In this document: positions 1-64,000 of the stretch, in pieces
How the letters are laid out: each line of letters begins with the position of its first letter
Position numbering within the stretch: the stretch's first letter is position 1
Origin: Acidilobaceae archaeon
GTDB lineage: Archaea > Thermoproteota > Thermoprotei_A > Sulfolobales > Acidilobaceae
DNA: 64,000 bases
Direction: 5' to 3'
Assembly (NCBI GenBank): GCA_038897215.1
Contig: JAWAWX010000001.1
Span: 960,001 to 1,024,000 of the forward strand
Translations under genes and position numbers: made by a program
Notes under the pieces: model-generated
Told to the model about the DNA's origin: nothing
Databases searched by the model: none
What the model saw: only the letters and a program-made list of their open reading frames with translations

Positions 1-118
1 TCAGTGGCGTCAAAGAACAGGGAGAATCCGGCACATGAAGATGAAAGGGATATCTACTAATCACTGCCGGTCTTTAACCTCTGGCCGCACACCATGTATA
101 GTGGAGGTGTTACTGTGT

Positions 119-550
119 TTGGCTGAGAAGTGTCCTCCCGAGAAGACCATCCTCGACCAAATGTACGGCATCAGGGTGTGCGCCGAGACCGGGGAGGTCG
201 TCGAGGAGTCGGTGGTGTCGGATGACGCGGAGTGGAGAGCGTACACGGCTGAGGAGAAGGCCAGAAGGGCTAGGACCGGCGGTGTTGTCTCTATCACCGA
301 GCCGAATATGGGCATAGGGGCTGTCATCGGGCCGGTGAGGCCGCCCGGGGGCAGGAGAGTTAGGGGGATCTCGAGGTCTCCGGACGCGGCTAGAGTGCGG
401 AGAGCTTTCAAGAGAATCCGATACGTGGGATAGAAAGCTTGAGGTGCAGGTGCCTCACTGCCTCAGTGGTCTGTGAGAGGAATCCGACACATTGAGTTGA
501 AAGGCTTATCGGATAATGGGAGATCTCTCGATTCTCGGCGGCCTTAGTGA
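119..550 (+). pseudogene. tfb: Decayed transcription initiation factor IIB (TFB) copy; intact N-terminus to stop at 433, degraded cyclin-repeat remnants beyond
   Basis: GGAGGTG SD (103-109) before TTG at 119; crenarchaeal-type ribbon and B-reader CPPEK...GIRVCAETGEVVEE...EWRAYTAEEK..RARTG; after stops at 431 and 440 the frame reads LPQW...KGL..GRSLDS, resembling TFB core repeat 1. Confidence 0.7.
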
Positions 551-705
551 CAGGAATCCTGTGCATGGGATTGGAAGAGAAGTGGGGAGTACTGAGGGCT
601 CCGGTTTTCCAAGCGGGTTTGGTGCGTTGAGTTGAGGGGTTTGGGCGGAAGGTGTATTAGCGTTTTCTGCTTTCTGGGTGTCTTCTTGCGGGGGGCTTGG
701 GGGTG

Positions 706-1062
706 ATGTGTGTGGAGGGTTCTGGTGTGGGTTCTGAGGTTTCTATTGAGGAGTTTCGGAGGCTTGACTTGAGGGTTGGGAGGGTTGTTGTTGCTGAGAG
801 TGTTCCTGGTAGTAGTAAGTTGTTGAGGCTTGTGGTCGATATTGGGGGTGAGCAGAGGCAGGTTTTGGCTGGGATCGCTAGATGGTATAAGCCGGAGGAG
901 CTTGTGGGGAAGCTTGTCGTTGTTGTCGTTAACTTGAAGCCGAAGGTTATGGCTGGCTTGGTGAGTCAAGGCATGATTCTAGCCGCTGGCTGCGGGCCCG
1001 GGGATAGGCCTGTCTTGGTTACCGTAGAAGAGCCTGTGCCTCCCGGCTCGAGGGTTTGCTGA
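706..1062 (+). CDS. Stand-alone tRNA-binding OB-fold protein (MetRS C-terminal/beta subunit, Trbp111/CsaA-like); start 706 or 727
   Basis: SIEEFRRLDLRVGRV...KLLRLVVDIG..RQVLAGI..Y.PEELVGK.VVVV.NLKP..MAG..SQGMILAA. Confidence 0.9.
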   Translation: MCVEGSGVGSEVSIEEFRRLDLRVGRVVVAESVPGSSKLLRLVVDIGGEQRQVLAGIARWYKPEELVGKLVVVVVNLKPKVMAGLVSQGMILAAGCGPGDRPVLVTVEEPVPPGSRVC

Positions 1063-1669
1063 GCTCATAGTATACTCTTCTCTCCGCTATGTTGACTACC
1101 GCTACTCCGTCTAGGCGCGCTAGCCTAGCCGCCTCCTCTAGGGGTGCTGGTGTAGTCTTGTCTCTGAGCGAGTGGTACAGTCTGATCTTCTCCTGGAGCT
1201 CTCTCAACTCCTGCTCTGAGCGCTCTTGGGGTTGCTTGAGGAGCGAGGACGGCACTGGGATTCTCACGTGGGAGGGCGTTGCTAGGACTACTAGAGCGTC
1301 TAGGCTAGATAGCTTGAACGCCTTCCAGACCACTCTAGACTCGAGGTACTCCTCGAGCCTCGAGATCCACCTAGATGGAACGTAGCCGGACTCTATCTCG
1401 ACCACGACTCGAGTATCTCCTAGCGTAGCGTAGATATCAACGAAGCCCCCGTTGAGAGCAACCTCAGGCTCTACTCTGAAGCCTCGCGAGCAGAGGTCAG
1501 CTGCTACAATCATCTGCGTTATAGCGTGAAGAGAGCTGAGAGCTCCTAGAGCACGCATCTTCAACACTCTCTTCAAAGCGCTAGCGCACGAGGAGCTCTC
1601 AGCAGACCCAGCGACATCCCCGTAGACCTGTAGAGTTGCCAGGAAGCCTCTCGACACCCCTCTATCCAA
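1019..1669 (-). CDS. Hypothetical protein, probable PD-(D/E)xK nuclease fold
   Basis: 216 aa ORF with host codon usage; EPEV...FVDIYA...VVVEIESG pattern. Confidence 0.55.
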   Translation of the reverse strand: MDRGVSRGFLATLQVYGDVAGSAESSSCASALKRVLKMRALGALSSLHAITQMIVAADLCSRGFRVEPEVALNGGFVDIYATLGDTRVVVEIESGYVPSRWISRLEEYLESRVVWKAFKLSSLDALVVLATPSHVRIPVPSSLLKQPQERSEQELRELQEKIRLYHSLRDKTTPAPLEEAARLARLDGVAVVNIAERRVYYELSKPSSREAQALLR

Positions 1670-1833
1670 TAACTTCTGCCCAGCTCCATCTAGGAAGACT
1701 GCTCTCTAAAAGCTCCACTACTGGGAGGTAGCGATGCTAGCTCGAGAGTAGAGCCTTGGAGAGGATTACTCTTTAGCCTTTAGGAGTAGCAGGAGCTAGA
1801 GCTGGTAGCGTGGCGCGCTACCCTTCCCTAAGG

Positions 1834-2295
1834 CTAGGAGGCTGCTCTGGATGCTAGCACTACTTCTCCTCCAGCGCTCTCCACTTTCTTCACTGCGCTC
1901 TCGCTAGCCTCCGCTACTATGACTTTGACTGGGAGCTTTATCTCGCCTTCTCCGAGCAGCTTGTGTACCCCCATCTCGCTGAGGTTCACTACGTAGAGCC
2001 CGTTCTCTACTACCGCCTCGCCTCTAGCTATCATCGCTTCTACCATGTCTTGAACGTCTCCGACGTTGACTACTCTCTTCTCGAATCCAGCGAGCATCCT
2101 CCTCCTCACGAAGCCCCTCTTGCCGAACCAGTCTGGAGCATACTTTATCGTCCATGTCCACTCATGCTTGCCCAGCCCTGCTGCTCCAGTACCGCCTCTA
2201 GACCCGGATTTTCTATGCTGGCCTATGCTACCCCAGCCCATGGTTCTAGTCCTTCCGCGAAGCTTCCTAACCTTCTTCCTGCGCCTGACTACCAC
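1834..2295 (-). CDS. rpl15: 50S ribosomal protein uL15
   Basis: RKLRGRTRTMGWG...GSRGGTG.AG..KH, KLLGEG, A..KVESAGGEV. Confidence 0.97.
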   Translation of the reverse strand: MVVRRRKKVRKLRGRTRTMGWGSIGQHRKSGSRGGTGAAGLGKHEWTWTIKYAPDWFGKRGFVRRRMLAGFEKRVVNVGDVQDMVEAMIARGEAVVENGLYVVNLSEMGVHKLLGEGEIKLPVKVIVAEASESAVKKVESAGGEVVLASRAAS

Positions 2296-2308
2296 TACGC
2301 CTCCCCCC

Positions 2309-2791
2309 CTAGATCATCCTCTTGAGTAGCTCGTTTATCGCTGCTCCTCTGTATCCTAGCTCTCCTCCCTGCTGATACATCTTCTTTATGCTTCTATCGA
2401 ACCCGCCTCTGGGTGGGTGTAGTCTGAAGAAGGGCTTCACTCCTAGAGCTTTGAGTTCGTGGTAGTGGATCTCGCCTGAGAGCATCTTGTCGGCTAGCTC
2501 CTCTATCCCGCCTCTCAGCCCGAGTTTAGATATTACGTAGTCTTCTGTGAGAGGCTTGTCGCCCACTACTCTGCCTCTTCTCCTCAAGAGCTCTACTAGC
2601 GTCTCTCTCGAGACCTCTCCCCAGGTTACCCAGGACTCTACGGTCTTGAGCATGCCCTCTAGCCCGGGTAGGCTACTGTGGTATAGCGATGCTGTGAATC
2701 TTCTCCGCAGTCTTAGCAGTGATAGAGTGTGCTCTACCTCGGGGCGCGTGTCTACCGTGCCTCTAAGCCTGATTATAGCGTAAAGCGGCAC
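2309..2791 (-). CDS. rpl30: 50S ribosomal protein uL30
   Basis: AIIRLRG...TL.LLRL, FRLHPPRGGF, GELGYRG..INELLKRM. Confidence 0.97.
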   Translation of the reverse strand: MPLYAIIRLRGTVDTRPEVEHTLSLLRLRRRFTASLYHSSLPGLEGMLKTVESWVTWGEVSRETLVELLRRRGRVVGDKPLTEDYVISKLGLRGGIEELADKMLSGEIHYHELKALGVKPFFRLHPPRGGFDRSIKKMYQQGGELGYRGAAINELLKRMI

Positions 2792-2798
2792 AGTGTAG

Positions 2799-3431
2799 TC
2801 ACCTCAGCCAGTCTAGAGGGGTCACGAAGTCGAAGGTTCTCTTCAAAGCCTCGTAGGTAGCTCTAGCGAAGTTGTAGGTCGTCCTGGTCTCGCCTCTGCT
2901 GAATGTCCAGACGTCGCTCAAGCCTGCTAGCTTCAACACAATCTTTGCTATGTCGCCGGCAACGAGCCCAGTCCCTAGTGGAGCGGGCTTGAGGACTACC
3001 TCGACGCTCCCGCTCTTGCCTCTAACAGTGAACGGGACTGTGTGCGGCCTCCCGCACGTGCACTCCCAGCTACCGCAGCCTCTCCTAACCGGGGTTATGT
3101 TGAGCTTAGCGTTCCTTATCGCTTTCTCTATGGCTATCCTGAACTGTCTAGCCTTCCCCTTGCCTACTCCCACGTACCCGTCTCTATTCCCCACGACTAC
3201 GACCACACGGTACCTAGATATCCTGCCGGAGTCCGTCATCTTCTGGACTAGAGCCGTGTCTATGATCTCGTGCTCTAGGTTGGGGAGCAGGTAGTCTACT
3301 ATCTCCGGCTCTAGGATAGGCAGGCTTGCTCTAAACAGCTGGTCTATGCTAGTTATCCTCCCCTCTTTAACGAGCCTGCCTACTCTGGTTCTAGGAACCC
3401 ACTCTCTCAGAGTCTCCGAAGCCATGCTCAC
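2799..3431 (-). CDS. rps5: 30S ribosomal protein uS5
   Basis: [39 protein letters not shown]. Confidence 0.98.
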
Positions 3432-4081
3432 TCCCCGGGCGCTCCTCTCGCTGATACGCTAGCTCCTCCAGCTATCTCTGCTACTCTCTGACTGTACTCT
3501 GCTCTTATTCTAGCCAGCACTTCGTTGAAGTGTCTAGGCAAATCCTCCGGCTTAAGGCCTCTCTCTAGGTACTTGGAGAACTGCCTCTTGTAGACCTCGG
3601 GGCTAGATGAAGCCAGCTCGCTAGCCCACATGGCTATATGCCTACACTCTATCCTCTCTCCTGGTGGAAGAATCTCGGGTGAGTGGGGGACCATCAAGCC
3701 AGCGTCTAGCGCGCCCTTGAGAGCAGCGAAGACTCTAGAGCCTGGAGAGGGTCTATGCAAGCCTATATCTAGAACAGCCTCTCTCACTCCCTTCGAGAGA
3801 GCTCTATAACCAGCTAGGAGTCCTGTGAGGTACGCTGCGCAAGTGTTGTTAGTGTCTCCCAGCCATCCGTAGAGCTTGACGAGCTCTCTGCTATGAGCTG
3901 CTGCTATCGTCCTATCTCCTGGGATCGTTGCTTCCACCACTTGGACTATTATGTACTTGTTAGTCTTCCTGACAACTAGCCTAGGCTTTCTGGAAGCGAT
4001 GAGCTTGACTCTCTTGTAGTAGTTAGTCTTACCCTCCCTCCTTCTCCTCAAGGGGACTCTATACGTGGGCCCTCGAGCCAT
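3428..4081 (-). CDS. rpl18: 50S ribosomal protein uL18
   Basis: [44 protein letters not shown]. Confidence 0.98.
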
Positions 4082-4088
4082 AGGCGAT

Positions 4089-4547
4089 TCACCTTACAGC
4101 TACCCCTAGAGTCTTGAGGTGATTCTTCAGGTCGGAGAGGCTCCTGAAAGCGCCGCCTTTAGCCTTCATGTAGAGGCTTCTGTAGAGCTTCCTATCTATA
4201 ACCCCGTTGTCTCGAAGCCATCTGAGATACCTTCTGATCTTCCTGATCCTAGCGACCCACTGCTTCTCAGGGTCGCTTCGAGCCCCAGCCTCGCCCTTTC
4301 TCTTACCGTGACCTCTCCTCCTCCCCTTAGCTCTCTGCTTCCTCCTCTTCAGCCACCTGCTTCTCGAGTTCCCCTTCTCGGGCCTGACTTTGATCAGTCC
4401 TCTGGCTATGAGTCTAGCTACATCGTCTCGAGTCAAGGCTTGAGCTATCTCTTCTGCTTTCTCAGGGTCTGGGTCTATCCAGATCCTGCTCTCCCCGACT
4501 CCGAGAATCTCTGCTGCTAGCCTCCTCTGGAGACTGTAGTCTGTCAT
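4089..4547 (-). CDS. rpl19e: 50S ribosomal protein eL19
   Basis: [37 protein letters not shown]. Confidence 0.98.
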
Positions 4548-4966
4548 CTGTTAGCCACCCTGAACCCTCTCTCCTCAGCTACCGCGACTAGCTCTGCTCT
4601 CTTCCTGAGACCGACTGCTGAAGCTATGTAGATGATGTGCCTGGATGGGTCGAGCTTCTCTAAGTCTTTAACGCTAGACACCACGACTGGCTCTAAGCCG
4701 CTGGGGTGCAGTCCTCTGATATCCTCGGGAGTCCCGTAGCCCGACTTCACTTTAGGAGGGTAGCCTTTGATCTCGAGCCTCACCTTGTTATCCTTACCCT
4801 TAGGCTTCCTCCAGGAATCGCGTCTCTCGAACTTCCAGTATCTGTAGTGGTGGTAGTGGACGAAGTCCGGCTTCTCCTTCTTCTTGATCTCCTCCTGTCT
4901 TCTACGCAACTCTCTGAGAGCTTCTAGCCTGCTCCTACCCTCTGGACTACCGCTCTCTCCCATCAA
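4544..4966 (-). CDS. rpl32e: 50S ribosomal protein eL32
   Basis: WRKPKGKDNKVR, GYGTP..RGLHPSG, IASAVG.RKR. Confidence 0.97.
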   Translation of the reverse strand: MMGESGSPEGRSRLEALRELRRRQEEIKKKEKPDFVHYHHYRYWKFERRDSWRKPKGKDNKVRLEIKGYPPKVKSGYGTPEDIRGLHPSGLEPVVVSSVKDLEKLDPSRHIIYIASAVGLRKRAELVAVAEERGFRVANR

Positions 4967-5517
4967 GCCGCCACCTCTCTAGCGTATATGTAGATTCCAT
5001 CCATGAACTTCCTCCTATCCTTGCCCCGAGGTCTGGCTACTCTCTCGATCATGCCTGCTGTCATCCCGACTTTCTCCAGGTCTATGCCCTCTAGGATGAT
5101 ATCCTGACCTGAAACCTTGACTGAAACCCCCGGCGGCACCTCTACCACTCTGGGGGTCTTCTCGCCCAGGAAGTTGCTTATGATTATCTTGCCGTCACGG
5201 TAGGTCACGCTGATAGGGAAGTGCACGTAGATGACTTTAAGCTTGTATCTGAAGCCTTTGGTGACTCCTATAATCATGTTCTTTATGTGAGCCGCGATAG
5301 TCCCCACGAGAGCAGTCTCTCTAGCGTTGGGGAAGTACTTGTATACGATGACCTCTCTCGTAGGCTCAGAGTATTCTATCACTACTCCCTTAGCGTAAGA
5401 GAAGTCTCTCTCGAGCACTCCCTTAGGGCCTCTGACTACGACTCTACTCCCCTCTACCTTCACCTCGACCTCTTCGGGCACAGCTATCCTCCGCTCTTCC
5501 ACCACTCTCCTAGCCAT
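4963..5517 (-). CDS. rpl6: 50S ribosomal protein uL6
   Basis: VRGPKGVLERDF, HIKNMI.GVTKGF, HFPI, NFLGEK, DRRKFMDGIYI; ATG 5517 follows GGGGGAG SD. Confidence 0.97.
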   Translation of the reverse strand: MARRVVEERRIAVPEEVEVKVEGSRVVVRGPKGVLERDFSYAKGVVIEYSEPTREVIVYKYFPNARETALVGTIAAHIKNMIIGVTKGFRYKLKVIYVHFPISVTYRDGKIIISNFLGEKTPRVVEVPPGVSVKVSGQDIILEGIDLEKVGMTAGMIERVARPRGKDRRKFMDGIYIYAREVAA

Positions 5518-5670
5518 AGGCTCCCCCATTTAGCCCAAAGCACTCCTTGGGGGATCTCACGCTTATATAGGTTGCAGAGACTGCCCCCGGTAGGCGGAGC
5601 GTGTCTTCTGAGAGCTCTTTCTAAACTCAAGCTAAAAAGTCTCGAGAGTGAGTCTCGAGTGGTGCTCGCT

Positions 5671-6774
5671 TTGAGAGACCTCGATAAATTTGCTAGGCTC
5701 ATCGTCGAGTATTCGGCAGAAGTCTCTAAGGGAGACGAGGTCGTTATCCGCTTTGGAGTCGAGGCTCTCCCATTTGTGAGGACTTTAGTCAAGGCGATTG
5801 TAGAGAGGGGAGGCTATCCTAGACTAGAGCTGATAGACGAGGAGACCGCCGAGATATTCTTCAAGTACGCTACGAGAGAGGTTCTCGAGTACCTGTCGCC
5901 TATAGACAAGATGATAGCTGAGAAGATAAACGTCATGATTAGCGTGATCTCCTTCTCTCACACGAAGTACCTGGTCGGAGTAGACCCTGAGAGGATAAAG
6001 GTTAGGAGTGCTGCCACGAGAGAGCTCTCTGAGATATTCATGAGGAGAGATGGAGAGGGTAGCTTGAAGTGGACCGTGACGATATACCCTACCCGAGCTC
6101 TAGCTCAGGAGGCGGGCATGAGCATACTCGACTACGAGGAGTTCATCTACAGAGCTCTCAAGCTCTACGCGGAAGACCCTGTAGCCCACTGGAGAGAGAT
6201 AGCCGCCAAGCAGGAGAAGCTAGCTGAGAGGCTATCTAGGATCTCGGAGATCAGGGTAGTAGACTCAGACACAGACCTCACTCTCTCAGTAGCCGGGAGA
6301 AGGTGGGTCAACGATGACGGCAAGAAGAACATGCCGGGAGGAGAGGTCTTCACAGGACCCGTGGAGGAAAGCGTGGAGGGCTACATAGCTTTCACCTACC
6401 CCTCTATCTGGAGAGGGTACGAGGTAGAGGGCGTCAAGCTAGTATTCAGGAGAGGAGAGGTAGTGGAGGCTACTGCCGTCAAGGGGGAGGAGTTCTTGAA
6501 GAAGATGCTCGAGACCGATGAGGGGGCTAGGAGAGTGGGAGAGTTCGCTTTCGGTCTGAACTACGACATTAGGAGATTCACCAAGCAGATACTCCTAGAT
6601 GAGAAGATAGGAGGAACCATACACCTAGCTCTAGGCTCCGGGTACCATACAACAGGGTCTAAGAACAGGTCGGCGATACACTGGGACATGATAAAAGACA
6701 CGTCTAAAGCCAAGATATACGGAGACGGAGACCTCATATACGAGAACGGCAGGTTCCTGTGGGAAGTGCTGTAG
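5671..6774 (+). CDS. Aminopeptidase, M29 (AmpS/PepS/AmpT) family
   Basis: NMPGGEVFTGP, GARRVGEFAFG, DEKIGGTIHLALG, SAIHWDM; start reassigned to TTG 5671 after GGTG. Confidence 0.92.
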   Translation: MRDLDKFARLIVEYSAEVSKGDEVVIRFGVEALPFVRTLVKAIVERGGYPRLELIDEETAEIFFKYATREVLEYLSPIDKMIAEKINVMISVISFSHTKYLVGVDPERIKVRSAATRELSEIFMRRDGEGSLKWTVTIYPTRALAQEAGMSILDYEEFIYRALKLYAEDPVAHWREIAAKQEKLAERLSRISEIRVVDSDTDLTLSVAGRRWVNDDGKKNMPGGEVFTGPVEESVEGYIAFTYPSIWRGYEVEGVKLVFRRGEVVEATAVKGEEFLKKMLETDEGARRVGEFAFGLNYDIRRFTKQILLDEKIGGTIHLALGSGYHTTGSKNRSAIHWDMIKDTSKAKIYGDGDLIYENGRFLWEVL

Positions 6775-6899
6775 CGCCATCTCTAAGCACTCACTGTACT
6801 CCAGCCCATCTAGCCGCTCGACTCAGCTCTAACCCTCGAGGGCTCTGCTTTATCTAATCGCTTAAGGCTTATAGAACTCCGCTCGAGTAGTCTCTCTCG

Positions 6900-6957
6900 G
6901 TGGAGAGTAGAACCCGGTCTGCTGAGAGGCTTCGATGAAGAGTCCTAGTCCATCTGA
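6900..6957 (+). ncRNA. Candidate box C/D methylation-guide sRNA
   Basis: C-like GTGGAGA 6900-6906, D' CTGA 6922-6925, C' TCGATGA 6932-6938, D CTGA 6954-6957; TATA-like TTATA about 30 nt upstream. Confidence 0.55.
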
Positions 6958-8165
6958 CTTCTCATCCGCCTCCTCTTCCTGAATACAGTGATAGCCACTG
7001 CCGCCACGAGGATTGCTAGAGCTATGAGCGATGTGGCTATGAGAGCTGGAGCTATGAACTCCGTGAGCTTCAGCTCTTCGACTTCTCTCAAGAGAGCTAG
7101 ATAGGCTGACTTATCGTTAGCTATAGCTCCAGCTACTGCTATCGTAGAGTCCAACCTCGCTAGCGCTAGAGCTATCACTTCTCTATTAGCTACTTGGGTT
7201 AGATTAGCTACTTTCTCGAGCCTGAAGCCAGCTTCTAGCGAGAAGCTGTATCTAGCGATCAGCACTCCCTGCTCGGTTACTGCTGTAGCGTAGACTCTAC
7301 CAGAGTCCGCTACGAGAGCCGAGAATGCTCCGCGAGTATCTCCTATCGAGTGCCCGGCTTTCACGGGCTCTTCTGTGGTCATGTAGATGAGTATTGGGTG
7401 GTAGGATTCTCCAACGACTATACTCCCGGCTACGAGTAGAGCTAGGTCGAGGCAGCTGCAATCGTAGGGAATTATGGGAGTCGAGGTGTTGTAGTTCAGG
7501 ATCCTCAAGAGAGAGCCCGCTGGTGAGACTAGAGCTACGCTGAGCCCGTGGCTAGCCGAAAACGCTACGACTGCCACCCCGTCTCTTCGGAGAGCTATGC
7601 AGGCTGAGGGCTTGAAGAGCGTTGCATCTGGTAGCTGTATAGTCCACTCTACCTCGCGGGGTGAGATCTTAGAGGCTACTAGAGCGTCTCCGCTAACAGC
7701 AACTACTAGAGATGAGCCTCCCCAGATAGAGCCATAGACTATCGTGATACCTCGAGGCAGGCTGATCGTGGAGTCTACGGAGACCCGGGGAGCGGCTAGA
7801 GAGACTGTTATGAAGTAGAGAACCGCAGAGCCACCCTCATCTACCGCTGCTAGCACGCGTATAGCGTCTGCTTCTAGAACCGAGTCTAGTATGTAGAGAC
7901 TTCTCCCAGCTACTCTCTCGAAGACAAGTCTCTCGATAACATCAGGGCTCGCTCTATCTATCTTAGAGACCACGAGATAGCCTCCGCGAGAGCCGATTAC
8001 GTAGTAGATTCTACCGTATGCCATCACGTGAGTATAGCTATCTACCTGGTCGTCAACGCTCTGCCATAGCAACTCGAGGAAGACAGTGCTTGCTGAAGAC
8101 AGCCCCGTTGTCGACAACGCTAGGAGAGTGAGAGCGAGAGCAGACATCACCCTAAGCCAATACAA
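6945..8165 (-). CDS. Exported, C-terminally membrane-anchored hypothetical protein (beta-rich)
   Basis: Signal-like MYWLRVMSALALTLLALS if started at TTG 8165; C-terminal TM helix followed by RKRRR; start uncertain (ORF open to 8342). Confidence 0.7.
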   Translation of the reverse strand: MYWLRVMSALALTLLALSTTGLSSASTVFLELLWQSVDDQVDSYTHVMAYGRIYYVIGSRGGYLVVSKIDRASPDVIERLVFERVAGRSLYILDSVLEADAIRVLAAVDEGGSAVLYFITVSLAAPRVSVDSTISLPRGITIVYGSIWGGSSLVVAVSGDALVASKISPREVEWTIQLPDATLFKPSACIALRRDGVAVVAFSASHGLSVALVSPAGSLLRILNYNTSTPIIPYDCSCLDLALLVAGSIVVGESYHPILIYMTTEEPVKAGHSIGDTRGAFSALVADSGRVYATAVTEQGVLIARYSFSLEAGFRLEKVANLTQVANREVIALALARLDSTIAVAGAIANDKSAYLALLREVEELKLTEFIAPALIATSLIALAILVAAVAITVFRKRRRMRSQMD

Positions 8166-8503
8166 GACTCTGACCCTAGAGTCTACTAAAGCGAGTGGAT
8201 ATATCCCTTGTAGAGACTCCCGGCTAGCTGGAGGTCGGGTCTCCTCCTGCTTAGAGCTCGCGGACTCGCTCGCTTCCAGGATACCTGCTCTTCTCCTCGT
8301 ATCCGAGAGCTCCCGCCTCGCCAGCACCGACTCTGGTGCCATGCTGGCTCACGAGTCGTCATAGGCCGGGTGACGGTGCTCTAAGCGCTACTTCCATAGC
8401 GTTCACTGCTTCGTAGAGCATGCTGAGCCTGTAGCGCTCCGCGAGGAGAGAGAAGACATCTCCTTTAAGCCTGACCTCTAGAGAGAGGCTTGAGGAGGTC
8501 TAG

Positions 8504-9520
8504 GTGAGCGCTCGGAGACATAGCGGTGTAAGCACGAGACCTGCTAGAGGCTGTGAGCTCTGCGCTATGGGAGCCAAGTCTGTGATCTTCATCACAGGCC
8601 TATGTCCTGAAGACTGTTTCTACTGCCCTATCAGTCCTGAGAAGTGGAGAGCTGATGTGATGTACGTGAACGAAGAGAGAGTCTATAGCGTAGACGAGCT
8701 GGTGATAGAGGTGTCTAGAGCTTCCTCTCTGGGAGCCGGCATAACGGGAGGAGAGCCACTCGTAGTCTTGGATAGAGTGCTGGATGCGATCACAGCTCTC
8801 AAGGAGCACTTCGGAGAGAGCTTCCACATACATCTATACACGAGCGGCTCTCAGGGGCTCACGAGGCACGTGCTAAGCCTCTGGAGCGCTGGCCTTGATG
8901 AGATAAGATTCCACCCAGTAACCCCCAGAGCTTTCGAGCTAGCTGAGTACGCTGTTAGAGAGACCGGGATGGATGTGGGCTTCGAGATACCGATAGCTCC
9001 AGGGCTCGAGAAGTGGGCTATGGGAGTAGTGGAGGAGGCGTCGAGGATAGGGGCTAAGTTCGTGAACCTCAACGAGATGGAGTTTAGCGAGAGAAACTCG
9101 AGAAGACTACTCCTCCGGGGGCTCAAGCCGAGCAGAGTGAGACCATACGCTGTAGAGGGGGCTCTCGAGGCGGCGAGAAGAGTGCTAGAGTGGGCTAGAG
9201 AGCACTCGAGCGTCTACGTTCACTTCTGCCCAGTCAGCTTCAAGGACTCGGTTCAGCTAAAGAACAGGATGAGGAGACTAGCTGAAGCCGATGCCAGATG
9301 GTTTGAGAAAGTAACGGAGGAGGGAACAGTAGTATGGGGAGAGCTCGAGTGCAGAGAAGAGCCAGTAGAGGAGAGCGAGAAGTGTAGAGAGGGGAGAGTC
9401 TGCCTGCCCCCCGACGAGAGCAAGCTTAGGAGAATAGCGAGAGAGAAAGACTGCCGAGTATTCCTCGTAGAAGCATACCCGACGAGGAATAGGATGGTGC
9501 TACACGAGGAAGAGCTCTAA
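8504..9520 (+). CDS. Radical SAM protein, uncharacterised archaeal family
   Basis: GC..C..GAK.V.FITG.CPEDCFYCP (CX3CX2C), GITGGEP, HIHLYT, GLDEIRFHP. Confidence 0.9.
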   Translation: MSARRHSGVSTRPARGCELCAMGAKSVIFITGLCPEDCFYCPISPEKWRADVMYVNEERVYSVDELVIEVSRASSLGAGITGGEPLVVLDRVLDAITALKEHFGESFHIHLYTSGSQGLTRHVLSLWSAGLDEIRFHPVTPRAFELAEYAVRETGMDVGFEIPIAPGLEKWAMGVVEEASRIGAKFVNLNEMEFSERNSRRLLLRGLKPSRVRPYAVEGALEAARRVLEWAREHSSVYVHFCPVSFKDSVQLKNRMRRLAEADARWFEKVTEEGTVVWGELECREEPVEESEKCREGRVCLPPDESKLRRIAREKDCRVFLVEAYPTRNRMVLHEEEL

Positions 9521-9639
9521 GCTAGACCTCTTCACAGCCTCAGTAGCGACCTCGCTGAAAGCGCGCGAGGCTAGCATCGAGAGTTGGTCGAGTTCTCCGA
9601 GAAGACTATGCCTTGTGGCGAGGCGGGTCTGATGGAATT

Positions 9640-10962
9640 CTACTCTGCTCTCTTCTCCCCAGCTAGAAGCGCCTTGACGACTCTGGGGAGCTCTTCTAGA
9701 CTCGCTACTTCTCTCCTCCCGCTTGGAGCATGGTACACAGTCGCTACTCCTTTCTCAGCCTCTATCTGCCCTATGAAGACCAGCACTGGGACCCCTAGCC
9801 TTCTAGCTCTTCTTCTCTGAGCGTCCTCGCTCGAGCGCATCAAATCTATTCTAGTGTTGACCCCGGCTTCTCTGAGGATTCTAGCTACTCTCCACGCGTA
9901 CTTGCTCAGAGCCCAGTCGAGGACCACTACTTGAGCTTCTGTGAGTGTCTGCTTCGAGGTCGAGACCAGGCCTAGCTCTATGCTAGCGTCTATTATCCTC
10001 TCTAAGCCTAAGCTGACGCCGGTAGCGGGGATGTCTCTTCCAGCGAAGAGCTTTATCAGGTTATCGTACCTACCTCCTCCAGCCACGCTCCCAATCCTAG
10101 GCGTTGATAGCTTAGCCTCGAAGATCGGTCCAGTGTAGTAGTCTAGACCTCGCACTAGGCTCAGGTCGAAGACTATGCGGTCAGCGTTATGCACCAAGTC
10201 TAAAGCCTTGAAGAGATGCTCGCAACCCTCTCGGATCCTGGTGTTCGACGAGTACCTAGAGCAGAGCGAGTCGAGGCTAGCAAAGGGGTCTCCTCTAATC
10301 TCGATGAGCTTCATCACTGTCTCGACGAACTCTCTCGAGTACCCCTTGTCTAAGAGCTCTCTCCTAACCCCCTCGACTCCTATCTTATCCAGCTTGTCTA
10401 TAGCTCTGTAGAGGGGGAGTGGGTCGGATAGCTCTAGCTCGCTCTCGAATATCCCGGCCAGTATCCTCCTATCATTGACTAGTATCTTGAAGTCCGAGAA
10501 GCCCACTTCTTTCAGAACGTCTGCTGTCAAGTCTAGTATCTCGGCATCAGCCTCGGGATAGGGGCTCCCCACTATGTCTGCATCGCATTGATAGAACTCT
10601 CTATACCTCCCCCTCTGGGGCTCCTCGTGTCTCCAGACTGGAGCTATGTGGTACCTTTTGAACGGAAGCGGGATGTCTGGTCTTGATGCCACAAACCTGG
10701 CTAGAGGAACCGTCAGGTCGTATCTTAGAGCGTACTCTCTACCACTCCAGGGGTCCGTGAATCGCCATATGAGCCTAGACTCAGCCTCCTCTCCGTACTT
10801 CCCAGCGAGAGTCTCCCAGTACTCTATAGCGGGTGTGTCGAGAGGGTCGAACCCGTAGCGCTCGAAGACCGTGACGATTTTACCTATTACCTCTCTCCTG
10901 GCAATCATAACTTCTGGAGGGAAGTCTCTAAAGCCTCTGGGAGGTCTAGCCTCTCTACTCAA
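9640..10962 (-). CDS. hisS: Histidyl-tRNA synthetase
   Basis: PPRGFRDF, LRYDLTVPLAR, RHEEPQRGRYREFYQCDAD, LVRGLDYYTG, GGGRYD; TTG 10962 after GGAGGA. Confidence 0.97.
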   Translation of the reverse strand: MSREARPPRGFRDFPPEVMIARREVIGKIVTVFERYGFDPLDTPAIEYWETLAGKYGEEAESRLIWRFTDPWSGREYALRYDLTVPLARFVASRPDIPLPFKRYHIAPVWRHEEPQRGRYREFYQCDADIVGSPYPEADAEILDLTADVLKEVGFSDFKILVNDRRILAGIFESELELSDPLPLYRAIDKLDKIGVEGVRRELLDKGYSREFVETVMKLIEIRGDPFASLDSLCSRYSSNTRIREGCEHLFKALDLVHNADRIVFDLSLVRGLDYYTGPIFEAKLSTPRIGSVAGGGRYDNLIKLFAGRDIPATGVSLGLERIIDASIELGLVSTSKQTLTEAQVVVLDWALSKYAWRVARILREAGVNTRIDLMRSSEDAQRRRARRLGVPVLVFIGQIEAEKGVATVYHAPSGRREVASLEELPRVVKALLAGEKRAE

Positions 10963-10963
10963 C

Positions 10964-11455
10964 TCAATCCTCCTGAGGAGTTCTCTGAACCGAGCGGGAA
11001 TTATAAGACTTGGCTTCCAATAGCTTGCCGCACTCTTCAAGAGCCTCTCTCTCTTCTTCTGCTCTAGCGAACGCCACCACAACAGCCCCGAGTTCTGCTA
11101 GCAGGCCCCCGAGTTCCTCTTCTACCTTGAAGAGGTGGCTGGGAGAGCGTCTATCATCGCTCGAGCCGAAGCCAGGGATGTGCTTAAGCCTGGTGGCGAG
11201 GAGGAGCGCTACGTCTGGCTCCCGGGCTTCTATCAGGTAGAATCCTAGCTTGCTGCACTCGACACTCAGGTAGTCTATATGCCAGAACATCTTCTTAGCT
11301 CGAGAGTAGTGCCTTTGGACTCTCTTACAGCAATTGCTTCCACAGGAGCCCACGTAAGCGTAGACACCAGCTGGGATCTCGAAGACTCTAGACCTCGTCT
11401 TCAAGACTAGACTAGGGCATTCTAGAAGAAGCACGTAGGATTTGAATAACGCCAT
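10964..11455 (-). CDS. GIY-YIG superfamily nuclease (DUF123-like)
   Basis: G.YAYVGS...RV.RH, WHIDYL, GFGSSD...SHLF. Confidence 0.8.
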   Translation of the reverse strand: MALFKSYVLLLECPSLVLKTRSRVFEIPAGVYAYVGSCGSNCCKRVQRHYSRAKKMFWHIDYLSVECSKLGFYLIEAREPDVALLLATRLKHIPGFGSSDDRRSPSHLFKVEEELGGLLAELGAVVVAFARAEEEREALEECGKLLEAKSYNSRSVQRTPQED

Positions 11456-11636
11456 CAGCGGCTTTCACCGCAACTCTAAGACCAGCTACTGCATCTCGGA
11501 CCTTATATCACTACAGCACGTTCTCAGCTCTCGCGAAGACGAGTCGGTGGCTCGACTAGGCTCTCTCGGTTGAGCATCAAGAATTCTTAGTAACGCTTAA
11601 AGGTTATTCCTACTATGGTGCACTATGGTGTAGCTA

Positions 11637-14075
11637 GTGGGTTCTCTGATCCTCTGGCTCGAGGAGCTAGACCCGAGAGAGCTAGCTCTAATTGGGGGTA
11701 AGGCTAGCGGGCTGGCTAAGCTGATAAAAGCCGGGCTTCCTGTTCCTCCAGGCTTCGTGGTCACGTCTGAAGCGTACAAGCTCTTCGTGGAGGAAACGGG
11801 ACTCAAGGACTATATCGAGAAGGTTTTGAGAGAAGTAATCAAGACGGGAGACCCTAGAGAGTACGAGGAGGCAAGCAAGCTGATAAGAGCTAAGTTCGAC
11901 GAGACCCCGATGCCTAGCGAGCTAGCTGAGAGCATCAAGAAAGCCTACGTGGAGCTCTGCGAGAAGCTTGGAGTGAGAGAAGCGAGAGTAGCAGTTAGGA
12001 GTAGCGCTACAGCCGAAGACCTGCCTGAAGCAAGCTTTGCTGGACAGCAGGAGACTTATCTGAACATAGTGGGCGCCGAGAGAGTAGTCGAGATGGTCAA
12101 GAAGGCTTGGAGTAGTCTCTGGACTCCTAGAGCTATAATGTATAGAGACAGCATGAAGGTAGAGCACAGTAGAGCCTACATGGCTGTCGTCGTCCAGAAG
12201 ATGGTTAACAGTAGGAGTAGCGGCGTTTTGTTCACTATACACCCCGTGACGGGCGATGAAGACAAGATCGTTGTTGAAGCTGTCTGGGGGCTAGGAGAGC
12301 TCATAGTATCAGGTAAGGCTACACCAGATAGGTACGTTGTGAACAAGGCTACGCTAGAGATAATTGAGAAGAAGATCGCGAGAAAGCCTAGAGCTCTCCT
12401 CTACGACCCCGACTCGCGTAGAAACATAGAGGTAGAGGTCCCCGAGAGCGATAGAGAGCTAGCTAAGCTCTATGCTGAGAAGCCTAGCATAGCCGACCTC
12501 CTAGAGAAGCATGGGATTAGGCCAGACTCTCCGGCTCTCAGCGAGGAGGAGGTCAAGCATTTAGCCAAGCTGGCGATCAAGGCTGAGTCCTACTTCGGCG
12601 TGCCTCTAGACATCGAGTGGGCTGTAGACGCTGACCTAGAGTTCCCTCAGAGCATCTACATAGTCCAAGCTAGGCCCGAGACTGTCTGGAGCACTAAGAA
12701 GAAGACGGAGAAGACTAGAGCTGAAGCCGTGGAGGCTACCTCAGCCAAGATCTTGGTGAGAGGGATCCCAGCTAGCCCCGGTCTAGCCTATGGGAGAGCT
12801 AAAGTAGCGCTGAGCGTGGAGGAAGCAGCTCGAAAGATGGAGAAAGGAGACGTGCTAGTCACCAAGATGACAGACCCAGACTGGGTCCCCTACATGAAGC
12901 TAGCTTCAGCAATAGTCACAGACGAGGGGGGGATAACTGCTCACGCAGCGATAGTAGCTAGAGAGCTGGGAATACCCGCCGTAGTGGGTGCCGGTAACGC
13001 CACGAAGGTGCTAGAAGACGGGCTAGAAGTCACGGTAGACGGCTCCAGGGGAGTAGTCTACGAGGGCGTGGTGAAAGTCGAGGAGGAGAAGCCGGCTGCT
13101 CCCGCTGAAGTCGTGGTCTCAGCCTATCCGGCTACAGCTACCAAGATATACATGAATCTAGGCCAGCCAGCTGAGATAGACAGATACAAGAACCTGCCTT
13201 TCGACGGAATCGGGTTGATGAGGATAGAGTTCATCATAGCGAGCTGGATAGAGTACCACCCACTCTACCTCATCGAGCAGGGCCGCGGAGACTTCTTCGT
13301 AGACAAGCTGGCAGAAGGGATAGCCAAGGTGGCTAGTGCTATCTACCCGAGACCCGTCGTGGTGAGATTCAGCGACTTCAGGACAAACGAGTACGCTAGG
13401 CTGAAGGGAGCGGAGAAGTACGAGACTCTGGATGAGCGCAACCCGATGATTGGCTGGAGAGGGGTAGCTAGATACATCAGCCCCCAGTACGAGCCCGCCT
13501 TCAGGCTAGAGCTTAGAGCGATAAAGAAAGTCAGGGAGGAGTGGGGGCTGAAGAACGTTTGGGTCATGTTCCCATTCGTTAGAACAACCTGGGAGCTCGA
13601 GAAGGCGCTCAAGCTGATGGAGAGCGAGGGCCTAGGCAGGTCTAAAGACTTCAAGGTCTGGATAATGGTCGAGGTCCCGAGCACGGTATTCCTGGCAGAG
13701 GAATTCGCCAAGATGGTAGACGGTTTCAGCATAGGGAGCAATGACTTGACGCAACTGGTTCTAGGAGCTGATAGAGATAGCGGGATACTGGCTAGAATGG
13801 GCTACTTCGACGAGAGAGACCCGGCTGTCTTGAAGGCGATAAGGAGAGTGATCAGAGCAGCTAAGAAGCACGGAATAACGAGCAGCATATGCGGCCAGGC
13901 TCCGAGCGTGTACCCGGAGATAGTAGAGTTCCTCGTGAGAGAAGGCATAGACTCTATCAGCGTCAACCCCGACGCGGTAGTCTCCACGAGGATGCTCGTA
14001 GCCAGCATTGAGAGAAAGCTGATGCTAGAGAGGCTGAGCAGTATCGAGAAGAAGCTCAAGAAGCTGAAGCGCTAG
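11637..14075 (+). CDS. ppsA: Phosphoenolpyruvate synthase (pyruvate, water dikinase)
   Basis: GGKASGL, VAVRSSATAEDLPEASFAGQQET, TAHAAIVARELG phospho-His, NPMIGWRG, FSIGSNDLTQ, ICGQAPS. Confidence 0.97.
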   Translation: MGSLILWLEELDPRELALIGGKASGLAKLIKAGLPVPPGFVVTSEAYKLFVEETGLKDYIEKVLREVIKTGDPREYEEASKLIRAKFDETPMPSELAESIKKAYVELCEKLGVREARVAVRSSATAEDLPEASFAGQQETYLNIVGAERVVEMVKKAWSSLWTPRAIMYRDSMKVEHSRAYMAVVVQKMVNSRSSGVLFTIHPVTGDEDKIVVEAVWGLGELIVSGKATPDRYVVNKATLEIIEKKIARKPRALLYDPDSRRNIEVEVPESDRELAKLYAEKPSIADLLEKHGIRPDSPALSEEEVKHLAKLAIKAESYFGVPLDIEWAVDADLEFPQSIYIVQARPETVWSTKKKTEKTRAEAVEATSAKILVRGIPASPGLAYGRAKVALSVEEAARKMEKGDVLVTKMTDPDWVPYMKLASAIVTDEGGITAHAAIVARELGIPAVVGAGNATKVLEDGLEVTVDGSRGVVYEGVVKVEEEKPAAPAEVVVSAYPATATKIYMNLGQPAEIDRYKNLPFDGIGLMRIEFIIASWIEYHPLYLIEQGRGDFFVDKLAEGIAKVASAIYPRPVVVRFSDFRTNEYARLKGAEKYETLDERNPMIGWRGVARYISPQYEPAFRLELRAIKKVREEWGLKNVWVMFPFVRTTWELEKALKLMESEGLGRSKDFKVWIMVEVPSTVFLAEEFAKMVDGFSIGSNDLTQLVLGADRDSGILARMGYFDERDPAVLKAIRRVIRAAKKHGITSSICGQAPSVYPEIVEFLVREGIDSISVNPDAVVSTRMLVASIERKLMLERLSSIEKKLKKLKR

Positions 14076-14228
14076 CTCTCCCCTTGCGCTCTATAGTCTT
14101 CTCAACCACGAGTTTCTCCCGAGCTCTCCACCCTCAGCCCCCTACCTGCTACTTACCGCTATTGCCTCGAGAGGCGTGCAAGGTAGTGCATAAAGCCTTA
14201 CTGCTCTGTGTAGAGAGAGGGGAGCACT

Positions 14229-15398
14229 ATCTTCAGGTATCTCTCTAGCGATATAGTTGAGAGGATAAGACCCGATGCGGTGAGAGTGCTGAAGAGCAAG
14301 CCTCTAGTCGAGAGGCTAAGCTGGTACTTTAGAGTCCTCTTTGGCGAGATGCCCGCCAAGTACCGGATAGCTAAGAGAGTCGAGGCTCCCGAGAACCCCT
14401 ACCAGGAGGGGATGGGGCTGGAGGAGCTGTGGAGTCTTCACGACAAGCTGGCGGTAGAGCACGCTAGGCTCCTACGCTCTATCGAGGAGAGTGGAGAGAA
14501 GCTCTCTTCTAGTGTTCCACGATACTCCTATCTCGACGTCAAGATAGCTATATCCAAGAGGATCCTCGAGAGCTGCCATCTCTGCGAGTGGAGATGCAGG
14601 ACTAACAGAGCTTCGGGTAAGCGGGGAGTGTGCAAAGTCTCGGCTGACTGCGTGGTGTACAGCTACTTCCACCACATGGGCGAAGAGGCTCCGCTAGTCC
14701 CGAGCGGGACTATATTCTACGGCGGGTGCCCCTTCAAGTGCGTCTTCTGCCAGAACTGGGAGATAAGCCAGATGCTCGACGAGAACTACTCTATAGTGAC
14801 GCCTAGGGAGCTCGCTGAAATCCAGGAGGAGCTCGCTATAACCGGGGCTAGAAACATCAACCACGTCGGCGGAGACCCGATACCCCACATACCTTTCATA
14901 CTCGAGAGCCTCAAGTATCTAGACGTCAACAAGCCTCAGCTGTGGAATAGCAACATGTATCTCAGCAATGAGGGGATGAAGCTGATAGCTGACATCATAG
15001 ACATATGGCTACCTGACTTCAAGTACGGTAACGACTCCTGCGCGCTCAGACTATCTAAGTGCAGAAACTACCTGGAGGTAGTGACTAGGAATCTGCTAGC
15101 CGCCTACGAGGGAGGCAGAGGGAACATCATAGTCAGGCACTTAGTCCTACCTGGTCACATAGAGTGCTGCACGAGAAGAGTGCTAGAGTGGATGTCTAAA
15201 AACATACCCGGAGCAGTCTTAAACCTGATGGATCAATACCATCCAGACTACCTCCTCCTCATAGACCCCAGAGCTAGAGAAGAATACAAGGAAGTGTCTA
15301 GAAGACTCTCTAGAAGCGAGTACGAGGAGGCTCTGAAGATAGCTAAAGAGTACGGCTACACTCTCGAAGTCGAAGAGCTCCTCCTGATACCTAGCTAG
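14229..15398 (+). CDS. Radical SAM protein, PflX-like; start uncertain (ATC 14229 or GTG 14280)
   Basis: CHLCEWRC, HMGEE.PLVPSGTIFYGGCPFKCVFCQNWEIS, LWNSNMY, PDFKYGND.CA, RHLVLPGH. Confidence 0.88.
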   Translation: MFRYLSSDIVERIRPDAVRVLKSKPLVERLSWYFRVLFGEMPAKYRIAKRVEAPENPYQEGMGLEELWSLHDKLAVEHARLLRSIEESGEKLSSSVPRYSYLDVKIAISKRILESCHLCEWRCRTNRASGKRGVCKVSADCVVYSYFHHMGEEAPLVPSGTIFYGGCPFKCVFCQNWEISQMLDENYSIVTPRELAEIQEELAITGARNINHVGGDPIPHIPFILESLKYLDVNKPQLWNSNMYLSNEGMKLIADIIDIWLPDFKYGNDSCALRLSKCRNYLEVVTRNLLAAYEGGRGNIIVRHLVLPGHIECCTRRVLEWMSKNIPGAVLNLMDQYHPDYLLLIDPRAREEYKEVSRRLSRSEYEEALKIAKEYGYTLEVEELLLIPS

Positions 15399-15961
15399 CC
15401 GCGAGCCTCCTGCTCTGACCTCTGCTCTCTGAGTCGAGATCTCCAAGCGATCCTGCCATCGACGTACACTACGCCTCCCCCTCTCCTCTTGAGTCTTTCC
15501 AGGATCTTCTTCGAGTAGCTCCTGAAACCTCCTAGGTACGCTTCTCTCCTACTCGACGCAGGAGACCCTACTATGTCTCCTGTCACGGCAACAACAGTGA
15601 TGGATGCTCCCGTCTTCTCGACTTCTCTAGCTATCTCGACTAGGTCTGCCTCCAGCTCTCTAGCCTCGACTCCTGGGATCTCGATGACGGCCTCCTCAGT
15701 ACCTCTCTCCCAGTCGAGACCGTAGACTACTACTCCGCACCACTTCCTAGCGAGTCTCTCAACGAGGTCTGATAAGAGGCCAGTGACCTCGTTTGGTGTA
15801 TACTCATCGTAGCCTCTCTGTCTCGTAATCTCCTCGAATCTGTCTAGGTCGAGGACTACTACCGCTCCACGGCTTACAGCTGAAGAAGAGCCTCTCTCAA
15901 TGGTTTCTGGTCTGCGTGATGCTGAGCCGGTCACCTGGTCCCAGACTGCCCGCTTCTTCAT
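15395..15961 (-). CDS. Hypothetical protein with GGDEF/nucleotidyl-cyclase-like palm domain
   Basis: VVVLDLDRFEEI...GY, RGTEEAVIEIPG, L..LKRRG..VVYV align by eye with the GGDEF consensus. Confidence 0.6.
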   Translation of the reverse strand: MKKRAVWDQVTGSASRRPETIERGSSSAVSRGAVVVLDLDRFEEITRQRGYDEYTPNEVTGLLSDLVERLARKWCGVVVYGLDWERGTEEAVIEIPGVEARELEADLVEIAREVEKTGASITVVAVTGDIVGSPASSRREAYLGGFRSYSKKILERLKRRGGGVVYVDGRIAWRSRLREQRSEQEARG

Positions 15962-16011
15962 CCCAACTACTCAACGAGAGCTAGAGGAGATAAGCAGTAA
16001 TGCGAGTGATA

Positions 16012-16020
16012 CTTTTTAAA
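16012..16020 (+). promoter_or_regulatory. TATA box upstream of tbp
   Basis: TTTTTAAA about 40 nt before ATG 16062; GAGGAG SD in between. Confidence 0.6.
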
Positions 16021-16061
16021 CCCCCAGGGCTCGATTCTAACTCCCAGAGGAGACAGGCGCT

Positions 16062-16658
16062 ATGGCCTATCCTAGGGGTGAAGCTGAGAGAGCTCTCGAC
16101 GAGCCTAAGCCTCGTAGCCAGATAGAGAACATAGTGGCTACAGTCATACTAGAGCACCCTCTAGACCTATCCCTCATAGAGTCGAGGCTACCCGAGTCAG
16201 AGTACAACCCCGACCAGTTCCCGGGGCTCATATACAGGCTAGACCAGCCTAAGGTAACAGCTCTCATATTCAAGTCCGGCAAGATGGTAGTGACTGGTGC
16301 TAAGAGCGTGAACACTCTAGTCTTCGCCGTCAAGAAGATAATAAAGACTCTGATGAATAAAGGGATACCTATCCACGGAAAGGTCCAGATACAGATACAG
16401 AACATAGTGGCGTCAGCCGACTTAGGCACATTCATAGACTTAGAGAGAGCTGCTCTAGCTCTCCCCGGGAGCATGTACGAGCCTGAGCAGTTCCCCGGGC
16501 TCATATACAGGATGGATAAGCCCTCCGTAGTGCTCCTGATATTTAGTAGCGGCAAGATGGTGATAACTGGAGCTAAGCGCGAAGAGGAGGTATCGAAGGC
16601 TGTAGACGCTATCTTCAATATCCTGAAGAAACACGAGTGCCTCATAACGCAGTTCTAA
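16062..16658 (+). CDS. tbp: TATA-box binding protein
   Basis: Two repeats of NIVA...[10 protein letters not shown]...LIF.SGKMV.TGAK. Confidence 0.99.
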
Positions 16659-16688
16659 AACCCCAGCTCGCTTCTCGACTCTAGAGTC

Positions 16689-17459
16689 TTACGCTTGAAC
16701 CCTCTCTCCTAGGAGGAAGCCTAGTTTAGGTAGAGCTATCGTGCCCAAGTCTCTATCAGCTATTATCGGAACCGCCTCCTCTATTAGAGCCTCTTCTCGA
16801 ACCCATGGGGAGAGGTATCTGGTCTTATCTAGCGTAACGACATTGCCTGACTGATACTCTCCCATGGCTGGGAGCACTATGAAGTATCCGCTCGAGGCTC
16901 TGGGAGCTACTAGGAAGACTGGAAGCCTTTCTCTAAAGCCTCCTACTGATATCTCTAGAGCTGGGTGCTCGTGACCTATTATCACTAAATCTGCGTTAAC
17001 TTCGTGAACCTCGTGGCCGTGAGTGATCACCACGCTCTTCTCTAGCTCTAGATAGCCCTCTATCCAGATAGCTCCTAGCTTCTTGAGGAGGCCGGAGACG
17101 TAGTTATCGTGATTGCCTCTAACAACGAGAACCTCCTTGAATCCTAGCTCGTAGGCTCTCTCTACGAACCTCGTAACTTCTTCGCGCTCCTGTCTGGTGA
17201 GCTTCTCGAAGACATGTTTTAAGTCTCCTCCCACGATGAGCTTGCTCGCTCCAGTAGTAGCTCTAATCCTGGATAGGCTTTCGAGAGCTCTCCTAAGTTG
17301 CCTTCTGGGAGGGAATACGCCTAAGTCCGCCATAGCTGACTCGAAGCCTAGATGGATATCTGAGACTACTACTGCGTTCTCGCTACTAACGTAGAGAGCT
17401 GCCTCTCCTCCAACGAAAGCCACTCTGTACTCTTCCAGTAGAGCCTTGACTTCCTCCAA
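16689..17459 (-). CDS. Calcineurin-like metallophosphoesterase
   Basis: SDIHLG, GGDLKH, RGNHD, THGH, IGHEHP. Confidence 0.92.
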   Translation of the reverse strand: MEEVKALLEEYRVAFVGGEAALYVSSENAVVVSDIHLGFESAMADLGVFPPRRQLRRALESLSRIRATTGASKLIVGGDLKHVFEKLTRQEREEVTRFVERAYELGFKEVLVVRGNHDNYVSGLLKKLGAIWIEGYLELEKSVVITHGHEVHEVNADLVIIGHEHPALEISVGGFRERLPVFLVAPRASSGYFIVLPAMGEYQSGNVVTLDKTRYLSPWVREEALIEEAVPIIADRDLGTIALPKLGFLLGERVQA

Positions 17460-17544
17460 GAGGGATTCCTCCAGAAGTATTACCTAGCAGGCTGAAAGCT
17501 AAAGAGGCGAGTCATGAAGTGCAGAGAGGAGCCCGCTTTACTCA

Positions 17545-17625
<81 letters not shown>

Positions 17626-17675
17626 TCTCCTTCAGCTCGAGTCTCGGCTCTAGCTTTAAATATGCTCGATTCTCG

Positions 17676-18143
17676 CTACCGCTTCTCTTCCTCTACTCTC
17701 TCTCCTAGCATGTTTTTCAGATAGTATTCTAGAACGCTGTCTTTCCTGACTCCCTCGAGCTTCTCTATCGTCACGCCATTAGAGTCTACTCTAGCTATGA
17801 GGATAGTGGGGCTTGCTTTGACCTCGTACTTTCTGAAGGTCTCTGCTGCGGCTTGAGAAGAGCACGTGGAGGCAAACCAGTCGCAGAGAACTATTACGAA
17901 AACGATCTTAGCGTTGCCTCCATACTTAAGCAAGATCTTCAAGACGTGCTGGTCTTGAGCTCTACAAGCTGGGCATAGAGTGTTATCGAAGTATACGAAG
18001 TAGACTCCCTCTCCTAGCTCGCCTAGACTGAAAGGCTCTCCCTGAGACCTGAGGAGAACCCACTTCTTCGACTCGTTTTGAAACACGTAGATTCCGTTGG
18101 GTGTGCCTACAGTAGGCATCTCTATGGTCAATGTTAGCCTCAC
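17676..18143 (-). CDS. Thioredoxin-fold protein
   Basis: FVYFDN..CPAC, and F..Y.V.ASPT cis-Pro region. Confidence 0.8.
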   Translation of the reverse strand: MRLTLTIEMPTVGTPNGIYVFQNESKKWVLLRSQGEPFSLGELGEGVYFVYFDNTLCPACRAQDQHVLKILLKYGGNAKIVFVIVLCDWFASTCSSQAAAETFRKYEVKASPTILIARVDSNGVTIEKLEGVRKDSVLEYYLKNMLGERVEEEKR

Positions 18144-19861
18144 CCCTCACCAGATATCGCTCTCGGTCTCTTCTTCTCAGCTCTGGCTCTCGCTTCCTCG
18201 ATTAGCGAGCCGATGTTCTTCAAGAAGTCTGGAGGCAGTTTTGTAAAGAGGCGCTCCACATCTCTAGCCTCAATTCTCTGCGGTCTCCGAGGTAGCTCCT
18301 CGTCTAGAGTCTTAGACCATATGTTATCAGTGAAGCCCAGCATCTTCCAGAGCTTTTCTGCAGTACTGGGCATGAAGGGCGCTATGAGTAGAGCTAGATT
18401 CTTGGCTACGAATGCTGAAGCGTAGATCGCTGAAAGCGCCTCCTCTCTCCTCGAGGAGAGAAGGCTCCAGGGTGCTCGCTCGTTGAGGAACCTGTTACCA
18501 GCTCGGGCTAGCTCTAGGATCTTGTCTGTAGCAGCCTTGTACTTGATTTCGTCGAGGAGCTCTACGGCTTCTAGAGCTAGCCTTAGAGAGTTCTCTACGA
18601 ACTCCTCATCAGGCTCTTCTAACCTCTCGGGTTTCTCGACAGCACCCCCTACTCTCTCTATTAGAGCTAAGACTCTGTTGACGAAGTTCCCTATGTCGTC
18701 GTTAAGCTCGCTATTCACTATCCTGTAGAACTCAGCCCACGTGAAGTTCTGGTCTCTAGCCTCAGGTCTGAGGCGTGCTAGAACCCATCTCCAGTACTCG
18801 CCGGGAGCTATCTCTAGAGCCTCATCTACCCAGACCCCGACTCTCCTGCTCTTACTGAAGTGCTGCCCCTCGTAGAGCAGGTACTCTGTAGCGCTAATCC
18901 TCCAGGGGAGATTGTAGGGCTCTCCGCTAGCGAGGAAGAGTGCTGGGAGTATTATCGAGTGGAAGGGTATGTTGTCCTTGCCTATGAAGTAGACTGTTCT
19001 CGCTCCTCCCCCCATCCACCACTTCTTCCACTCGTCTGGAGAAGCTCCCGGCTGTCTCTCAAAGTACTCTATGGTGGCGCTGACGTAGCCGAGGAGAGCG
19101 TCGAACCAGACGTATATCGTCTTTCCTTGAGCTCCAGGGAAGGGAGCCTCTATGCCCCAAGCTAGGTCTCTCGTCACGCTTCTAGGCTTGAGGCCGAGCG
19201 AAACCCAGTTTAGGCTGTACTCGCGGACATTGTCTTGAAGCTCTCTATTCGACTCAAGCCATTCGAGAAGCTGGTCTCTGACCTTAGCCAGGTCTAGGAA
19301 CCAGTGCTTAGACGCCCTATAGACTGGCTTCGAGCCGCAGACGCTACAGCGGGGGTTTATCAGGAGAGTTGGGTGGAGTAGCTTGCCGCACTCATCGCAC
19401 TGGTCTCCTCTAGCTCTAGGGTTGCCGCAGTAAGGGCAGGTCCCCTCGACGAATCTATCTGGGAGAAACATCTCGTCTCTCTCACAGTATGGGAGGACTT
19501 CCTCCTGCTCTACGATGTAGCCTCTCTCGTAGAGCTTGCTGAAGAACTCTCTAACGAATCTCTTGTGGGTATCACTCTCCGTCCTCGAGTAGTTGCTGAA
19601 CTCTATCCCCAGCTTCTTGAAGAGCTCTAGGTCGTACTCGTGAACAGCGTCTGTAAGCTCTTTAGGAGCAATACCCCTCCTCCTAGCCTCTAGCTCTATC
19701 GGAGTGCCGTGCTCGTCGCTCCCAGTTACGTAGATCACCTGGTGCCCTCTGAGTCTGAGGTATCTAGCGTAGATGTCAGCACTGATCAAGTGTATCACTG
19801 TGCCTAGGTGCGGAACGTAGTTCACGTAGGGCCAAGCAGCTGTAACTACATACCTCCCCAT
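18140..19861 (-). CDS. metG: Methionyl-tRNA synthetase (no C-terminal OB domain)
   Basis: AWPYVN..PHLG, GSDEHG, Zn knuckles, YVWFDA, FIGKDN..FH, FSKS. Confidence 0.97.
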   Translation of the reverse strand: MGRYVVTAAWPYVNYVPHLGTVIHLISADIYARYLRLRGHQVIYVTGSDEHGTPIELEARRRGIAPKELTDAVHEYDLELFKKLGIEFSNYSRTESDTHKRFVREFFSKLYERGYIVEQEEVLPYCERDEMFLPDRFVEGTCPYCGNPRARGDQCDECGKLLHPTLLINPRCSVCGSKPVYRASKHWFLDLAKVRDQLLEWLESNRELQDNVREYSLNWVSLGLKPRSVTRDLAWGIEAPFPGAQGKTIYVWFDALLGYVSATIEYFERQPGASPDEWKKWWMGGGARTVYFIGKDNIPFHSIILPALFLASGEPYNLPWRISATEYLLYEGQHFSKSRRVGVWVDEALEIAPGEYWRWVLARLRPEARDQNFTWAEFYRIVNSELNDDIGNFVNRVLALIERVGGAVEKPERLEEPDEEFVENSLRLALEAVELLDEIKYKAATDKILELARAGNRFLNERAPWSLLSSRREEALSAIYASAFVAKNLALLIAPFMPSTAEKLWKMLGFTDNIWSKTLDEELPRRPQRIEARDVERLFTKLPPDFLKNIGSLIEEARARAEKKRPRAISGEG

Positions 19862-19921
19862 AGCTCGAACCCCCCTAGCCGAGGTCTCCCCGGTCGAGGG
19901 CTATAAGACCTAGCTTGATTC

Positions 19922-20236
19922 CTAGGAGGGAGCTTTCTGAGAAGAGTCTTGCTTCTCCTCCTCGCTATAGATCCCTGTGATCCAGGCTTCTACCCCCTCG
20001 CCGCAGGGGCCTACTAGCTTGCCTACGTAGTCTCCAGGCTGGAACTCTCTGACTTGTCTCGTGCCTCCGCAATCTATCACAGTGTAGTATCTCTTCTTGG
20101 TCTGAGCTAGCGCGGATTTGATCATGGATTGCTGTCTGCTCATGAAGAACGCTAGAGCTGCCAGGATGACGAGTGTGAGCAGTAAGATCATGGCTGTGGT
20201 TTGAGCTACATTGTCTGTCTGCATCGCTATCACCAT
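19922..20236 (-). CDS. Small membrane-anchored hypothetical protein
   Basis: N-terminal TM; C...REF..GDYV.K...C...I.GIY; 2 nt from upstream gene. Confidence 0.65.
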   Translation of the reverse strand: MVIAMQTDNVAQTTAMILLLTLVILAALAFFMSRQQSMIKSALAQTKKRYYTVIDCGGTRQVREFQPGDYVGKLVGPCGEGVEAWITGIYSEEEKQDSSQKAPS

Positions 20237-20238
20237 TC

Positions 20239-21354
20239 TCAGATCACGCCCCCCGTGTTCCCTATTCCAGCCACGATCACTACATCGCCGGGACTGCTTT
20301 CAGACCTGATGATCTCCTTGACTCTCTCGACAGCCTTCTCTACTCCCTCGTATACCTTCTTGTTAATCGCTTGAATAGCTTCTTCTAGAGACATCTTAAC
20401 GATTACTGCTCTAAGCGGGATCCCGTGCTCGGCCGCGATGCGCTCAAACTTGATCTTCTCGGGGCCTGGGTCTCCTATAGCTGCTCCCACGCCGTCAGCA
20501 ACCAAGCCTGACTCCTCTCCCTCCAGCTTGAGAGCAGCGTCTACTGTGATCAAGAGCTTGGGTTTTACTCCCTTCTCAACGAGAGACTTCACGATCTTCT
20601 CTACAGCCGAGCCCGGTCTCCCGACCTCGGGAGCGGGGCCTCTAGCTTTGACTATGATCAGCTTCCTATCCTCGAAATCTAACTGTGTGTAGACTGTATC
20701 CACGTCTACCTCAACCCAGCTAGCGTTAGGCCCGGCTAGCTTCACTGCTACCATAGGCCCAGCCGCGTCGCCTACCGGGCGCCCCTCTATGAAGTCGTCT
20801 AGAGCTCTCCTCAGCGTAGACGCGATTTGGAGGATCTGAGAGAGCTGTAATTGTAACTGCATTATCAGAATCCAGTTGTTGGTCTTCTCTCCAAGAAGGA
20901 GGTAGTGTCTAACCAGCTTGTATATGAGGTTGAGAGCTGCAGTTATCTCAGCCGCGACCTCAGCTCTGCCTCTCACGAGAGAGTCCGCTTCAGGCATAGC
21001 CTTCTCGAACTCTTCTTTAAACCTTCTAACCCTAAGGTTTATCAAGTGCTCGAGCCTCTTGATTATATCAGTAGGCTCTATGGATACAGGCTCTATGATG
21101 AAGAACTCCTGGACTCTGTTGAGTAGAGTCTCGGGGTTTCTAGCATTGCTCTTAACCATGTAGTCTAGAGTCTTGTTTCTAGCTTCGAGAGCTAGCGAGT
21201 TCAGAATATTCATCCTACTCCTTATGTCTCTAACCCAGAGATACACTTGTAGCCGTTGATTAAAGCCCAGGATCAGCATCAGTATGAATATGATCCACAT
21301 TAGCTGGAGAAGCACCTGAACCCATGCCGCTAGAGTCTCAGACCCATTTACCAC
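20239..21354 (-). CDS. DUF1512 family membrane protein
   Basis: N-terminal TM; I.PV..EPT.I..RL, P.GD.AGP.VA, VDAALKLEGE.SG.VA.G.GAAIGDPGPEK, GIGNT.GV. Confidence 0.8.
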   Translation of the reverse strand: MVNGSETLAAWVQVLLQLMWIIFILMLILGFNQRLQVYLWVRDIRSRMNILNSLALEARNKTLDYMVKSNARNPETLLNRVQEFFIIEPVSIEPTDIIKRLEHLINLRVRRFKEEFEKAMPEADSLVRGRAEVAAEITAALNLIYKLVRHYLLLGEKTNNWILIMQLQLQLSQILQIASTLRRALDDFIEGRPVGDAAGPMVAVKLAGPNASWVEVDVDTVYTQLDFEDRKLIIVKARGPAPEVGRPGSAVEKIVKSLVEKGVKPKLLITVDAALKLEGEESGLVADGVGAAIGDPGPEKIKFERIAAEHGIPLRAVIVKMSLEEAIQAINKKVYEGVEKAVERVKEIIRSESSPGDVVIVAGIGNTGGVI

Positions 21355-21647
21355 TAGCTACCCCGAAGATGAGAGACGAGGATAGCTCATTAATAAAGTT
21401 TTCCCCTAACCCGGCCGAAGTAGCTAGTGTCATGATGAACACCGAGAGACTCGTCGAGCAGACGGTTGCGAGCATTCTGCGGATAGCGGGAGAATTCAGA
21501 CACTCCCTAGCGACAAACCGCTACCGCCAAGACGAGTTGACTTAGAGCCCGCGAAGGTCGAGCCTTCAATGAAACTCAGTCACACAGTGGTCGATACAGG
21601 TAGCTGATTGCTAGGAGAATAGCGGGTTTCAGACGAGGAGCATATTG

Positions 21648-21726
21648 TGGTGCGGCGGCCGGGATTTGAACCCGGGACCTCCGGCTTGGCAGGCCGGCGT
21701 CCTAGTCCAGGCTAGACGACCGCCGC
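21648..21726 (-). tRNA. tRNA-Gly(GCC)
   Basis: Cloverleaf, loop CT-GCC-AA, encoded CCA. Confidence 0.97.
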
Positions 21727-21775
21727 TCCGGCTCCGTCTCTCCTTGAGAGAGTCTTTAAGTGTTTCCCGTGCCGG

Positions 21776-23137
21776 CTAGCTTCGCGCCTGGTAGTGTCTC
21801 CTGAGGGTCTCTAGAGCTTCTGCGAGCACCTCGACTAGTCTCTCTGCCTGGCTCGGGGTGTGCGCCATTGAGGGGAGGAGGTGTGGCATCTTCTCGGTCA
21901 TGTAGAGGACTCCTTTGAGTCTCGCGTATAGGTGGAGTGCTGTGTATAGCTTCGAGTGTCTTCTCGTAGCGTAGGCTTCTCTCACGTTTCTAGGCTTCTT
22001 GGTGGTGAAGTGTATCCCGATCATGCTAGCCACGTTGGTGACCCAGCAGATCCTGTCTGCTTCCTCGCATATAGAGTCTATCTTCCTAGCTGTAGACTCC
22101 CAGAGGCTGTTGAAGCTCTCGTAGAGGTGCTTGTTGGATGCTAGATACCTGACAGTGGCCAGCCCGGCGGCGCAGGTGACGGGGTTGCCCGTGAATGTCC
22201 CCCCGTGGAAGCTCCTCCTCCTAGGGTTCGGTTCTCTGAGATGGTCTAGGAGTCTCATAACCTCCTCTCTACCACCGAAAGCCCCCGCTCCCGGCATCCC
22301 TCCCCCTATTATCTTGCCTAGAGTCACTATGTCTGCTTTGACGCCGAAGTACTCCTGAGCTCCACCCAGAGACAGCCTGAACCCCGTGATCACCTCATCG
22401 AATATCAGCAAGGCTCCGTGCTCTTCAGTTAGCCTCCTCAGTTCCTCGAGATAGCCTTTCTCAGGCTCGAGCGCTCCCCCGGCTCCGGGGACTGGCTCGA
22501 CTATCACTGCTGCTACGTCGAACTCTCTAAGCTTAGCTTCAAGAGCCTCGACGTCGTTGAAGGGGACTGTTAGAGTGTACTTGATGAAATCCTCCAGTAG
22601 CCCGAGAGACTCGGGGCCCTCGAATGGGGGCGTGACTCCAGTATGGAGAGCGTCTAAGCCCCCGTGCCAGCCTCCCTCTATCTTCACCACGTACTTGCGT
22701 CCTGTGAATGCTCTAGCTAAGCGGAGAGCGTACATGTTCGCCTCCGTGCCGCTATTAGTGAATCTCACCATCTCCAGTCCCGGCACTATCTTCGTTAATA
22801 GCTCAGCATACTCGAGAGCATAGGGGTTCTCGAAACCCAGATGAGAGCCATCCCTGAGAGCTTCCGCGACAGCCTCCACTACTAGCTCCGGAGAGTGGCC
22901 TAGTATAAGCGACCCGTGCCCCATCCAGTAGTCATCGTAGACATTGCCGTCCACATCCCAAACCCGAGAACCCTTACCTCTACTGACGAAGAGAGGATAT
23001 GGGGGAAACCATCTTATATGGTATGTGGTGCCGCCAGGAAGCACTCTTAGAGCTCTCTCATACATAACTCTACTACCTCTAGTCCTCTCGCTCACTAACG
23101 ACTCGAGCTGAGCCGTGAGGTCATCTAGCGAAGCCAT
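21776..23137 (-). CDS. hemL: Class III PLP aminotransferase, glutamate-1-semialdehyde aminomutase-like
   Basis: RFTNSGTEA, LLIFDEVITGFR, LGKIIGGG.P, HGGTFTGNP. Confidence 0.8.
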   Translation of the reverse strand: MASLDDLTAQLESLVSERTRGSRVMYERALRVLPGGTTYHIRWFPPYPLFVSRGKGSRVWDVDGNVYDDYWMGHGSLILGHSPELVVEAVAEALRDGSHLGFENPYALEYAELLTKIVPGLEMVRFTNSGTEANMYALRLARAFTGRKYVVKIEGGWHGGLDALHTGVTPPFEGPESLGLLEDFIKYTLTVPFNDVEALEAKLREFDVAAVIVEPVPGAGGALEPEKGYLEELRRLTEEHGALLIFDEVITGFRLSLGGAQEYFGVKADIVTLGKIIGGGMPGAGAFGGREEVMRLLDHLREPNPRRRSFHGGTFTGNPVTCAAGLATVRYLASNKHLYESFNSLWESTARKIDSICEEADRICWVTNVASMIGIHFTTKKPRNVREAYATRRHSKLYTALHLYARLKGVLYMTEKMPHLLPSMAHTPSQAERLVEVLAEALETLRRHYQARS

Positions 23138-23346
23138 AGACCAGCCCTCTCCAGGAGCCGTCTATGATGCCTGCTAGTATTCCTAAATAGCGATATGCTG
23201 GATCGCAATGAGTAGAGAGAGCTCCAAGCACTCGACTCGCGGAGAGCAAACGTGTTCTCGAAGCTCAGAAAGAGAGTCCTAAAACTCGTAAATACCTCTA
23301 GCTTGAAGTGCAGCCTCGCTTTCAGTCTCTTCCGCTACCTCTATCC

Positions 23347-23652
23347 CTAGTATATGACTAGTATGTTTTCTTCGGGGAAGCCTAGCTCTACCAGTATCTT
23401 CTTCACTCTCTGCCTCTGATCTCCTTGAAGCTCTATCCTCCCATCTTTCGCCGTGCCGCCAACAGCTAGTCTCGATTTAAGCATTGAAGCTAGCTCTTTC
23501 AGCTTCGTTTCTCTCTCATCTATCCCCTCGATTATCGTTACCTCTTTACCAAATCTTCTCTTCTCGAGCCTAACCTTTATGATCTGCTGTTCTAGAGCTA
23601 GCTGCTCGCATATCTCGGGGGGGAGGTTACCACATACATCTAGTCCTGCCAT
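23347..23652 (-). CDS. sui1: Translation initiation factor aIF1 (SUI1)
   Basis: [30 protein letters not shown]. Confidence 0.95.
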
Positions 23653-23743
23653 CTTCTATGTTCTCCCCTCGAAACGCTCGATTCTACCTATCTCGCCTAG
23701 TAGGGATATAAGCCTTACTGAGCGTCAGGACGTGGGGAGCTAG

Positions 23744-23974
23744 ATGGCGGCTAGGCGGAGAGATGAGGATTTTCTCGAGAGAGCAGAGAGCCTCTACTAC
23801 GGGATAAAAGACGTCCCAGTATACTATAGGTGTGTACAGTGCGGCTACGAGGCTGAGATACGGGAGATAACCAGGCTACCTAGCCTCATGTGCCCCAAGT
23901 GCGGGTACAGAGTATTCGTTAAGGTTAGAGCTCCTCCTCAAAGCGGACACATCAAGAAAGTTAAAGCTATCTAG
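23744..23974 (+). CDS. rpoP: RNA polymerase subunit Rpo12 (P)
   Basis: YRCVQCG...CPKCGYRVFVKVR.P...K.VKA; GGGGAG SD. Confidence 0.9.
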   Translation: MAARRRDEDFLERAESLYYGIKDVPVYYRCVQCGYEAEIREITRLPSLMCPKCGYRVFVKVRAPPQSGHIKKVKAI

Positions 23975-24899
23975 GCCTTCCAGAGCTCTGGATTGACGCT
24001 ATGATAGCTTCTTGTAGAGCCTTAGCGGCTAGTATGCTCGTAACTCCCCCTACATCGAAGGGAGGAGTCACTTCCACTACATCGATTGCTATCACTCGCT
24101 CGTCAGCTATGCTAGCTATTAGTGGTAGAGCCTCTCTCGGAGTAAGCCCCGCTGGCTCCGGATTACCGACACCGGGAGCGTACGATGGGTCGAAGACATC
24201 CATATCTATGGTTATGTATATGTGCTCGCAGCCTGACAAGTGCCTCCTCACGCTAGCAACGATGTTAGCTAAACCCATAGCCTCCACGGACCTAGCGTGA
24301 GTAATGTGTATCGAGGGCTTCCCTCTAGCGAAGCTTATCTCCTCCTCGGAATAAGCTCTCACACCTACGTAAGCCACGCGGGTCTCTCCTAGTGCTTCAA
24401 GGATCCTCATGATTACACACGCGTGGCTGTATCTAACGCCCAGATAGTCGCTCCTCAAGTCTAGGTGTGAGTCGAAGACGACTAGGCAGGGCTTGTAGCC
24501 TGCTCTCTTAAGCCCTCTAGCTACACCAAAGGATACGATGTGCTCTCCGCCTATGACAGCAAGCTTCTTCCCCTCTCCGGCTAGCTCCTCGACCACGTCG
24601 GATAGCCTCTCGAGAGACTCCGAGATGTCTCCATGAGCTACCACCAAATCGCCCTCATCGTATATGAATGTAGGCTCGAGGAAGCCCTCGAAGGAGTAAG
24701 CGTTAGGCTCGATGTTGATCGAGGCTTCTCTAATAGAGAGAGGAGCGAACCTCTGGCCAGACCTATAGCTAGCCGTCGTGTCAAGCGGTACTCCGAGAAT
24801 CAGGAATACCGCTTTATCCCTATCGCTATCCACGCCTGTGAACACATAGGGTCTCTTGACTACATACAGCTCTCTGGCCGTCAAGCCGGAGCCCACCAA
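23967..24899 (-). CDS. speB: Agmatinase
   Basis: GVPLD.T.SYR.G.RFAP, GGEH, DSHLD, SHAC, DMDVFDP..APGVGNPEP.G. Confidence 0.93.
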   Translation of the reverse strand: MVGSGLTARELYVVKRPYVFTGVDSDRDKAVFLILGVPLDTTASYRSGQRFAPLSIREASINIEPNAYSFEGFLEPTFIYDEGDLVVAHGDISESLERLSDVVEELAGEGKKLAVIGGEHIVSFGVARGLKRAGYKPCLVVFDSHLDLRSDYLGVRYSHACVIMRILEALGETRVAYVGVRAYSEEEISFARGKPSIHITHARSVEAMGLANIVASVRRHLSGCEHIYITIDMDVFDPSYAPGVGNPEPAGLTPREALPLIASIADERVIAIDVVEVTPPFDVGGVTSILAAKALQEAIIASIQSSGRPR

Positions 24900-24974
24900 C
24901 TAGCCCTAAGAAGAGAATGAAAAAGCTTATTATCCAAAAGCTCTTGAAGCCCTTAGGTTAAGGGAGGGAGCGTT

Positions 24975-26741
24975 TTGAGTGAGCGTGACCTATTCGAGAT
25001 AATATCGGATCTAGCTAAGAGAAGAGGGTTCTTCTGGCAATCCTTCGAGATATACGGTGGCATCTCAGGCTTCTACGACCTGGGCCCCTATGGAGTGCTA
25101 TTGAAGAATAGAATCCTAGAGAAGTGGAGAGAGTTCTTCGTCAAAAAACATCAAGACTACGTTGTTGAGATCGAGTCGCCCATAGTAGCTCCCGGTATCG
25201 TGTTCGAGGCTAGCGGGCACGTGAAGCACTTCACAGACCCGATAGTATCCTGCCTGAAGTGCGGTAGGAGGTATAGAGCAGACCACTTGATCGAAGAGGC
25301 TCTAGGAGTGAGCGTTGAGGGTCTTAGCTTAGAGGAGCTCACGAAACTCATCCGAGAGAACAACATTCGATGCCCTGTAGACGGGGGAGATCTTAGCGAA
25401 GCCAGAAGCTTCAATCTACTCTTCAAAACCACCATAGGACCCTATGAGGATAACGTGGGCTACTTGAGACCAGAGCTTGCTCAAGGCATGTTCGTAGCGT
25501 TTAAGAGAGTCTATGAGAGTATGCGTGGAAGACTTCCACTAGGGATAGCGCAGATAGGTAGAGTTATGCGGAATGAGATAAGCCCGAGGCAGGCTATGAT
25601 AAGACTGAGAGAGTTCACGATAGCTGAGATGGAGTACTTCTTCGACCCTCGGAACGAAGAAGAGAGCTGTCCCTTCTTCGAGAAGGTTAAAAGCGAGAAG
25701 CTCAAGATACTCACATACGAAGCGAAGACTCGAGGCGAGAGCCCCGCCTGGATCACCTTAGAGGATGCCGTCGAGTCTAGAGTTATAGTCAACAAGTGTC
25801 TAGCGTACTGGATGTATGTTGGGAGGATCTTCGCTGAAAGCCTAGGAATCCCCTCAGACAGCATAGTATTCGTTGAGAAGGGGCCGCATGAGAGAGCTCA
25901 CTACTCTCGACAGACATTCGATGAGATGGTGAAGGTTTCTCGCTGGGGGTGGGTCGAGATAGCCGGGCACGCCTACAGAGGCGACTACGACCTCTCAATG
26001 CATATAGCTTACAGCAAAGCCGACTTGACAGTATTCAGACCATACTCTGAGCCAAAGGTAGTGAAGACGAAGAGACTCGTCTTAGACAAGAGGATACTAG
26101 GCTCTATGTATAGAGAGAGGTTGGCGAGCGTCCTGGAGACCGCTAAGTCTCTCACTATAGAGGAGGTAGAGGAGAAGGTAAGGAGAGGAGAGGATATCGT
26201 AGTCGGAGACTTCTTGATCCCAGCGTCAGCTATACGCGTTGAGGAGGTAGAGGAGAAGATATATGGAGAAAAGCTAGTCCCCCATGTGGTAGAGCCATCC
26301 TTCGGGGTAGAGAGACTGCTATACGTGACGATGGAGTATGCTCTAAGAGAGAAGAACGGGAGGATAATACTGGCTTTCCCTAGAGACATAGCTCCAGTCC
26401 AGGCAGCAGTCTTCCCTCTACTCGAGAACGAGCCGGAGCTCTTGAGGAAAGCGAGAGAACTCTACGACATGCTCGTAGAATCCGGCTTCACTGTAATCTA
26501 TGACGACTCGGGGAGCATAGGTAGAAGGTATGCTCGAGCAGACGAGATCGGAGTGCCTGCAGCTTTCACTATAGACTTCCAGACACTAGAAGACGGCACC
26601 GTCACTATGAGAGATAGAGACACGTGGAGACAGATAAGAGTACACATGAGGAACGCGCCCGAGACTCTAGCTAGATTCCTCAAAGGAGCTAGAATCGAGG
26701 ACCTCGGCCCCCTCTACGAGAGAGAGTATAGAGAGCAGTAG
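24975..26741 (+). CDS. glyS: Glycyl-tRNA synthetase (alpha2 type)
   Basis: KRRGFF...EIYGG, ASGH...FTDP, LRPELAQG, RNEISPRQ..IRLREF, PHVVEPSFG.ER. Confidence 0.97.
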   Translation: MSERDLFEIISDLAKRRGFFWQSFEIYGGISGFYDLGPYGVLLKNRILEKWREFFVKKHQDYVVEIESPIVAPGIVFEASGHVKHFTDPIVSCLKCGRRYRADHLIEEALGVSVEGLSLEELTKLIRENNIRCPVDGGDLSEARSFNLLFKTTIGPYEDNVGYLRPELAQGMFVAFKRVYESMRGRLPLGIAQIGRVMRNEISPRQAMIRLREFTIAEMEYFFDPRNEEESCPFFEKVKSEKLKILTYEAKTRGESPAWITLEDAVESRVIVNKCLAYWMYVGRIFAESLGIPSDSIVFVEKGPHERAHYSRQTFDEMVKVSRWGWVEIAGHAYRGDYDLSMHIAYSKADLTVFRPYSEPKVVKTKRLVLDKRILGSMYRERLASVLETAKSLTIEEVEEKVRRGEDIVVGDFLIPASAIRVEEVEEKIYGEKLVPHVVEPSFGVERLLYVTMEYALREKNGRIILAFPRDIAPVQAAVFPLLENEPELLRKARELYDMLVESGFTVIYDDSGSIGRRYARADEIGVPAAFTIDFQTLEDGTVTMRDRDTWRQIRVHMRNAPETLARFLKGARIEDLGPLYEREYREQ

Positions 26742-26805
26742 CTTAGCCTATAGCCCGTTAAAACCTTAAGCTTCACTCAACCGCTATCTTGTATGAGGAT
26801 GGCTC

Positions 26806-27180
26806 GTGGTGACTGAAGGAAGAGTGGAGAAGACTGAGCCCGATAAGAGTAGGATCCGGCACATCTTGTCTCGAATACCTCCACCCTCAGCTCTCAGAGA
26901 GAGCCAGGAGAGAGCGGTGAGAGAGAGAAGGCTGAGGATAGTGTATGATAGTAGCGTCAAGCCTGGCTACGCTAAAGTCCACACTTCGCTGGCTAAATCT
27001 CTAGGAGTGGAGAGCTACCTAGAGGTCGTAGCGGCGGGAAAAGACCCTCTCGTGCTCAAAGCTATCCTAGAAGATTCGGTAGAAGAAGCTAGAGTGCACG
27101 TGAACCCCGAGGAGATGAAGACTCACGGGATAGCGGATAACAGCATTGTGACAGTGAGAGCAGCTAGAAAAGCAGGCTAG
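26806..27180 (+). CDS. Small protein with double-psi beta-barrel (CDC48 N-domain-like) pattern
   Basis: Two half repeats GYAKVH..LAKSLGV and RVHVNPEEMK.HGIADNSIVTVRA. Confidence 0.55.
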   Translation: MVTEGRVEKTEPDKSRIRHILSRIPPPSALRESQERAVRERRLRIVYDSSVKPGYAKVHTSLAKSLGVESYLEVVAAGKDPLVLKAILEDSVEEARVHVNPEEMKTHGIADNSIVTVRAARKAG

Positions 27181-27190
27181 GTCTTAGCCT

Positions 27191-27598
27191 ATGGGGTCTC
27201 AGATAGTTGAGAGGATAGCATTCATCCTCCTAGAGTACATAAGCGCTATAGATGACGCTAAGCTCGTACTAGCTCTAGCGCAGAGCAGTGACGAGAGAGA
27301 GGTAGAGCGTATTGAGAGCAAGATCTTGAGATTGAGAGAGCTAAGGCGGGGTCTCGGCGAAAGCATAGACTCCTTGATCGTCATGATTGGAGGAGAAGCA
27401 GAGCTAGATGAGGAGGTAGCGAGCGACCTCAGCTCTTTGCTGAACTATTATCTGATAGTGGCTTATAACGATGAGCGAGAGATTTTGGAGTATGCTTCAA
27501 GCTTCATTGATGTCAGCAGAGACCTCGAAGAACTGAGAGGGTTCAAGAACAAGATAGAGAGAGTGCTCGAGAAAGTCTCGGAGGCTCCTCGCGTTTAG
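27191..27598 (+). CDS. Hypothetical helical protein
   Basis: 135 aa ORF, host codon usage, 10 nt after previous gene. Confidence 0.6.
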   Translation: MGSQIVERIAFILLEYISAIDDAKLVLALAQSSDEREVERIESKILRLRELRRGLGESIDSLIVMIGGEAELDEEVASDLSSLLNYYLIVAYNDEREILEYASSFIDVSRDLEELRGFKNKIERVLEKVSEAPRV

Positions 27599-27611
27599 CG
27601 TGTGCCGCGTC

Positions 27612-28568
27612 TTACTCGACAACAGGACCTATGACTGTCTCTCCAACCATCTTGTTTATTCTCTCGACCTCTGCATCTACAAATCTCTGGATCTCCTCTA
27701 TGTCCTCTTGTGTTAGGCCTCTGAACCTCCCCTGGAGTGAGAGATAGTGGCGTACGTGTTTTCTCCGAGGAACTCGGACAGTGACTCTGAAGACCTCGTT
27801 GTTTACGAGCTCCCAATTGATCCACATAGCTGTCTCTACAGCGAGCCTAGCTATCTTGATGCCATATCTGGGGTCGAATCTCCAGCCTGCTGTGCATGGT
27901 TGTAGGACTTGGATAAACGATGGGCCATCTACTTCGAGACCTTTGCGGAACTTCTCCACCATGTCTAGAGGATAGGCTGGGTTAGCTGTAGCCACGTATG
28001 GTACTTTGTGAGCTGCAACTATTTCAGCCATAGGCTTCTTCCGCTGAGTCTTCCCGTGGATCACTCTGCCTATGGGGGTCGTCGTTGTCCAAGCGTGGAG
28101 AGGCGTGGAGCCGCTTCTCTGTATCCCTGTATTCATGTAAGCCTCGTTATCATACATAACGTACATTACTCTATGTCCTCTTTCAAGCATACCGCTTAGT
28201 GCTTGAAAGCCTATGTCTGCCGTGCCGCCATCGCCAGCCACTACGACCACGTTGATCCTCTTCGATGGGTCTATCAGCCCCTTCCTAGAGAGAGCTTTCA
28301 GAGCCGCCTCTACACCGCTCGCTACTGCTCCCGCGTTCTCGAAAGCGACGTGAATCCAGGGGACTCTCCACGAGGAGTACGGGTAGACAGCCGTAGAGAC
28401 TTCTAGGCAGCCTGTTGGAGTGACCACTATAGTGTTCCTACCCGTGACCTTTAGGAGGAGCCTGACTATAGTCCCAGCTGTGCACCCAGCGCAGAGCCCG
28501 TGACCTGGAGCTAGGAGCTCTTCTCGAGGCAGGTCTCTGAGAGTTCTGAATACCGTCGTTGAAGTCAT
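27612..28568 (-). CDS. porB: Pyruvate/2-oxoacid:ferredoxin oxidoreductase beta subunit
   Basis: GHGLCAGC, TGCLEV, FEN, GDGG..DIG, DNEAYMNTGIQRS. Confidence 0.93.
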   Translation of the reverse strand: MTSTTVFRTLRDLPREELLAPGHGLCAGCTAGTIVRLLLKVTGRNTIVVTPTGCLEVSTAVYPYSSWRVPWIHVAFENAGAVASGVEAALKALSRKGLIDPSKRINVVVVAGDGGTADIGFQALSGMLERGHRVMYVMYDNEAYMNTGIQRSGSTPLHAWTTTTPIGRVIHGKTQRKKPMAEIVAAHKVPYVATANPAYPLDMVEKFRKGLEVDGPSFIQVLQPCTAGWRFDPRYGIKIARLAVETAMWINWELVNNEVFRVTVRVPRRKHVRHYLSLQGRFRGLTQEDIEEIQRFVDAEVERINKMVGETVIGPVVE

Positions 28569-29779
28569 ATGTCTCCACCCCAGACAATAGTCCCGACTAC
28601 CTTGCGCTCTCTAGAGAGCTTGAGTGAGAGCTTTGTGATCGCCTCGAAGTCTCTCTCGGTAACCGGCATGCCCCCTATTCCTACAGCGAAGCTCGCTAGC
28701 CTGATGTCTGTATAGCCTTCAGCGTAGATCGCTGCGAGGATCTCGAGCGCTAGCGGCGAGTCTAGAGCTGCTCCATAGCTTAGAGCTCTGTCAGCCACGA
28801 CTACCAGTGAGGCTTTCGAGAGAGCTCGAGCTACGAGTTCTCCCTGAAATGGCCTCCAGAGTCTTATGCGAAGCGCTCCAACCCTAATCCCCTCCTTTCT
28901 CATAGCGTCTACCGCCGACTTGAGCGTCCCGTAGAACCCACCGTAGGTGACTACTACTATCTCAGCGTCTTCGAGCATGTAGGATTCTAGAGGAGCATAG
29001 ACTCTACCAAAGGCTTTAGCTATCCTGGAGTCGGCTTCCCTTATGACCTCTATTGACTCCAGCATTGCTCTACGCTGGATAGCCTTCACCTTAGCGTAGT
29101 AATCGGGGCCTCCTACGGAGCCGAAGGTGAGAGGTCTATCGGGGTCTAGCCTCACCTCGCGGAGCCTCTTAGGCAATAGCTTGCGCACGAACTCTCTATT
29201 AGCTGGGATGTAGAGAGGCTCGTATGTGTGGCTCATCCAGAACCCGTCGTATGCAACAGCTACAGGTAGCAGGACTCTCGGGTCCTCGCTTATCATGTAC
29301 GCCTCTATGATCGAATCGTAGACTTCTTGTGCTGACGAGGCTATGATGGTTATCCACGAGGTGTCTCTAGCGTTCATGAGGTCGCTGTAGTCATTCCATA
29401 TATTGATTGGAGCCGAGAGAGCTCTCGTAGCCACAGCCATGACTATGGGGAGCCTCATGCCTGACGCTATGTGGAGGATCTCGTGCATGTACTCGAGCCC
29501 CTGAGAAGATGTCGAGGTGAAGGTTCTAGCTCCCGTGGCTGCTGCTCCTACTAGAGCACTGAGAGCTGAGTGCTCGCTCTCCACGTGTATTAGCTCAGCA
29601 TCCATCTCCCCGTTAGCGATGAACTCGGAGAGCTTCTCTGCTACGGCTGTCTGAGGCGTGATGGGGTATACTGCTATGACGTCGACATCGGCGTCTCTCA
29701 CAGCATAGGCTGTAGCGTAGTTCGAGTTTAGAATGACTCTTTTCTGCTCGACCTCACCGATCACCTCTACTTTCTGCAC
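28565..29779 (-). CDS. porA: Pyruvate/2-oxoacid:ferredoxin oxidoreductase alpha subunit
   Basis: YPITPQT, VESEHSA, TSSQGL, RALSAPINIW.D. Confidence 0.93.
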   Translation of the reverse strand: MQKVEVIGEVEQKRVILNSNYATAYAVRDADVDVIAVYPITPQTAVAEKLSEFIANGEMDAELIHVESEHSALSALVGAAATGARTFTSTSSQGLEYMHEILHIASGMRLPIVMAVATRALSAPINIWNDYSDLMNARDTSWITIIASSAQEVYDSIIEAYMISEDPRVLLPVAVAYDGFWMSHTYEPLYIPANREFVRKLLPKRLREVRLDPDRPLTFGSVGGPDYYAKVKAIQRRAMLESIEVIREADSRIAKAFGRVYAPLESYMLEDAEIVVVTYGGFYGTLKSAVDAMRKEGIRVGALRIRLWRPFQGELVARALSKASLVVVADRALSYGAALDSPLALEILAAIYAEGYTDIRLASFAVGIGGMPVTERDFEAITKLSLKLSRERKVVGTIVWGGDI

Positions 29780-29780
29780 G

Positions 29781-30089
29781 CTACCTCACCTCCTCTAGAA
29801 GCGTGATCGCCTTAACTGGGCACTCTTCAGCGCAGATACCGCAACCCTTGCAGGCATCATAGTCTATCTTGAAGGTCACATTGAACGTCCTGCCCTGACT
29901 CGTCGTGTAAGGCTCGTCGGCTATGATTATAGCCGAGTCGGGGCAGTAGACCCAGCATATGTAGCACCTCACGCACTTCTCCTGGTCTATCTCGGGTCTG
30001 AAAGTCCTCCAGTCAGCCATTTTTCTACGAGCCGAGGTCCCTCCCTCAACTACTGCCCCCAGCTCGAAGAGCACGTCTCTAGACTTCAC
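29781..30089 (-). CDS. porD: Pyruvate/2-oxoacid:ferredoxin oxidoreductase delta subunit (2x[4Fe-4S])
   Basis: WRTFRP, CVRCYICWVYCPD, CKGCGICAEECP. Confidence 0.93.
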   Translation of the reverse strand: MKSRDVLFELGAVVEGGTSARRKMADWRTFRPEIDQEKCVRCYICWVYCPDSAIIIADEPYTTSQGRTFNVTFKIDYDACKGCGICAEECPVKAITLLEEVR

Positions 30090-30706
30090 TCTGAAACCAC
30101 CTCCGTCTTCTCGTAAGCTTCTCTCAGAGCTTCAATATTCGCTTTAACTCTAGGATCTCCTCGGGGAGACTTCAGATAGCTCTCCACGTCTTCGACCTCG
30201 GTTTCGAAGACGACTCTGGCTATCGCTCTAGCTAGAGAGTCTAAGCTCACGAATCCGAGAATCTTGGCTAGAGCTCCGAGCATTGGAGTGTTAGCTATAG
30301 GAGCCTTCATATGCTTGAGCGCAATGCCGGTAGCATCGACTACAGCCACTCTACTGACTCCGAGACTCTCAGCTAGGTCCTTGGCTCTTCGCTTAGTGTT
30401 AACGACTACCCACCCTTGAGGCTTAAGACCCGAGAGATATATGGAGGGGCTTAAGCTCGAGTCTAGCACAGCGACTATGTGGGGCTCGAGGACTACAGCT
30501 CGAGTGACTATAGGATTCCTGGATATCCTATTATAGGCTCTTACTGGAGCTCCTCTACGCTCGGCTCCAAATTCGGGAAATGCCTGAGCGTAGAACCCCT
30601 CATCTACAGCCGCGACAGCTAGCACTATTGCTCCAGTTACCGCTCCCTGCCCTCCTCTCCCATGCCACCTGATCCCGAGCTCTTCAGAGAGGAGCTGGAG
30701 AGACAA
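30086..30706 (-). CDS. porG: Pyruvate/2-oxoacid:ferredoxin oxidoreductase gamma subunit
   Basis: IRWHGRGGQGAVT, FGAERRGAPV, NTPMLGA; TTG 30706 after GGGGAG. Confidence 0.93.
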   Translation of the reverse strand: MSLQLLSEELGIRWHGRGGQGAVTGAIVLAVAAVDEGFYAQAFPEFGAERRGAPVRAYNRISRNPIVTRAVVLEPHIVAVLDSSLSPSIYLSGLKPQGWVVVNTKRRAKDLAESLGVSRVAVVDATGIALKHMKAPIANTPMLGALAKILGFVSLDSLARAIARVVFETEVEDVESYLKSPRGDPRVKANIEALREAYEKTEVVSE

Positions 30707-30892
30707 TTCGACTCCCCGAGAGTCTGCAAGAGAAGTGTTTATTGTGGGAGGCTTAATATACATCCATACGATACTCAGCGCTTATAAGGTCGGTTTTCTC
30801 GATGTATAGATGAGATAACTACTCACGTAGAGAGCTAATCTCGCAGAGTCTCGGAGAACAGCTTCGAGATTTAGATATTGAAACGAGTGTAG

Positions 30893-32161
30893 TCAAGTCT
30901 CACCGAGTCTACCACGCATATACTCTCGCCCGGCTCCTATCGGCTTCGTTGCATCAATCCAAAGCTTGGAGGTTAAGCCGTCTTGAGAACTGGGGTCTAG
31001 CGTTGAGCCCCTCACATTCTTCAAGACTACTAGGCTTTTATCTGCTTGAAATCTCATAGCTATAGCCCACTCGACATCGTGGGGGTCGTCGGGGTCTATG
31101 TCCTCATCGACTACGACGACGTGCTTCAGGCTGGGATGAGCTGTGAACGCTGCCATAGCCACGTTAGCTGCCTCCCCCTCCTGTCGCTTCTTGATGGATA
31201 TAACGGCGTGGAGCCAATGACCTCCGCCTCTCGTGAGCCTCACTTTGACTACTTTAGCTACTCTCGAGACAGCCTCCCAGATAGCGGCTTCTCTCGGGAA
31301 CCCCATTATTAACTGCGACTCGAGCCCTCCCGAGACTATTACGTGATTGATCTCCTCCTCGTTGATGAAGACTTTCTTCACCCTCAAGACTGGCTGCTTT
31401 CTGACTCTATCGTAGTTCCCCACTATATCCACGAAGGGGCCCTCGTCTTCGAGCTCTCCAGTCACCTCAGCCTCTATGATTGCTGGAGCTCCGAGAGGCA
31501 CAGGGTTTCCGTGGAGAGGGCTGCTAAACACCTCTAGCCCTCCTACAAGCCTCGAGGCTGTCTCTAACTCGAAGACTCCGAGAGGGGGGCTCGAGGAGAC
31601 TGCTAGCTCTACTGCTGGGTGAGCTCCGAGGATGATTGTTACCGGGAGATTCTCTCCTCTTTCTCTCGCTCTACCTATGAGCTCGTAGAGATGGCGGGGG
31701 ACTATTCTAGCAACTGCTCTCTTCTCGTTGAGAACCATTACTCTATGGAAGCTCGCGTTACAAATACCCTCGTAGCAGGCGATGAATATCGATGAGGTTA
31801 GATAGTATCCGCCTTCATCTAGATAGAACTTGATCGCTGGGAGGTCTAGCAGACCTCTCTCGGCCTCCTTTAGATCAGGGGGGTTCTTCTCGATCAGCTT
31901 AGCCGGGCTCCTCATCGACTCCAAGAGCTTAACGTAAGCCTCGAAATCGCTAGAGGCTTCTATAGCTCTGTAGAGCTTCTCTCTGCTATCTACTAGATTG
32001 GATGCAGAGAGCTGAGAGCAACCTTTCACTCTAAAGAGGAGAGCCGGTCCTAGACCCTGGTTTCTTAGAATCAGTCGAGTAGGCTCGTATTCTCGAGCTA
32101 GCTCTCTCTCTGCTTCAACAAAATCGATCCTGTAGAGGTACTCGGAGACGCCGCCCTTCAT
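30893..32161 (-). CDS. UbiD-family prFMN-dependent decarboxylase
   Basis: NASFHR, RIVPRHL, EGPFVD..G.Y, KHVVVVDEDID, VEWAIA.RFQ, GSTLDPS. Confidence 0.9.
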   Translation of the reverse strand: MKGGVSEYLYRIDFVEAERELAREYEPTRLILRNQGLGPALLFRVKGCSQLSASNLVDSREKLYRAIEASSDFEAYVKLLESMRSPAKLIEKNPPDLKEAERGLLDLPAIKFYLDEGGYYLTSSIFIACYEGICNASFHRVMVLNEKRAVARIVPRHLYELIGRARERGENLPVTIILGAHPAVELAVSSSPPLGVFELETASRLVGGLEVFSSPLHGNPVPLGAPAIIEAEVTGELEDEGPFVDIVGNYDRVRKQPVLRVKKVFINEEEINHVIVSGGLESQLIMGFPREAAIWEAVSRVAKVVKVRLTRGGGHWLHAVISIKKRQEGEAANVAMAAFTAHPSLKHVVVVDEDIDPDDPHDVEWAIAMRFQADKSLVVLKNVRGSTLDPSSQDGLTSKLWIDATKPIGAGREYMRGRLGET

Positions 32162-34656
32162 GAAGCAAGCTCACCCACATCGTCTAGCACTAGCCCAGTG
32201 ACTGTATCCTCGCTCAAGCCGAAATAATGCTTCGCCATGCTCGTAACCGCTTGTTTGAGCATCGCCGCCAGCCTGCCGGTCTTCTTGCCGAAAATCTCTT
32301 CAACCTCCTCCCAGGGCCTTCCCTGAAGTGCTTTAGCTATCAGTAGCCTCTCTTCCACCTCCGAGAGCTGCGGTCTCGAGCTTTTTGGCTGAAGCCAGTA
32401 GAATCTAGCTAGCTCTAGGATCACGTCGTTTATCGCCTCGTAGGTCATAGGGCCGTAGCAGTAAACCCAGAGTCTATCGATCTGCACTCTGCTTAGAGGA
32501 GGAGAGCTTCTGAATTCTACTCCTCTCGCCTCCTGGCTGAGGAGAAGACGCGCTACCTCTATCTCTAAGTCTTTGTAGGTGTCGTAGAGACTCAGTAAGA
32601 GCTTCCTGGTAAACTCTCTCAAGGCTACTCGGAGAAACCTCTCAGCTTCTGGATGTAGAGGCTTCAGCACTAGCGCTGTGTACTCTCCACTCACCGGGTT
32701 CCTATCGGGGCTTAGGTGGACGACTTTGAAGCCGTTCTTGATCCAGAATCTCAGAAGCTTCTCGTTGATCCCGAAGCCTGAGCCGAGGAAGTCTAACCCT
32801 TCCTCTCTAGCCTCCTCCTCTAAGCTCTTTAGAGCGAATGAGCCTATCCCCCTGCCTTGAAGAGATGGGTGGACAGCTATTCTGACTATCCTCCAGTATC
32901 TAGCGCGCCCAAGCTCTCTAAGCCGGTGGTGTTTGAGGAGCCTATCTGGAATTATGTTGCCAGGAGTCTTCTCTCCTCTCAGCAATCTCTCAATCACGTC
33001 CTCGCTCAAACCCCCCTCTACTGCGACCTGAATCGCTGCCACTATCTTCCCGGACCCGGCTATTCTCACAGCTCTGATGAAGTGATGGGGGGCATCTGCG
33101 AGAAGCCCTAGGTCGTCTGGCTCGTTTCTGTAATGAGCTAGAACGTAGATGCCGAAGAGTTCTCTCAAAGTCCTCTCTCCCTCTTTGGAGAAGAGAGATG
33201 ATGGGTCTAGCTTCACGTACTCAAGCTCGCCTCTAGTCACTTTCTCTAAGTCCTCTCGGTCTATATCAGCAGGCTCGGCGTCGAGTAGAAGGACGTCGAA
33301 TAGCCACTTCTCCACAGGGTCTCCTCTCGCGTACCTTATGGGCTCCTCCATGTGCAAGACTTTGAGCATAGTGTTTGCGTCATTTCTGATCTCTGAGAGG
33401 AATCTGACGTTGAACCCTCTTCCCGCTCCTTCATAGCCGTGTATCGTGGCTGTGAACACCATCCTCTTATGCCTTCTCCAGATCTCGTGGAGTAGAGGCA
33501 CGTGTATCCCGCTGGCTTCATCGACAGCAACGATATCTGCTCTCATCTTAGGGACCGCGAGAGGCTCCCAGTACTCTATCGTGAAGTTTTGACCCCGTAG
33601 CTCTATGATGTGACCTCCTTTCTTAACCACATCCACCTCGACTTCTAGAGTCTCAGCTGTTTTGAGAGCAAGCTCCATGAGGCTCTGCACGTTGAAAGAG
33701 TCTGGGGCCGTTACGATTATCCTAGCTCTAGGCTTCACTTTTGCTAGCAAAGTGGCTAAGCCGACGAGCCCTATGCCTACAGCGCAACTCTTACCTCTCC
33801 CTCTATCCGCTGTCACCACTATGACCTTCTTCTTGTCTCGAGGAGGCTTCTCGTAGAGCCACTCGAGAGCCTTTATGACCTCTACTTGGTCTCTTGTCAG
33901 AGCCAGCGAGTATAGCTCCTCTGGGAAGATGGTTTCATGAGGAGCAGTAATGCTCTGAACGCTAGACTCTTCTCCTTGCTCGCTCGGTTTGCCGCTGATG
34001 TGCTTCAGGTTGTCCAAGTCGTAGACGAATATGTTGTTCTCGTGCTCTAACAGCTTACGCTTAAACCAGGTGATGAATATGAATCTCGGCTCGTCGAAAC
34101 CAGGTACTAGAAGATTCCTCCTGAATATCGTCATGTGCTTATCCCAGGAAGCCCAGGGGGGTGTCATGGCTAGAATGAGACCGCCTCCCTCCACTACTCC
34201 TATTAAGCGACCTACATCGTTAGGCTTGAGGTCATTCGATAGGTCTAAGACTAGTGCTTGAAACGTTGTTCCGAGAAACTTCTCGCTCTCCTCGTAGACC
34301 GCGAACGTGGGCTCCACGATTTTGCTCTTTTCTTTCAAGACTCTCCTAACTATCTCCTTCCTTATTCTAGCATCCTCGAATTCGTCGTGATAAACGTAGA
34401 GTAGCTTGAGCTTCCTCTCCGAGCCTCTCAGCTTCCTGTAGAGGGTCTCGTAGCTGAGCAGAGTCTTAGCTACGCTAGCCCCCGCTTTTACGGGGTCCGA
34501 AGAGGCTAGGAAGAGCGCTACTCTAAACCTCCACTTGATAGACCTCCTGGCCGCCTCTAAGACGCTCTTCCTATAGAATCTGATGAATTTAGGCGGGACT
34601 AGAGACTTCAGGTCTCTTACAGCTCTCTCTACTAGCTCGACTACATCCGAGCCCAA
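32158..34656 (-). CDS. tmcA: RNA cytidine acetyltransferase (TmcA/Nat10)
   Basis: TADRGRGKS, VDEA, TIHGYEGAGRGF, EPIRYA.GDPVE, AHYRNEPDDL, RIVRIAVHP..QGRGIG. Confidence 0.95.
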   Translation of the reverse strand: MGSDVVELVERAVRDLKSLVPPKFIRFYRKSVLEAARRSIKWRFRVALFLASSDPVKAGASVAKTLLSYETLYRKLRGSERKLKLLYVYHDEFEDARIRKEIVRRVLKEKSKIVEPTFAVYEESEKFLGTTFQALVLDLSNDLKPNDVGRLIGVVEGGGLILAMTPPWASWDKHMTIFRRNLLVPGFDEPRFIFITWFKRKLLEHENNIFVYDLDNLKHISGKPSEQGEESSVQSITAPHETIFPEELYSLALTRDQVEVIKALEWLYEKPPRDKKKVIVVTADRGRGKSCAVGIGLVGLATLLAKVKPRARIIVTAPDSFNVQSLMELALKTAETLEVEVDVVKKGGHIIELRGQNFTIEYWEPLAVPKMRADIVAVDEASGIHVPLLHEIWRRHKRMVFTATIHGYEGAGRGFNVRFLSEIRNDANTMLKVLHMEEPIRYARGDPVEKWLFDVLLLDAEPADIDREDLEKVTRGELEYVKLDPSSLFSKEGERTLRELFGIYVLAHYRNEPDDLGLLADAPHHFIRAVRIAGSGKIVAAIQVAVEGGLSEDVIERLLRGEKTPGNIIPDRLLKHHRLRELGRARYWRIVRIAVHPSLQGRGIGSFALKSLEEEAREEGLDFLGSGFGINEKLLRFWIKNGFKVVHLSPDRNPVSGEYTALVLKPLHPEAERFLRVALREFTRKLLLSLYDTYKDLEIEVARLLLSQEARGVEFRSSPPLSRVQIDRLWVYCYGPMTYEAINDVILELARFYWLQPKSSRPQLSEVEERLLIAKALQGRPWEEVEEIFGKKTGRLAAMLKQAVTSMAKHYFGLSEDTVTGLVLDDVGELAS

Positions 34657-34754
34657 GCTCTTCCTCCTACAATAACGATTTCTCTAAGAGAGCGGGAATA
34701 ATAAACCTGAAGCTCGAAGCTATAAGTCTATGGTGACGCGAGATAGGAGAAGTC

Positions 34755-35528
34755 GTGCAGAGAGGAGACCCCATAGTGTTCTTCGTCGTTTCAGCTAGGT
34801 TCTCTAAGCCCTACTATTTCAGAGTCTACGAGGATAGAACGTATGCTACTCCTCTAGGCGTGGTCAGAGGTAGCGATATAGTGGGGTTGAGGTATGGTTC
34901 GCGAGTAGAGCTCGTGGACGGGCACGCCTTCATATTGAAACCCACGCTTAGAGAACTCCTAGACCACTTCATGGAGAGAAGCACGCAAGTAGTCTACCCT
35001 AAGGACTCGGGGCTCATGTCGTTCGAGGCGGGCCTTAAGCCCGGCATGAGAGTCCTAGAGGGTGGTGTTGGGAGCGGTTTTCTCACAATAGAAATAGCTA
35101 GGATCGTCTGCCCCGGGGGGAGAGTCTACGCTTATGACTTGAAGCCTGAGAATATAGCTGTAGCCTCGAGAAACCTGGAGCTAGCCGGCTTGCTCGAGTG
35201 TGTTGAAATGAGGCACGGGGATGTGCGTAAGACTCTCGACCTATCGGACCTAGACGCCGCTTTCCTAGATATACCAGACCCTTGGGAGGCTCTAGACTCT
35301 CTCTGGAGTGCTCTAAAGCTCTCCGCTCCTCTCGTCGCCTTCGTTCCAACAATGAATCAGCTGGTCAAGCTTGCTGAAATAGCATACGAGACTCCCGGCT
35401 GGATTCTTCAAAGCGTTAGAGAGACCTCGGAAAGGCTAATCGAGGTCTCTAGGGAGTCTATTAGACCCTCTTCACTCACTCCATTCACAGGGTACATTGT
35501 GCTCTTGAGGAAGGTAGAGAAGAGCTAG
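34755..35528 (+). CDS. trmI: tRNA (adenine-57/58-N1)-methyltransferase
   Basis: QVVYPKD, VLEGGVGSG.LT, FLDIPDPW, FVPTMNQ. Confidence 0.92.
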   Translation: MQRGDPIVFFVVSARFSKPYYFRVYEDRTYATPLGVVRGSDIVGLRYGSRVELVDGHAFILKPTLRELLDHFMERSTQVVYPKDSGLMSFEAGLKPGMRVLEGGVGSGFLTIEIARIVCPGGRVYAYDLKPENIAVASRNLELAGLLECVEMRHGDVRKTLDLSDLDAAFLDIPDPWEALDSLWSALKLSAPLVAFVPTMNQLVKLAEIAYETPGWILQSVRETSERLIEVSRESIRPSSLTPFTGYIVLLRKVEKS

Positions 35529-36442
35529 TAGACGGGAGTAAGCCACTTAGCGTATCTCTCGTCGAGCCCCCTCACGACCTTAAGGTACGCTTCTCTAATC
35601 ATAGAGGTTACAGGGCCCGGTTTACCATCACCCACAGGCTTCCCGTCGACTTCAAGTACTGGAGTGACCTCAGCCGCTGTCCCCACTAGGAATATCTCGT
35701 CGGCTACGTAGAGCTCCTCTCTCGGAATGTTTCTCTCTAGAGTCTCAACTCCTAGGCCTCTAGCTATCTCGATAACCGTGTCTCTCGTTATACCCTCTAG
35801 TATCGATGCTGAGAGAGGAGGGGTTACGATCTTCCCTCTCCTGACTATCATAACATTAGCGCCCGTAGCTTCAGACACGTTGCCTCTCCAATCTAGCAGT
35901 ATGGCGTCATCGTAGCCTTCCCGCTTAGCTTCCAGGAGTGCTATTATCGAATTCAGGTAAATGCCTGTGGCTTTAGCCATAACGGGTATGCTGAACCCAG
36001 GGACTCTACGCCAGCTCGACGTCTTGACTCTAATCCCTTCTGGTTTATGATACTTCCCAAAGGGGGTTATTGTTATCGCTACAGAGACTTTGACTCCCAG
36101 AGGGCTGAGCCCTATTCTAGGCTCGGAGGTGAAGGCTATGGGTCTTACGTAGATGTCCTCTTTGAACTCGTTCGCTCTAATCGTCTCGAGAACCGCTTCT
36201 TCTAGCTCTCTGAGAGAGAAGCTCAGATTTAGCCCGATGATCTTAGCTGAGTTCAAGAATCTAACCATGTGGTCTCGTAGTCTGAACACGTAGAGGTTGC
36301 TCTCGCTCCAGTAAGCTCTTATGCCCTCGAAGACCCCGTAGCCGTAGTGTAAGCCGTGTGCTTGAACGTGAACTACTGCTTTCTCGCAGGAGACGAGAGC
36401 TCCATCGAGCCAGACGTATCTGACTTTCTCACAGAAGCTCAA
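35525..36442 (-). CDS. ilvE: Branched-chain amino acid aminotransferase
   Basis: LHYGYGVFEGIRAY, AKATGIY.NS, SEATGAN, ILEGITR, GTAAEVTPV. Confidence 0.95.
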   Translation of the reverse strand: MSFCEKVRYVWLDGALVSCEKAVVHVQAHGLHYGYGVFEGIRAYWSESNLYVFRLRDHMVRFLNSAKIIGLNLSFSLRELEEAVLETIRANEFKEDIYVRPIAFTSEPRIGLSPLGVKVSVAITITPFGKYHKPEGIRVKTSSWRRVPGFSIPVMAKATGIYLNSIIALLEAKREGYDDAILLDWRGNVSEATGANVMIVRRGKIVTPPLSASILEGITRDTVIEIARGLGVETLERNIPREELYVADEIFLVGTAAEVTPVLEVDGKPVGDGKPGPVTSMIREAYLKVVRGLDERYAKWLTPVY

Positions 36443-36722
36443 CTCAAGAACCTTGAGGGACTTCTGGAAATCGAGGCTTAAAAGCGTCGAGGTCAAAAAT
36501 AGCCGCGTGAGTTCACTAGCTAGAGTCTTGAACGTCTTAGACCGCTACGAGAGCCGCCTTCCTTCACCTCGATTGTGATACGTAAGTCAAATAATGATGA
36601 TAGCCAGGAGCCTGGCTCAGAGCTCACTGGTTTGCTGAACAGTGGCTGGGGAAAGCTGGATTTAATCTCTAGCTCCTTAATAGAGATTGCTGTCAACGCT
36701 AGAGAAGGTTAAGGGGGGAGGA

Positions 36723-38297
36723 TTGAGCGTAGAGTTCGAGCTAATGGTGCTAGGAGCGTCTCTCGGTCTAGCAGCTCTAGCGGGCTATGCTACTGAGAGA
36801 CTTAGACTAGGTCCTTTCATTGGAGCGATATTGGTCGGTATGGCTATGAGGTTACTGTCTTCGTTCATTGGGGTAGACTTAGAGAGTGAAGCGTGGCTTC
36901 TTCTCTTGCTCGCCGCAATGCTCATAGTGTTCGAGAGCGGAAGGGAGGTTGGCGAAGCCGGTTTCGATGGCCGTCTCATTTATGCTGTTTTGATAGAAGT
37001 AGCGTCGATATTCGGTCTAACCCTCTTGGTGACAGCTCCTCTTAAGCTAGAGTTCTGGGAGAGAGTAGCTCTCGCTATCGTCCTACTGTCCTCTAGCACG
37101 ACTACGATATACCTTTTCGTTAAGAATCTCAGACTAGCTGAGGCTAAGAGTATAGTTCTCAGCTGGACGGTCTTGGAGGATATAGCTCTCATACTAGCTC
37201 TCAGCATGGCTCTAGGCTACCCTGAAGCCAACCCGCTCGTTTTGTTGATCGCGAGCACTGTTCTAGCCCTCTTCGCTAGCATAACCATCAACACTCTCTT
37301 CAGCATCGTCCCGCCTAGAGGACCCTACGGGATAGCTCTTCTAGTCTCTCTAGTGATATCATACGGTATGATAGCCGGCTACTTCGCCTCGCCATACCTG
37401 GGGGTATTCATAGTAGGCTATATCTTCGCTAAACGCGCTAGAGGAGAGAGCTTAGAGCAGTTCTCCGACTTAGCGGTGATAGTCTATGGAGTCTCAGTGG
37501 GGTTGATTACTCCTCTCGAGTCTCTCCTAGCTAGCCCGGAGACTCTACTATTCATAGCCATAGCCACAGTGCTGGCTCTCGTAGTTAGAGCTGCCGCTGT
37601 ATTCCTGGCTTCGTTAATGCTGCTAAGGAGCACCTTCTACTCGACGATTCTAGCTCTCAGCATGCAGAATATCAGCGAGCTAGCGCCCCTAGTCGCTCTA
37701 ACTCTCGAGGAGGCTGGTCTCATAAAGCCTGAGCTCGCCTCCGTGATGGTTCTGCTTCCAGTGTTGACGATAGCTTTTTCAAACATCACGGCAAACTATT
37801 GGACTACAGTAGCGAGTATCGTCAATAAGTATCTGGCTGTCAACATAGGGCTCTGGATACCTCAAGGCTTCTACGAGGCTGGAGTAAAGCTTCTTGTGAC
37901 TGCTAGCAAGATAACCATGGTCTTCATAGGCATATTCATCACTCACCTAGCTATCGATAGATTCGAGGTCAGTCACTTAGCGATCATCCCGGCTATAGTG
38001 CTAGGAGGGATTTTGGTAGCTAGGTTTCTCAAAGAGCTCAGCTGGGAGCTAAGATATGTGCACGGGCTCCCTGCCGTGATAGCAGAAGCTCTCACAGCCA
38101 TAGCAGCGGGGTCTCTCGCTATCTACGTGACAGTAGAGATACTCTCGAAGTATGTGGAGGTGGAGTTCTCAACATTTCTAGCCCTTCTAGCAGTACTGCT
38201 CGTAGTCGGTATGATAGTAGAGGTTGCTTTAGCTACAAGAAGAGTGCTGACTGCGAGGAAGTCTGTGAAGCCAATAGTAACAGATACTCACCGCTAA
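36723..38297 (+). CDS. Cation:proton antiporter (CPA2/Kef-like)
   Basis: Many TM helices; LSSSTT, VLEDI and QNISE motifs; TTG 36723 after GGAGG. Confidence 0.75.
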   Translation: MSVEFELMVLGASLGLAALAGYATERLRLGPFIGAILVGMAMRLLSSFIGVDLESEAWLLLLLAAMLIVFESGREVGEAGFDGRLIYAVLIEVASIFGLTLLVTAPLKLEFWERVALAIVLLSSSTTTIYLFVKNLRLAEAKSIVLSWTVLEDIALILALSMALGYPEANPLVLLIASTVLALFASITINTLFSIVPPRGPYGIALLVSLVISYGMIAGYFASPYLGVFIVGYIFAKRARGESLEQFSDLAVIVYGVSVGLITPLESLLASPETLLFIAIATVLALVVRAAAVFLASLMLLRSTFYSTILALSMQNISELAPLVALTLEEAGLIKPELASVMVLLPVLTIAFSNITANYWTTVASIVNKYLAVNIGLWIPQGFYEAGVKLLVTASKITMVFIGIFITHLAIDRFEVSHLAIIPAIVLGGILVARFLKELSWELRYVHGLPAVIAEALTAIAAGSLAIYVTVEILSKYVEVEFSTFLALLAVLLVVGMIVEVALATRRVLTARKSVKPIVTDTHR

Positions 38298-38320
38298 GTG
38301 AGAAGTACTCAACTAGGTTT

Positions 38321-38398
38321 TGGTGCCGCGGCCGGGATTTGAACCCGGGTCACGGGCTCGAGAGGCCCGCATACTGGGCCTGGCTATACTACCGCGGC
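38321..38398 (-). tRNA. tRNA-Glu(CTC)
   Basis: Cloverleaf, loop CT-CTC-GA, encoded CCA. Confidence 0.97.
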
Positions 38399-38439
38399 TC
38401 GAAGTATCTCCTAAGAACCGCTTTAACTTATACCGGGCT

Positions 38440-38952
38440 TTAAAGCGTTTCTACGAGTCTCTCTTGAGGTCTCCTATCTGGCTCCAAGACTTCGACCTGC
38501 TGTACCATAACATCTCTCAACCTCGATGATAGGTAGGCGTTTGCTATCTCGTAGGCTAGGATTAGTTGCGTGAAGTCTAGGTTAATCGAGCTTCCTCGAG
38601 CACCTCTCTCAATCACCACGAAGGGGAGCACTATTGGGTTCGAGTAGTATGCTAGAATTGCTCCCAGATGAGAGCACATCATGAAGAGTGCTAGTAGCAG
38701 TCTAGCTGCTAAGAGCCTGGGGTATGCTACGATAACCACAATGTACGCTACCAGAGTTGAGAGTAGGAGGAGCGACGCTCCCTCAGCCCTATAAGCTAGT
38801 CCAATGAGAAAGCCTACGAGAACCCCCACCATCCCAACTAAGATAGTAGCAGTCAGCAAACTAACTCCCGGCAGGCTCCTAGATTCTTCCTCGAGCAAGC
38901 AGAGCTCCCACCAACACTCTTCGCTTAAAGCTTTAAGTCTGCTAGCTCCCAC
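38440..38952 (-). CDS. Hypothetical membrane protein (true start probably downstream, near 38860)
   Basis: Three hydrophobic segments followed by LPFVVIE...NLDF.Q. Confidence 0.6.
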   Translation of the reverse strand: MGASRLKALSEECWWELCLLEEESRSLPGVSLLTATILVGMVGVLVGFLIGLAYRAEGASLLLLSTLVAYIVVIVAYPRLLAARLLLALFMMCSHLGAILAYYSNPIVLPFVVIERGARGSSINLDFTQLILAYEIANAYLSSRLRDVMVQQVEVLEPDRRPQERLVETL

Positions 38953-39189
38953 AATCCTCGCTAGCCTACACTAGAGCTTGGGGTCGTAGACACCGCTGGG
39001 TTCATGTGCTGGATTAAACTACATGGTTAGCGCGGAGCGTCCGAGCTATTTTGTGGATTGTTAGTTGGGAGTTCAGAGAAGCCATAACGACTCGCTCTAG
39101 AGTCAACTCAGAGAGATTTAGGACGAGAAATAGTCTCCTTGAAAAGCATTTAAGTCCATATTGGTACAGCTCGGCTTCGGGGTCCTCTG

Positions 39190-41649
39190 TTGAGACTAGC
39201 TCCCAGGATTGCTGAAACCCGCTGGGATCATAGAGTTCGCGAAGCTAGGCTTCTAGAACTCTGGGAGAAGGAGGGTCTCTACGAGACTGAGATAGAGCAC
39301 GGCAGAGAGTTCTTCGTGATCGACACTCCGCCACCCTACGCTAGCGGGAAGTGGCACGTGGGGGGAGCTGCTCACTATGCTCAAATAGACATGATAGCTA
39401 GATACTTCAAGCTCAAGGGATACAATGTGGTTGTGCCGTTCTACGCTGATAGAAACGGTCTCCCCGTCGAGGTTCAAGTAGAGAAGACCTACAAGGTTGT
39501 AGCTAAAGAGATGGCTAAAACCGTGGAGGGTAGGAGAGAGTTCCTGAGGCTATGTAAGGAGTTCCTCGACAAAGCCGAGGAAGAGATTGTTAGAGTATGG
39601 AGGGTCATGGGGTGCTCTTTCGACTACTGGAGAGAAGGCACTGATAGCCCGGAGTACAGGAGGCTTACTCAACAAACGTTCATAGAGCTATACAAGAGAG
39701 GCCTCATATACGAAGCTGAGAGGCCTGTGAGATGGTGTCCTAGATGCGGGACTACTCTAGCTGAAGCTGAGGTTGAGTACGAGGAGGAGCAGGGGCTCCT
39801 ATACTACATCAGGTTCCCACTAGAAAGGGGAGGAGACGTCGTGGTAGCTACTACGAGACCAGAGCTACTACCTGCTTGCGCCGCTCTAGCCTACAACCCG
39901 AGAGACGAGAGATACCGCGGTCTAGCTGGGATAAGAGCTGTAGCCCCGATATTCGGGCACTTCATGGATATACTCGAGCATGACAGCGTAGACCCTGATT
40001 TCGGCACAGGAATCATGATGATATGTAGCTATGGTGATGAGCACGACGTGAGACTCTTCTCGGAGCTCTCTCTCAAACCCAAGGTGATCCTAGACGAGCA
40101 CGGCAGGATTACGGAAGCCGGAGGCCCCCTAGCTGGGCTCACAGTACAAGAGGCTAGAGTGAGAGTCGCTGAGCTCTTGAAGGAACACGGCTACCTAGTC
40201 AAGATAGAGACTGTTAAACACAACGTGCCTAAGTGCTGGAGGTGTAAGACGCCCCTGCAGATAATACATAGAAGAGAGTTCTTCCTAGAACAGCTCAAGT
40301 TCAAAGAGGAGGTTAGGAGGCTCGCTGATATGATGGAGTTCAAGCCGCTTATGCACAAAGCTAGACTACACGATTGGATCGATAGCATAACCATGGACTG
40401 GCCTATCTCTAGAGATAGGTACTACGGGACGGAGATACCAGTCTGGTACTGCAGTAAGTGTGGAGCTAAGCTACTACCGAGCTCCGAGGGGTATTACAAG
40501 CCCTGGGAGGAAAACCCCTGGGAGTCCTGCCCTCATTGTGGCGCATCAAAAGAGAGTATCGTTGGAGAGACTAGAGTCTTCGATACCTGGTTCGATTCGA
40601 GCATAAGCCCTCTCTACGTCTTAGAAAGAGTCAAGAGCAAGATAAAGAGCGAGGAGGACTTAGCTAAAGCAGAGAGTAACGTTATGAGACCGCAGGGACA
40701 CGATATTGTGAGAACGTGGCTCTACTACACGATACTGAGAGTGTACCAGCTGAAGAAGAGACCTGCATTCAGATGGGTTAGGATAACAGGGATGGGTCTA
40801 GACCCTAGAGGGAGGCCTATGCACAAGTCTCTCGGAAACGTCATAGACCCAGAGCCCGTCATACAAGAGTATGGAGCAGACGCTTTCAGATTCTGGGCCG
40901 CTACAGCGGCCAGGCTGGGCTACGACTACAGGTTCGATGAGGGGAAGCTGAGAACAGGAAGGCTCTTTGTGACCAAGCTGTGGAACATAGCTAGATTCCT
41001 CTCAGCCTTCCCGCATGAGGAGTCGTGCGAGCGGCTTGTTTCAACCGATAGAGCTTTCCTAGCTCTCGCTGAAGAGTATCTCGAAGCCGTGGATAGAGCT
41101 TACAGCGAGCTCGACGTATACGAGCCAGGCAACCTTCTCTACGAGTTCCTCTGGAGAGTGTTCGCTGACCACTACATCGAGCTAGTGAAGGAGAGAGCGT
41201 ACAATAGCGACGGCAGGTACGGCAGAGAGGAGCAGGTGTCAGCGTGGGCTACCCTGCATAGAATCTTCAGCTCTATGCTGATAGCGCTCTCCCCCATAAT
41301 GCCATTCATAACGGATGATATATTCAGAGAGCTCTACGGTAGAAGCGTGCATAGAGAGAGGTTCCCCAAGCTCACTCTAGATGAAGCATCTAGGAGAAAG
41401 GAGGCTAGCATAGCCAGAGTGGTCGTTAAGACCAACGAGAAGATATGGGAGTACAAGACGAGAGAGGGGGTTAAGCTTTCGGAAAGCCTGCCGGGCTATA
41501 GGATAGTGATCGTGGGAGATGAGAGTCTGAGAGAGATAGCGAGAGACCTCGAAGCACTCCACAAGATCCCCGCTGTCTTAGCTAGCACAAAGCCTCAGCT
41601 TGATGAATGCGAGGAGATAGCTCCCCCTATATACCTCTGTAGAGGGTAA
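39190..41649 (+). CDS. valS: Valyl-tRNA synthetase
   Basis: IDTPPPY.SG..HVG, ATTRPELL, FGTG..M.C, W.ISR.RYYG, FDTWFDSS, QGHDI.RTW, PMHKS.GN. Confidence 0.96.
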   Translation: MRLAPRIAETRWDHRVREARLLELWEKEGLYETEIEHGREFFVIDTPPPYASGKWHVGGAAHYAQIDMIARYFKLKGYNVVVPFYADRNGLPVEVQVEKTYKVVAKEMAKTVEGRREFLRLCKEFLDKAEEEIVRVWRVMGCSFDYWREGTDSPEYRRLTQQTFIELYKRGLIYEAERPVRWCPRCGTTLAEAEVEYEEEQGLLYYIRFPLERGGDVVVATTRPELLPACAALAYNPRDERYRGLAGIRAVAPIFGHFMDILEHDSVDPDFGTGIMMICSYGDEHDVRLFSELSLKPKVILDEHGRITEAGGPLAGLTVQEARVRVAELLKEHGYLVKIETVKHNVPKCWRCKTPLQIIHRREFFLEQLKFKEEVRRLADMMEFKPLMHKARLHDWIDSITMDWPISRDRYYGTEIPVWYCSKCGAKLLPSSEGYYKPWEENPWESCPHCGASKESIVGETRVFDTWFDSSISPLYVLERVKSKIKSEEDLAKAESNVMRPQGHDIVRTWLYYTILRVYQLKKRPAFRWVRITGMGLDPRGRPMHKSLGNVIDPEPVIQEYGADAFRFWAATAARLGYDYRFDEGKLRTGRLFVTKLWNIARFLSAFPHEESCERLVSTDRAFLALAEEYLEAVDRAYSELDVYEPGNLLYEFLWRVFADHYIELVKERAYNSDGRYGREEQVSAWATLHRIFSSMLIALSPIMPFITDDIFRELYGRSVHRERFPKLTLDEASRRKEASIARVVVKTNEKIWEYKTREGVKLSESLPGYRIVIVGDESLREIARDLEALHKIPAVLASTKPQLDECEEIAPPIYLCRG

Positions 41650-41660
41650 GAGCTAGAGCC

Positions 41661-42752
41661 ATGAGGATTCTAGAGGTAGATAGGAAGAAGAGAGCGGTAA
41701 AGCTTAGAGTCGAGCACGAGGAAGACTTGTGGACTCTCAAGTTCATCCTGAAACCGGGCGACTACGCTACCTGCTGGACGACGAGAGACGTTGCTATAGG
41801 CGAAGTCAAGGAGAGAAAGCCGATGATACTAAAGCTCAGGATCGAGAAGCTGGAGTTCCAGCTATTCACGGGAGCCCTAAGACTATCCGGCATCGTGGTC
41901 GAGGGCCCTGAGGAGTACGGTGTCATTGGGAGACATCACACTGCTCAAGTGAAGCCTGGAGACGTGCTGGTGATAGAGAGAGAAGAGGGGTGGAGTGATA
42001 GAGTCCTGAAGAAGCTGGAAGAGAGCGGTTACAAAGGATCAGCTCTCATAGTCTCTATAGACTACGACGAATACGCTATAGCCTTACTGACCAGTCTAGG
42101 GCTGAAAGTCCTGGAGGAGGGCTATTCGAGAATACCTAGCAAGGGCGATGATAGAAGAGAGGAAGCTCTAGAGAGATACGTAGACGAGATAGTAGCCAAG
42201 GTGGCGGATAACGCCTCAAGACACAGCGTTCTCGTTGTGATAGTAAGCGGTCCCGGTCCCCTAAAGGAGGCTATCGCTGAAAAGCTCAGAAAAGCTCTGC
42301 CAGACAAGAGGCTCCACGTAGACGAAACAGCTACTGGTGGCGTACCGGGAGTCAACGAGGTTTTGAGGCGAGCATCTGTTCTAGATGCTCTAAGAGACTT
42401 CGCTATCATTGAGGCAGAAAGTCTGCTAGAGGAGTTCATGTCGTTAGTGTCTAGAGACCCGGAGAGAGTAGCGTACGGTCTCGCTGACGTGCTAGCCTGC
42501 CTAAAGGCTGGAGCAGTCGAGAAGATGGTGATAGCAGACTCTCTGCTCTTCAGCTTCAGAGATGAGGAGAGGAGAGCCGCGGAGATGGCTATGGAAGAGG
42601 CTGAGAGGAGGAGAGCAAGAGTAGTAATAGTCCCGAGAGAGAGCCCCCCAGGCGAGAGAGTCAGCCTGCTGGGAGGCGTTATAGCCAAGCTTAGATACAG
42701 GCTCCCCCTCGAAGCGAGGAGGTCTATCGGGGGAGCCGAGGCTGAGAGCTAG
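41661..42752 (+). CDS. pelA: Ribosome rescue factor pelota
   Basis: EDLW.L..IL.PGD...TTR, LR.SG.V, HHT, GPG..KE, VAYG, LGGVIA.LRY. Confidence 0.95.
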   Translation: MRILEVDRKKRAVKLRVEHEEDLWTLKFILKPGDYATCWTTRDVAIGEVKERKPMILKLRIEKLEFQLFTGALRLSGIVVEGPEEYGVIGRHHTAQVKPGDVLVIEREEGWSDRVLKKLEESGYKGSALIVSIDYDEYAIALLTSLGLKVLEEGYSRIPSKGDDRREEALERYVDEIVAKVADNASRHSVLVVIVSGPGPLKEAIAEKLRKALPDKRLHVDETATGGVPGVNEVLRRASVLDALRDFAIIEAESLLEEFMSLVSRDPERVAYGLADVLACLKAGAVEKMVIADSLLFSFRDEERRAAEMAMEEAERRRARVVIVPRESPPGERVSLLGGVIAKLRYRLPLEARRSIGGAEAES

Positions 42753-42988
42753 GTCGCGACGAGCGTTACTGTGCGCTCTACTCCGCTTATAGACCTTATC
42801 CCGCTGACTATAGCCTCGAGGATTCTCATGTTCTCAACTTCTACTCTAACCACTATGTCGAACTCACCGTAGGTTATACGAGCCTCTGTCACCTTACCAC
42901 CGAACCTGCTGAGTATCTCGTCTCTCACGTCTTCCTCAGTGCCGGCGAGAACGTTGACTAGTATGTAGGCGACAATCCTCCCGACCAC
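42749..42988 (-). CDS. Stand-alone Lrp/AsnC ligand-binding (RAM) domain
   Basis: AYILVNV..G.E, YGEFDIVVRVE, IRSI.GV.RT.TL; no HTH. Confidence 0.9.
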   Translation of the reverse strand: MVGRIVAYILVNVLAGTEEDVRDEILSRFGGKVTEARITYGEFDIVVRVEVENMRILEAIVSGIRSISGVERTVTLVAT

Positions 42989-43025
42989 AGACTCAGCCCC
43001 ATCAGGGTTCTCGCTACTCGAGGAT

Positions 43026-43838
43026 TTAATACTCTATCCTCTCAAGCGCTCGCCTTAGAGTCGGCGGGGGTATATAGAATAGAAGCTTAGCCTTATGGTA
43101 GTCTCTTATCACTGTTCTAGCTGCTTCATCGATATCGAGTTCTCCCGTCTTCTTGAGCCTCCAGCCTCTCTTAGCAGCTAGAGCCTCTAGGATCTTGTAG
43201 GGGTCGGTTTCGTCTATGCCGTAAGCGTCTAGTACAGCTCGAGGATTGTATTTTAGTGCTCTCTCCAAGAGCTCTACAGCTGGCCTAACAGGGTCTTCTA
43301 GCTCTTCGGGAGCTTTTCCTCTTATCACTGCCTCGAGGCCCCCGCCTTCAGCCGGTATTATTCCAGGAGTGTCTATCATGTAGAATCCCTCCTCGATCTT
43401 CAAGATCTGGAGGCCTCTCGTGTAGCCATAGCTACCAGGTACGGGGCTAGTGTTAGCGCTATGCCTCCCCTTAAGCGCATTGATTACACTCGACTTGCCG
43501 GTCTTGGGGTAACCTACGACTGCCACGGTGAAAGGCTTTGAGGGAGCTACCGATCTTATCCAGCCTCTCAGCATCCTCGTCCCGAGTCTCGAAGTAGCCG
43601 AGACGTACATAGCGTTATACCCCAGACTCTCCAGATACCTCTTCCACGCGTCCGCTACGGGTCTAGGTACTAGGTCGCATTTGTTTAGAGCTATCAGGAG
43701 AGTCTTATCGAACGCTTCAGCTATCCTCTCAAGCCTTCTACTCATTGTGGAGAGCGGGTCTCTGATATCGACTACCTCTAGCACCACATCAGCCGTCTTG
43801 ACTAGCCTTGCCACCATGCTCCAACTAGCTAGCCTCAA
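43026..43838 (-). CDS. Circularly permuted ribosome-biogenesis GTPase (RbgA/YlqF family)
   Basis: Order G4 (NKCD), G5 (VSA), G1 (GYPKTGKSS), G3 (DTPG). Confidence 0.93.
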   Translation of the reverse strand: MRLASWSMVARLVKTADVVLEVVDIRDPLSTMSRRLERIAEAFDKTLLIALNKCDLVPRPVADAWKRYLESLGYNAMYVSATSRLGTRMLRGWIRSVAPSKPFTVAVVGYPKTGKSSVINALKGRHSANTSPVPGSYGYTRGLQILKIEEGFYMIDTPGIIPAEGGGLEAVIRGKAPEELEDPVRPAVELLERALKYNPRAVLDAYGIDETDPYKILEALAAKRGWRLKKTGELDIDEAARTVIRDYHKAKLLFYIPPPTLRRALERIEY

Positions 43839-43954
43839 GACTCTCCTCCCAGTCTATACTTTTGGTGCTAGTAGTTTATTAAGTCTATGAACACGATATT
43901 AGGATCGAGCGAAGGCTACTATACACTCCACTCGAGGAGAATGGGGGGACTCTG

Positions 43955-44917
43955 GTGGGGAGGAGTCCAGCTATAGTGATCAAGGGTCTCGTCAAGAGGT
44001 TCGGTAACATTACAGCAGTCGACGGTCTAGACTTGGAGATCTATGATAACGAGTTATTCGTACTCCTGGGGCCCAACGGCTCCGGTAAAACCACGACTCT
44101 ATTGGTGATCTCGACTGTCTACAAGCCTACGAGCGGAGACGTCTTGGTATACGGCTATAGCGTGGCTAGAGAGGGGGATCAGGTTAGGAAGCTTATCGGG
44201 ATAGCGTTCCAGGAGCCTAAAGCTCTCTGGATGGATACCCCCTACGATATCCTGCTGTGGCACGCACTCGCCGTAGGGTATAGCTTGGGGGATGCTAGGA
44301 AGGTCGTTAGAGAGGTGATGGATGAACTAGGGCTTTGGGAGCATAGAGGTAAGATGATAAGCGAGCTGAGTGGAGGAACTAGGAAGAAAGTCGAGGTAGC
44401 CAAGGTTCTCATTCAGAAGCCTCGAGTAGCCATATTCGACGAGCCAACAGCTCAGCTTGATGTCGTAACTAAGCATGCCGTCTGGAATAAGATAATGGAG
44501 ATGAAGAGAGAAGGCTCGACGATAATAGTGGCAACTAACGACATGAACGAAGCAGAAAAACTCGCAGAGAGAATAGGGATAATCCATAAGGGTAAGCTGA
44601 GAGCTCTAGGCACTGTGGCGCAACTCAAGGACAGCGTGCCCGGCGGTGATGTAGTCGAGCTAGAGCTAGATTCACCAGCGAGTCCAGATATTCAGTCACT
44701 GCTGAAAGAGAAGCTGAGAGTCCCCGATGTGAGGGTCGATAGAGCTTCTCTAAGACTCTACGTGAATAAAGGAGAGGAGGTTCTAGCAGAAGCCGTCTCG
44801 CTACTAAACAGTCTCGGATACAAGGTTAAGAGAGCGTCACTCAAGGAGCCCACCTTAGACGACGTCTTCTTCTACTACACGGGAGCTAGTTTGAGAGAAG
44901 GGGTCGGTGCAAGTTGA
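43955..44917 (+). CDS. ABC exporter ATPase (DrrA-like)
   Basis: GPNGSGKTT, LSGG, IFDEPT, EPTLDDVF. Confidence 0.93.
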   Translation: MGRSPAIVIKGLVKRFGNITAVDGLDLEIYDNELFVLLGPNGSGKTTTLLVISTVYKPTSGDVLVYGYSVAREGDQVRKLIGIAFQEPKALWMDTPYDILLWHALAVGYSLGDARKVVREVMDELGLWEHRGKMISELSGGTRKKVEVAKVLIQKPRVAIFDEPTAQLDVVTKHAVWNKIMEMKREGSTIIVATNDMNEAEKLAERIGIIHKGKLRALGTVAQLKDSVPGGDVVELELDSPASPDIQSLLKEKLRVPDVRVDRASLRLYVNKGEEVLAEAVSLLNSLGYKVKRASLKEPTLDDVFFYYTGASLREGVGAS

Positions 44918-45708
44918 CGTCGAGCTTGAGACAGCTAGCTATCGTGATCCTCTGGGATGTGAGGAAGCTCAGTAAGTATAAGTTCTTTCTAGCTATGAGA
45001 TTCTCCTGGTTCATATTCCAAGTCCTCTTATTCGGATACATAATATCCAATATGGTTGACTCTGCTAGAGTAGCCGCAGGCTTCGATTACTACAAGTTCT
45101 ACATAGCCGGGTCCTACGTGGCTATCCTGTTCTCGCTCTCCGCCCTCCACGGCTACGATATAATCGAGGAATTCGAGGATGGAATAATTAATTATCATCT
45201 CTCACTACCGATCTCTAGGAGAGTCCTCACTCTAGGCAGAGTCCTAGGTGGGGGGCTGGCGGTCTTCATCTTATCGCTTCCAATGAGCCTCATCCTAGCC
45301 TACGTGATGAAAGCGGGAGTCCTCCCATATCTAGGGTTGCTCGCCGTGTCGCTACTCTTCTCTCTAGGGCTGACCAGCGGGTCTATGGCTCTCGCTCTAA
45401 CTCTTCGAGCTAGCGAGAAGCTAGACGTGGTCATGGGGACTCTAGACTCTTTGGCTATAAGGCTGAGTACAGCCTTCTACCCGATCACTGTGATAGCATC
45501 TATTGCCATATACTACTATCTAGCTCTAGGTAACCCCGTTTCCCACGTAGCTGACTCGATTAGATACTTCTTCGGAGACGAGGTCGGCCCCTATCGCGTA
45601 GCCGACTTCTGGTTGATGGCAGCATACATACTCGGATTCGCTACAGCATCAGTGCTTGCGGCAATGTTCTTCATGGATAGGAGAGCGGAGGGCGGCTATA
45701 GTAGATGA
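44914..45708 (+). CDS. ABC-2 type permease
   Basis: Six TM pattern, LSLPISR, LSTAFYP, NPVSH. Confidence 0.88.
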   Translation: MTSSLRQLAIVILWDVRKLSKYKFFLAMRFSWFIFQVLLFGYIISNMVDSARVAAGFDYYKFYIAGSYVAILFSLSALHGYDIIEEFEDGIINYHLSLPISRRVLTLGRVLGGGLAVFILSLPMSLILAYVMKAGVLPYLGLLAVSLLFSLGLTSGSMALALTLRASEKLDVVMGTLDSLAIRLSTAFYPITVIASIAIYYYLALGNPVSHVADSIRYFFGDEVGPYRVADFWLMAAYILGFATASVLAAMFFMDRRAEGGYSR

Positions 45709-46496
45709 TTAGGGAGGCCTATGGCTTAGCTTACGGAGCTTTCATAGTTAGCTTGAGAGACCTCCACAGATTCTTCAAGTATAAGTGGTGGATAGCCGGG
45801 CTCATCACAGCCAATCTAGCCGACCTCTTCGTCTTCGCTCTACTAATAAGCGGGATTATGAGGAGAGAGATCGTTCCAGATTACCTGCTCTTCCTGGCTC
45901 CCGGTATAGCCGCTATTGCTGCTTTCGCTTCAGCGTTCACTATAGGGAGAGAGGTCATGATGGAGCTGAGGAGAGAAGTACACTTGTACCTCTTGAGCCT
46001 CCCAATAAGCAGAGCAGAGTTCGTTCTAGGGAGGATCCTAGGAGGAGTCTTGAGGGGGCTCATCTACCAAACACCAGTACTCCTAGCAGTCTTGATGATA
46101 ACGGGGGTTAGAGACGCTCGTCTCTTGCTTCTCATACCGATAGCGTCTATCCTCTTGACTGCGTCTATGTCTAGCTTATCGATAGCCCTATCTACTCTCA
46201 CTAGAAACCTAGACGTCCACGTGACTATCAGGAGCGTGACGTACTTCGTCTTCTTCTTCCTATCTACAGTATTCTATCCACCACAAGCGCTAAGGACTAG
46301 GCTACCGGAGCCTATCGTGATACTTGCTGAAAACAACCCAGTCTCGCTCGTTGCAGACCTCTATAGAGTAATACTGCTACCAGAGAACCTGGCTCCCGCT
46401 AGAGAGCCCTCTCTACTGCTGGCTAAACTCGCTACTCTAAGCATACTCCTAGTGCTTCTAGGCGCTAGTCTCTACCTGAGAAACTTGAGGAGATAG
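45705..46496 (+). CDS. ABC-2 type permease
   Basis: YLLFLAPG, LSLPISR, LSTVFYP, NP. Confidence 0.88.
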   Translation: MIREAYGLAYGAFIVSLRDLHRFFKYKWWIAGLITANLADLFVFALLISGIMRREIVPDYLLFLAPGIAAIAAFASAFTIGREVMMELRREVHLYLLSLPISRAEFVLGRILGGVLRGLIYQTPVLLAVLMITGVRDARLLLLIPIASILLTASMSSLSIALSTLTRNLDVHVTIRSVTYFVFFFLSTVFYPPQALRTRLPEPIVILAENNPVSLVADLYRVILLPENLAPAREPSLLLAKLATLSILLVLLGASLYLRNLRR

Positions 46497-46629
46497 GAGG
46501 AGCTCCTGGAACGCCACCTAGGCTCTATTAATCGATACGCTAGAACAAGGGAGGGCTGAGCGATGGAGGGCTTTGTGGCTAGAGGCTTCTAGTAGCTATA
46601 AGCCTGGGCTCCTAGCTACGTCTATACGG

Positions 46630-46677
46630 GTGAAGAGGGACATCTCTCTGATAGGTGATGAAGCTGAACTGCGCGGA
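46630..46677 (+). ncRNA. Candidate box C/D methylation-guide sRNA
   Basis: GTGAAGA(C), 11 nt, CTGA(D'), tag, GTGATGA(C'), 12 nt, CGGA(D); TATA-like CTATAAG at 46596-46602. Confidence 0.7.
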
Positions 46678-47220
46678 TCTCCTAGAGTTGCTGGGCTGGA
46701 TTTAGCTGCCAGGTCTTCTCGATGTAGTGGCTACGCTTTAATCAATGCCAGCTCTAGAGTGGTCGAGAGAGTTCAGTGCCTCTATACAGACGAGGAGATC
46801 TTGAGTGTAGTGTTGAGAGATAAGCCTAGAGTTCTAGCTATAGATGCTCCGATCTCGCCTAGTCCTCGCTGGAGAGAGGTAGATAGGCTGGCTAGGAGAG
46901 CCGGTTTTAGAGTAATGCCTCCCACTCTAGGCCCCATGAGGGAGCTCACTCTCAGAGCTTGGAGACTCTACGAGAATCTCTCGAGCTTAGGGGTAGAGGT
47001 GATAGAGACTCACCCGTCTAGCGTTCTGCTAGCTACTTCGGTAGAAAGTCTGGCTGAGCTCTTGCTAAAGCTGGGATTATCGTGTAGAGAGTGCTATGCT
47101 CTCACTAGAGACCTCGCTGACGCTATTCTAGCCGCTATAGCGGCTTACTGTTATAGCGCGAGATTCTGCGCTTACGCAGTAGTCGCTGGCGATGGGGCAA
47201 TACACCTGGCTAGACTCTAA
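46669..47220 (+). CDS. DUF429 family predicted nuclease (RNase H fold); start uncertain (CTG 46669, GTG 46630 or TTG 46573)
   Basis: VAGLDLAA, AIDAP, R.VD, PMRELT.R, VIETHP, DAILAA. Confidence 0.8.
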   Translation: MRGSPRVAGLDLAARSSRCSGYALINASSRVVERVQCLYTDEEILSVVLRDKPRVLAIDAPISPSPRWREVDRLARRAGFRVMPPTLGPMRELTLRAWRLYENLSSLGVEVIETHPSSVLLATSVESLAELLLKLGLSCRECYALTRDLADAILAAIAAYCYSARFCAYAVVAGDGAIHLARL

Positions 47221-48322
47221 GCCACGAGACTTGGCTACCGTCTATCCTAGCAACTATGTTGAAGACTCCTACTCTCTTCACGAGAGCAGCGTAGATGTTG
47301 TGAGAGTTGAGTACGCCGTAGCCCTCGACGAGGACGAGAAGAGCTCTAGCCTCGCTCCCCTCTTCTATGAAGGGAGGCTTTCTCCCTATCATCACATACG
47401 GGTTGACCATGACCGCCTTCAGGACCTCGCGTGGAACCCTCTCGCTCTTCTCCCCCTGAAGCCTAGCTAGGTAGAACGCTACTCTAGCCTCCTCCCAGAT
47501 ATCTGGAAGACTCCAGGAGGCGTTATCCGTCCCTAGAGCTAGGAGTACTCCCGCTTTCAGAGCATCTGCTATTGGCGGAGACCCTACACTATGCCAGAGA
47601 TTGGAGCGAGGGCACGCTATGAGCCCCACTCTTTTCTCAGCAATCACCTCTAAGTCTTCTCTAGATAAGTGGGTTCCGTGAACGATCGCGTCGAATCCTG
47701 CTGCTAGAGCTAGCTCGAAATCTCCCCCTCTTCTAGCCTCCACTGTTTCAGCTACGTGAGTCATAGCGGGCTTCTTGAGGCTCACTAGCTCTCTCAGCTT
47801 CTCGAGAGAGAAGCCTAGAGGACTAGCGAGACCGAGCCCTTCGCAGAACTCCGGCCATCCCGGGCCCGGTCTGCCCAGCACTAGCACCTCCAGCCCTCTC
47901 AGCTTCTTCTTAGCTAGCTGCGCTAGCCTACAGCCCTCTCCACCCCCCTCTCTGAAGTCGATCACGAGACCGAGCCCTGTTCTCCAAGAGAGGCTGTAGA
48001 GCTCCGCGATCGCCTCGACAAGCCTACCCTCGGGAGTAGACTCTAGTAGTCTATGCTTGAGCCCTCTAGGAGGAGCCACTAGCTCCTCTAGCTTCAGCTC
48101 GAGCCCGTACTCTGGGAAAGCGTGATCTGCTGAGTGCACGTGAGCATTACCAGGCTGAGGTACTAGCGCGAAGCCTCTACCACCAGTAGAGTCCTCGGGG
48201 CAAGACTCGTAACTGCTTATAGACGAGACCACACCGTTCTCTACGAATACACACTTGTCTCTAGAGGCTTCTAGCTCCTCGCCCACCAAGACAAGCCCTA
48301 CTCTAATAGCTAGACTCCTCAC
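47210..48322 (-). CDS. Metal-dependent amidohydrolase (deaminase-like)
   Basis: NAHVHSAD, DFREGG, THVAE, VHGTH, CPRSN, LGTDN. Confidence 0.88.
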   Translation of the reverse strand: MRSLAIRVGLVLVGEELEASRDKCVFVENGVVSSISSYESCPEDSTGGRGFALVPQPGNAHVHSADHAFPEYGLELKLEELVAPPRGLKHRLLESTPEGRLVEAIAELYSLSWRTGLGLVIDFREGGGEGCRLAQLAKKKLRGLEVLVLGRPGPGWPEFCEGLGLASPLGFSLEKLRELVSLKKPAMTHVAETVEARRGGDFELALAAGFDAIVHGTHLSREDLEVIAEKRVGLIACPRSNLWHSVGSPPIADALKAGVLLALGTDNASWSLPDIWEEARVAFYLARLQGEKSERVPREVLKAVMVNPYVMIGRKPPFIEEGSEARALLVLVEGYGVLNSHNIYAALVKRVGVFNIVARIDGSQVSWLRV

Positions 48323-48446
48323 TCAAACCCCCCGGGCTCTCGCTGTAGTCAAGCTATTTTTCAGTCGTGATAAAAGCTGTGGTCTCAACCTCTTCTCACT
48401 AATGCTATCCATACAGCTATGAGACCTGCTAGCACTGATATCATGA

Positions 48447-48524
48447 TGGTGGGGCCGCCGGGATTTGAACCCGGGACCACGGGGGCCCAAGCCCCGCATC
48501 CTAGCCAGGCTAGACTACGGCCCC
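48447..48524 (-). tRNA. tRNA-Pro(TGG)
   Basis: Cloverleaf, loop CT-TGG-GC, encoded CCA. Confidence 0.97.
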
Positions 48525-48525
48525 A

Positions 48526-48614
48526 TGGCGCCGGGGGCGGGATTCGAACCCGCGCGCCCCCGTGGGGGCAACGGGTCTCAAGCCCGTCCCCTTGGTCCGC
48601 TCGGGCACCCCGGC
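48526..48614 (-). tRNA. tRNA-Ser(TGA)
   Basis: Cloverleaf with long variable arm GCCCCC-ACG-GGGGC, loop CT-TGA-GA, G73, encoded CCA. Confidence 0.96.
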
Positions 48615-48704
48615 GCTCTCGAGTCTTGAGTATTAACGCCTGCTCTCTGGTTATTAGTTGAACGCGCTTGTCTAATAAGTCTTCTCGAGCGCTTCTCGAG
48701 AGGC

Positions 48705-49181
48705 TCAGGATAGCTTCGGGATCTTGATGTACACTCTGCCCGCTTGTCTTCTAGTCTCTATCCTCGATAGGTCCGCCTCTACTGGTAGCCTGTACTCGCC
48801 TCTCATCAGCCTCCTCGTTCTGTGAAATGCTCTAGCTCCAAACGCTCTAGCTATCTTCTCTCTATCTAGCTCGGCTTGCACGACTATCCTGTCTCTGTAG
48901 ACCTCTACTGTTATAGTCTCTTCTCTCGCTCCGGGGACGTCTACTACTAGGAGGTAGTGGTCTCTTCTCTCTATCAGTGTAGCCACAGGTGAGACCTCTC
49001 CTCGCATCTCTTCCTCCAGACTCTCCTCGAAGACTTTCTCGAGCTCCTCCCCGCTTTCCCTCATCTCCTCAAATAGCTCTTCTATCTCTCTCACGAATCT
49101 CTCGACGCTCTCAATGGTGTCTCTGAACTCTTTAAGCATCCTCCTCCTATAGTAGTCGAAGTCGAACACGTCGTACCTCAA
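48705..49181 (-). CDS. Small heat shock protein (Hsp20/alpha-crystallin)
   Basis: VVDVPG...E.I.V, YRLP..D, G.V.I.IPK. Confidence 0.85.
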   Translation of the reverse strand: MRYDVFDFDYYRRRMLKEFRDTIESVERFVREIEELFEEMRESGEELEKVFEESLEEEMRGEVSPVATLIERRDHYLLVVDVPGAREETITVEVYRDRIVVQAELDREKIARAFGARAFHRTRRLMRGEYRLPVEADLSRIETRRQAGRVYIKIPKLS

Positions 49182-49195
49182 GACGGGGCACCCTT

Positions 49196-49966
49196 CTAGT
49201 ACACTATCGGTAGCCTGTGCTCGTAGCTCTTACCCATTCTAGCTATCACGGGTCTAGCCTCCTTCATCACCTCTCTAAGCTTCAGCCTTACCAGCTCCCC
49301 TTCTTTGACCAGCTCGTCGACAGGAACCTCTATCCCGGAGATCTTGGAGAAGACTCTGAGAGCCTCAGCTGCAGCCTCCGGGTCGGGTATGTCTAGGTAG
49401 GAGTCTGCCATTAAGAGCAGGTAGTTGAGTCTTTTTCTCAAAGCTTCTTTAAGCATAACAGCGTAGGGCCCTACTATGAAGCCCTCTCTGGCTTTAGAGG
49501 CGTTCTCCACGTTCTCGAACATCTTGTCGAGCGAGGGGTTAGATGACACCCAGTATACTCTAGGCTTCTCTAGCTCTGCTCTATCCGGGGTAGCTGTTCC
49601 AGTAAAGCCTACTATCGTGTCGACCCCCTTTAGTCTAGCGTACTCTATGAGAGCTAGCGAGAGAGCTATGGCTGCACGGCTACTCAAGACTATATCCGTG
49701 ATGGCTACTAGTAGCCTATCGTCTCCATAGACTCTTATCGGGCATACGTTCTCCCCCTCTCTCACGACCGCGACAGGCGGGAGTAGCACGTAGCTATCTA
49801 TCCCAACCTTGTCTTTCAACTGGAAGCTCTTCACTAAATGCATAGCAGCAATCTGACCAACGAGACCCACGTCGGGCAATCCTACGATCATGTATTTAGG
49901 TCTACCTACTTCATGGAATTCTCTGAAGATGAAGCCCTCGATCTCCTCCTCATAGACGGGAGTCAA
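49196..49966 (-). CDS. Proteasome assembly chaperone (PAC2 family)
   Basis: IVGLPDVGLVG.IA..HLV, PIRVY, IVGP, PDPEAAA, C-terminal IVY (HbYX-like). Confidence 0.88.
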   Translation of the reverse strand: MTPVYEEEIEGFIFREFHEVGRPKYMIVGLPDVGLVGQIAAMHLVKSFQLKDKVGIDSYVLLPPVAVVREGENVCPIRVYGDDRLLVAITDIVLSSRAAIALSLALIEYARLKGVDTIVGFTGTATPDRAELEKPRVYWVSSNPSLDKMFENVENASKAREGFIVGPYAVMLKEALRKRLNYLLLMADSYLDIPDPEAAAEALRVFSKISGIEVPVDELVKEGELVRLKLREVMKEARPVIARMGKSYEHRLPIVY

Positions 49967-50028
49967 CTCTAGGCGCCTCCAGCACAGCATAATAGTCTCT
50001 AAAGCCTAAATAATACGAGGTGCTCTTC

Positions 50029-50268
50029 TTGCCTCTTAGAGTGGAGATAGCTCCTAGAGACTCCTGCATATCAGACATGGTGTGCGTAGTCCTCTGCCCC
50101 GAGGTCTTCGTGATAGAGAGGAGTGATGGGAGAGCAGCGATTAGAGCCTCCTTCAGGCTACAGGAGAGCGATCCTTCTCGAGGAGCTGTTAGCAGCGACC
50201 TAGCCTATTGTGTTGAAGCTGCTGCCGAGAACTGCCCGGTTGAGATAATAAGGGTGGTGCGGGAGTGA
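50029..50268 (+). CDS. Monocluster ferredoxin
   Basis: CISDMVC...CPEVF...AAENCPVEII; TTG 50029 after GAGGTG. Confidence 0.9.
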   Translation: MPLRVEIAPRDSCISDMVCVVLCPEVFVIERSDGRAAIRASFRLQESDPSRGAVSSDLAYCVEAAAENCPVEIIRVVRE

Positions 50269-51035
50269 GGATAATCTCGGTCGATATAGGCGATTTCGAT
50301 AGACTCTTCTACCCAGTAGTCCCACTGATAGTTCTAGCTGAGCACGAGGGAGTTGTTGACGCAATGGTTGCGACTTGGTGGGCGTCAGTCTCCTACAACC
50401 CTCCCAGGCTAGCTGTCTCTATAGCTCCAGAGAGGCTCACGTATAGGCTCATAGCTGAGTCCGGTAGATTCGGCGTCTCGGCTGTCAGCGTTGAGTATTT
50501 CGATAGACTACTCTTCCTAGGAGACTTCTCGGGTAGGTTTTTGAGAGATAAGGTTGAGCGGTCGGGCTTCACTATAGTCAGAGGCTCTGCTCTAGGAGTG
50601 CCCATGATAGGTGAGGCTTACGCTTCGGCAGAGCTCAAGGTATGGAGGATTATCGATGTTGGAGACCACGACTTAGTCATCGGCGATGTAGTTGCAGTCT
50701 ACGGGCTCTCCTCTTTTAAGGGAGTCTGGAGGATAGAGGACTTCAAACCTATACTCTACCTTGGGAGAGTTAGAGAGCCGGGGCTCAAGAGAGCCTATAT
50801 CGATATAGAGAAAGCGAGAACAGCGATAGCTGAAGTGAGGTACGATGAGAGTCTGATGGAGGCTAGAGAAGCTAGGAGAAGATTGCTAGACGAAGTCTCA
50901 TCGGTAGTGGAGACCTCGCCGAGCCTCGAGGAGGCGGAGAGAAGAGTAGTCGAGACTGTGAAGAGATACGGGCTCGATGAGAGAGACGCGCGCTATCTAC
51001 TCAAGGAGGCTCTAAAGAGGCTGAAGACTGTGTAA
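50265..51035 (+). CDS. Flavin reductase-like FMN-binding protein
   Basis: VSYNPP..VSI...R.T..LI..SG.F, SGR..DK, GDHDL.IG.V, PILYLG. Confidence 0.88.
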   Translation: MRIISVDIGDFDRLFYPVVPLIVLAEHEGVVDAMVATWWASVSYNPPRLAVSIAPERLTYRLIAESGRFGVSAVSVEYFDRLLFLGDFSGRFLRDKVERSGFTIVRGSALGVPMIGEAYASAELKVWRIIDVGDHDLVIGDVVAVYGLSSFKGVWRIEDFKPILYLGRVREPGLKRAYIDIEKARTAIAEVRYDESLMEAREARRRLLDEVSSVVETSPSLEEAERRVVETVKRYGLDERDARYLLKEALKRLKTV

Positions 51036-51087
51036 CGGCTGCTCTTCAATCGCTCTCCTAGGCTAGCCTGCTTGTCTGCGATCTCCG

Positions 51088-51717
51088 CTAGTCTTGAGGT
51101 ATCGCTGGCGCTCTAGGTAGCAACCCCTTGCCCTGAAGACCTGAGAACATTATAGATGTAGCTAGAGCTGCTAGAAGGAAGCTCAAGAATTTCTCTATCA
51201 ACACCATGCCCTGAGACCCTATGAGCTTCGTTATCTTCTCTCCTAGAGAGAACACTACATAGACTATCACTGCGTTTACTACAACAGCTAGGATGGCTAC
51301 TGGGAGCCCGTAGGTGTATTTTATGAATAGAGTCACGGATGTCGCAGCTGGCCCTGCTAGCAGTGGAGTAGCTAGAGGAACTATCGCTGCCTCTTCTCCA
51401 CCGCTCCTAGAGCCTCCTAGCTCTACTCCTAGTAGAGATGCTACCGCGTAGACTAGGAGCACTACTCCAGCAGCTATCTTGAAGTCTTCAAAGCTTATGT
51501 TGAAGAGCCCGAATAGGAGGTCTCCTAGTAGAGCGAAAGCTAGCAGGAACGATGTCATGGCTACTACCGTGGTTCTGAGAAGTGCTGGCCTACGAGTCGC
51601 ATCGTATCTACTCGCTATAGCCTGATAGTATGGGGTTACCGCTATCGGGTCTAAGACTATGAAGAGCATAACGATTGGCTTGATGTAGTAGAGTAGCTCG
51701 CTGAACTCTAGGAGCAT
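51088..51717 (-). CDS. MarC family membrane protein
   Basis: LFIVLDP, F.IAAG..L, IVPLATPLLAGPA. Confidence 0.92.
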   Translation of the reverse strand: MLLEFSELLYYIKPIVMLFIVLDPIAVTPYYQAIASRYDATRRPALLRTTVVAMTSFLLAFALLGDLLFGLFNISFEDFKIAAGVVLLVYAVASLLGVELGGSRSGGEEAAIVPLATPLLAGPAATSVTLFIKYTYGLPVAILAVVVNAVIVYVVFSLGEKITKLIGSQGMVLIEKFLSFLLAALATSIMFSGLQGKGLLPRAPAIPQD

Positions 51718-51733
51718 CGAGCGCTCCCCGCTT

Positions 51734-53089
51734 CTAAGCGACTACTCTAACCTCGTCGATGAGAAGCGGTGGAGCGTAGATAACGCCAGCTCCCTCAAGC
51801 TCTCTACCTACAGCGAGGAGCTTGGAGCCCAGCATCTCGTAGAAGTCTCCTGAGACCATGCCGCTAACCACTGCTCCCTTGACTTCACCGTTTTCAATGT
51901 AGTCAGCGTTAGTGATAGTAGCGCTGAGATAGCCTCTCGTATAGTCTGAAAGCCACTCTCCTATCACCGAGTATACCACCAGTCCTCTCTTAACGTCTCC
52001 GATTAGCGACTCGAGAGGCTCGCTTCCAGGCTCTAGGATTAGGTTTAGTGGAGCAGGCTCGGGCATAGAGGAGATCTTGGGTCTCACAGCGTTGCCTGTC
52101 GACTCTACCCCCTCTATGCTAGCTGTCCAGGTATCGTATAGAGGGGTTTTGAAGACTCCTTTCTCGACGACTATCGTTCGTCTAGACTCGACGCCCTCAT
52201 CGTCGAATCCTCTCGACCCTAGTGCCGCCTCTACTGTCGCATCATCTAGCACTGTGACCCGCTCGTCTAGCACTCTCTCTCCGAGTCTCCCCGCGAGAGG
52301 AGACCTCTTCTTCTGTATCGCGAGAGCCGAGATAGAGGGGGCTAGGAGAGCGTCTAGTATGCTAGCTGAGACCTTTGGAGCTAGGAGTACTCGCAGTACT
52401 CCAGTCTCTACCTTAGTCCTCCGTAGCCCGGCTAGACTCCTATCAGCTAGGCGTGCGGCTAGCCTCTCTACGTGTAGGTCGCTCAGCCTCCTCACAGTAC
52501 TCTCTTCCCAGAACGCTGATTCCAGTCCAGCGTCTCTAGCCACACCCATGCAGACTAGTGTGAGCCACGTGCTCTCCTCAGCTACCACTTCTCTCTGAGT
52601 GTTGGCTACGAGTCTCGCTACCACGCGAGAGCTGATAGAGCCTCTAGCGACCTCAACTCTTCCTCTGCTCGCGCTCTCTACATCTACCACGAGTTTCTCC
52701 AGAATACCTGCCATAGTCTCGGATGAAGAGCTCACGATAGCCTCGTCGTAGATGCCTCTCGGCTTGCTGGAGGAGAGACCTCGAGGTAGCGCTCTCGGAG
52801 CACTGCTATCTCCGCGCGCTTTACACATGCTGAGAGCTCTCTCGACAAGCGTCTCTACGTCTCTAACCCCCGAGACTACTCCCCCGACAACACTCACTCC
52901 TCTACCGCAGGATACTCTGGTAGCTAGGCTCACAACCACTCCCGCTTTTGAGAGCTCGATTGAGCCTCTGAGGAGACGCATGCTTCTCTCTCTAGCGTAG
53001 ACAGCGTAGACTTCTGCTTCAAGAGCTCCCATGGCTTCAGCTCTCTTGATTGCTACCTCCGAGAGCTCTACCAGGCTAGCGACCACCAA
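51734..53089 (-). CDS. pmbA: TldE/PmbA family protein (non-catalytic partner)
   Basis: FDDEG, STGNA, lacks HExxxH; adjacent to tldD. Confidence 0.88.
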   Translation of the reverse strand: MVVASLVELSEVAIKRAEAMGALEAEVYAVYARERSMRLLRGSIELSKAGVVVSLATRVSCGRGVSVVGGVVSGVRDVETLVERALSMCKARGDSSAPRALPRGLSSSKPRGIYDEAIVSSSSETMAGILEKLVVDVESASRGRVEVARGSISSRVVARLVANTQREVVAEESTWLTLVCMGVARDAGLESAFWEESTVRRLSDLHVERLAARLADRSLAGLRRTKVETGVLRVLLAPKVSASILDALLAPSISALAIQKKRSPLAGRLGERVLDERVTVLDDATVEAALGSRGFDDEGVESRRTIVVEKGVFKTPLYDTWTASIEGVESTGNAVRPKISSMPEPAPLNLILEPGSEPLESLIGDVKRGLVVYSVIGEWLSDYTRGYLSATITNADYIENGEVKGAVVSGMVSGDFYEMLGSKLLAVGRELEGAGVIYAPPLLIDEVRVVA

Positions 53090-54461
53090 CCATTACACCC
53101 TCTACCCTAACGTGGGGACCGCCTAAGCCTACTCTAACCACCTGCCCCTCCTTGCCGCAACCCCCGAAAACGCTGGTTCTCACTCTGAGGTCTCTGCCTA
53201 CAGCCTTGACTCTAGAGAGGAAGTCGAGTATCCTGCCTGAGATGAGTGCTCCTCTAACGAGCTCCACCACCTCCCCTCTCTTCACGAGATAGGAGGGTCC
53301 AGCGTAGAAGGTGAAAGCACCCGTGGCTGAATCCACCTCACCCCCGCCTCCCCCCATCCCCCTCAGGTAGATCCCGTCGAGGTCTTCGAAGAGCTCTTCT
53401 AGCCTGTAGTCTCCTGGAGCTATGTAGAAGTTGGTTTGTCTCACTAGCGGGGAGGATGTGAAGCCTGACGCTCTAGCATTCCCTGTAGTCTTGAGGCCCA
53501 GGCTTCTAGCCACACTCCTGCTAGTCAGGTACTCTCTCAAGACTCCTCTATCTACGACTACAACTCTCCTCTTAACCACACCCTCTTCGTCGAAGAGCAC
53601 AGGATATCCTCCATCTACCATGCCGTCATCGATTACAGTGACCTGCTCCGATGCTATCTTCTCTCCGAGCTTGCCTGAGAGAACTGAGGCCCCTGCTGCT
53701 ACGAGGTCTCCTTCAGCTGCGTGTCCTAGAGCTTCGTGAATAACCGTGCCTACTAGGTCGTTATCGATAACAGCATCGTAGACTCCTGTTGGAGGCATCC
53801 TGGCTTGAGAAGCCTTCACAGCTATCTCCGTGACCTCTGAAGTGAAGCTCCTCCAATCAAAGCTCCTTATCTTCTCCCAGCCTCCCTCGAAGCTCTTCGA
53901 GTCTCTGACTTTCTCCGCTACTCCCGCTGTCTTTGCTACAACGCTGTGAGCTATGCCTACTAGCGTGACTTCTCTCCAGGAGACTGTGCCGTCTAGCCTC
54001 GCTACTAGAACGTAGTCTCTCTCTACTCCCAGAGTCGTAGTGACCGATGCGACCCCCTGGGTCTCCAGCGACTCTCTATTCAGGTCTCTGACTAGCTCTA
54101 TCTTCTCCTCGGGGTCTACTGCTAGAGGGTCTTCTACCACGACACTCCTATACTCTACTCTCCTAGGCTCGACCTCGGCGAGAGCCCAGCTTCTAGCTGG
54201 GAGAGCTGATTCTACGGCTAGTCTCGCAGCCTCTCTAGCCGAGTCCCAGTCTAGAGTTGAGGTGTAGGCTAAGCCTCTGCCTTTCTCCGTGTAGACCTCA
54301 ACAGTGAGCCCCGAGGAGGTAGTGTAGCTGTGTTCTCTCAAGTAGCCGCTATCGACCGAGACTAGCTCATGCTCCGTCCTATGGACTCTAACAACTGCGT
54401 CTACAGCTCCCAGAGAGCCAGCCAGCTTGGCTACTCTCTCGGCTAAATCAGCGTAGAGCAT
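53076..54461 (-). CDS. tldD: TldD family metalloprotease
   Basis: HEALGHAAEGD, DEEG, TGNARA, RQTN, GCGK.GQ...VG.GGPH. Confidence 0.92.
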   Translation of the reverse strand: MLYADLAERVAKLAGSLGAVDAVVRVHRTEHELVSVDSGYLREHSYTTSSGLTVEVYTEKGRGLAYTSTLDWDSAREAARLAVESALPARSWALAEVEPRRVEYRSVVVEDPLAVDPEEKIELVRDLNRESLETQGVASVTTTLGVERDYVLVARLDGTVSWREVTLVGIAHSVVAKTAGVAEKVRDSKSFEGGWEKIRSFDWRSFTSEVTEIAVKASQARMPPTGVYDAVIDNDLVGTVIHEALGHAAEGDLVAAGASVLSGKLGEKIASEQVTVIDDGMVDGGYPVLFDEEGVVKRRVVVVDRGVLREYLTSRSVARSLGLKTTGNARASGFTSSPLVRQTNFYIAPGDYRLEELFEDLDGIYLRGMGGGGGEVDSATGAFTFYAGPSYLVKRGEVVELVRGALISGRILDFLSRVKAVGRDLRVRTSVFGGCGKEGQVVRVGLGGPHVRVEGVMVGGR

Positions 54462-54545
54462 CTCACGAGCACCCCTGAGTTATCGCCAATCTTAAGCTTA
54501 TATACGTGAGCCTGCTGTAACACGCGCGAGGAGGGAGCGCACGTA

Positions 54546-54863
54546 TTGGTTAGCGATAAGGCTATCGGTATCACCTTAGTAGCAGTGTCTCTCGTAGTCA
54601 TACTGCTCTACGCTTGGCTACTATTCCTGCCCCCCGACGTGAGAGTGCTTGGTAGAGAGCTCTCCGGAGAAGAGGTCTCAATGCTTGTAATCAAGGCTAC
54701 AGTGATGGCTGGAGTTCTGGTAGTCTTCGGTCTCGTAGCCTGGATAGGCTACACTCTAGCCACGACACCTCCCCCCAAGCCTATAGAGGAGATCGAGAGA
54801 GAGATAGAGGATGAGCTGAGGAAGCTCGGGTCGTCGAGAGGCAGCGAGAGAGAGCTGAAATGA
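54546..54863 (+). CDS. Conserved two-TM small protein, DPM2-like pattern
   Basis: TM1 DKAIG..LVAVSL....YAW.LFLP; TM2 ending WIGYTLATTPPPKPIEEIE. Confidence 0.7.
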   Translation: MVSDKAIGITLVAVSLVVILLYAWLLFLPPDVRVLGRELSGEEVSMLVIKATVMAGVLVVFGLVAWIGYTLATTPPPKPIEEIEREIEDELRKLGSSRGSERELK

Positions 54864-55990
54864 GAGCTGTGGGCGTAGACCCGGGGACGGGTAGCTTCGA
54901 CGTAGTAGCTGTCGAGGACGGTAGAGTAGTCAGCTCTCGCTCGATACCAACGGATAGAGTGGCGAGAGAGCCGGAGCTCTTGGTGGAGCTCGTTCTATCT
55001 CTCGACGCTGACGTGATCGTAGCCCCCTCAGGCTACGGGGTTCCAGTCACTAGAGGAGACGAGGTCCTAGACGCTAGGAGATTCGCTCTAGAGGTTCTAC
55101 TCTTGTCTAGCGAGAGCGACGTTAACCGGGGGGTTAGCGGGGGAGAGTTCGGAGTCCTAGTCTACGACGCTCTAGCCAAGACAGTCGAAGCTCTCCTAGA
55201 GAGAGCTCGCTCCAAGACTATATTCATACCCTCAGTCATCCTCCTCCCCACAGTGCCCTGGTGGAGGAAGATAAACAAGATAGACATGGGGACAGCGGAC
55301 AAGCTAGCCTCAGCCTACCTAGCCGTGTACGAGCTCCAGGAGAGAGAGGGGGGCTTCGAGAAAGTGAACGCTGTAGTAGCAGAGCTAGGCTTCGGCTACA
55401 ACGCCGCGGTAGCCGTGAGGAGAGGGCTGATCGTCGACGGAGTGGGAGGGACCATGGCCTCAACCGGGGTGATTACAGCGGGTTGCCTAGACTTGGAGGT
55501 AGTAGCTGGAGCCGGTTGCTGGAGCAGATGGGATATCCTGAAGGGGGGGCTAGCCGAGCTCGGAGCAATCTCTCTCGAGAAAGCTGGGAGCGAAGTCTTG
55601 GAGGCTTATGCTGAAAACGTGGCGAAAGACGTGGCTAAAGCCTTAGTCTCGACTCCCGAGGCTGAGATAGTCGTTGTGACGGGCAGGCACGCTAGAGTCG
55701 AGGAGGTCCGCAAGCTTCTACAAGAGAAGCTCCGAGACGTCCAGGTAGTCGAGCTGAGAGGGCTACCCGGAGCCGGGAGCGTCAAGGAGGCCGCTCAAGG
55801 CTACGCTCTCCTAGGCTTAGACCTAGCCGGAGGGCTGGAGGAGAGGCTGGCGAGCAGGATGAGGATAGATGAGGCTTGCGGGACCGTGGCTGACCACCTC
55901 ATCCACCCTAGAGCCGCTGAGCTCAAGAGGAGGATTAGAGAGAGCTACTCCTCTACTGTGGCTAAGCCCCGTTTCTGCCATTCAATCTGA
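54860..55990 (+). CDS. DUF1464 family protein (ASKHA kinase fold)
   Basis: GVDPGTGSFD, APSGYG, K.NKIDMGTADK, ELGFGY, IVDG.GGT, KEAAQG.A. Confidence 0.85.
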   Translation: MRAVGVDPGTGSFDVVAVEDGRVVSSRSIPTDRVAREPELLVELVLSLDADVIVAPSGYGVPVTRGDEVLDARRFALEVLLLSSESDVNRGVSGGEFGVLVYDALAKTVEALLERARSKTIFIPSVILLPTVPWWRKINKIDMGTADKLASAYLAVYELQEREGGFEKVNAVVAELGFGYNAAVAVRRGLIVDGVGGTMASTGVITAGCLDLEVVAGAGCWSRWDILKGGLAELGAISLEKAGSEVLEAYAENVAKDVAKALVSTPEAEIVVVTGRHARVEEVRKLLQEKLRDVQVVELRGLPGAGSVKEAAQGYALLGLDLAGGLEERLASRMRIDEACGTVADHLIHPRAAELKRRIRESYSSTVAKPRFCHSI

Positions 55991-56164
55991 GTAAACGCGT
56001 GCAAAGAAGAGGGGCTTTTGCCATCTCTTGAATTCAAGGAAGAGAACTTCAGCCCTGGTCGTGGCGCTTTCGTCTATCTCTGAACCCCCGTAGCCTCTTG
56101 GGCCCTTCATTCTATGCCATCCGTGTGGTAGCAGACATTAACGGAGATATGCTCGCTTTCCCCG

Positions 56165-56692
56165 CTATCTCTCGACGTCTTCTAGTAGCTTTAGCTGCTT
56201 TGATGAAATTCTATGCTCGAGAGCTATGACTACCTCTCTCCAGGCTCTGATCGTCTTCTCCAGGCTTCTCTCTGAAGCCCCAGCTTTTCTCGAAGCCTCC
56301 TTTACGGCTCTCGACTTAGAGTAGCCGCTGAGCCTTAGATACAGGTATAGCGCTAGCGCTACTCTCACTCTCAGCTTTCTCGGCTTTAGCAGAGGGTGCT
56401 TGGTGATCTCTACGAGGATCTCGTAGACTTCTCTGCTACTCCTAAGCACTCCTAGAGCCTTCTTGTTCACCACAGAGGCTAGAGGATCGGCTCTGGCTTC
56501 TTCCAGGAGCCTGGGGAGCCCACGAAGAGCTCTCTGCTCTCTCCTAGCTTGCCTAGTCTCGTTCTCAGCGTACTGAGGCCTGTCGTCTAGCAGGTGCTCT
56601 GCGACTACTGCTCCGCACGAGGAGCAGACCACGTTACCGTAGAACTCATCCCACACCAGGCTAGTGCTCGAGCAGTACGGGCATCTAGCCAT
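56165..56692 (-). CDS. Truncated TFB paralogue (TFB3-like): C4 Zn ribbon plus short helical domain
   Basis: CPYC....VWD...G.VVCSSCGAV....DD; 175 aa; no EWR B-reader. Confidence 0.75.
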   Translation of the reverse strand: MARCPYCSSTSLVWDEFYGNVVCSSCGAVVAEHLLDDRPQYAENETRQARREQRALRGLPRLLEEARADPLASVVNKKALGVLRSSREVYEILVEITKHPLLKPRKLRVRVALALYLYLRLSGYSKSRAVKEASRKAGASERSLEKTIRAWREVVIALEHRISSKQLKLLEDVER

Positions 56693-56793
56693 GAGAGTTC
56701 TCCGCGTTACTCGAGGCGAGCTGGAGATAGATGAGTGGAGCTGGGAGGAGAGCCCAGTCTCTCTCGGGCGTCGCTGGAAGTAATCCTAGCGCT

Positions 56794-57414
56794 CTACCTC
56801 TTCTCCTCCTCGAGGTAGAAGCCTAGAGCTTCCTCCACTACTCTCCTATCGTAGCTGACTGAGAATCTCTCAGCGATCTCCTCTATCTTCTCGAGTAGTC
56901 TCGAGGGCTCGCGAGAGCTCTCTCCAAGCTCTCTCAAGGCTAGAGCGTAGAGGGTCTCGACGAGAGACCAAGGATAGAAGATCCAGACCCATCTCTCCAG
57001 CCTCTCAACATAGTAGTCTGGAGTGTAGAACGAGGAGCTCTTGAGATGAATCACTGCTGTTCTAACCTCTTGAGCCCCCATGGCTTTAACGGCTTCGGCC
57101 ACCTCTGCTAGAGTCTTCCCGGTATCGGCTACCTCGTCTACGATGAGAACTTTCTTGCCTCTAACAGCCTCGGGTGGCGGCTGCTCTATCCGCGGCTTCT
57201 CGTAGAGCTCTCTAGCTACACCCCAGTGCTTCACTCTAACAGCGTAGAACTCCGGGACGTTCAAGACATCGCTGATCACGAGAGCTGGGAGCACACCTCC
57301 TCTGAGAACAGCGACTAGAGCATCTGGCTTGAACCCGGACTCAGCTACGCGCAACGCTAGCCTGTAGCAGTAGTCCACGACGTCGCTCCAAGATAGGTAG
57401 ACGACCTCAGCCAC
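56794..57414 (-). CDS. Purine phosphoribosyltransferase (type I)
   Basis: YLSW, VAVLRGG..PA, VLIVDEVADTGKT, PDYY, W..YPW. Confidence 0.9.
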   Translation of the reverse strand: MAEVVYLSWSDVVDYCYRLALRVAESGFKPDALVAVLRGGVLPALVISDVLNVPEFYAVRVKHWGVARELYEKPRIEQPPPEAVRGKKVLIVDEVADTGKTLAEVAEAVKAMGAQEVRTAVIHLKSSSFYTPDYYVERLERWVWIFYPWSLVETLYALALRELGESSREPSRLLEKIEEIAERFSVSYDRRVVEEALGFYLEEEKR

Positions 57415-57450
57415 GCTTCCACTCTCTCAGAGAGAGAGTCTAGGTTAAGC

Positions 57451-57903
57451 CTATATGTCTACGACGAATCTCAGAGTCCAGCAACCTCTCTCCTCGACTA
57501 CGCTCATCTGAGCATAGGTCATAGCCTTGACTAGAGTCTTGCTGGGGTGACGCTCGGGGTCGAAGACTTCTCCCCAAGCGCGAGCTCTTAGCCTCATGGA
57601 GTCACCCGATGCCTCGACTCGCTCGACTTCGAACCTGGAGAACAAGAGCCTGCTCTCATCCGTCTTAACAAGGAGGCTCTCGATCCACTTGTAGACCAGG
57701 TTTAGGAGGTCGAAGCCCTCGGCTTCGACTTCCACCTCTACTCTATGCTCTACTCTACTGGTATCCGTCATAACCTCGTAGACTCCTAGAGCAGCCTGCT
57801 CTAGAGCCTCCGATAGGCTCCTACCTTTAGCCTCTATCAGGACGTCTGCCGTGTGCTCTAGGTGTCTAAAGCCGGGCTCGCACTTCTCCAAAGCCTTCTC
57901 CAC
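57451..57903 (-). CDS. Archease
   Basis: HTADV, GE.FD...H...VKAMTY..M, FVVDI C-terminus. Confidence 0.95.
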   Translation of the reverse strand: MEKALEKCEPGFRHLEHTADVLIEAKGRSLSEALEQAALGVYEVMTDTSRVEHRVEVEVEAEGFDLLNLVYKWIESLLVKTDESRLLFSRFEVERVEASGDSMRLRARAWGEVFDPERHPSKTLVKAMTYAQMSVVEERGCWTLRFVVDI

Positions 57904-57933
57904 CCCCCAGGAGCCTCTACTTCTCTATGAGAG

Positions 57934-58449
57934 CTAGGCTTTATCGAGAACTCTCCTCACTCTAGCCGAGCACTTAGAGCAGAATCTTGCAGGCTTCTCG
58001 TCTACCTCGAGTAGATTGTTGCTGAACCTCATGACGCACTCGTTATAGCAGTGCTCTAATCCTAGAAGGTGGCCGAGCTCGTGGAGAACCTCTTTCACAA
58101 GCCTTTCCAGAAACCTCTCAGGCTCTATCTCAGCCAGTCTTGCCGTGTACACACTCGCTACTCTCTTCTCCACGCTCGCTAAGCCAAAGACGAAGTTTAA
58201 ACCCTCGTAGTAAGCGTCTCCAGCACAGACTGCTACCACGAGCCTAGACGGGTTCTCTAGGTAGAGTGAGAGAGCTCTAGCCACCTCCTCGTTCACCTCC
58301 CAAGACTTGAGCTGACCTCTGCTCCAGTCGAAGACCCTCCTGTAGTCTAGCTTGAGGGGTGTGAGTGAGACTCTGACTCTAACTCCTGGCTCGAGAGCTC
58401 TCTCCAGAGCTCTCTTCACGTGGTCGAGTATCTGGGGGTGGACTCCCAC
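57934..58449 (-). CDS. amzA: Archaemetzincin zinc protease
   Basis: LNFVFGLA, KE.LHELGHLLGLEHC...CVMRFSN...VD.K...FC..C. Confidence 0.93.
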   Translation of the reverse strand: MGVHPQILDHVKRALERALEPGVRVRVSLTPLKLDYRRVFDWSRGQLKSWEVNEEVARALSLYLENPSRLVVAVCAGDAYYEGLNFVFGLASVEKRVASVYTARLAEIEPERFLERLVKEVLHELGHLLGLEHCYNECVMRFSNNLLEVDEKPARFCSKCSARVRRVLDKA

Positions 58450-58477
58450 TGGCTGGAGTAAGACCTCTAGAGGCGTC

Positions 58478-59341
58478 CTAAGACACCTCCTTCAAAGAGC
58501 TGACTATGAGTCTACCTAGCTCTCTAGCTTGAGAGCTAGGAGAGTCTAGGAGAGCGTAGGCTGCGAGCATGAATGCCCCTCTCTCAGCGTAGACCTTGAA
58601 CTCATCGAGGTAAAGCCCTCTGAGTAGCGTGCCCCAGAGAGACCCGGCTGTGCTGGGAGCACCTATTCTAGCGTCGTCGAGAGTAAAGCTTCTCTCTATG
58701 AATACATCCGAGTCTAGAGGCCCCTCTGGGTACTCGGCTACAGTCTTCTCCAGGCTCTCTCTCCTGTTGATGCTGAGTAAAGCTATGGGGTGCACTCCTC
58801 TCCTCTTAGCGTTGAGTAGAGCTACGCGAGGAGCTCCTCTATGCAAGTCCGCTACTCTACTCCTACCAGGGAACTTGGTGAGCTCCTCTAAAACCCACAA
58901 CGCTACACTACACCTAGCCGCTACTACCGTAGTAGCTACCAGCCCGTTAGGCAACACTGGGGATGAGACATCGTAGTCCTCGAGACTAGCTACTAGGTGG
59001 TCGAGGAGAGCGTGCTCTAGATACGGCATGTCGTTAGGCAACACTAGAGCTTTATCGCAGACACTGCTCCGCAGAGCTCCAAGCACTCCAGCTAGCGGAC
59101 CGGATAGCCTAGAGTCGTCGAGAACACTCCTGACCCCTAGCTCTCTCTCGTATAGTAGAGCTCTCTCCCTATCTCTAACAGCTACCACAACCTCATCCGC
59201 TACTCTCGCAGCCTTATCTATAACATGTGCTATCATAGGCTTCCCTCTGATAGGGTAGAGAGCCTTATCGACCCACCCCTCTCCCTCTATCTGGAACCTC
59301 CTAGAGGCTCCGCCCGAGAGGACTACGGCTATGACCTTCAA
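58478..59341 (-). CDS. mobA: Molybdenum cofactor guanylyltransferase
   Basis: VVLSGG.SRRF...DKA, GPLAG, LPNDMP. Confidence 0.85.
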   Translation of the reverse strand: MKVIAVVLSGGASRRFQIEGEGWVDKALYPIRGKPMIAHVIDKAARVADEVVVAVRDRERALLYERELGVRSVLDDSRLSGPLAGVLGALRSSVCDKALVLPNDMPYLEHALLDHLVASLEDYDVSSPVLPNGLVATTVVAARCSVALWVLEELTKFPGRSRVADLHRGAPRVALLNAKRRGVHPIALLSINRRESLEKTVAEYPEGPLDSDVFIERSFTLDDARIGAPSTAGSLWGTLLRGLYLDEFKVYAERGAFMLAAYALLDSPSSQARELGRLIVSSLKEVS

Positions 59342-61305
59342 CTCTCCCAGACCACTGAAGCGTAGTCCTCGGGGATTCTGTAGCCCGGTAGCTTCTCGAC
59401 CTCTCTCCGCGACTCCTCAAGAGCCTCTAGGAACCTCCTGACAGCAGGGCTCTCCAGCCTGCTCTTGGGTATCAGGAAGTCGTAGAGCTCCCAGCCTAGG
59501 CTCACGAAGTCTAAGCCGTAGAGCTCCGCAGCGATCCTGGTAGCCACTCCAGCGCTAGCTCTCCCTTGAGCTACGATAGCAGCTACAGCTGTGTGAGTTG
59601 AGACCTCGTAAGTGTAGCCCTCGACGCTCCTCGCTAGCGTAGCGAAGTCTACTCCCATCTTTTCAGCGAGCTTTCTCAACATGTAGTCTATCAGAGTCCT
59701 CGTGCCAGAGCCCTTGTTCCTATTAACTATCCTCAGCTTCTTAGACACCACGTCCTCGAAGCTACTGACCCCGTGGGGGTTCCCCTTAGGCACAACAATC
59801 CCCTGCTCTCTCAAAAAGCCTCTGACTAAGACAGCGTTCTTGACCCCGAGCTTCTCCAATACTGGGATGTTATACTCGCCCGTCTCCGGGTCGAAGAGAT
59901 GGAGCCCCGAGATGTCCGAGTCTCCTCTAGAGACTGCCTCCACTCCTCCCAGAGACCCCACGTAGAGAGTCTTGACTCTACGCCCTAGCTTGGGTACTAT
60001 GATGGAGTCTAGAGCTATATCGTGGCTCCCTATTACGTAGAGCTCTGCCGGCTTGTAGACGGGAGAGTAGAGAGTAGCCTCCACCTCCTCTCCTACATCG
60101 AGATACTCTACGTCCTCCCCCACTGATATGTAGCCCTCAGCTACGCTTAGAGCTCTCACAGCGCCAGAGTCCGCTGGGATGGGGTACGCTACTATCTCGT
60201 CTCCACGCTTGACTAAACTCACGGGGACTAGGGCTCTCCTCCCCTTTGCTCCCTCGACTCTCCTAGCTAGCCTTGCTCTGACAACGGGGGGCTCCTCGTC
60301 TATGCAGAGCCCTCTCCTGATAGCTGGCTTGACTATCAGATTGAATATAGTCAATGCTGCCCCAGGGTGGCCTGGAAGACCGAAGATCATCTTCCCCGAG
60401 TTCGTTACAGCTATCAGAGTAGGCTTCCCCGGCTTGACTAGAAGCCCGTGAGCTATAATCTTAGCTGAGTCTATGCTCTCAACTACTCTGTAGACGTAGT
60501 CAGTGGGTCCTGCTGAAGTGCCTCCAGACACGATCACTATATCGTTCTCTCTCAATGCTCTATCGATGGCTGACGAGATAGCCTCAAAGCTGTCTTCAAC
60601 AATACCCACGACATTAGGCTCTGCTCCGACCTCGAGAAGCCCTGCTGTGACCGAGTACGTGTTCACATCGTAGACCTTCCCCGGAGAGAGAGCCGAGCCG
60701 GGCTCGATGAGTTCCACTCCCGTCGATATAACAGCTACTCTAGGCTTCTTGAAGACTCTGACTCCTCTACGCCCTACTGCTGCTAGAACTGCTATCTCTC
60801 TCTCCCCTAGCCTAGTACACTTCCTCAAAACCAGGTCTCCTAGAGAGACGTCTGAGCCTATCTTAGCCGTGTTCTCTCCCGGAGCTACGCTCTTGTACAC
60901 TAAGACTTCTTCGCCTACTCTCTTAGTGTACTCTATCATGACTACCGAGTCAGCTCCCGGGGGGAGAGGAGCGCCCGTATCTATCTCCACAGCCTCGCCG
61001 TGCTTGACCTCTACTCGAGGCCACTCTCCCACCTTAATAGACCCGACGACTCTCAGCTTTCTAGGCGCTACCTCTGAGGCATGGCTGAGGTCTAGAGACC
61101 TGACCGCGTAGCCGTCTACCGTAGACCTGGTGAATGGAGGATAGTCTACCTTGGAGTAGACGTCCTCAGCTAGGATTCTCCCGTAGGCTCTGTGTAGCTC
61201 TACCTCCTCTACTCCCCACGCTCCCGGCTTGACGTACTCCATGAGTCTAGCTAGAGCCTCCTCGGGCTTGAGGAGAACGTGGAATATCCTCCTCTCCGAG
61301 CTCAC
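59338..61305 (-). CDS. moeA: Molybdopterin metal insertase MoeA fused to C-terminal PBP domain
   Basis: PPF.RSTVDGYA, TGAPLP.GADSVVM.E, SGGTSAG..D, KPGKP, GLPG; PBP domain GSHD, VGSLGG, NRN.GSGTR. Confidence 0.93.
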   Translation of the reverse strand: MSSERRIFHVLLKPEEALARLMEYVKPGAWGVEEVELHRAYGRILAEDVYSKVDYPPFTRSTVDGYAVRSLDLSHASEVAPRKLRVVGSIKVGEWPRVEVKHGEAVEIDTGAPLPPGADSVVMIEYTKRVGEEVLVYKSVAPGENTAKIGSDVSLGDLVLRKCTRLGEREIAVLAAVGRRGVRVFKKPRVAVISTGVELIEPGSALSPGKVYDVNTYSVTAGLLEVGAEPNVVGIVEDSFEAISSAIDRALRENDIVIVSGGTSAGPTDYVYRVVESIDSAKIIAHGLLVKPGKPTLIAVTNSGKMIFGLPGHPGAALTIFNLIVKPAIRRGLCIDEEPPVVRARLARRVEGAKGRRALVPVSLVKRGDEIVAYPIPADSGAVRALSVAEGYISVGEDVEYLDVGEEVEATLYSPVYKPAELYVIGSHDIALDSIIVPKLGRRVKTLYVGSLGGVEAVSRGDSDISGLHLFDPETGEYNIPVLEKLGVKNAVLVRGFLREQGIVVPKGNPHGVSSFEDVVSKKLRIVNRNKGSGTRTLIDYMLRKLAEKMGVDFATLARSVEGYTYEVSTHTAVAAIVAQGRASAGVATRIAAELYGLDFVSLGWELYDFLIPKSRLESPAVRRFLEALEESRREVEKLPGYRIPEDYASVVWES

Positions 61306-62573
61306 TCCTCCACACCTCTGTAGAGGTATACCTCCACTACCTCCCCCTCATCGTACCCCTCTCTAGTCTCAGGGACTACTAGGAGACCGTTCCCTCTCAC
61401 TAGAGTGCTGAGCACTCCGCTACCTGTGACTGCGAGAGGCTCAACGTATACCCCCCCGTCTCCGCTCCTGAATACCCTTACTCTCACATAGCTTCTCACA
61501 TTGTAGGGGGTTGTGACTCTCCTGAGCAAGACTCCCGAGACTACGGGTCTCGGCTCGCTTTGAGCGCTCACCATGTGGTTGAGGATAGGCTCTACTAGCG
61601 CCTCGAATCCAACGATCGCAGCTACGGGGAACCCGCTCAGAATGAAGACGGGCTTCCCGTTGACTACGGCTATGCTGTTAGCTCTACCTGGTCTCATGAG
61701 CACTCCGTGGGCTATGTACTCGGGGTTCAGCTTTGAGACCGCTGACACTGTGACGTCTACTCTGCCGACTGAGGCTCCTCCGAGAGTCACTACTGCGTCG
61801 TAGCTCGAGAGAGCTCCTCTAACAGTCTCCAAGACCGCGGCCTCGTCGTCTGGAAGAAGCCCCATGTAGACTGGAGTGAAGCCTAGCCTCTCTATCATAG
61901 CGGTTATAGCGAACCTGTTCGAGTTCACTACCTTGCCCTCACTGTAGACTCTAACCGGGTCCTCTACGTCCTCCAGCTCTACCAGCTCGCTACCTATACT
62001 GACTACTGCTACCCTGAGGTCGTAGACTTTGACTCGCTTAAGCCCCATAGCCGCGATTATAGCGAGATCCCAGGGCTGTAGCCTAGCTCCTCTCCTGAGG
62101 AGAACCTCCCCTTCTCTGAAATCCTCCCCCACGATAGACACGTTGGCGCCCGGGGCTACTGCTGAGTATACCTCCACCTCGCTCTCGCTAACTCTCCTAG
62201 TGTTCTCGTACATGACAACTGAGTCAGCGTCCTCAGGTAGGCAGGCACCCGTGGAGACCTCGACTGCCTCCCCTGCTCTCAGCTTCACACTAGGCTTGTC
62301 GCCGACTCTAATGAAGCCAACGACCTTGAGTCTAGCCGGGTTGTAGAGGCTAGAGCCTACAGTGTCTACGCTACGAACAGCGTAGCCGTCGACTAGGCTT
62401 CTTCTACACGTAGGGAGGCTGAAGGAGGGGATGAGGTCTTCGGCTAAGATTTTGCCGAGTGCTTTCTCGAGAGGTATCTCGACTACTGGAGGTTTGTGGG
62501 TCACTCTCCTCTTAGCGTCCTCGACGACCTCCACTACGCTCTTGAACTTCTTGAAGCCTCCTGGAGAGCTCAA
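61302..62573 (-). CDS. moeA: Molybdopterin metal insertase MoeA
   Basis: RSLVDGYA, TGA.LP..ADSVVMYE, GGASVG..D, RPG, LSGFPVAA, GSG.LS. Confidence 0.93.
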   Translation of the reverse strand: MSSPGGFKKFKSVVEVVEDAKRRVTHKPPVVEIPLEKALGKILAEDLIPSFSLPTCRRSLVDGYAVRSVDTVGSSLYNPARLKVVGFIRVGDKPSVKLRAGEAVEVSTGACLPEDADSVVMYENTRRVSESEVEVYSAVAPGANVSIVGEDFREGEVLLRRGARLQPWDLAIIAAMGLKRVKVYDLRVAVVSIGSELVELEDVEDPVRVYSEGKVVNSNRFAITAMIERLGFTPVYMGLLPDDEAAVLETVRGALSSYDAVVTLGGASVGRVDVTVSAVSKLNPEYIAHGVLMRPGRANSIAVVNGKPVFILSGFPVAAIVGFEALVEPILNHMVSAQSEPRPVVSGVLLRRVTTPYNVRSYVRVRVFRSGDGGVYVEPLAVTGSGVLSTLVRGNGLLVVPETREGYDEGEVVEVYLYRGVEE

Positions 62574-62614
62574 GCTGAAGTCACCGAGGAGTAATCTATG
62601 GGAATCAGTTACCC

Positions 62615-62624
62615 TAATATATTA
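62615..62624. promoter_or_regulatory. Palindromic TATA-like element in moeA/encapsulin divergent spacer
   Basis: Perfect palindrome TAATATATTA. Confidence 0.45.
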
Positions 62625-62685
62625 ACAGCCTCTACGGAGAGCTTAATACCCAGCCTGAGCGATCTAGAGCTTTGAGGCGGTCTCA

Positions 62686-63735
62686 GTGTTCGCCCGACAT
62701 CCTCTAGAGTCTAGAGAGAGCAGGATATCTAGGAGTAGACTCGCCGAGGCTCTCAGGCTATCAATGATGGCTGAGCTAGACGCTATAAACATGTATCTCC
62801 AGTTCGCTGAAGCCTTGGAGGACGAGAGGTTCAGGAAGCTCTTCCTCGACGTGGCCAGAGAGGAGAAGACCCACCTGGGAGAGTTCCTGGCTGCTCTAAG
62901 AGAGGTCGATGAGGAGCAGGCGAGAGAACTCGAAGAAGGCTATAGAGAGGCGGCTGAGCTACTGGGAGCTAGAGTCGAGGGAGAGCGCTCGACCGAGAAT
63001 CCTTCAGCGAGAGCTCTAGACCCCGAGAGTCTAGCGAGAGAGCTGGAGAAGAGTTCTAGAGAGGCTCTCGAGAAGCTGAGAGTCTTCAGGAAGCACATCC
63101 CCGTAGTCAGAGTACCGCCGGGAACTCTAGCTGTGCCCGTGAGGCAGGACCTTGAAGAGCTGGCTCGGCTAACAGAGATATCGGATAAGATCCGCTTATC
63201 TAAGCTAGCTCTAGAAGCCTCCGGCTTAGCTAACACCACGCTGTACGCTGAAGAGGTCTGGAGAGCTGCGAGAGAGATAGCGAGAAGAGAGAACACTCTA
63301 ATACTCGACTCTCTGAGAGAGCGAGCACGCGTCAAGACGAGCAGGAGAAGCTGGGACACGCCGGGAGAGGCCTTGGAGGACGTTGCCTCAGCTCTGGCAG
63401 AGCTCTTGAGGAATGGAGCAGTACCGCCATTCATCCTAGTCCTGAGTCCCGCTACGTACGCTAAGCTGGTTGCTGTTCACGAGAAGACGGGAGTCCTGGA
63501 GGTAGAGAGAGTCAGAGCTCTCGTAGGAGAGATCGTGGTCTCTCCGGAGGCGGGAGACTACGTGATCCTAGCGTCAGCAAACCCCGCTGTTCTCGACCTC
63601 GTGGTTGGAGCGGATGGAGACGTAGAGTTCCTAGGCCCCGAGAACGGACACTACGTCTACAGGCTACGCGAGACTATAGCTCTCAGAGTGAAGAGCCCCG
63701 AGTGTGTAGCCGTGCTCGAGAGTAAGCGGGGATGA
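62686..63735 (+). CDS. Family 1 encapsulin fused to N-terminal ferritin-like (Flp) cargo domain
   Basis: Flp AELDAINMY.Q...DVAREEK.H.GE; HK97-fold shell A..IARREN..I, PF.LVLSP..Y..L, DLVVG.D..V.FLG, ET.ALRVK.P..V. Confidence 0.88.
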   Translation: MFARHPLESRESRISRSRLAEALRLSMMAELDAINMYLQFAEALEDERFRKLFLDVAREEKTHLGEFLAALREVDEEQARELEEGYREAAELLGARVEGERSTENPSARALDPESLARELEKSSREALEKLRVFRKHIPVVRVPPGTLAVPVRQDLEELARLTEISDKIRLSKLALEASGLANTTLYAEEVWRAAREIARRENTLILDSLRERARVKTSRRSWDTPGEALEDVASALAELLRNGAVPPFILVLSPATYAKLVAVHEKTGVLEVERVRALVGEIVVSPEAGDYVILASANPAVLDLVVGADGDVEFLGPENGHYVYRLRETIALRVKSPECVAVLESKRG

Positions 63736-63739
63736 GTTC

Positions 63740-64000
63740 TTGCCTGGAGCCTCGATGGTAGACGTCACGGAGAAGCCTGTGAGCCTGAGAGAGGCGGTAG
63801 CTAGAGGCAGGGTATTGCTGAAGCCTGAGACAGTGAAGCTGATCAGGGAGAGGAGAGTAGAGAAGGGTGATGTTGAGAGCGTGGCATCAGTAGCAGCTAT
63901 ACTTGCTGTTAAGAGAACACCCGAGATTATACCTCTCTGCCACCCCATCCCCATAACCCACGTTAGCGTAGACTTCTCCTATGGAGAGGACTACGTGGAG
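63740..64000 (+). CDS. moaC: Cyclic pyranopterin monophosphate synthase MoaC (5' part; runs off window; not in ORF track)
   Basis: MVDVTEK....REAVARG, KGDV, AVKRTPEIIPLCHPIP. Confidence 0.95.
   Translation, partial: MPGASMVDVTEKPVSLREAVARGRVLLKPETVKLIRERRVEKGDVESVASVAAILAVKRTPEIIPLCHPIPITHVSVDFSYGEDYVE

Follow-up and report, generated by a model that had tools for sequence, protein, structure and literature searches.

The window analysed here is a stretch of 64,000 nucleotides from an Acidilobaceae archaeon, whose streamlined genome of 1.16 Mb is assembled as a single contig. On its forward strand lies a gene for a two-TM hairpin protein of the DPM2/PIG-P family (54546..54863, +), given in the ORF listing with a TTG start, a TGA stop and 105 codons' worth of protein (105 aa); the protein quoted for it in the preliminary description is as read from the DNA. 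Upstream, an 84-bp divergent intergenic region contains the TATA-like box TTATATA (54498..54504, +), a putative promoter element 42–48 nt 5′ of the start codon, and a putative Shine-Dalgarno-like sequence, GGAGGGAG (54530..54537, +), lies 9–16 nt before the TTG, both being read directly from the sequence. The TTG start is supported because the resulting N terminus, MVSDKAIG, agrees with the N termini of the homologues. The next gene (54860..55990, +) encodes a 376-residue DUF1464 protein (PF07318, E 1.6e-81, 274.5 bits against a cutoff of 23.5), and its start codon overlaps the stop codon of the hairpin gene in an ATGA (54860..54863, +; read from the sequence), just as had been described.

The AF2 model of the hairpin protein (pLDDT 86) comprises three helices, residues 4–27, 41–72 and 80–104, and hydropathy outlines two segments, residues 1–36 and 42–75, so that by both measures the protein is a small two-TM hairpin like the members of the DPM2/PIG-P superfamily. 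TM helix 1 (54555..54626, +), as delimited by the AF2 model, carries the pattern D4-x3-G8-x2-L11-x3-S15-x6-Y22-x-W24-x4-P29, in which D4, G8, S15 and Y22 are invariant columns among the archaeal sequences. A short and variable loop (residues 28–40), predicted to be extracytoplasmic, leads into TM helix 2 (54666..54761, +), which is placed by the AF2 model, by hydropathy and by hhalign alignment to the TM2 of both DPM2 and PIG-P. Residues 66–84 (54741..54797, +) form the family signature WIGYTLATTPPPKPIEEIE, recognized from conserved columns, peptide patterns and its hhalign alignment to PIG-P; it runs from the last part of TM2 across a proline hinge into a cytosolic helix and varies little or not at all between phyla, with the invariant columns of the archaeal family alignment running from W66 through E90. 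The C-terminal helix (residues 80–104; 54783..54857, +) is E/K-rich and amphipathic according to the AF2 model and a count of charges, and is predicted to be cytosolic. Both termini are predicted to face the cytoplasm, and it is strongly supported that TM2 is followed by a proline hinge and the invariant acidic helix TTPPPKPIEEIE. A Foldseek search of the PDB with the hairpin model returned no match at E ≤ 0.001, which is unsurprising for a bare hairpin; the PDB set searched contains no DPM2 or PIG-P chain.

Two essential enzymes of the ER have DPM2 and PIG-P as helper subunits whose workings are little understood, and human glycosylation disorders arise when the genes for these subunits are mutated. 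DPM2 is a regulatory subunit of the type-II Dol-P-Man synthase and an enhancer of GPI-GlcNAc transferase (GPI-GnT), and the two proteins are known as accessory subunits, acting in Dol-P-Man synthase and in GPI-GnT (PMC5526996, PMC2446393). The resemblance to DPM2 that was proposed from the sequence holds against retrieved DPM2 sequences: BLASTP with primate DPM2 (P0243) finds 13 of 28 identities over TM1, including LVAVSL, at an E value of 9e-7 for this single comparison, which is more than chance. Among the shared residues then listed, LVAVSL and the rest of TM1 bear out, whereas the TM2 matches 'AG' and 'I.Y' mean little alone, though profile alignment does cover TM2. In a six-frame search of the 1.16 Mb genome, the hairpin ORF is the sole match to each of the Pfam models PIG-P and DPM2. 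These matches are weak, with E values of 0.021 and 0.086 and scores of 15.0 against a cutoff of 39.3 bits for PIG-P and 13.3 against 27.3 for DPM2.

Profiles carry the relationship much further. Using eukaryotic DPM2 and PIG-P profiles composed of Pfam-annotated vertebrate sequences only, hhalign aligned a 150-member archaeal profile to DPM2 with 95.8% probability (E 8.4e-9, 68 columns, both TMs) and to PIG-P with 96.0% probability (E 4.1e-9, 80 columns). Reversing one side reduced the scores to 13–21, and reversing both sides restored the match. One hundred permuted decoys that preserve the TM blocks scored 16.4 ± 2.8 (maximum 32.4) against a real score of 51.6, and in the other comparison 19.0 ± 4.0 (maximum 29.6) against 58.0. 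A core-only profile built independently gave 90% and 69% in the DPM2/PIG-P comparisons, and controls with a real TM domain (GT2-TM) and with an unrelated protein (DUF1464) reached at most 0.3% in the same test. An earlier profile of 44 members and low diversity matched PIG-P with P 0.047, within the range of the reversed controls and equalled by 231 of 400 decoys, and matched DPM2 over TM1 alone (76%); the 150-member profile resolved both. Single members also match. At E ≤ 0.01, Pfam PIG-P is found in 50 of the 150 members and DPM2 in 24, the strongest individual matches being to PIG-P (best E 4.8e-10). Two proteins on archaeal contigs exceed curated cutoffs over the full model length, P0466 for both families (PIG-P 39.8 against 39.3 bits; DPM2 32.6 against 27.3) and P0488 for DPM2 (30.1 against 27.3 bits).

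The 105-residue ORF is a real gene of the expressed type whose product belongs to the DPM2/PIG-P family in its archaeal branch, and we regard homology of its product to the eukaryotic proteins as very probable. The profile–profile comparison suggested earlier proved significant beyond generic TM hairpins, with the controls at noise level, and the claim of an archaeal homologue stands on an hhalign probability of about 96%, clean controls and members above curated cutoffs. This kinship is already published and not new: a 2025 study in Nature treats DPM2 and PIGP as pre-LECA paralogues within a family that originated in archaea (PMC12872463).

Like PIG-P (PF08510; yeast Gpi19; a subunit of GPI-GnT), the archaeal protein has a conserved cytosolic segment after its two-TM hairpin. 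The two align at the TM1 pattern G-x2-L-x3-S-x6-Y...W..F.P, at W-x-[IV]-A-x-P-[IV], where TM2 starts, and at the motif T-[TA]-P-[PL] beyond TM2, and hhalign places WIGYTLATTPPPKPIEEIE on the conserved post-TM2 segment of PIG-P, NTAPLxSVDxIT. The tails differ, as PPPKPIEEIE and the E/K helix are invariant in the archaeal family whereas the PIG-P tail is longer and different, and the core partner of PIG-P in GPI-GnT, PIG-C, was above cutoff in none of 41 genomes. With DPM2 (PF07297), the archaeal protein shares its size class, its hairpin and an almost identical N-terminal (T/K)DQx(V/I)GxxLxxxS...YY..W....P. The TM1 motif DQxxGxxLxxxS......Y(Y)..W....P is present in the archaeal family, in common with the DPM2 consensus TDQxVGxxLxxxSxxxxxxYY..W....P, of which D6, Q7, G10, L13, S17, Y23, Y24, W27 and P32 are DPM2 invariants. 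Unlike the archaeal protein, DPM2 stops just past TM2 without the invariant acidic tail, and its partners, Dpm1 (a GT2) and DPM3, were not found in the host genome. DPM2-like two-helix units have an archaeal precedent in the type-III DPMS of P. furiosus, where they work next to the lipid-linked sugar transferase; its TMH1 and TMH3 are reported to be similar to human DPM2 (PMC5526996). Unlike the hairpin protein, its hairpins are fused to the enzyme, and it was not detected when the archaeal hairpin profile was searched against the PDB.

Clustered at 90% identity, the homologues of the hairpin protein fall into more than 1600 groups. An exhaustive HMMER search yielded 553 representative clusters, of which the best 150, down to E 2e-13, were examined; because all 553 are 61–289 aa long, the family has no common fused form. 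The gene occurs in 39 of 41 relatives and, across its phylum, in 233 of 251 genomes; it is missing in eight of nine complete genomes of one family (f13) within the host's order. The peptide patterns WIGYTLAT and PPPKPIEE identify at least 524 confirmed loci in named genomes, spanning Thermoproteota, Bathyarchaeia, Aigarchaeota-type lineages, Brockarchaeota, Baldrarchaeota (Asgard) and Methanocella.

No conserved neighbour emerged from 135 immediate neighbours at 80 archaeal loci. The commonest, AdoHcy hydrolase (9 of 135) and a Na/Ca exchanger (7 of 135), are each confined to one clade, and the contexts overall are varied and mostly housekeeping, including AdoHcy hydrolase, a ribosomal-protein operon and Cdc48. 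Two sugar-related genes show a mild excess: a sugar-nucleotide epimerase lies near the hairpin gene at 10 of 81 loci (6 of 135 immediate neighbours), mostly in one clade with near-identical proteins, and a GT2 gene at 7 of 81 loci (3 of 135). We conclude, with strong support, that the hairpin gene stands alone, without a conserved operon partner.

The host's complement of glycosylation enzymes narrows the choice of partners. Its genome has no match to the GT2 domain PF00535 even at E ≤ 10, and tblastn with 16 GT2 proteins of relatives together with an HMM of the catalytic domain recovered nothing (best E 0.06; 7.7 bits). GT2 was likewise not found in the congener, and both genomes keep the hairpin gene. 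DPM3 (PF08285) gives only a noise-level match in the host genome (E 0.56). In the relatives, the main GT2 enzymes bear their own C-terminal TM domain. These fused domains were considered as a form of the same module and rejected, as their matches to the hairpin family, to DPM2 and to PIG-P are at noise level. The pairing of a Dpm1-type GT2 with DPM3, by which a functional DPM2 subunit would be recognized, is therefore missing from the host genome, and the co-distributed PIG-A and PIG-C that would mark a functional PIG-P subunit were not found either. One soluble GT4 of the host is marginal for the PIGA domain (27.3–28.8 against 27 bits), and the PIG-A signature is above cutoff in only 3 of 41 genomes. 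As a conserved partner this GT4 was rejected on distribution, its orthologues occurring in 7 of 41 genomes against 39 of 41 for the hairpin. The lipid-linked sugar module once envisaged at this locus is not supported, given the lack of a conserved neighbour, of GT2 in this genome, of detectable PIG-C and of co-distribution with the PIG-A-like GT4. Of the host's roughly 1,200 proteins, this leaves as candidate partners its six soluble GT4 transferases (at about 99.2, 129.6, 131.3, 181.5, 185.5 and 574.6 kb of the contig), AglH (about 360 kb) and AglB (about 611 kb), besides a partner unrelated to glycosylation.

Taken as a whole, we lean slightly toward the reading that the protein is an archaeal DPM2/PIG-P hairpin encoded by a stand-alone gene, that its link to DUF1464 is specific to one genus and that it probably serves as an adaptor of a non-GT2 partner. 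By analogy with its eukaryotic relatives, the hairpin protein would probably be a non-catalytic membrane adaptor, its TM hairpin sitting in the membrane beside an enzyme that uses a polyprenyl or inositol lipid and its invariant cytosolic tail docking a conserved partner; the solubility of the host's PIG-A-like GT4 and the mild excess of epimerase and GT2 genes near the hairpin gene are in keeping with such a role. That the partner would be some lipid-linked glycosylation enzyme other than GT2, with the hairpin as its accessory subunit, is a tentative suggestion drawn from the same analogy, to which we give about one chance in three. Slightly less probable is a near-universal TACK/Asgard adaptor that is no DPM-synthase subunit, that works without GT2, as in this genus, and whose invariant TTPPPKPIEEIE tail would dock one conserved partner, be it a soluble GT4, AglH, AglB or a non-glycosylation machine. 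If true, such an adaptor would represent the ancestral job from which the helper subunits of GPI-GnT and DPM synthase later specialized, and the ancestral archaeal partner, if known, would show how the hairpin works and by what route eukaryotes put together their complexes for lipid-linked glycosylation.

The alternative that survives best accepts the homology and places the archaeal job outside glycosylation altogether, with the eukaryotic glycosylation roles acquired later. Extreme conservation of the tail across phyla argues for a universal partner, the gene contexts are varied and mostly housekeeping, and the distribution of the hairpin is independent of GT2, of the PIG-A signature and of PIG-C, all of which would suit such a job. 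Examples would be a TTPPPKPIEEIE tail that docks a universally conserved cytosolic machine, or a lipid-organizing factor. Lipid-linked glycosyltransferase complexes are, however, the only known functions of the superfamily, sugar-nucleotide genes are mildly enriched in the neighbourhood and no alternative partner was identified, and we consider this alternative rather unlikely though a serious contender.

Far less probable is that the hairpin protein is a strict functional orthologue of DPM2 and, as a subunit, regulates or stabilizes a dolichol-phosphate-sugar synthase of the Dpm1 type (GT2). In favour of this, DPM2 ranks with the nearest of the known families, GT2 genes lie within 6–10 kb in some genomes (7 of 81 loci; about 1.8 kb away in G027 and <1 kb in G021), and the origin of the TM-less Dpm1 has been placed in TACK archaea (Lombard 2016). 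Nevertheless, a Dpm1-type Dol-P-sugar synthase is not the partner here, because the genus is without GT2 yet keeps the hairpin gene and because the GT2 enzymes of relatives carry their own TM domain, unrelated to the hairpin family; to this are added the scarcity of GT2 among immediate neighbours and the failure to find DPM3. For the host genome this reading is already refuted, unless a GT2 is encoded on an unassembled replicon. A GT2-free genome that keeps the hairpin amounts to a natural 'knock-out background' and rules out a Dpm1-type synthase as an obligate partner.

The DUF1464 neighbour fares no better as a partner. Its AF2 model (pLDDT 89.9, pTM 0.91) matches butyrate kinase 2 (1saz, 1x9j) in Foldseek at E about 4e-14, within a series of butyrate and acetate kinases from 4e-14 to 1e-9, and a sequence search of the PDB detected no solved relative. 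The protein is soluble, and its ASKHA fold comes closest to the butyrate and acetate kinases. With butyrate kinase 2 of Thermotoga it shares this fold and has motifs of phosphate-binding type (DPGT, DMGTADK and GGT), although the two are only about 16% identical. The 4-bp overlap of stop and start in this genome, the adjoining of the two genes in the congener too and the solubility of DUF1464, which could use an anchor, might suggest that the hairpin is a membrane partner that holds this kinase-like protein at the membrane or regulates it there. In the congener the genes are separated by a 10-nt spacer and do not overlap (ORFs 1471–1773 and 339–1460 of L002). Complex prediction for the pair, with alignments for both chains, returned the verdict 'no answer' (score 0.00, mark 0.32) and weighs neither for nor against a partnership. 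Against such a partnership, adjacency is limited to the one genus (g1), with none of 18 other related loci sharing it and DUF1464 accounting for none of the 135 immediate neighbours at the 80 archaeal loci. Furthermore, the two genes lie 0.1–0.9 Mb apart in complete genomes, and they are distributed independently: four genomes that are 95–100% complete (G027, G029, G031 and G035) have the hairpin gene without DUF1464, and two (G015 and G036) have DUF1464 without the hairpin gene. A partnership is thus highly improbable, and the translational coupling, which the preliminary description had taken as part of a module, is strongly supported as a genus-specific rearrangement and a local accident; the hairpin family is thereby freed of its association with DUF1464.

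Least probable of all is a chance likeness of generic TM hairpins, or a holin or transcriptional regulator: although the protein's own Pfam matches are sub-threshold, its fold search finds nothing specific and 64 of the 150 members also match the two-TM Holin-X (PF07332), these comparisons of sequence leave chance effectively refuted by the reversed, block-permuted and real-TM controls (at most 32 against 52–58) and by the full-length matches above curated DPM2 and PIG-P cutoffs, and Holin-X matches (best 26.2 against a cutoff of 28.4 bits) in every case score below the protein's own PIG-P match and come with chromosomal housekeeping neighbours rather than a phage context. The remaining label, "transcriptional regulator", is frequent for the family in databases, yet no HTH or other DNA-binding Pfam domain occurs in 194 members (44 + 150), except in one 289-aa DUF4332/HHH_5 fusion; the label is a widespread misannotation, which the present analysis corrects.

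We confirmed on the sequence that the small gene of the preliminary description is an open reading frame encoding a 105-aa hairpin protein (MVSDKAIGITLVAVSLVVILLYAWLLFLPP...WIGYTLATTPPPKPIEEIEREIEDELRKL...) from a TTG start at 54546-54863 on the plus strand, and that its stop codon overlaps the ATG of a DUF1464 gene as ATGA (54860-54863, plus strand). The DUF1464 gene encodes 376 aa on the same strand (54860-55990; PF07318, E 1.6e-81). Upstream and divergent lies a tandem pair of TldD/PmbA-family metallopeptidase genes (51734-54461, minus strand; 451 and 461 aa), with a 14-nt overlap between their ORFs, and the 84-bp spacer between this pair and the small gene carries, on the plus strand, a TTATATA box (54498-54504) and, before the TTG, a Shine-Dalgarno-like GGAGGGAG (54530-54537), both presumed functional. 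The divergent arrangement is preserved in the congener, another genome of the host genus.

The small gene is real and strongly conserved. Copies occur in 39 of 41 related genomes. Across the phylum, 233 of 251 high-quality genomes, in 104 of 113 genera, carry the gene, and two to four paralogous copies per genome are common (e.g. G075, G034, and G165), an echo of the eukaryotic DPM2/PIG-P duplication. A word-seeded search returned 1605 homologous clusters at E <= 0.01, and HMMER, run exhaustively over 1.84 billion representatives, found 553 at E <= 0.001, all of 61-289 aa; the protein is therefore normally stand-alone. Using the peptide patterns WIGYTLAT and PPPKPIEE, we collected at least 524 confirmed loci from named genomes, spanning Pyrobaculum, Thermoproteus, Desulfurococcales, Acidilobaceae, Pyrodictiaceae, Bathyarchaeia, Caldarchaeum and other Aigarchaeota-type lineages, and Brockarchaeota, with single cases in one Baldrarchaeota (Asgard) and one Methanocella. 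In another family of the same order (f13; e.g. G036, G072, G114, G127, and G134), only one of nine complete genomes (1.8-2.8 Mb) has the gene; the sole trace in G036, a weak match broken by two stop codons, is possibly a remnant. The family alignment reveals invariant D4, G8, S15, and Y22 in TM1 and an invariant block after TM2, W66-I-G-Y-T-L-A-T-T-P-P-P-K-P-I-E-E-I-E. The AlphaFold2 model (pLDDT 86) places two helices, at 4-27 and 41-72, on either side of a short loop, with a hinge and a charged third helix (80-104) after them.

By itself, the window protein matches Pfam PIG-P (E 0.023) and DPM2 (E 0.11) below threshold, although it is the sole match of each model across the 1.16-Mb genome. 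For comparison, we fetched real vertebrate PIG-P and DPM2 entries with short fragments serving only as bait and confirmed their identity via Pfam annotation. A low-diversity archaeal profile aligned with DPM2 at 76% probability in hhalign, over TM1 only, and gave no significant match to PIG-P; a block-permutation null agrees with this result (32.5 bits versus 16.1 +/- 2.9, with 0 of 400 decoys as high). A diverse profile built from the best 150 of the 553 representatives matched DPM2 at 95.8% probability (E 8.4e-9, 68 columns, both TMs) and PIG-P at 96.0% (E 4.1e-9, 80 columns, both TMs and the tail, with TTPPPKPIEE opposite NTAPLxSVD). Reversing one profile lowered the scores to 13-21, and reversing both restored the match. 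Against DPM2, 100 TM-block-preserving decoys scored 16.4 +/- 2.8 (maximum 32.4; real score 51.6), and against PIG-P 19.0 +/- 4.0 (maximum 29.6; real score 58.0). A core-only alignment built independently from named genomes reached 90% and 69% against DPM2 and PIG-P, respectively, and control profiles of DUF1464 and of the TM domains of relatives' GT2 enzymes stayed at <= 0.3%. Over the whole length of the models, family members with the AWIGWTMLTTPPP signature exceed the Pfam curated cutoffs: P0466 reaches 39.8 for PIG-P (cutoff 39.3) and 32.6 for DPM2 (cutoff 27.3), and P0488 scores 30.1 for DPM2, both on archaeal contigs. In a protein atlas, the nearest neighbors include an Asgard cluster with DPM2 matches.

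The small protein thus belongs to the DPM2/PIG-P family, in its archaeal branch, and the homology of the whole hairpin family, judged from sequence profiles, is very probably real. The proposed kinship holds beyond generic TM hairpins, with matches of about 96% far above the reversed, permuted, and real-TM controls. It is already known and here correctly identified. A 2008 study noted that no accessory GPI-GnT subunits had turned up in archaea (PMC2446393), Gandini et al. 2017 described DPM2-like TM helices fused to Pyrococcus DPM synthase (PMC5526996), and a 2025 Nature paper (PMC12872463) gives "DPM2 and PIGP" as paralogues that arose by duplication before LECA, in a gene family whose origin is archaeal. 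What the host genome adds is one useful twist, a background free of GT2, the glycosyltransferase family of Dpm1-type enzymes.

This genome (1.16 Mb, a single N-free contig, GC 53.9%) keeps AglB/STT3, an AglH-type transferase, and six GT4 enzymes. We tentatively propose that the hairpin protein would act as a membrane adaptor with no catalytic role of its own, using its invariant cytosolic tail to dock a conserved partner, perhaps a GT4, AglH, or AglB, in lipid-linked glycan or glycolipid assembly. An ancestral role outside glycosylation is about as probable. Across 135 immediate neighbors at 80 loci, we found no conserved neighbor of the hairpin gene; the commonest are AdoHcy hydrolase (9), a Na/Ca exchanger (7), and a sugar epimerase/dehydratase (6), followed by GT2 and DUF1616 (3 each). 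The most frequent are each limited to one clade, and the mild excess of sugar genes is partly due to one clade. Among GPI-GnT partners, PIG-C was not found in the 41 genomes, and a soluble, PIG-A-like GT4 of 388 aa lies outside the window, at G000:C1:574522-575685 of the same contig (L112:739-1902, minus strand), flanked by genes for a thermosome subunit and a MoCF-domain protein. It passes the cutoff of the PIG-A-specific Pfam domain marginally (27.3-28.8 versus 27 bits), as do none of 14 control genomes; the signature exceeds cutoff in only three of the 41 genomes, and orthologues of this GT4 occur in only seven.

In the host genome, the hairpin cannot serve a Dpm1-type synthase in the manner of DPM2, and such a role is unlikely as the family's conserved job, because GT2 is absent here and the relatives' main GT2 enzymes (355-404 aa) carry their own C-terminal TM domain, which shows no similarity to the hairpin family. 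The Pfam model detected no GT2, even at E <= 10, and neither did tblastn with 16 GT2 proteins taken from the relatives, nor an HMM of the catalytic domains of those proteins run over every six-frame ORF of the N-free contig, leaving the hairpin without a GT2 partner in this organism. GT2 is absent from the congener as well, and each of the 32 high-quality relatives has 1-15. With AglB, AglH, and the six GT4 enzymes retained, this absence suggests that glycosylation here is streamlined and runs without Dol-P-hexose donors.

The suggested coupling to DUF1464 is local. The two genes adjoin in the host genome and congener only, the latter with a 10-nt spacer and no overlap, and DUF1464 is absent among the 135 neighbors sampled across archaea. 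It occurs in 35 of the 41 relatives, hundreds of kilobases away in complete genomes, and each gene occurs without the other; the pair is not a functional module. The kinase fold attributed to DUF1464 is borne out by its model (pLDDT 90, pTM 0.91), which matches butyrate kinase 2 and acetate and propionate kinases (E about 4e-14), and its invariant DPGT, DMGTADK, and GGT motifs are consistent with an ASKHA ATPase.

Many family members match the 2-TM Holin-X family, in every case scoring below PIG-P and never reaching the cutoff. Many databases label the proteins "transcriptional regulator," an identity rejected on the lack of a DNA-binding domain in the 194 members scanned, save a single 289-aa fusion. 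That metagenomic protein (P0372), the only long member among the best 150 of the 553 representatives, joins the hairpin and PPPKPIEE motif to a C-terminal DUF4332 and helix-hairpin-helix (HHH_5), and such a fusion may be one source of the label.

On the P0466 contigs (L114, L116, and L117), the hairpin gene lies directly upstream, on the same strand, of a large ribosomal-protein operon (S19, L22, S3, L29, RNase P p29, S17, L14, etc.), an arrangement of one archaeal lineage. Within the window, a 175-aa protein at 56165-56692 (minus strand) carries only an N-terminal TFIIB-type zinc ribbon (PF08271, E 5.8e-12), with no cyclin-fold match, a layout reminiscent of a shortened TFB paralogue, perhaps Tfb3-like.
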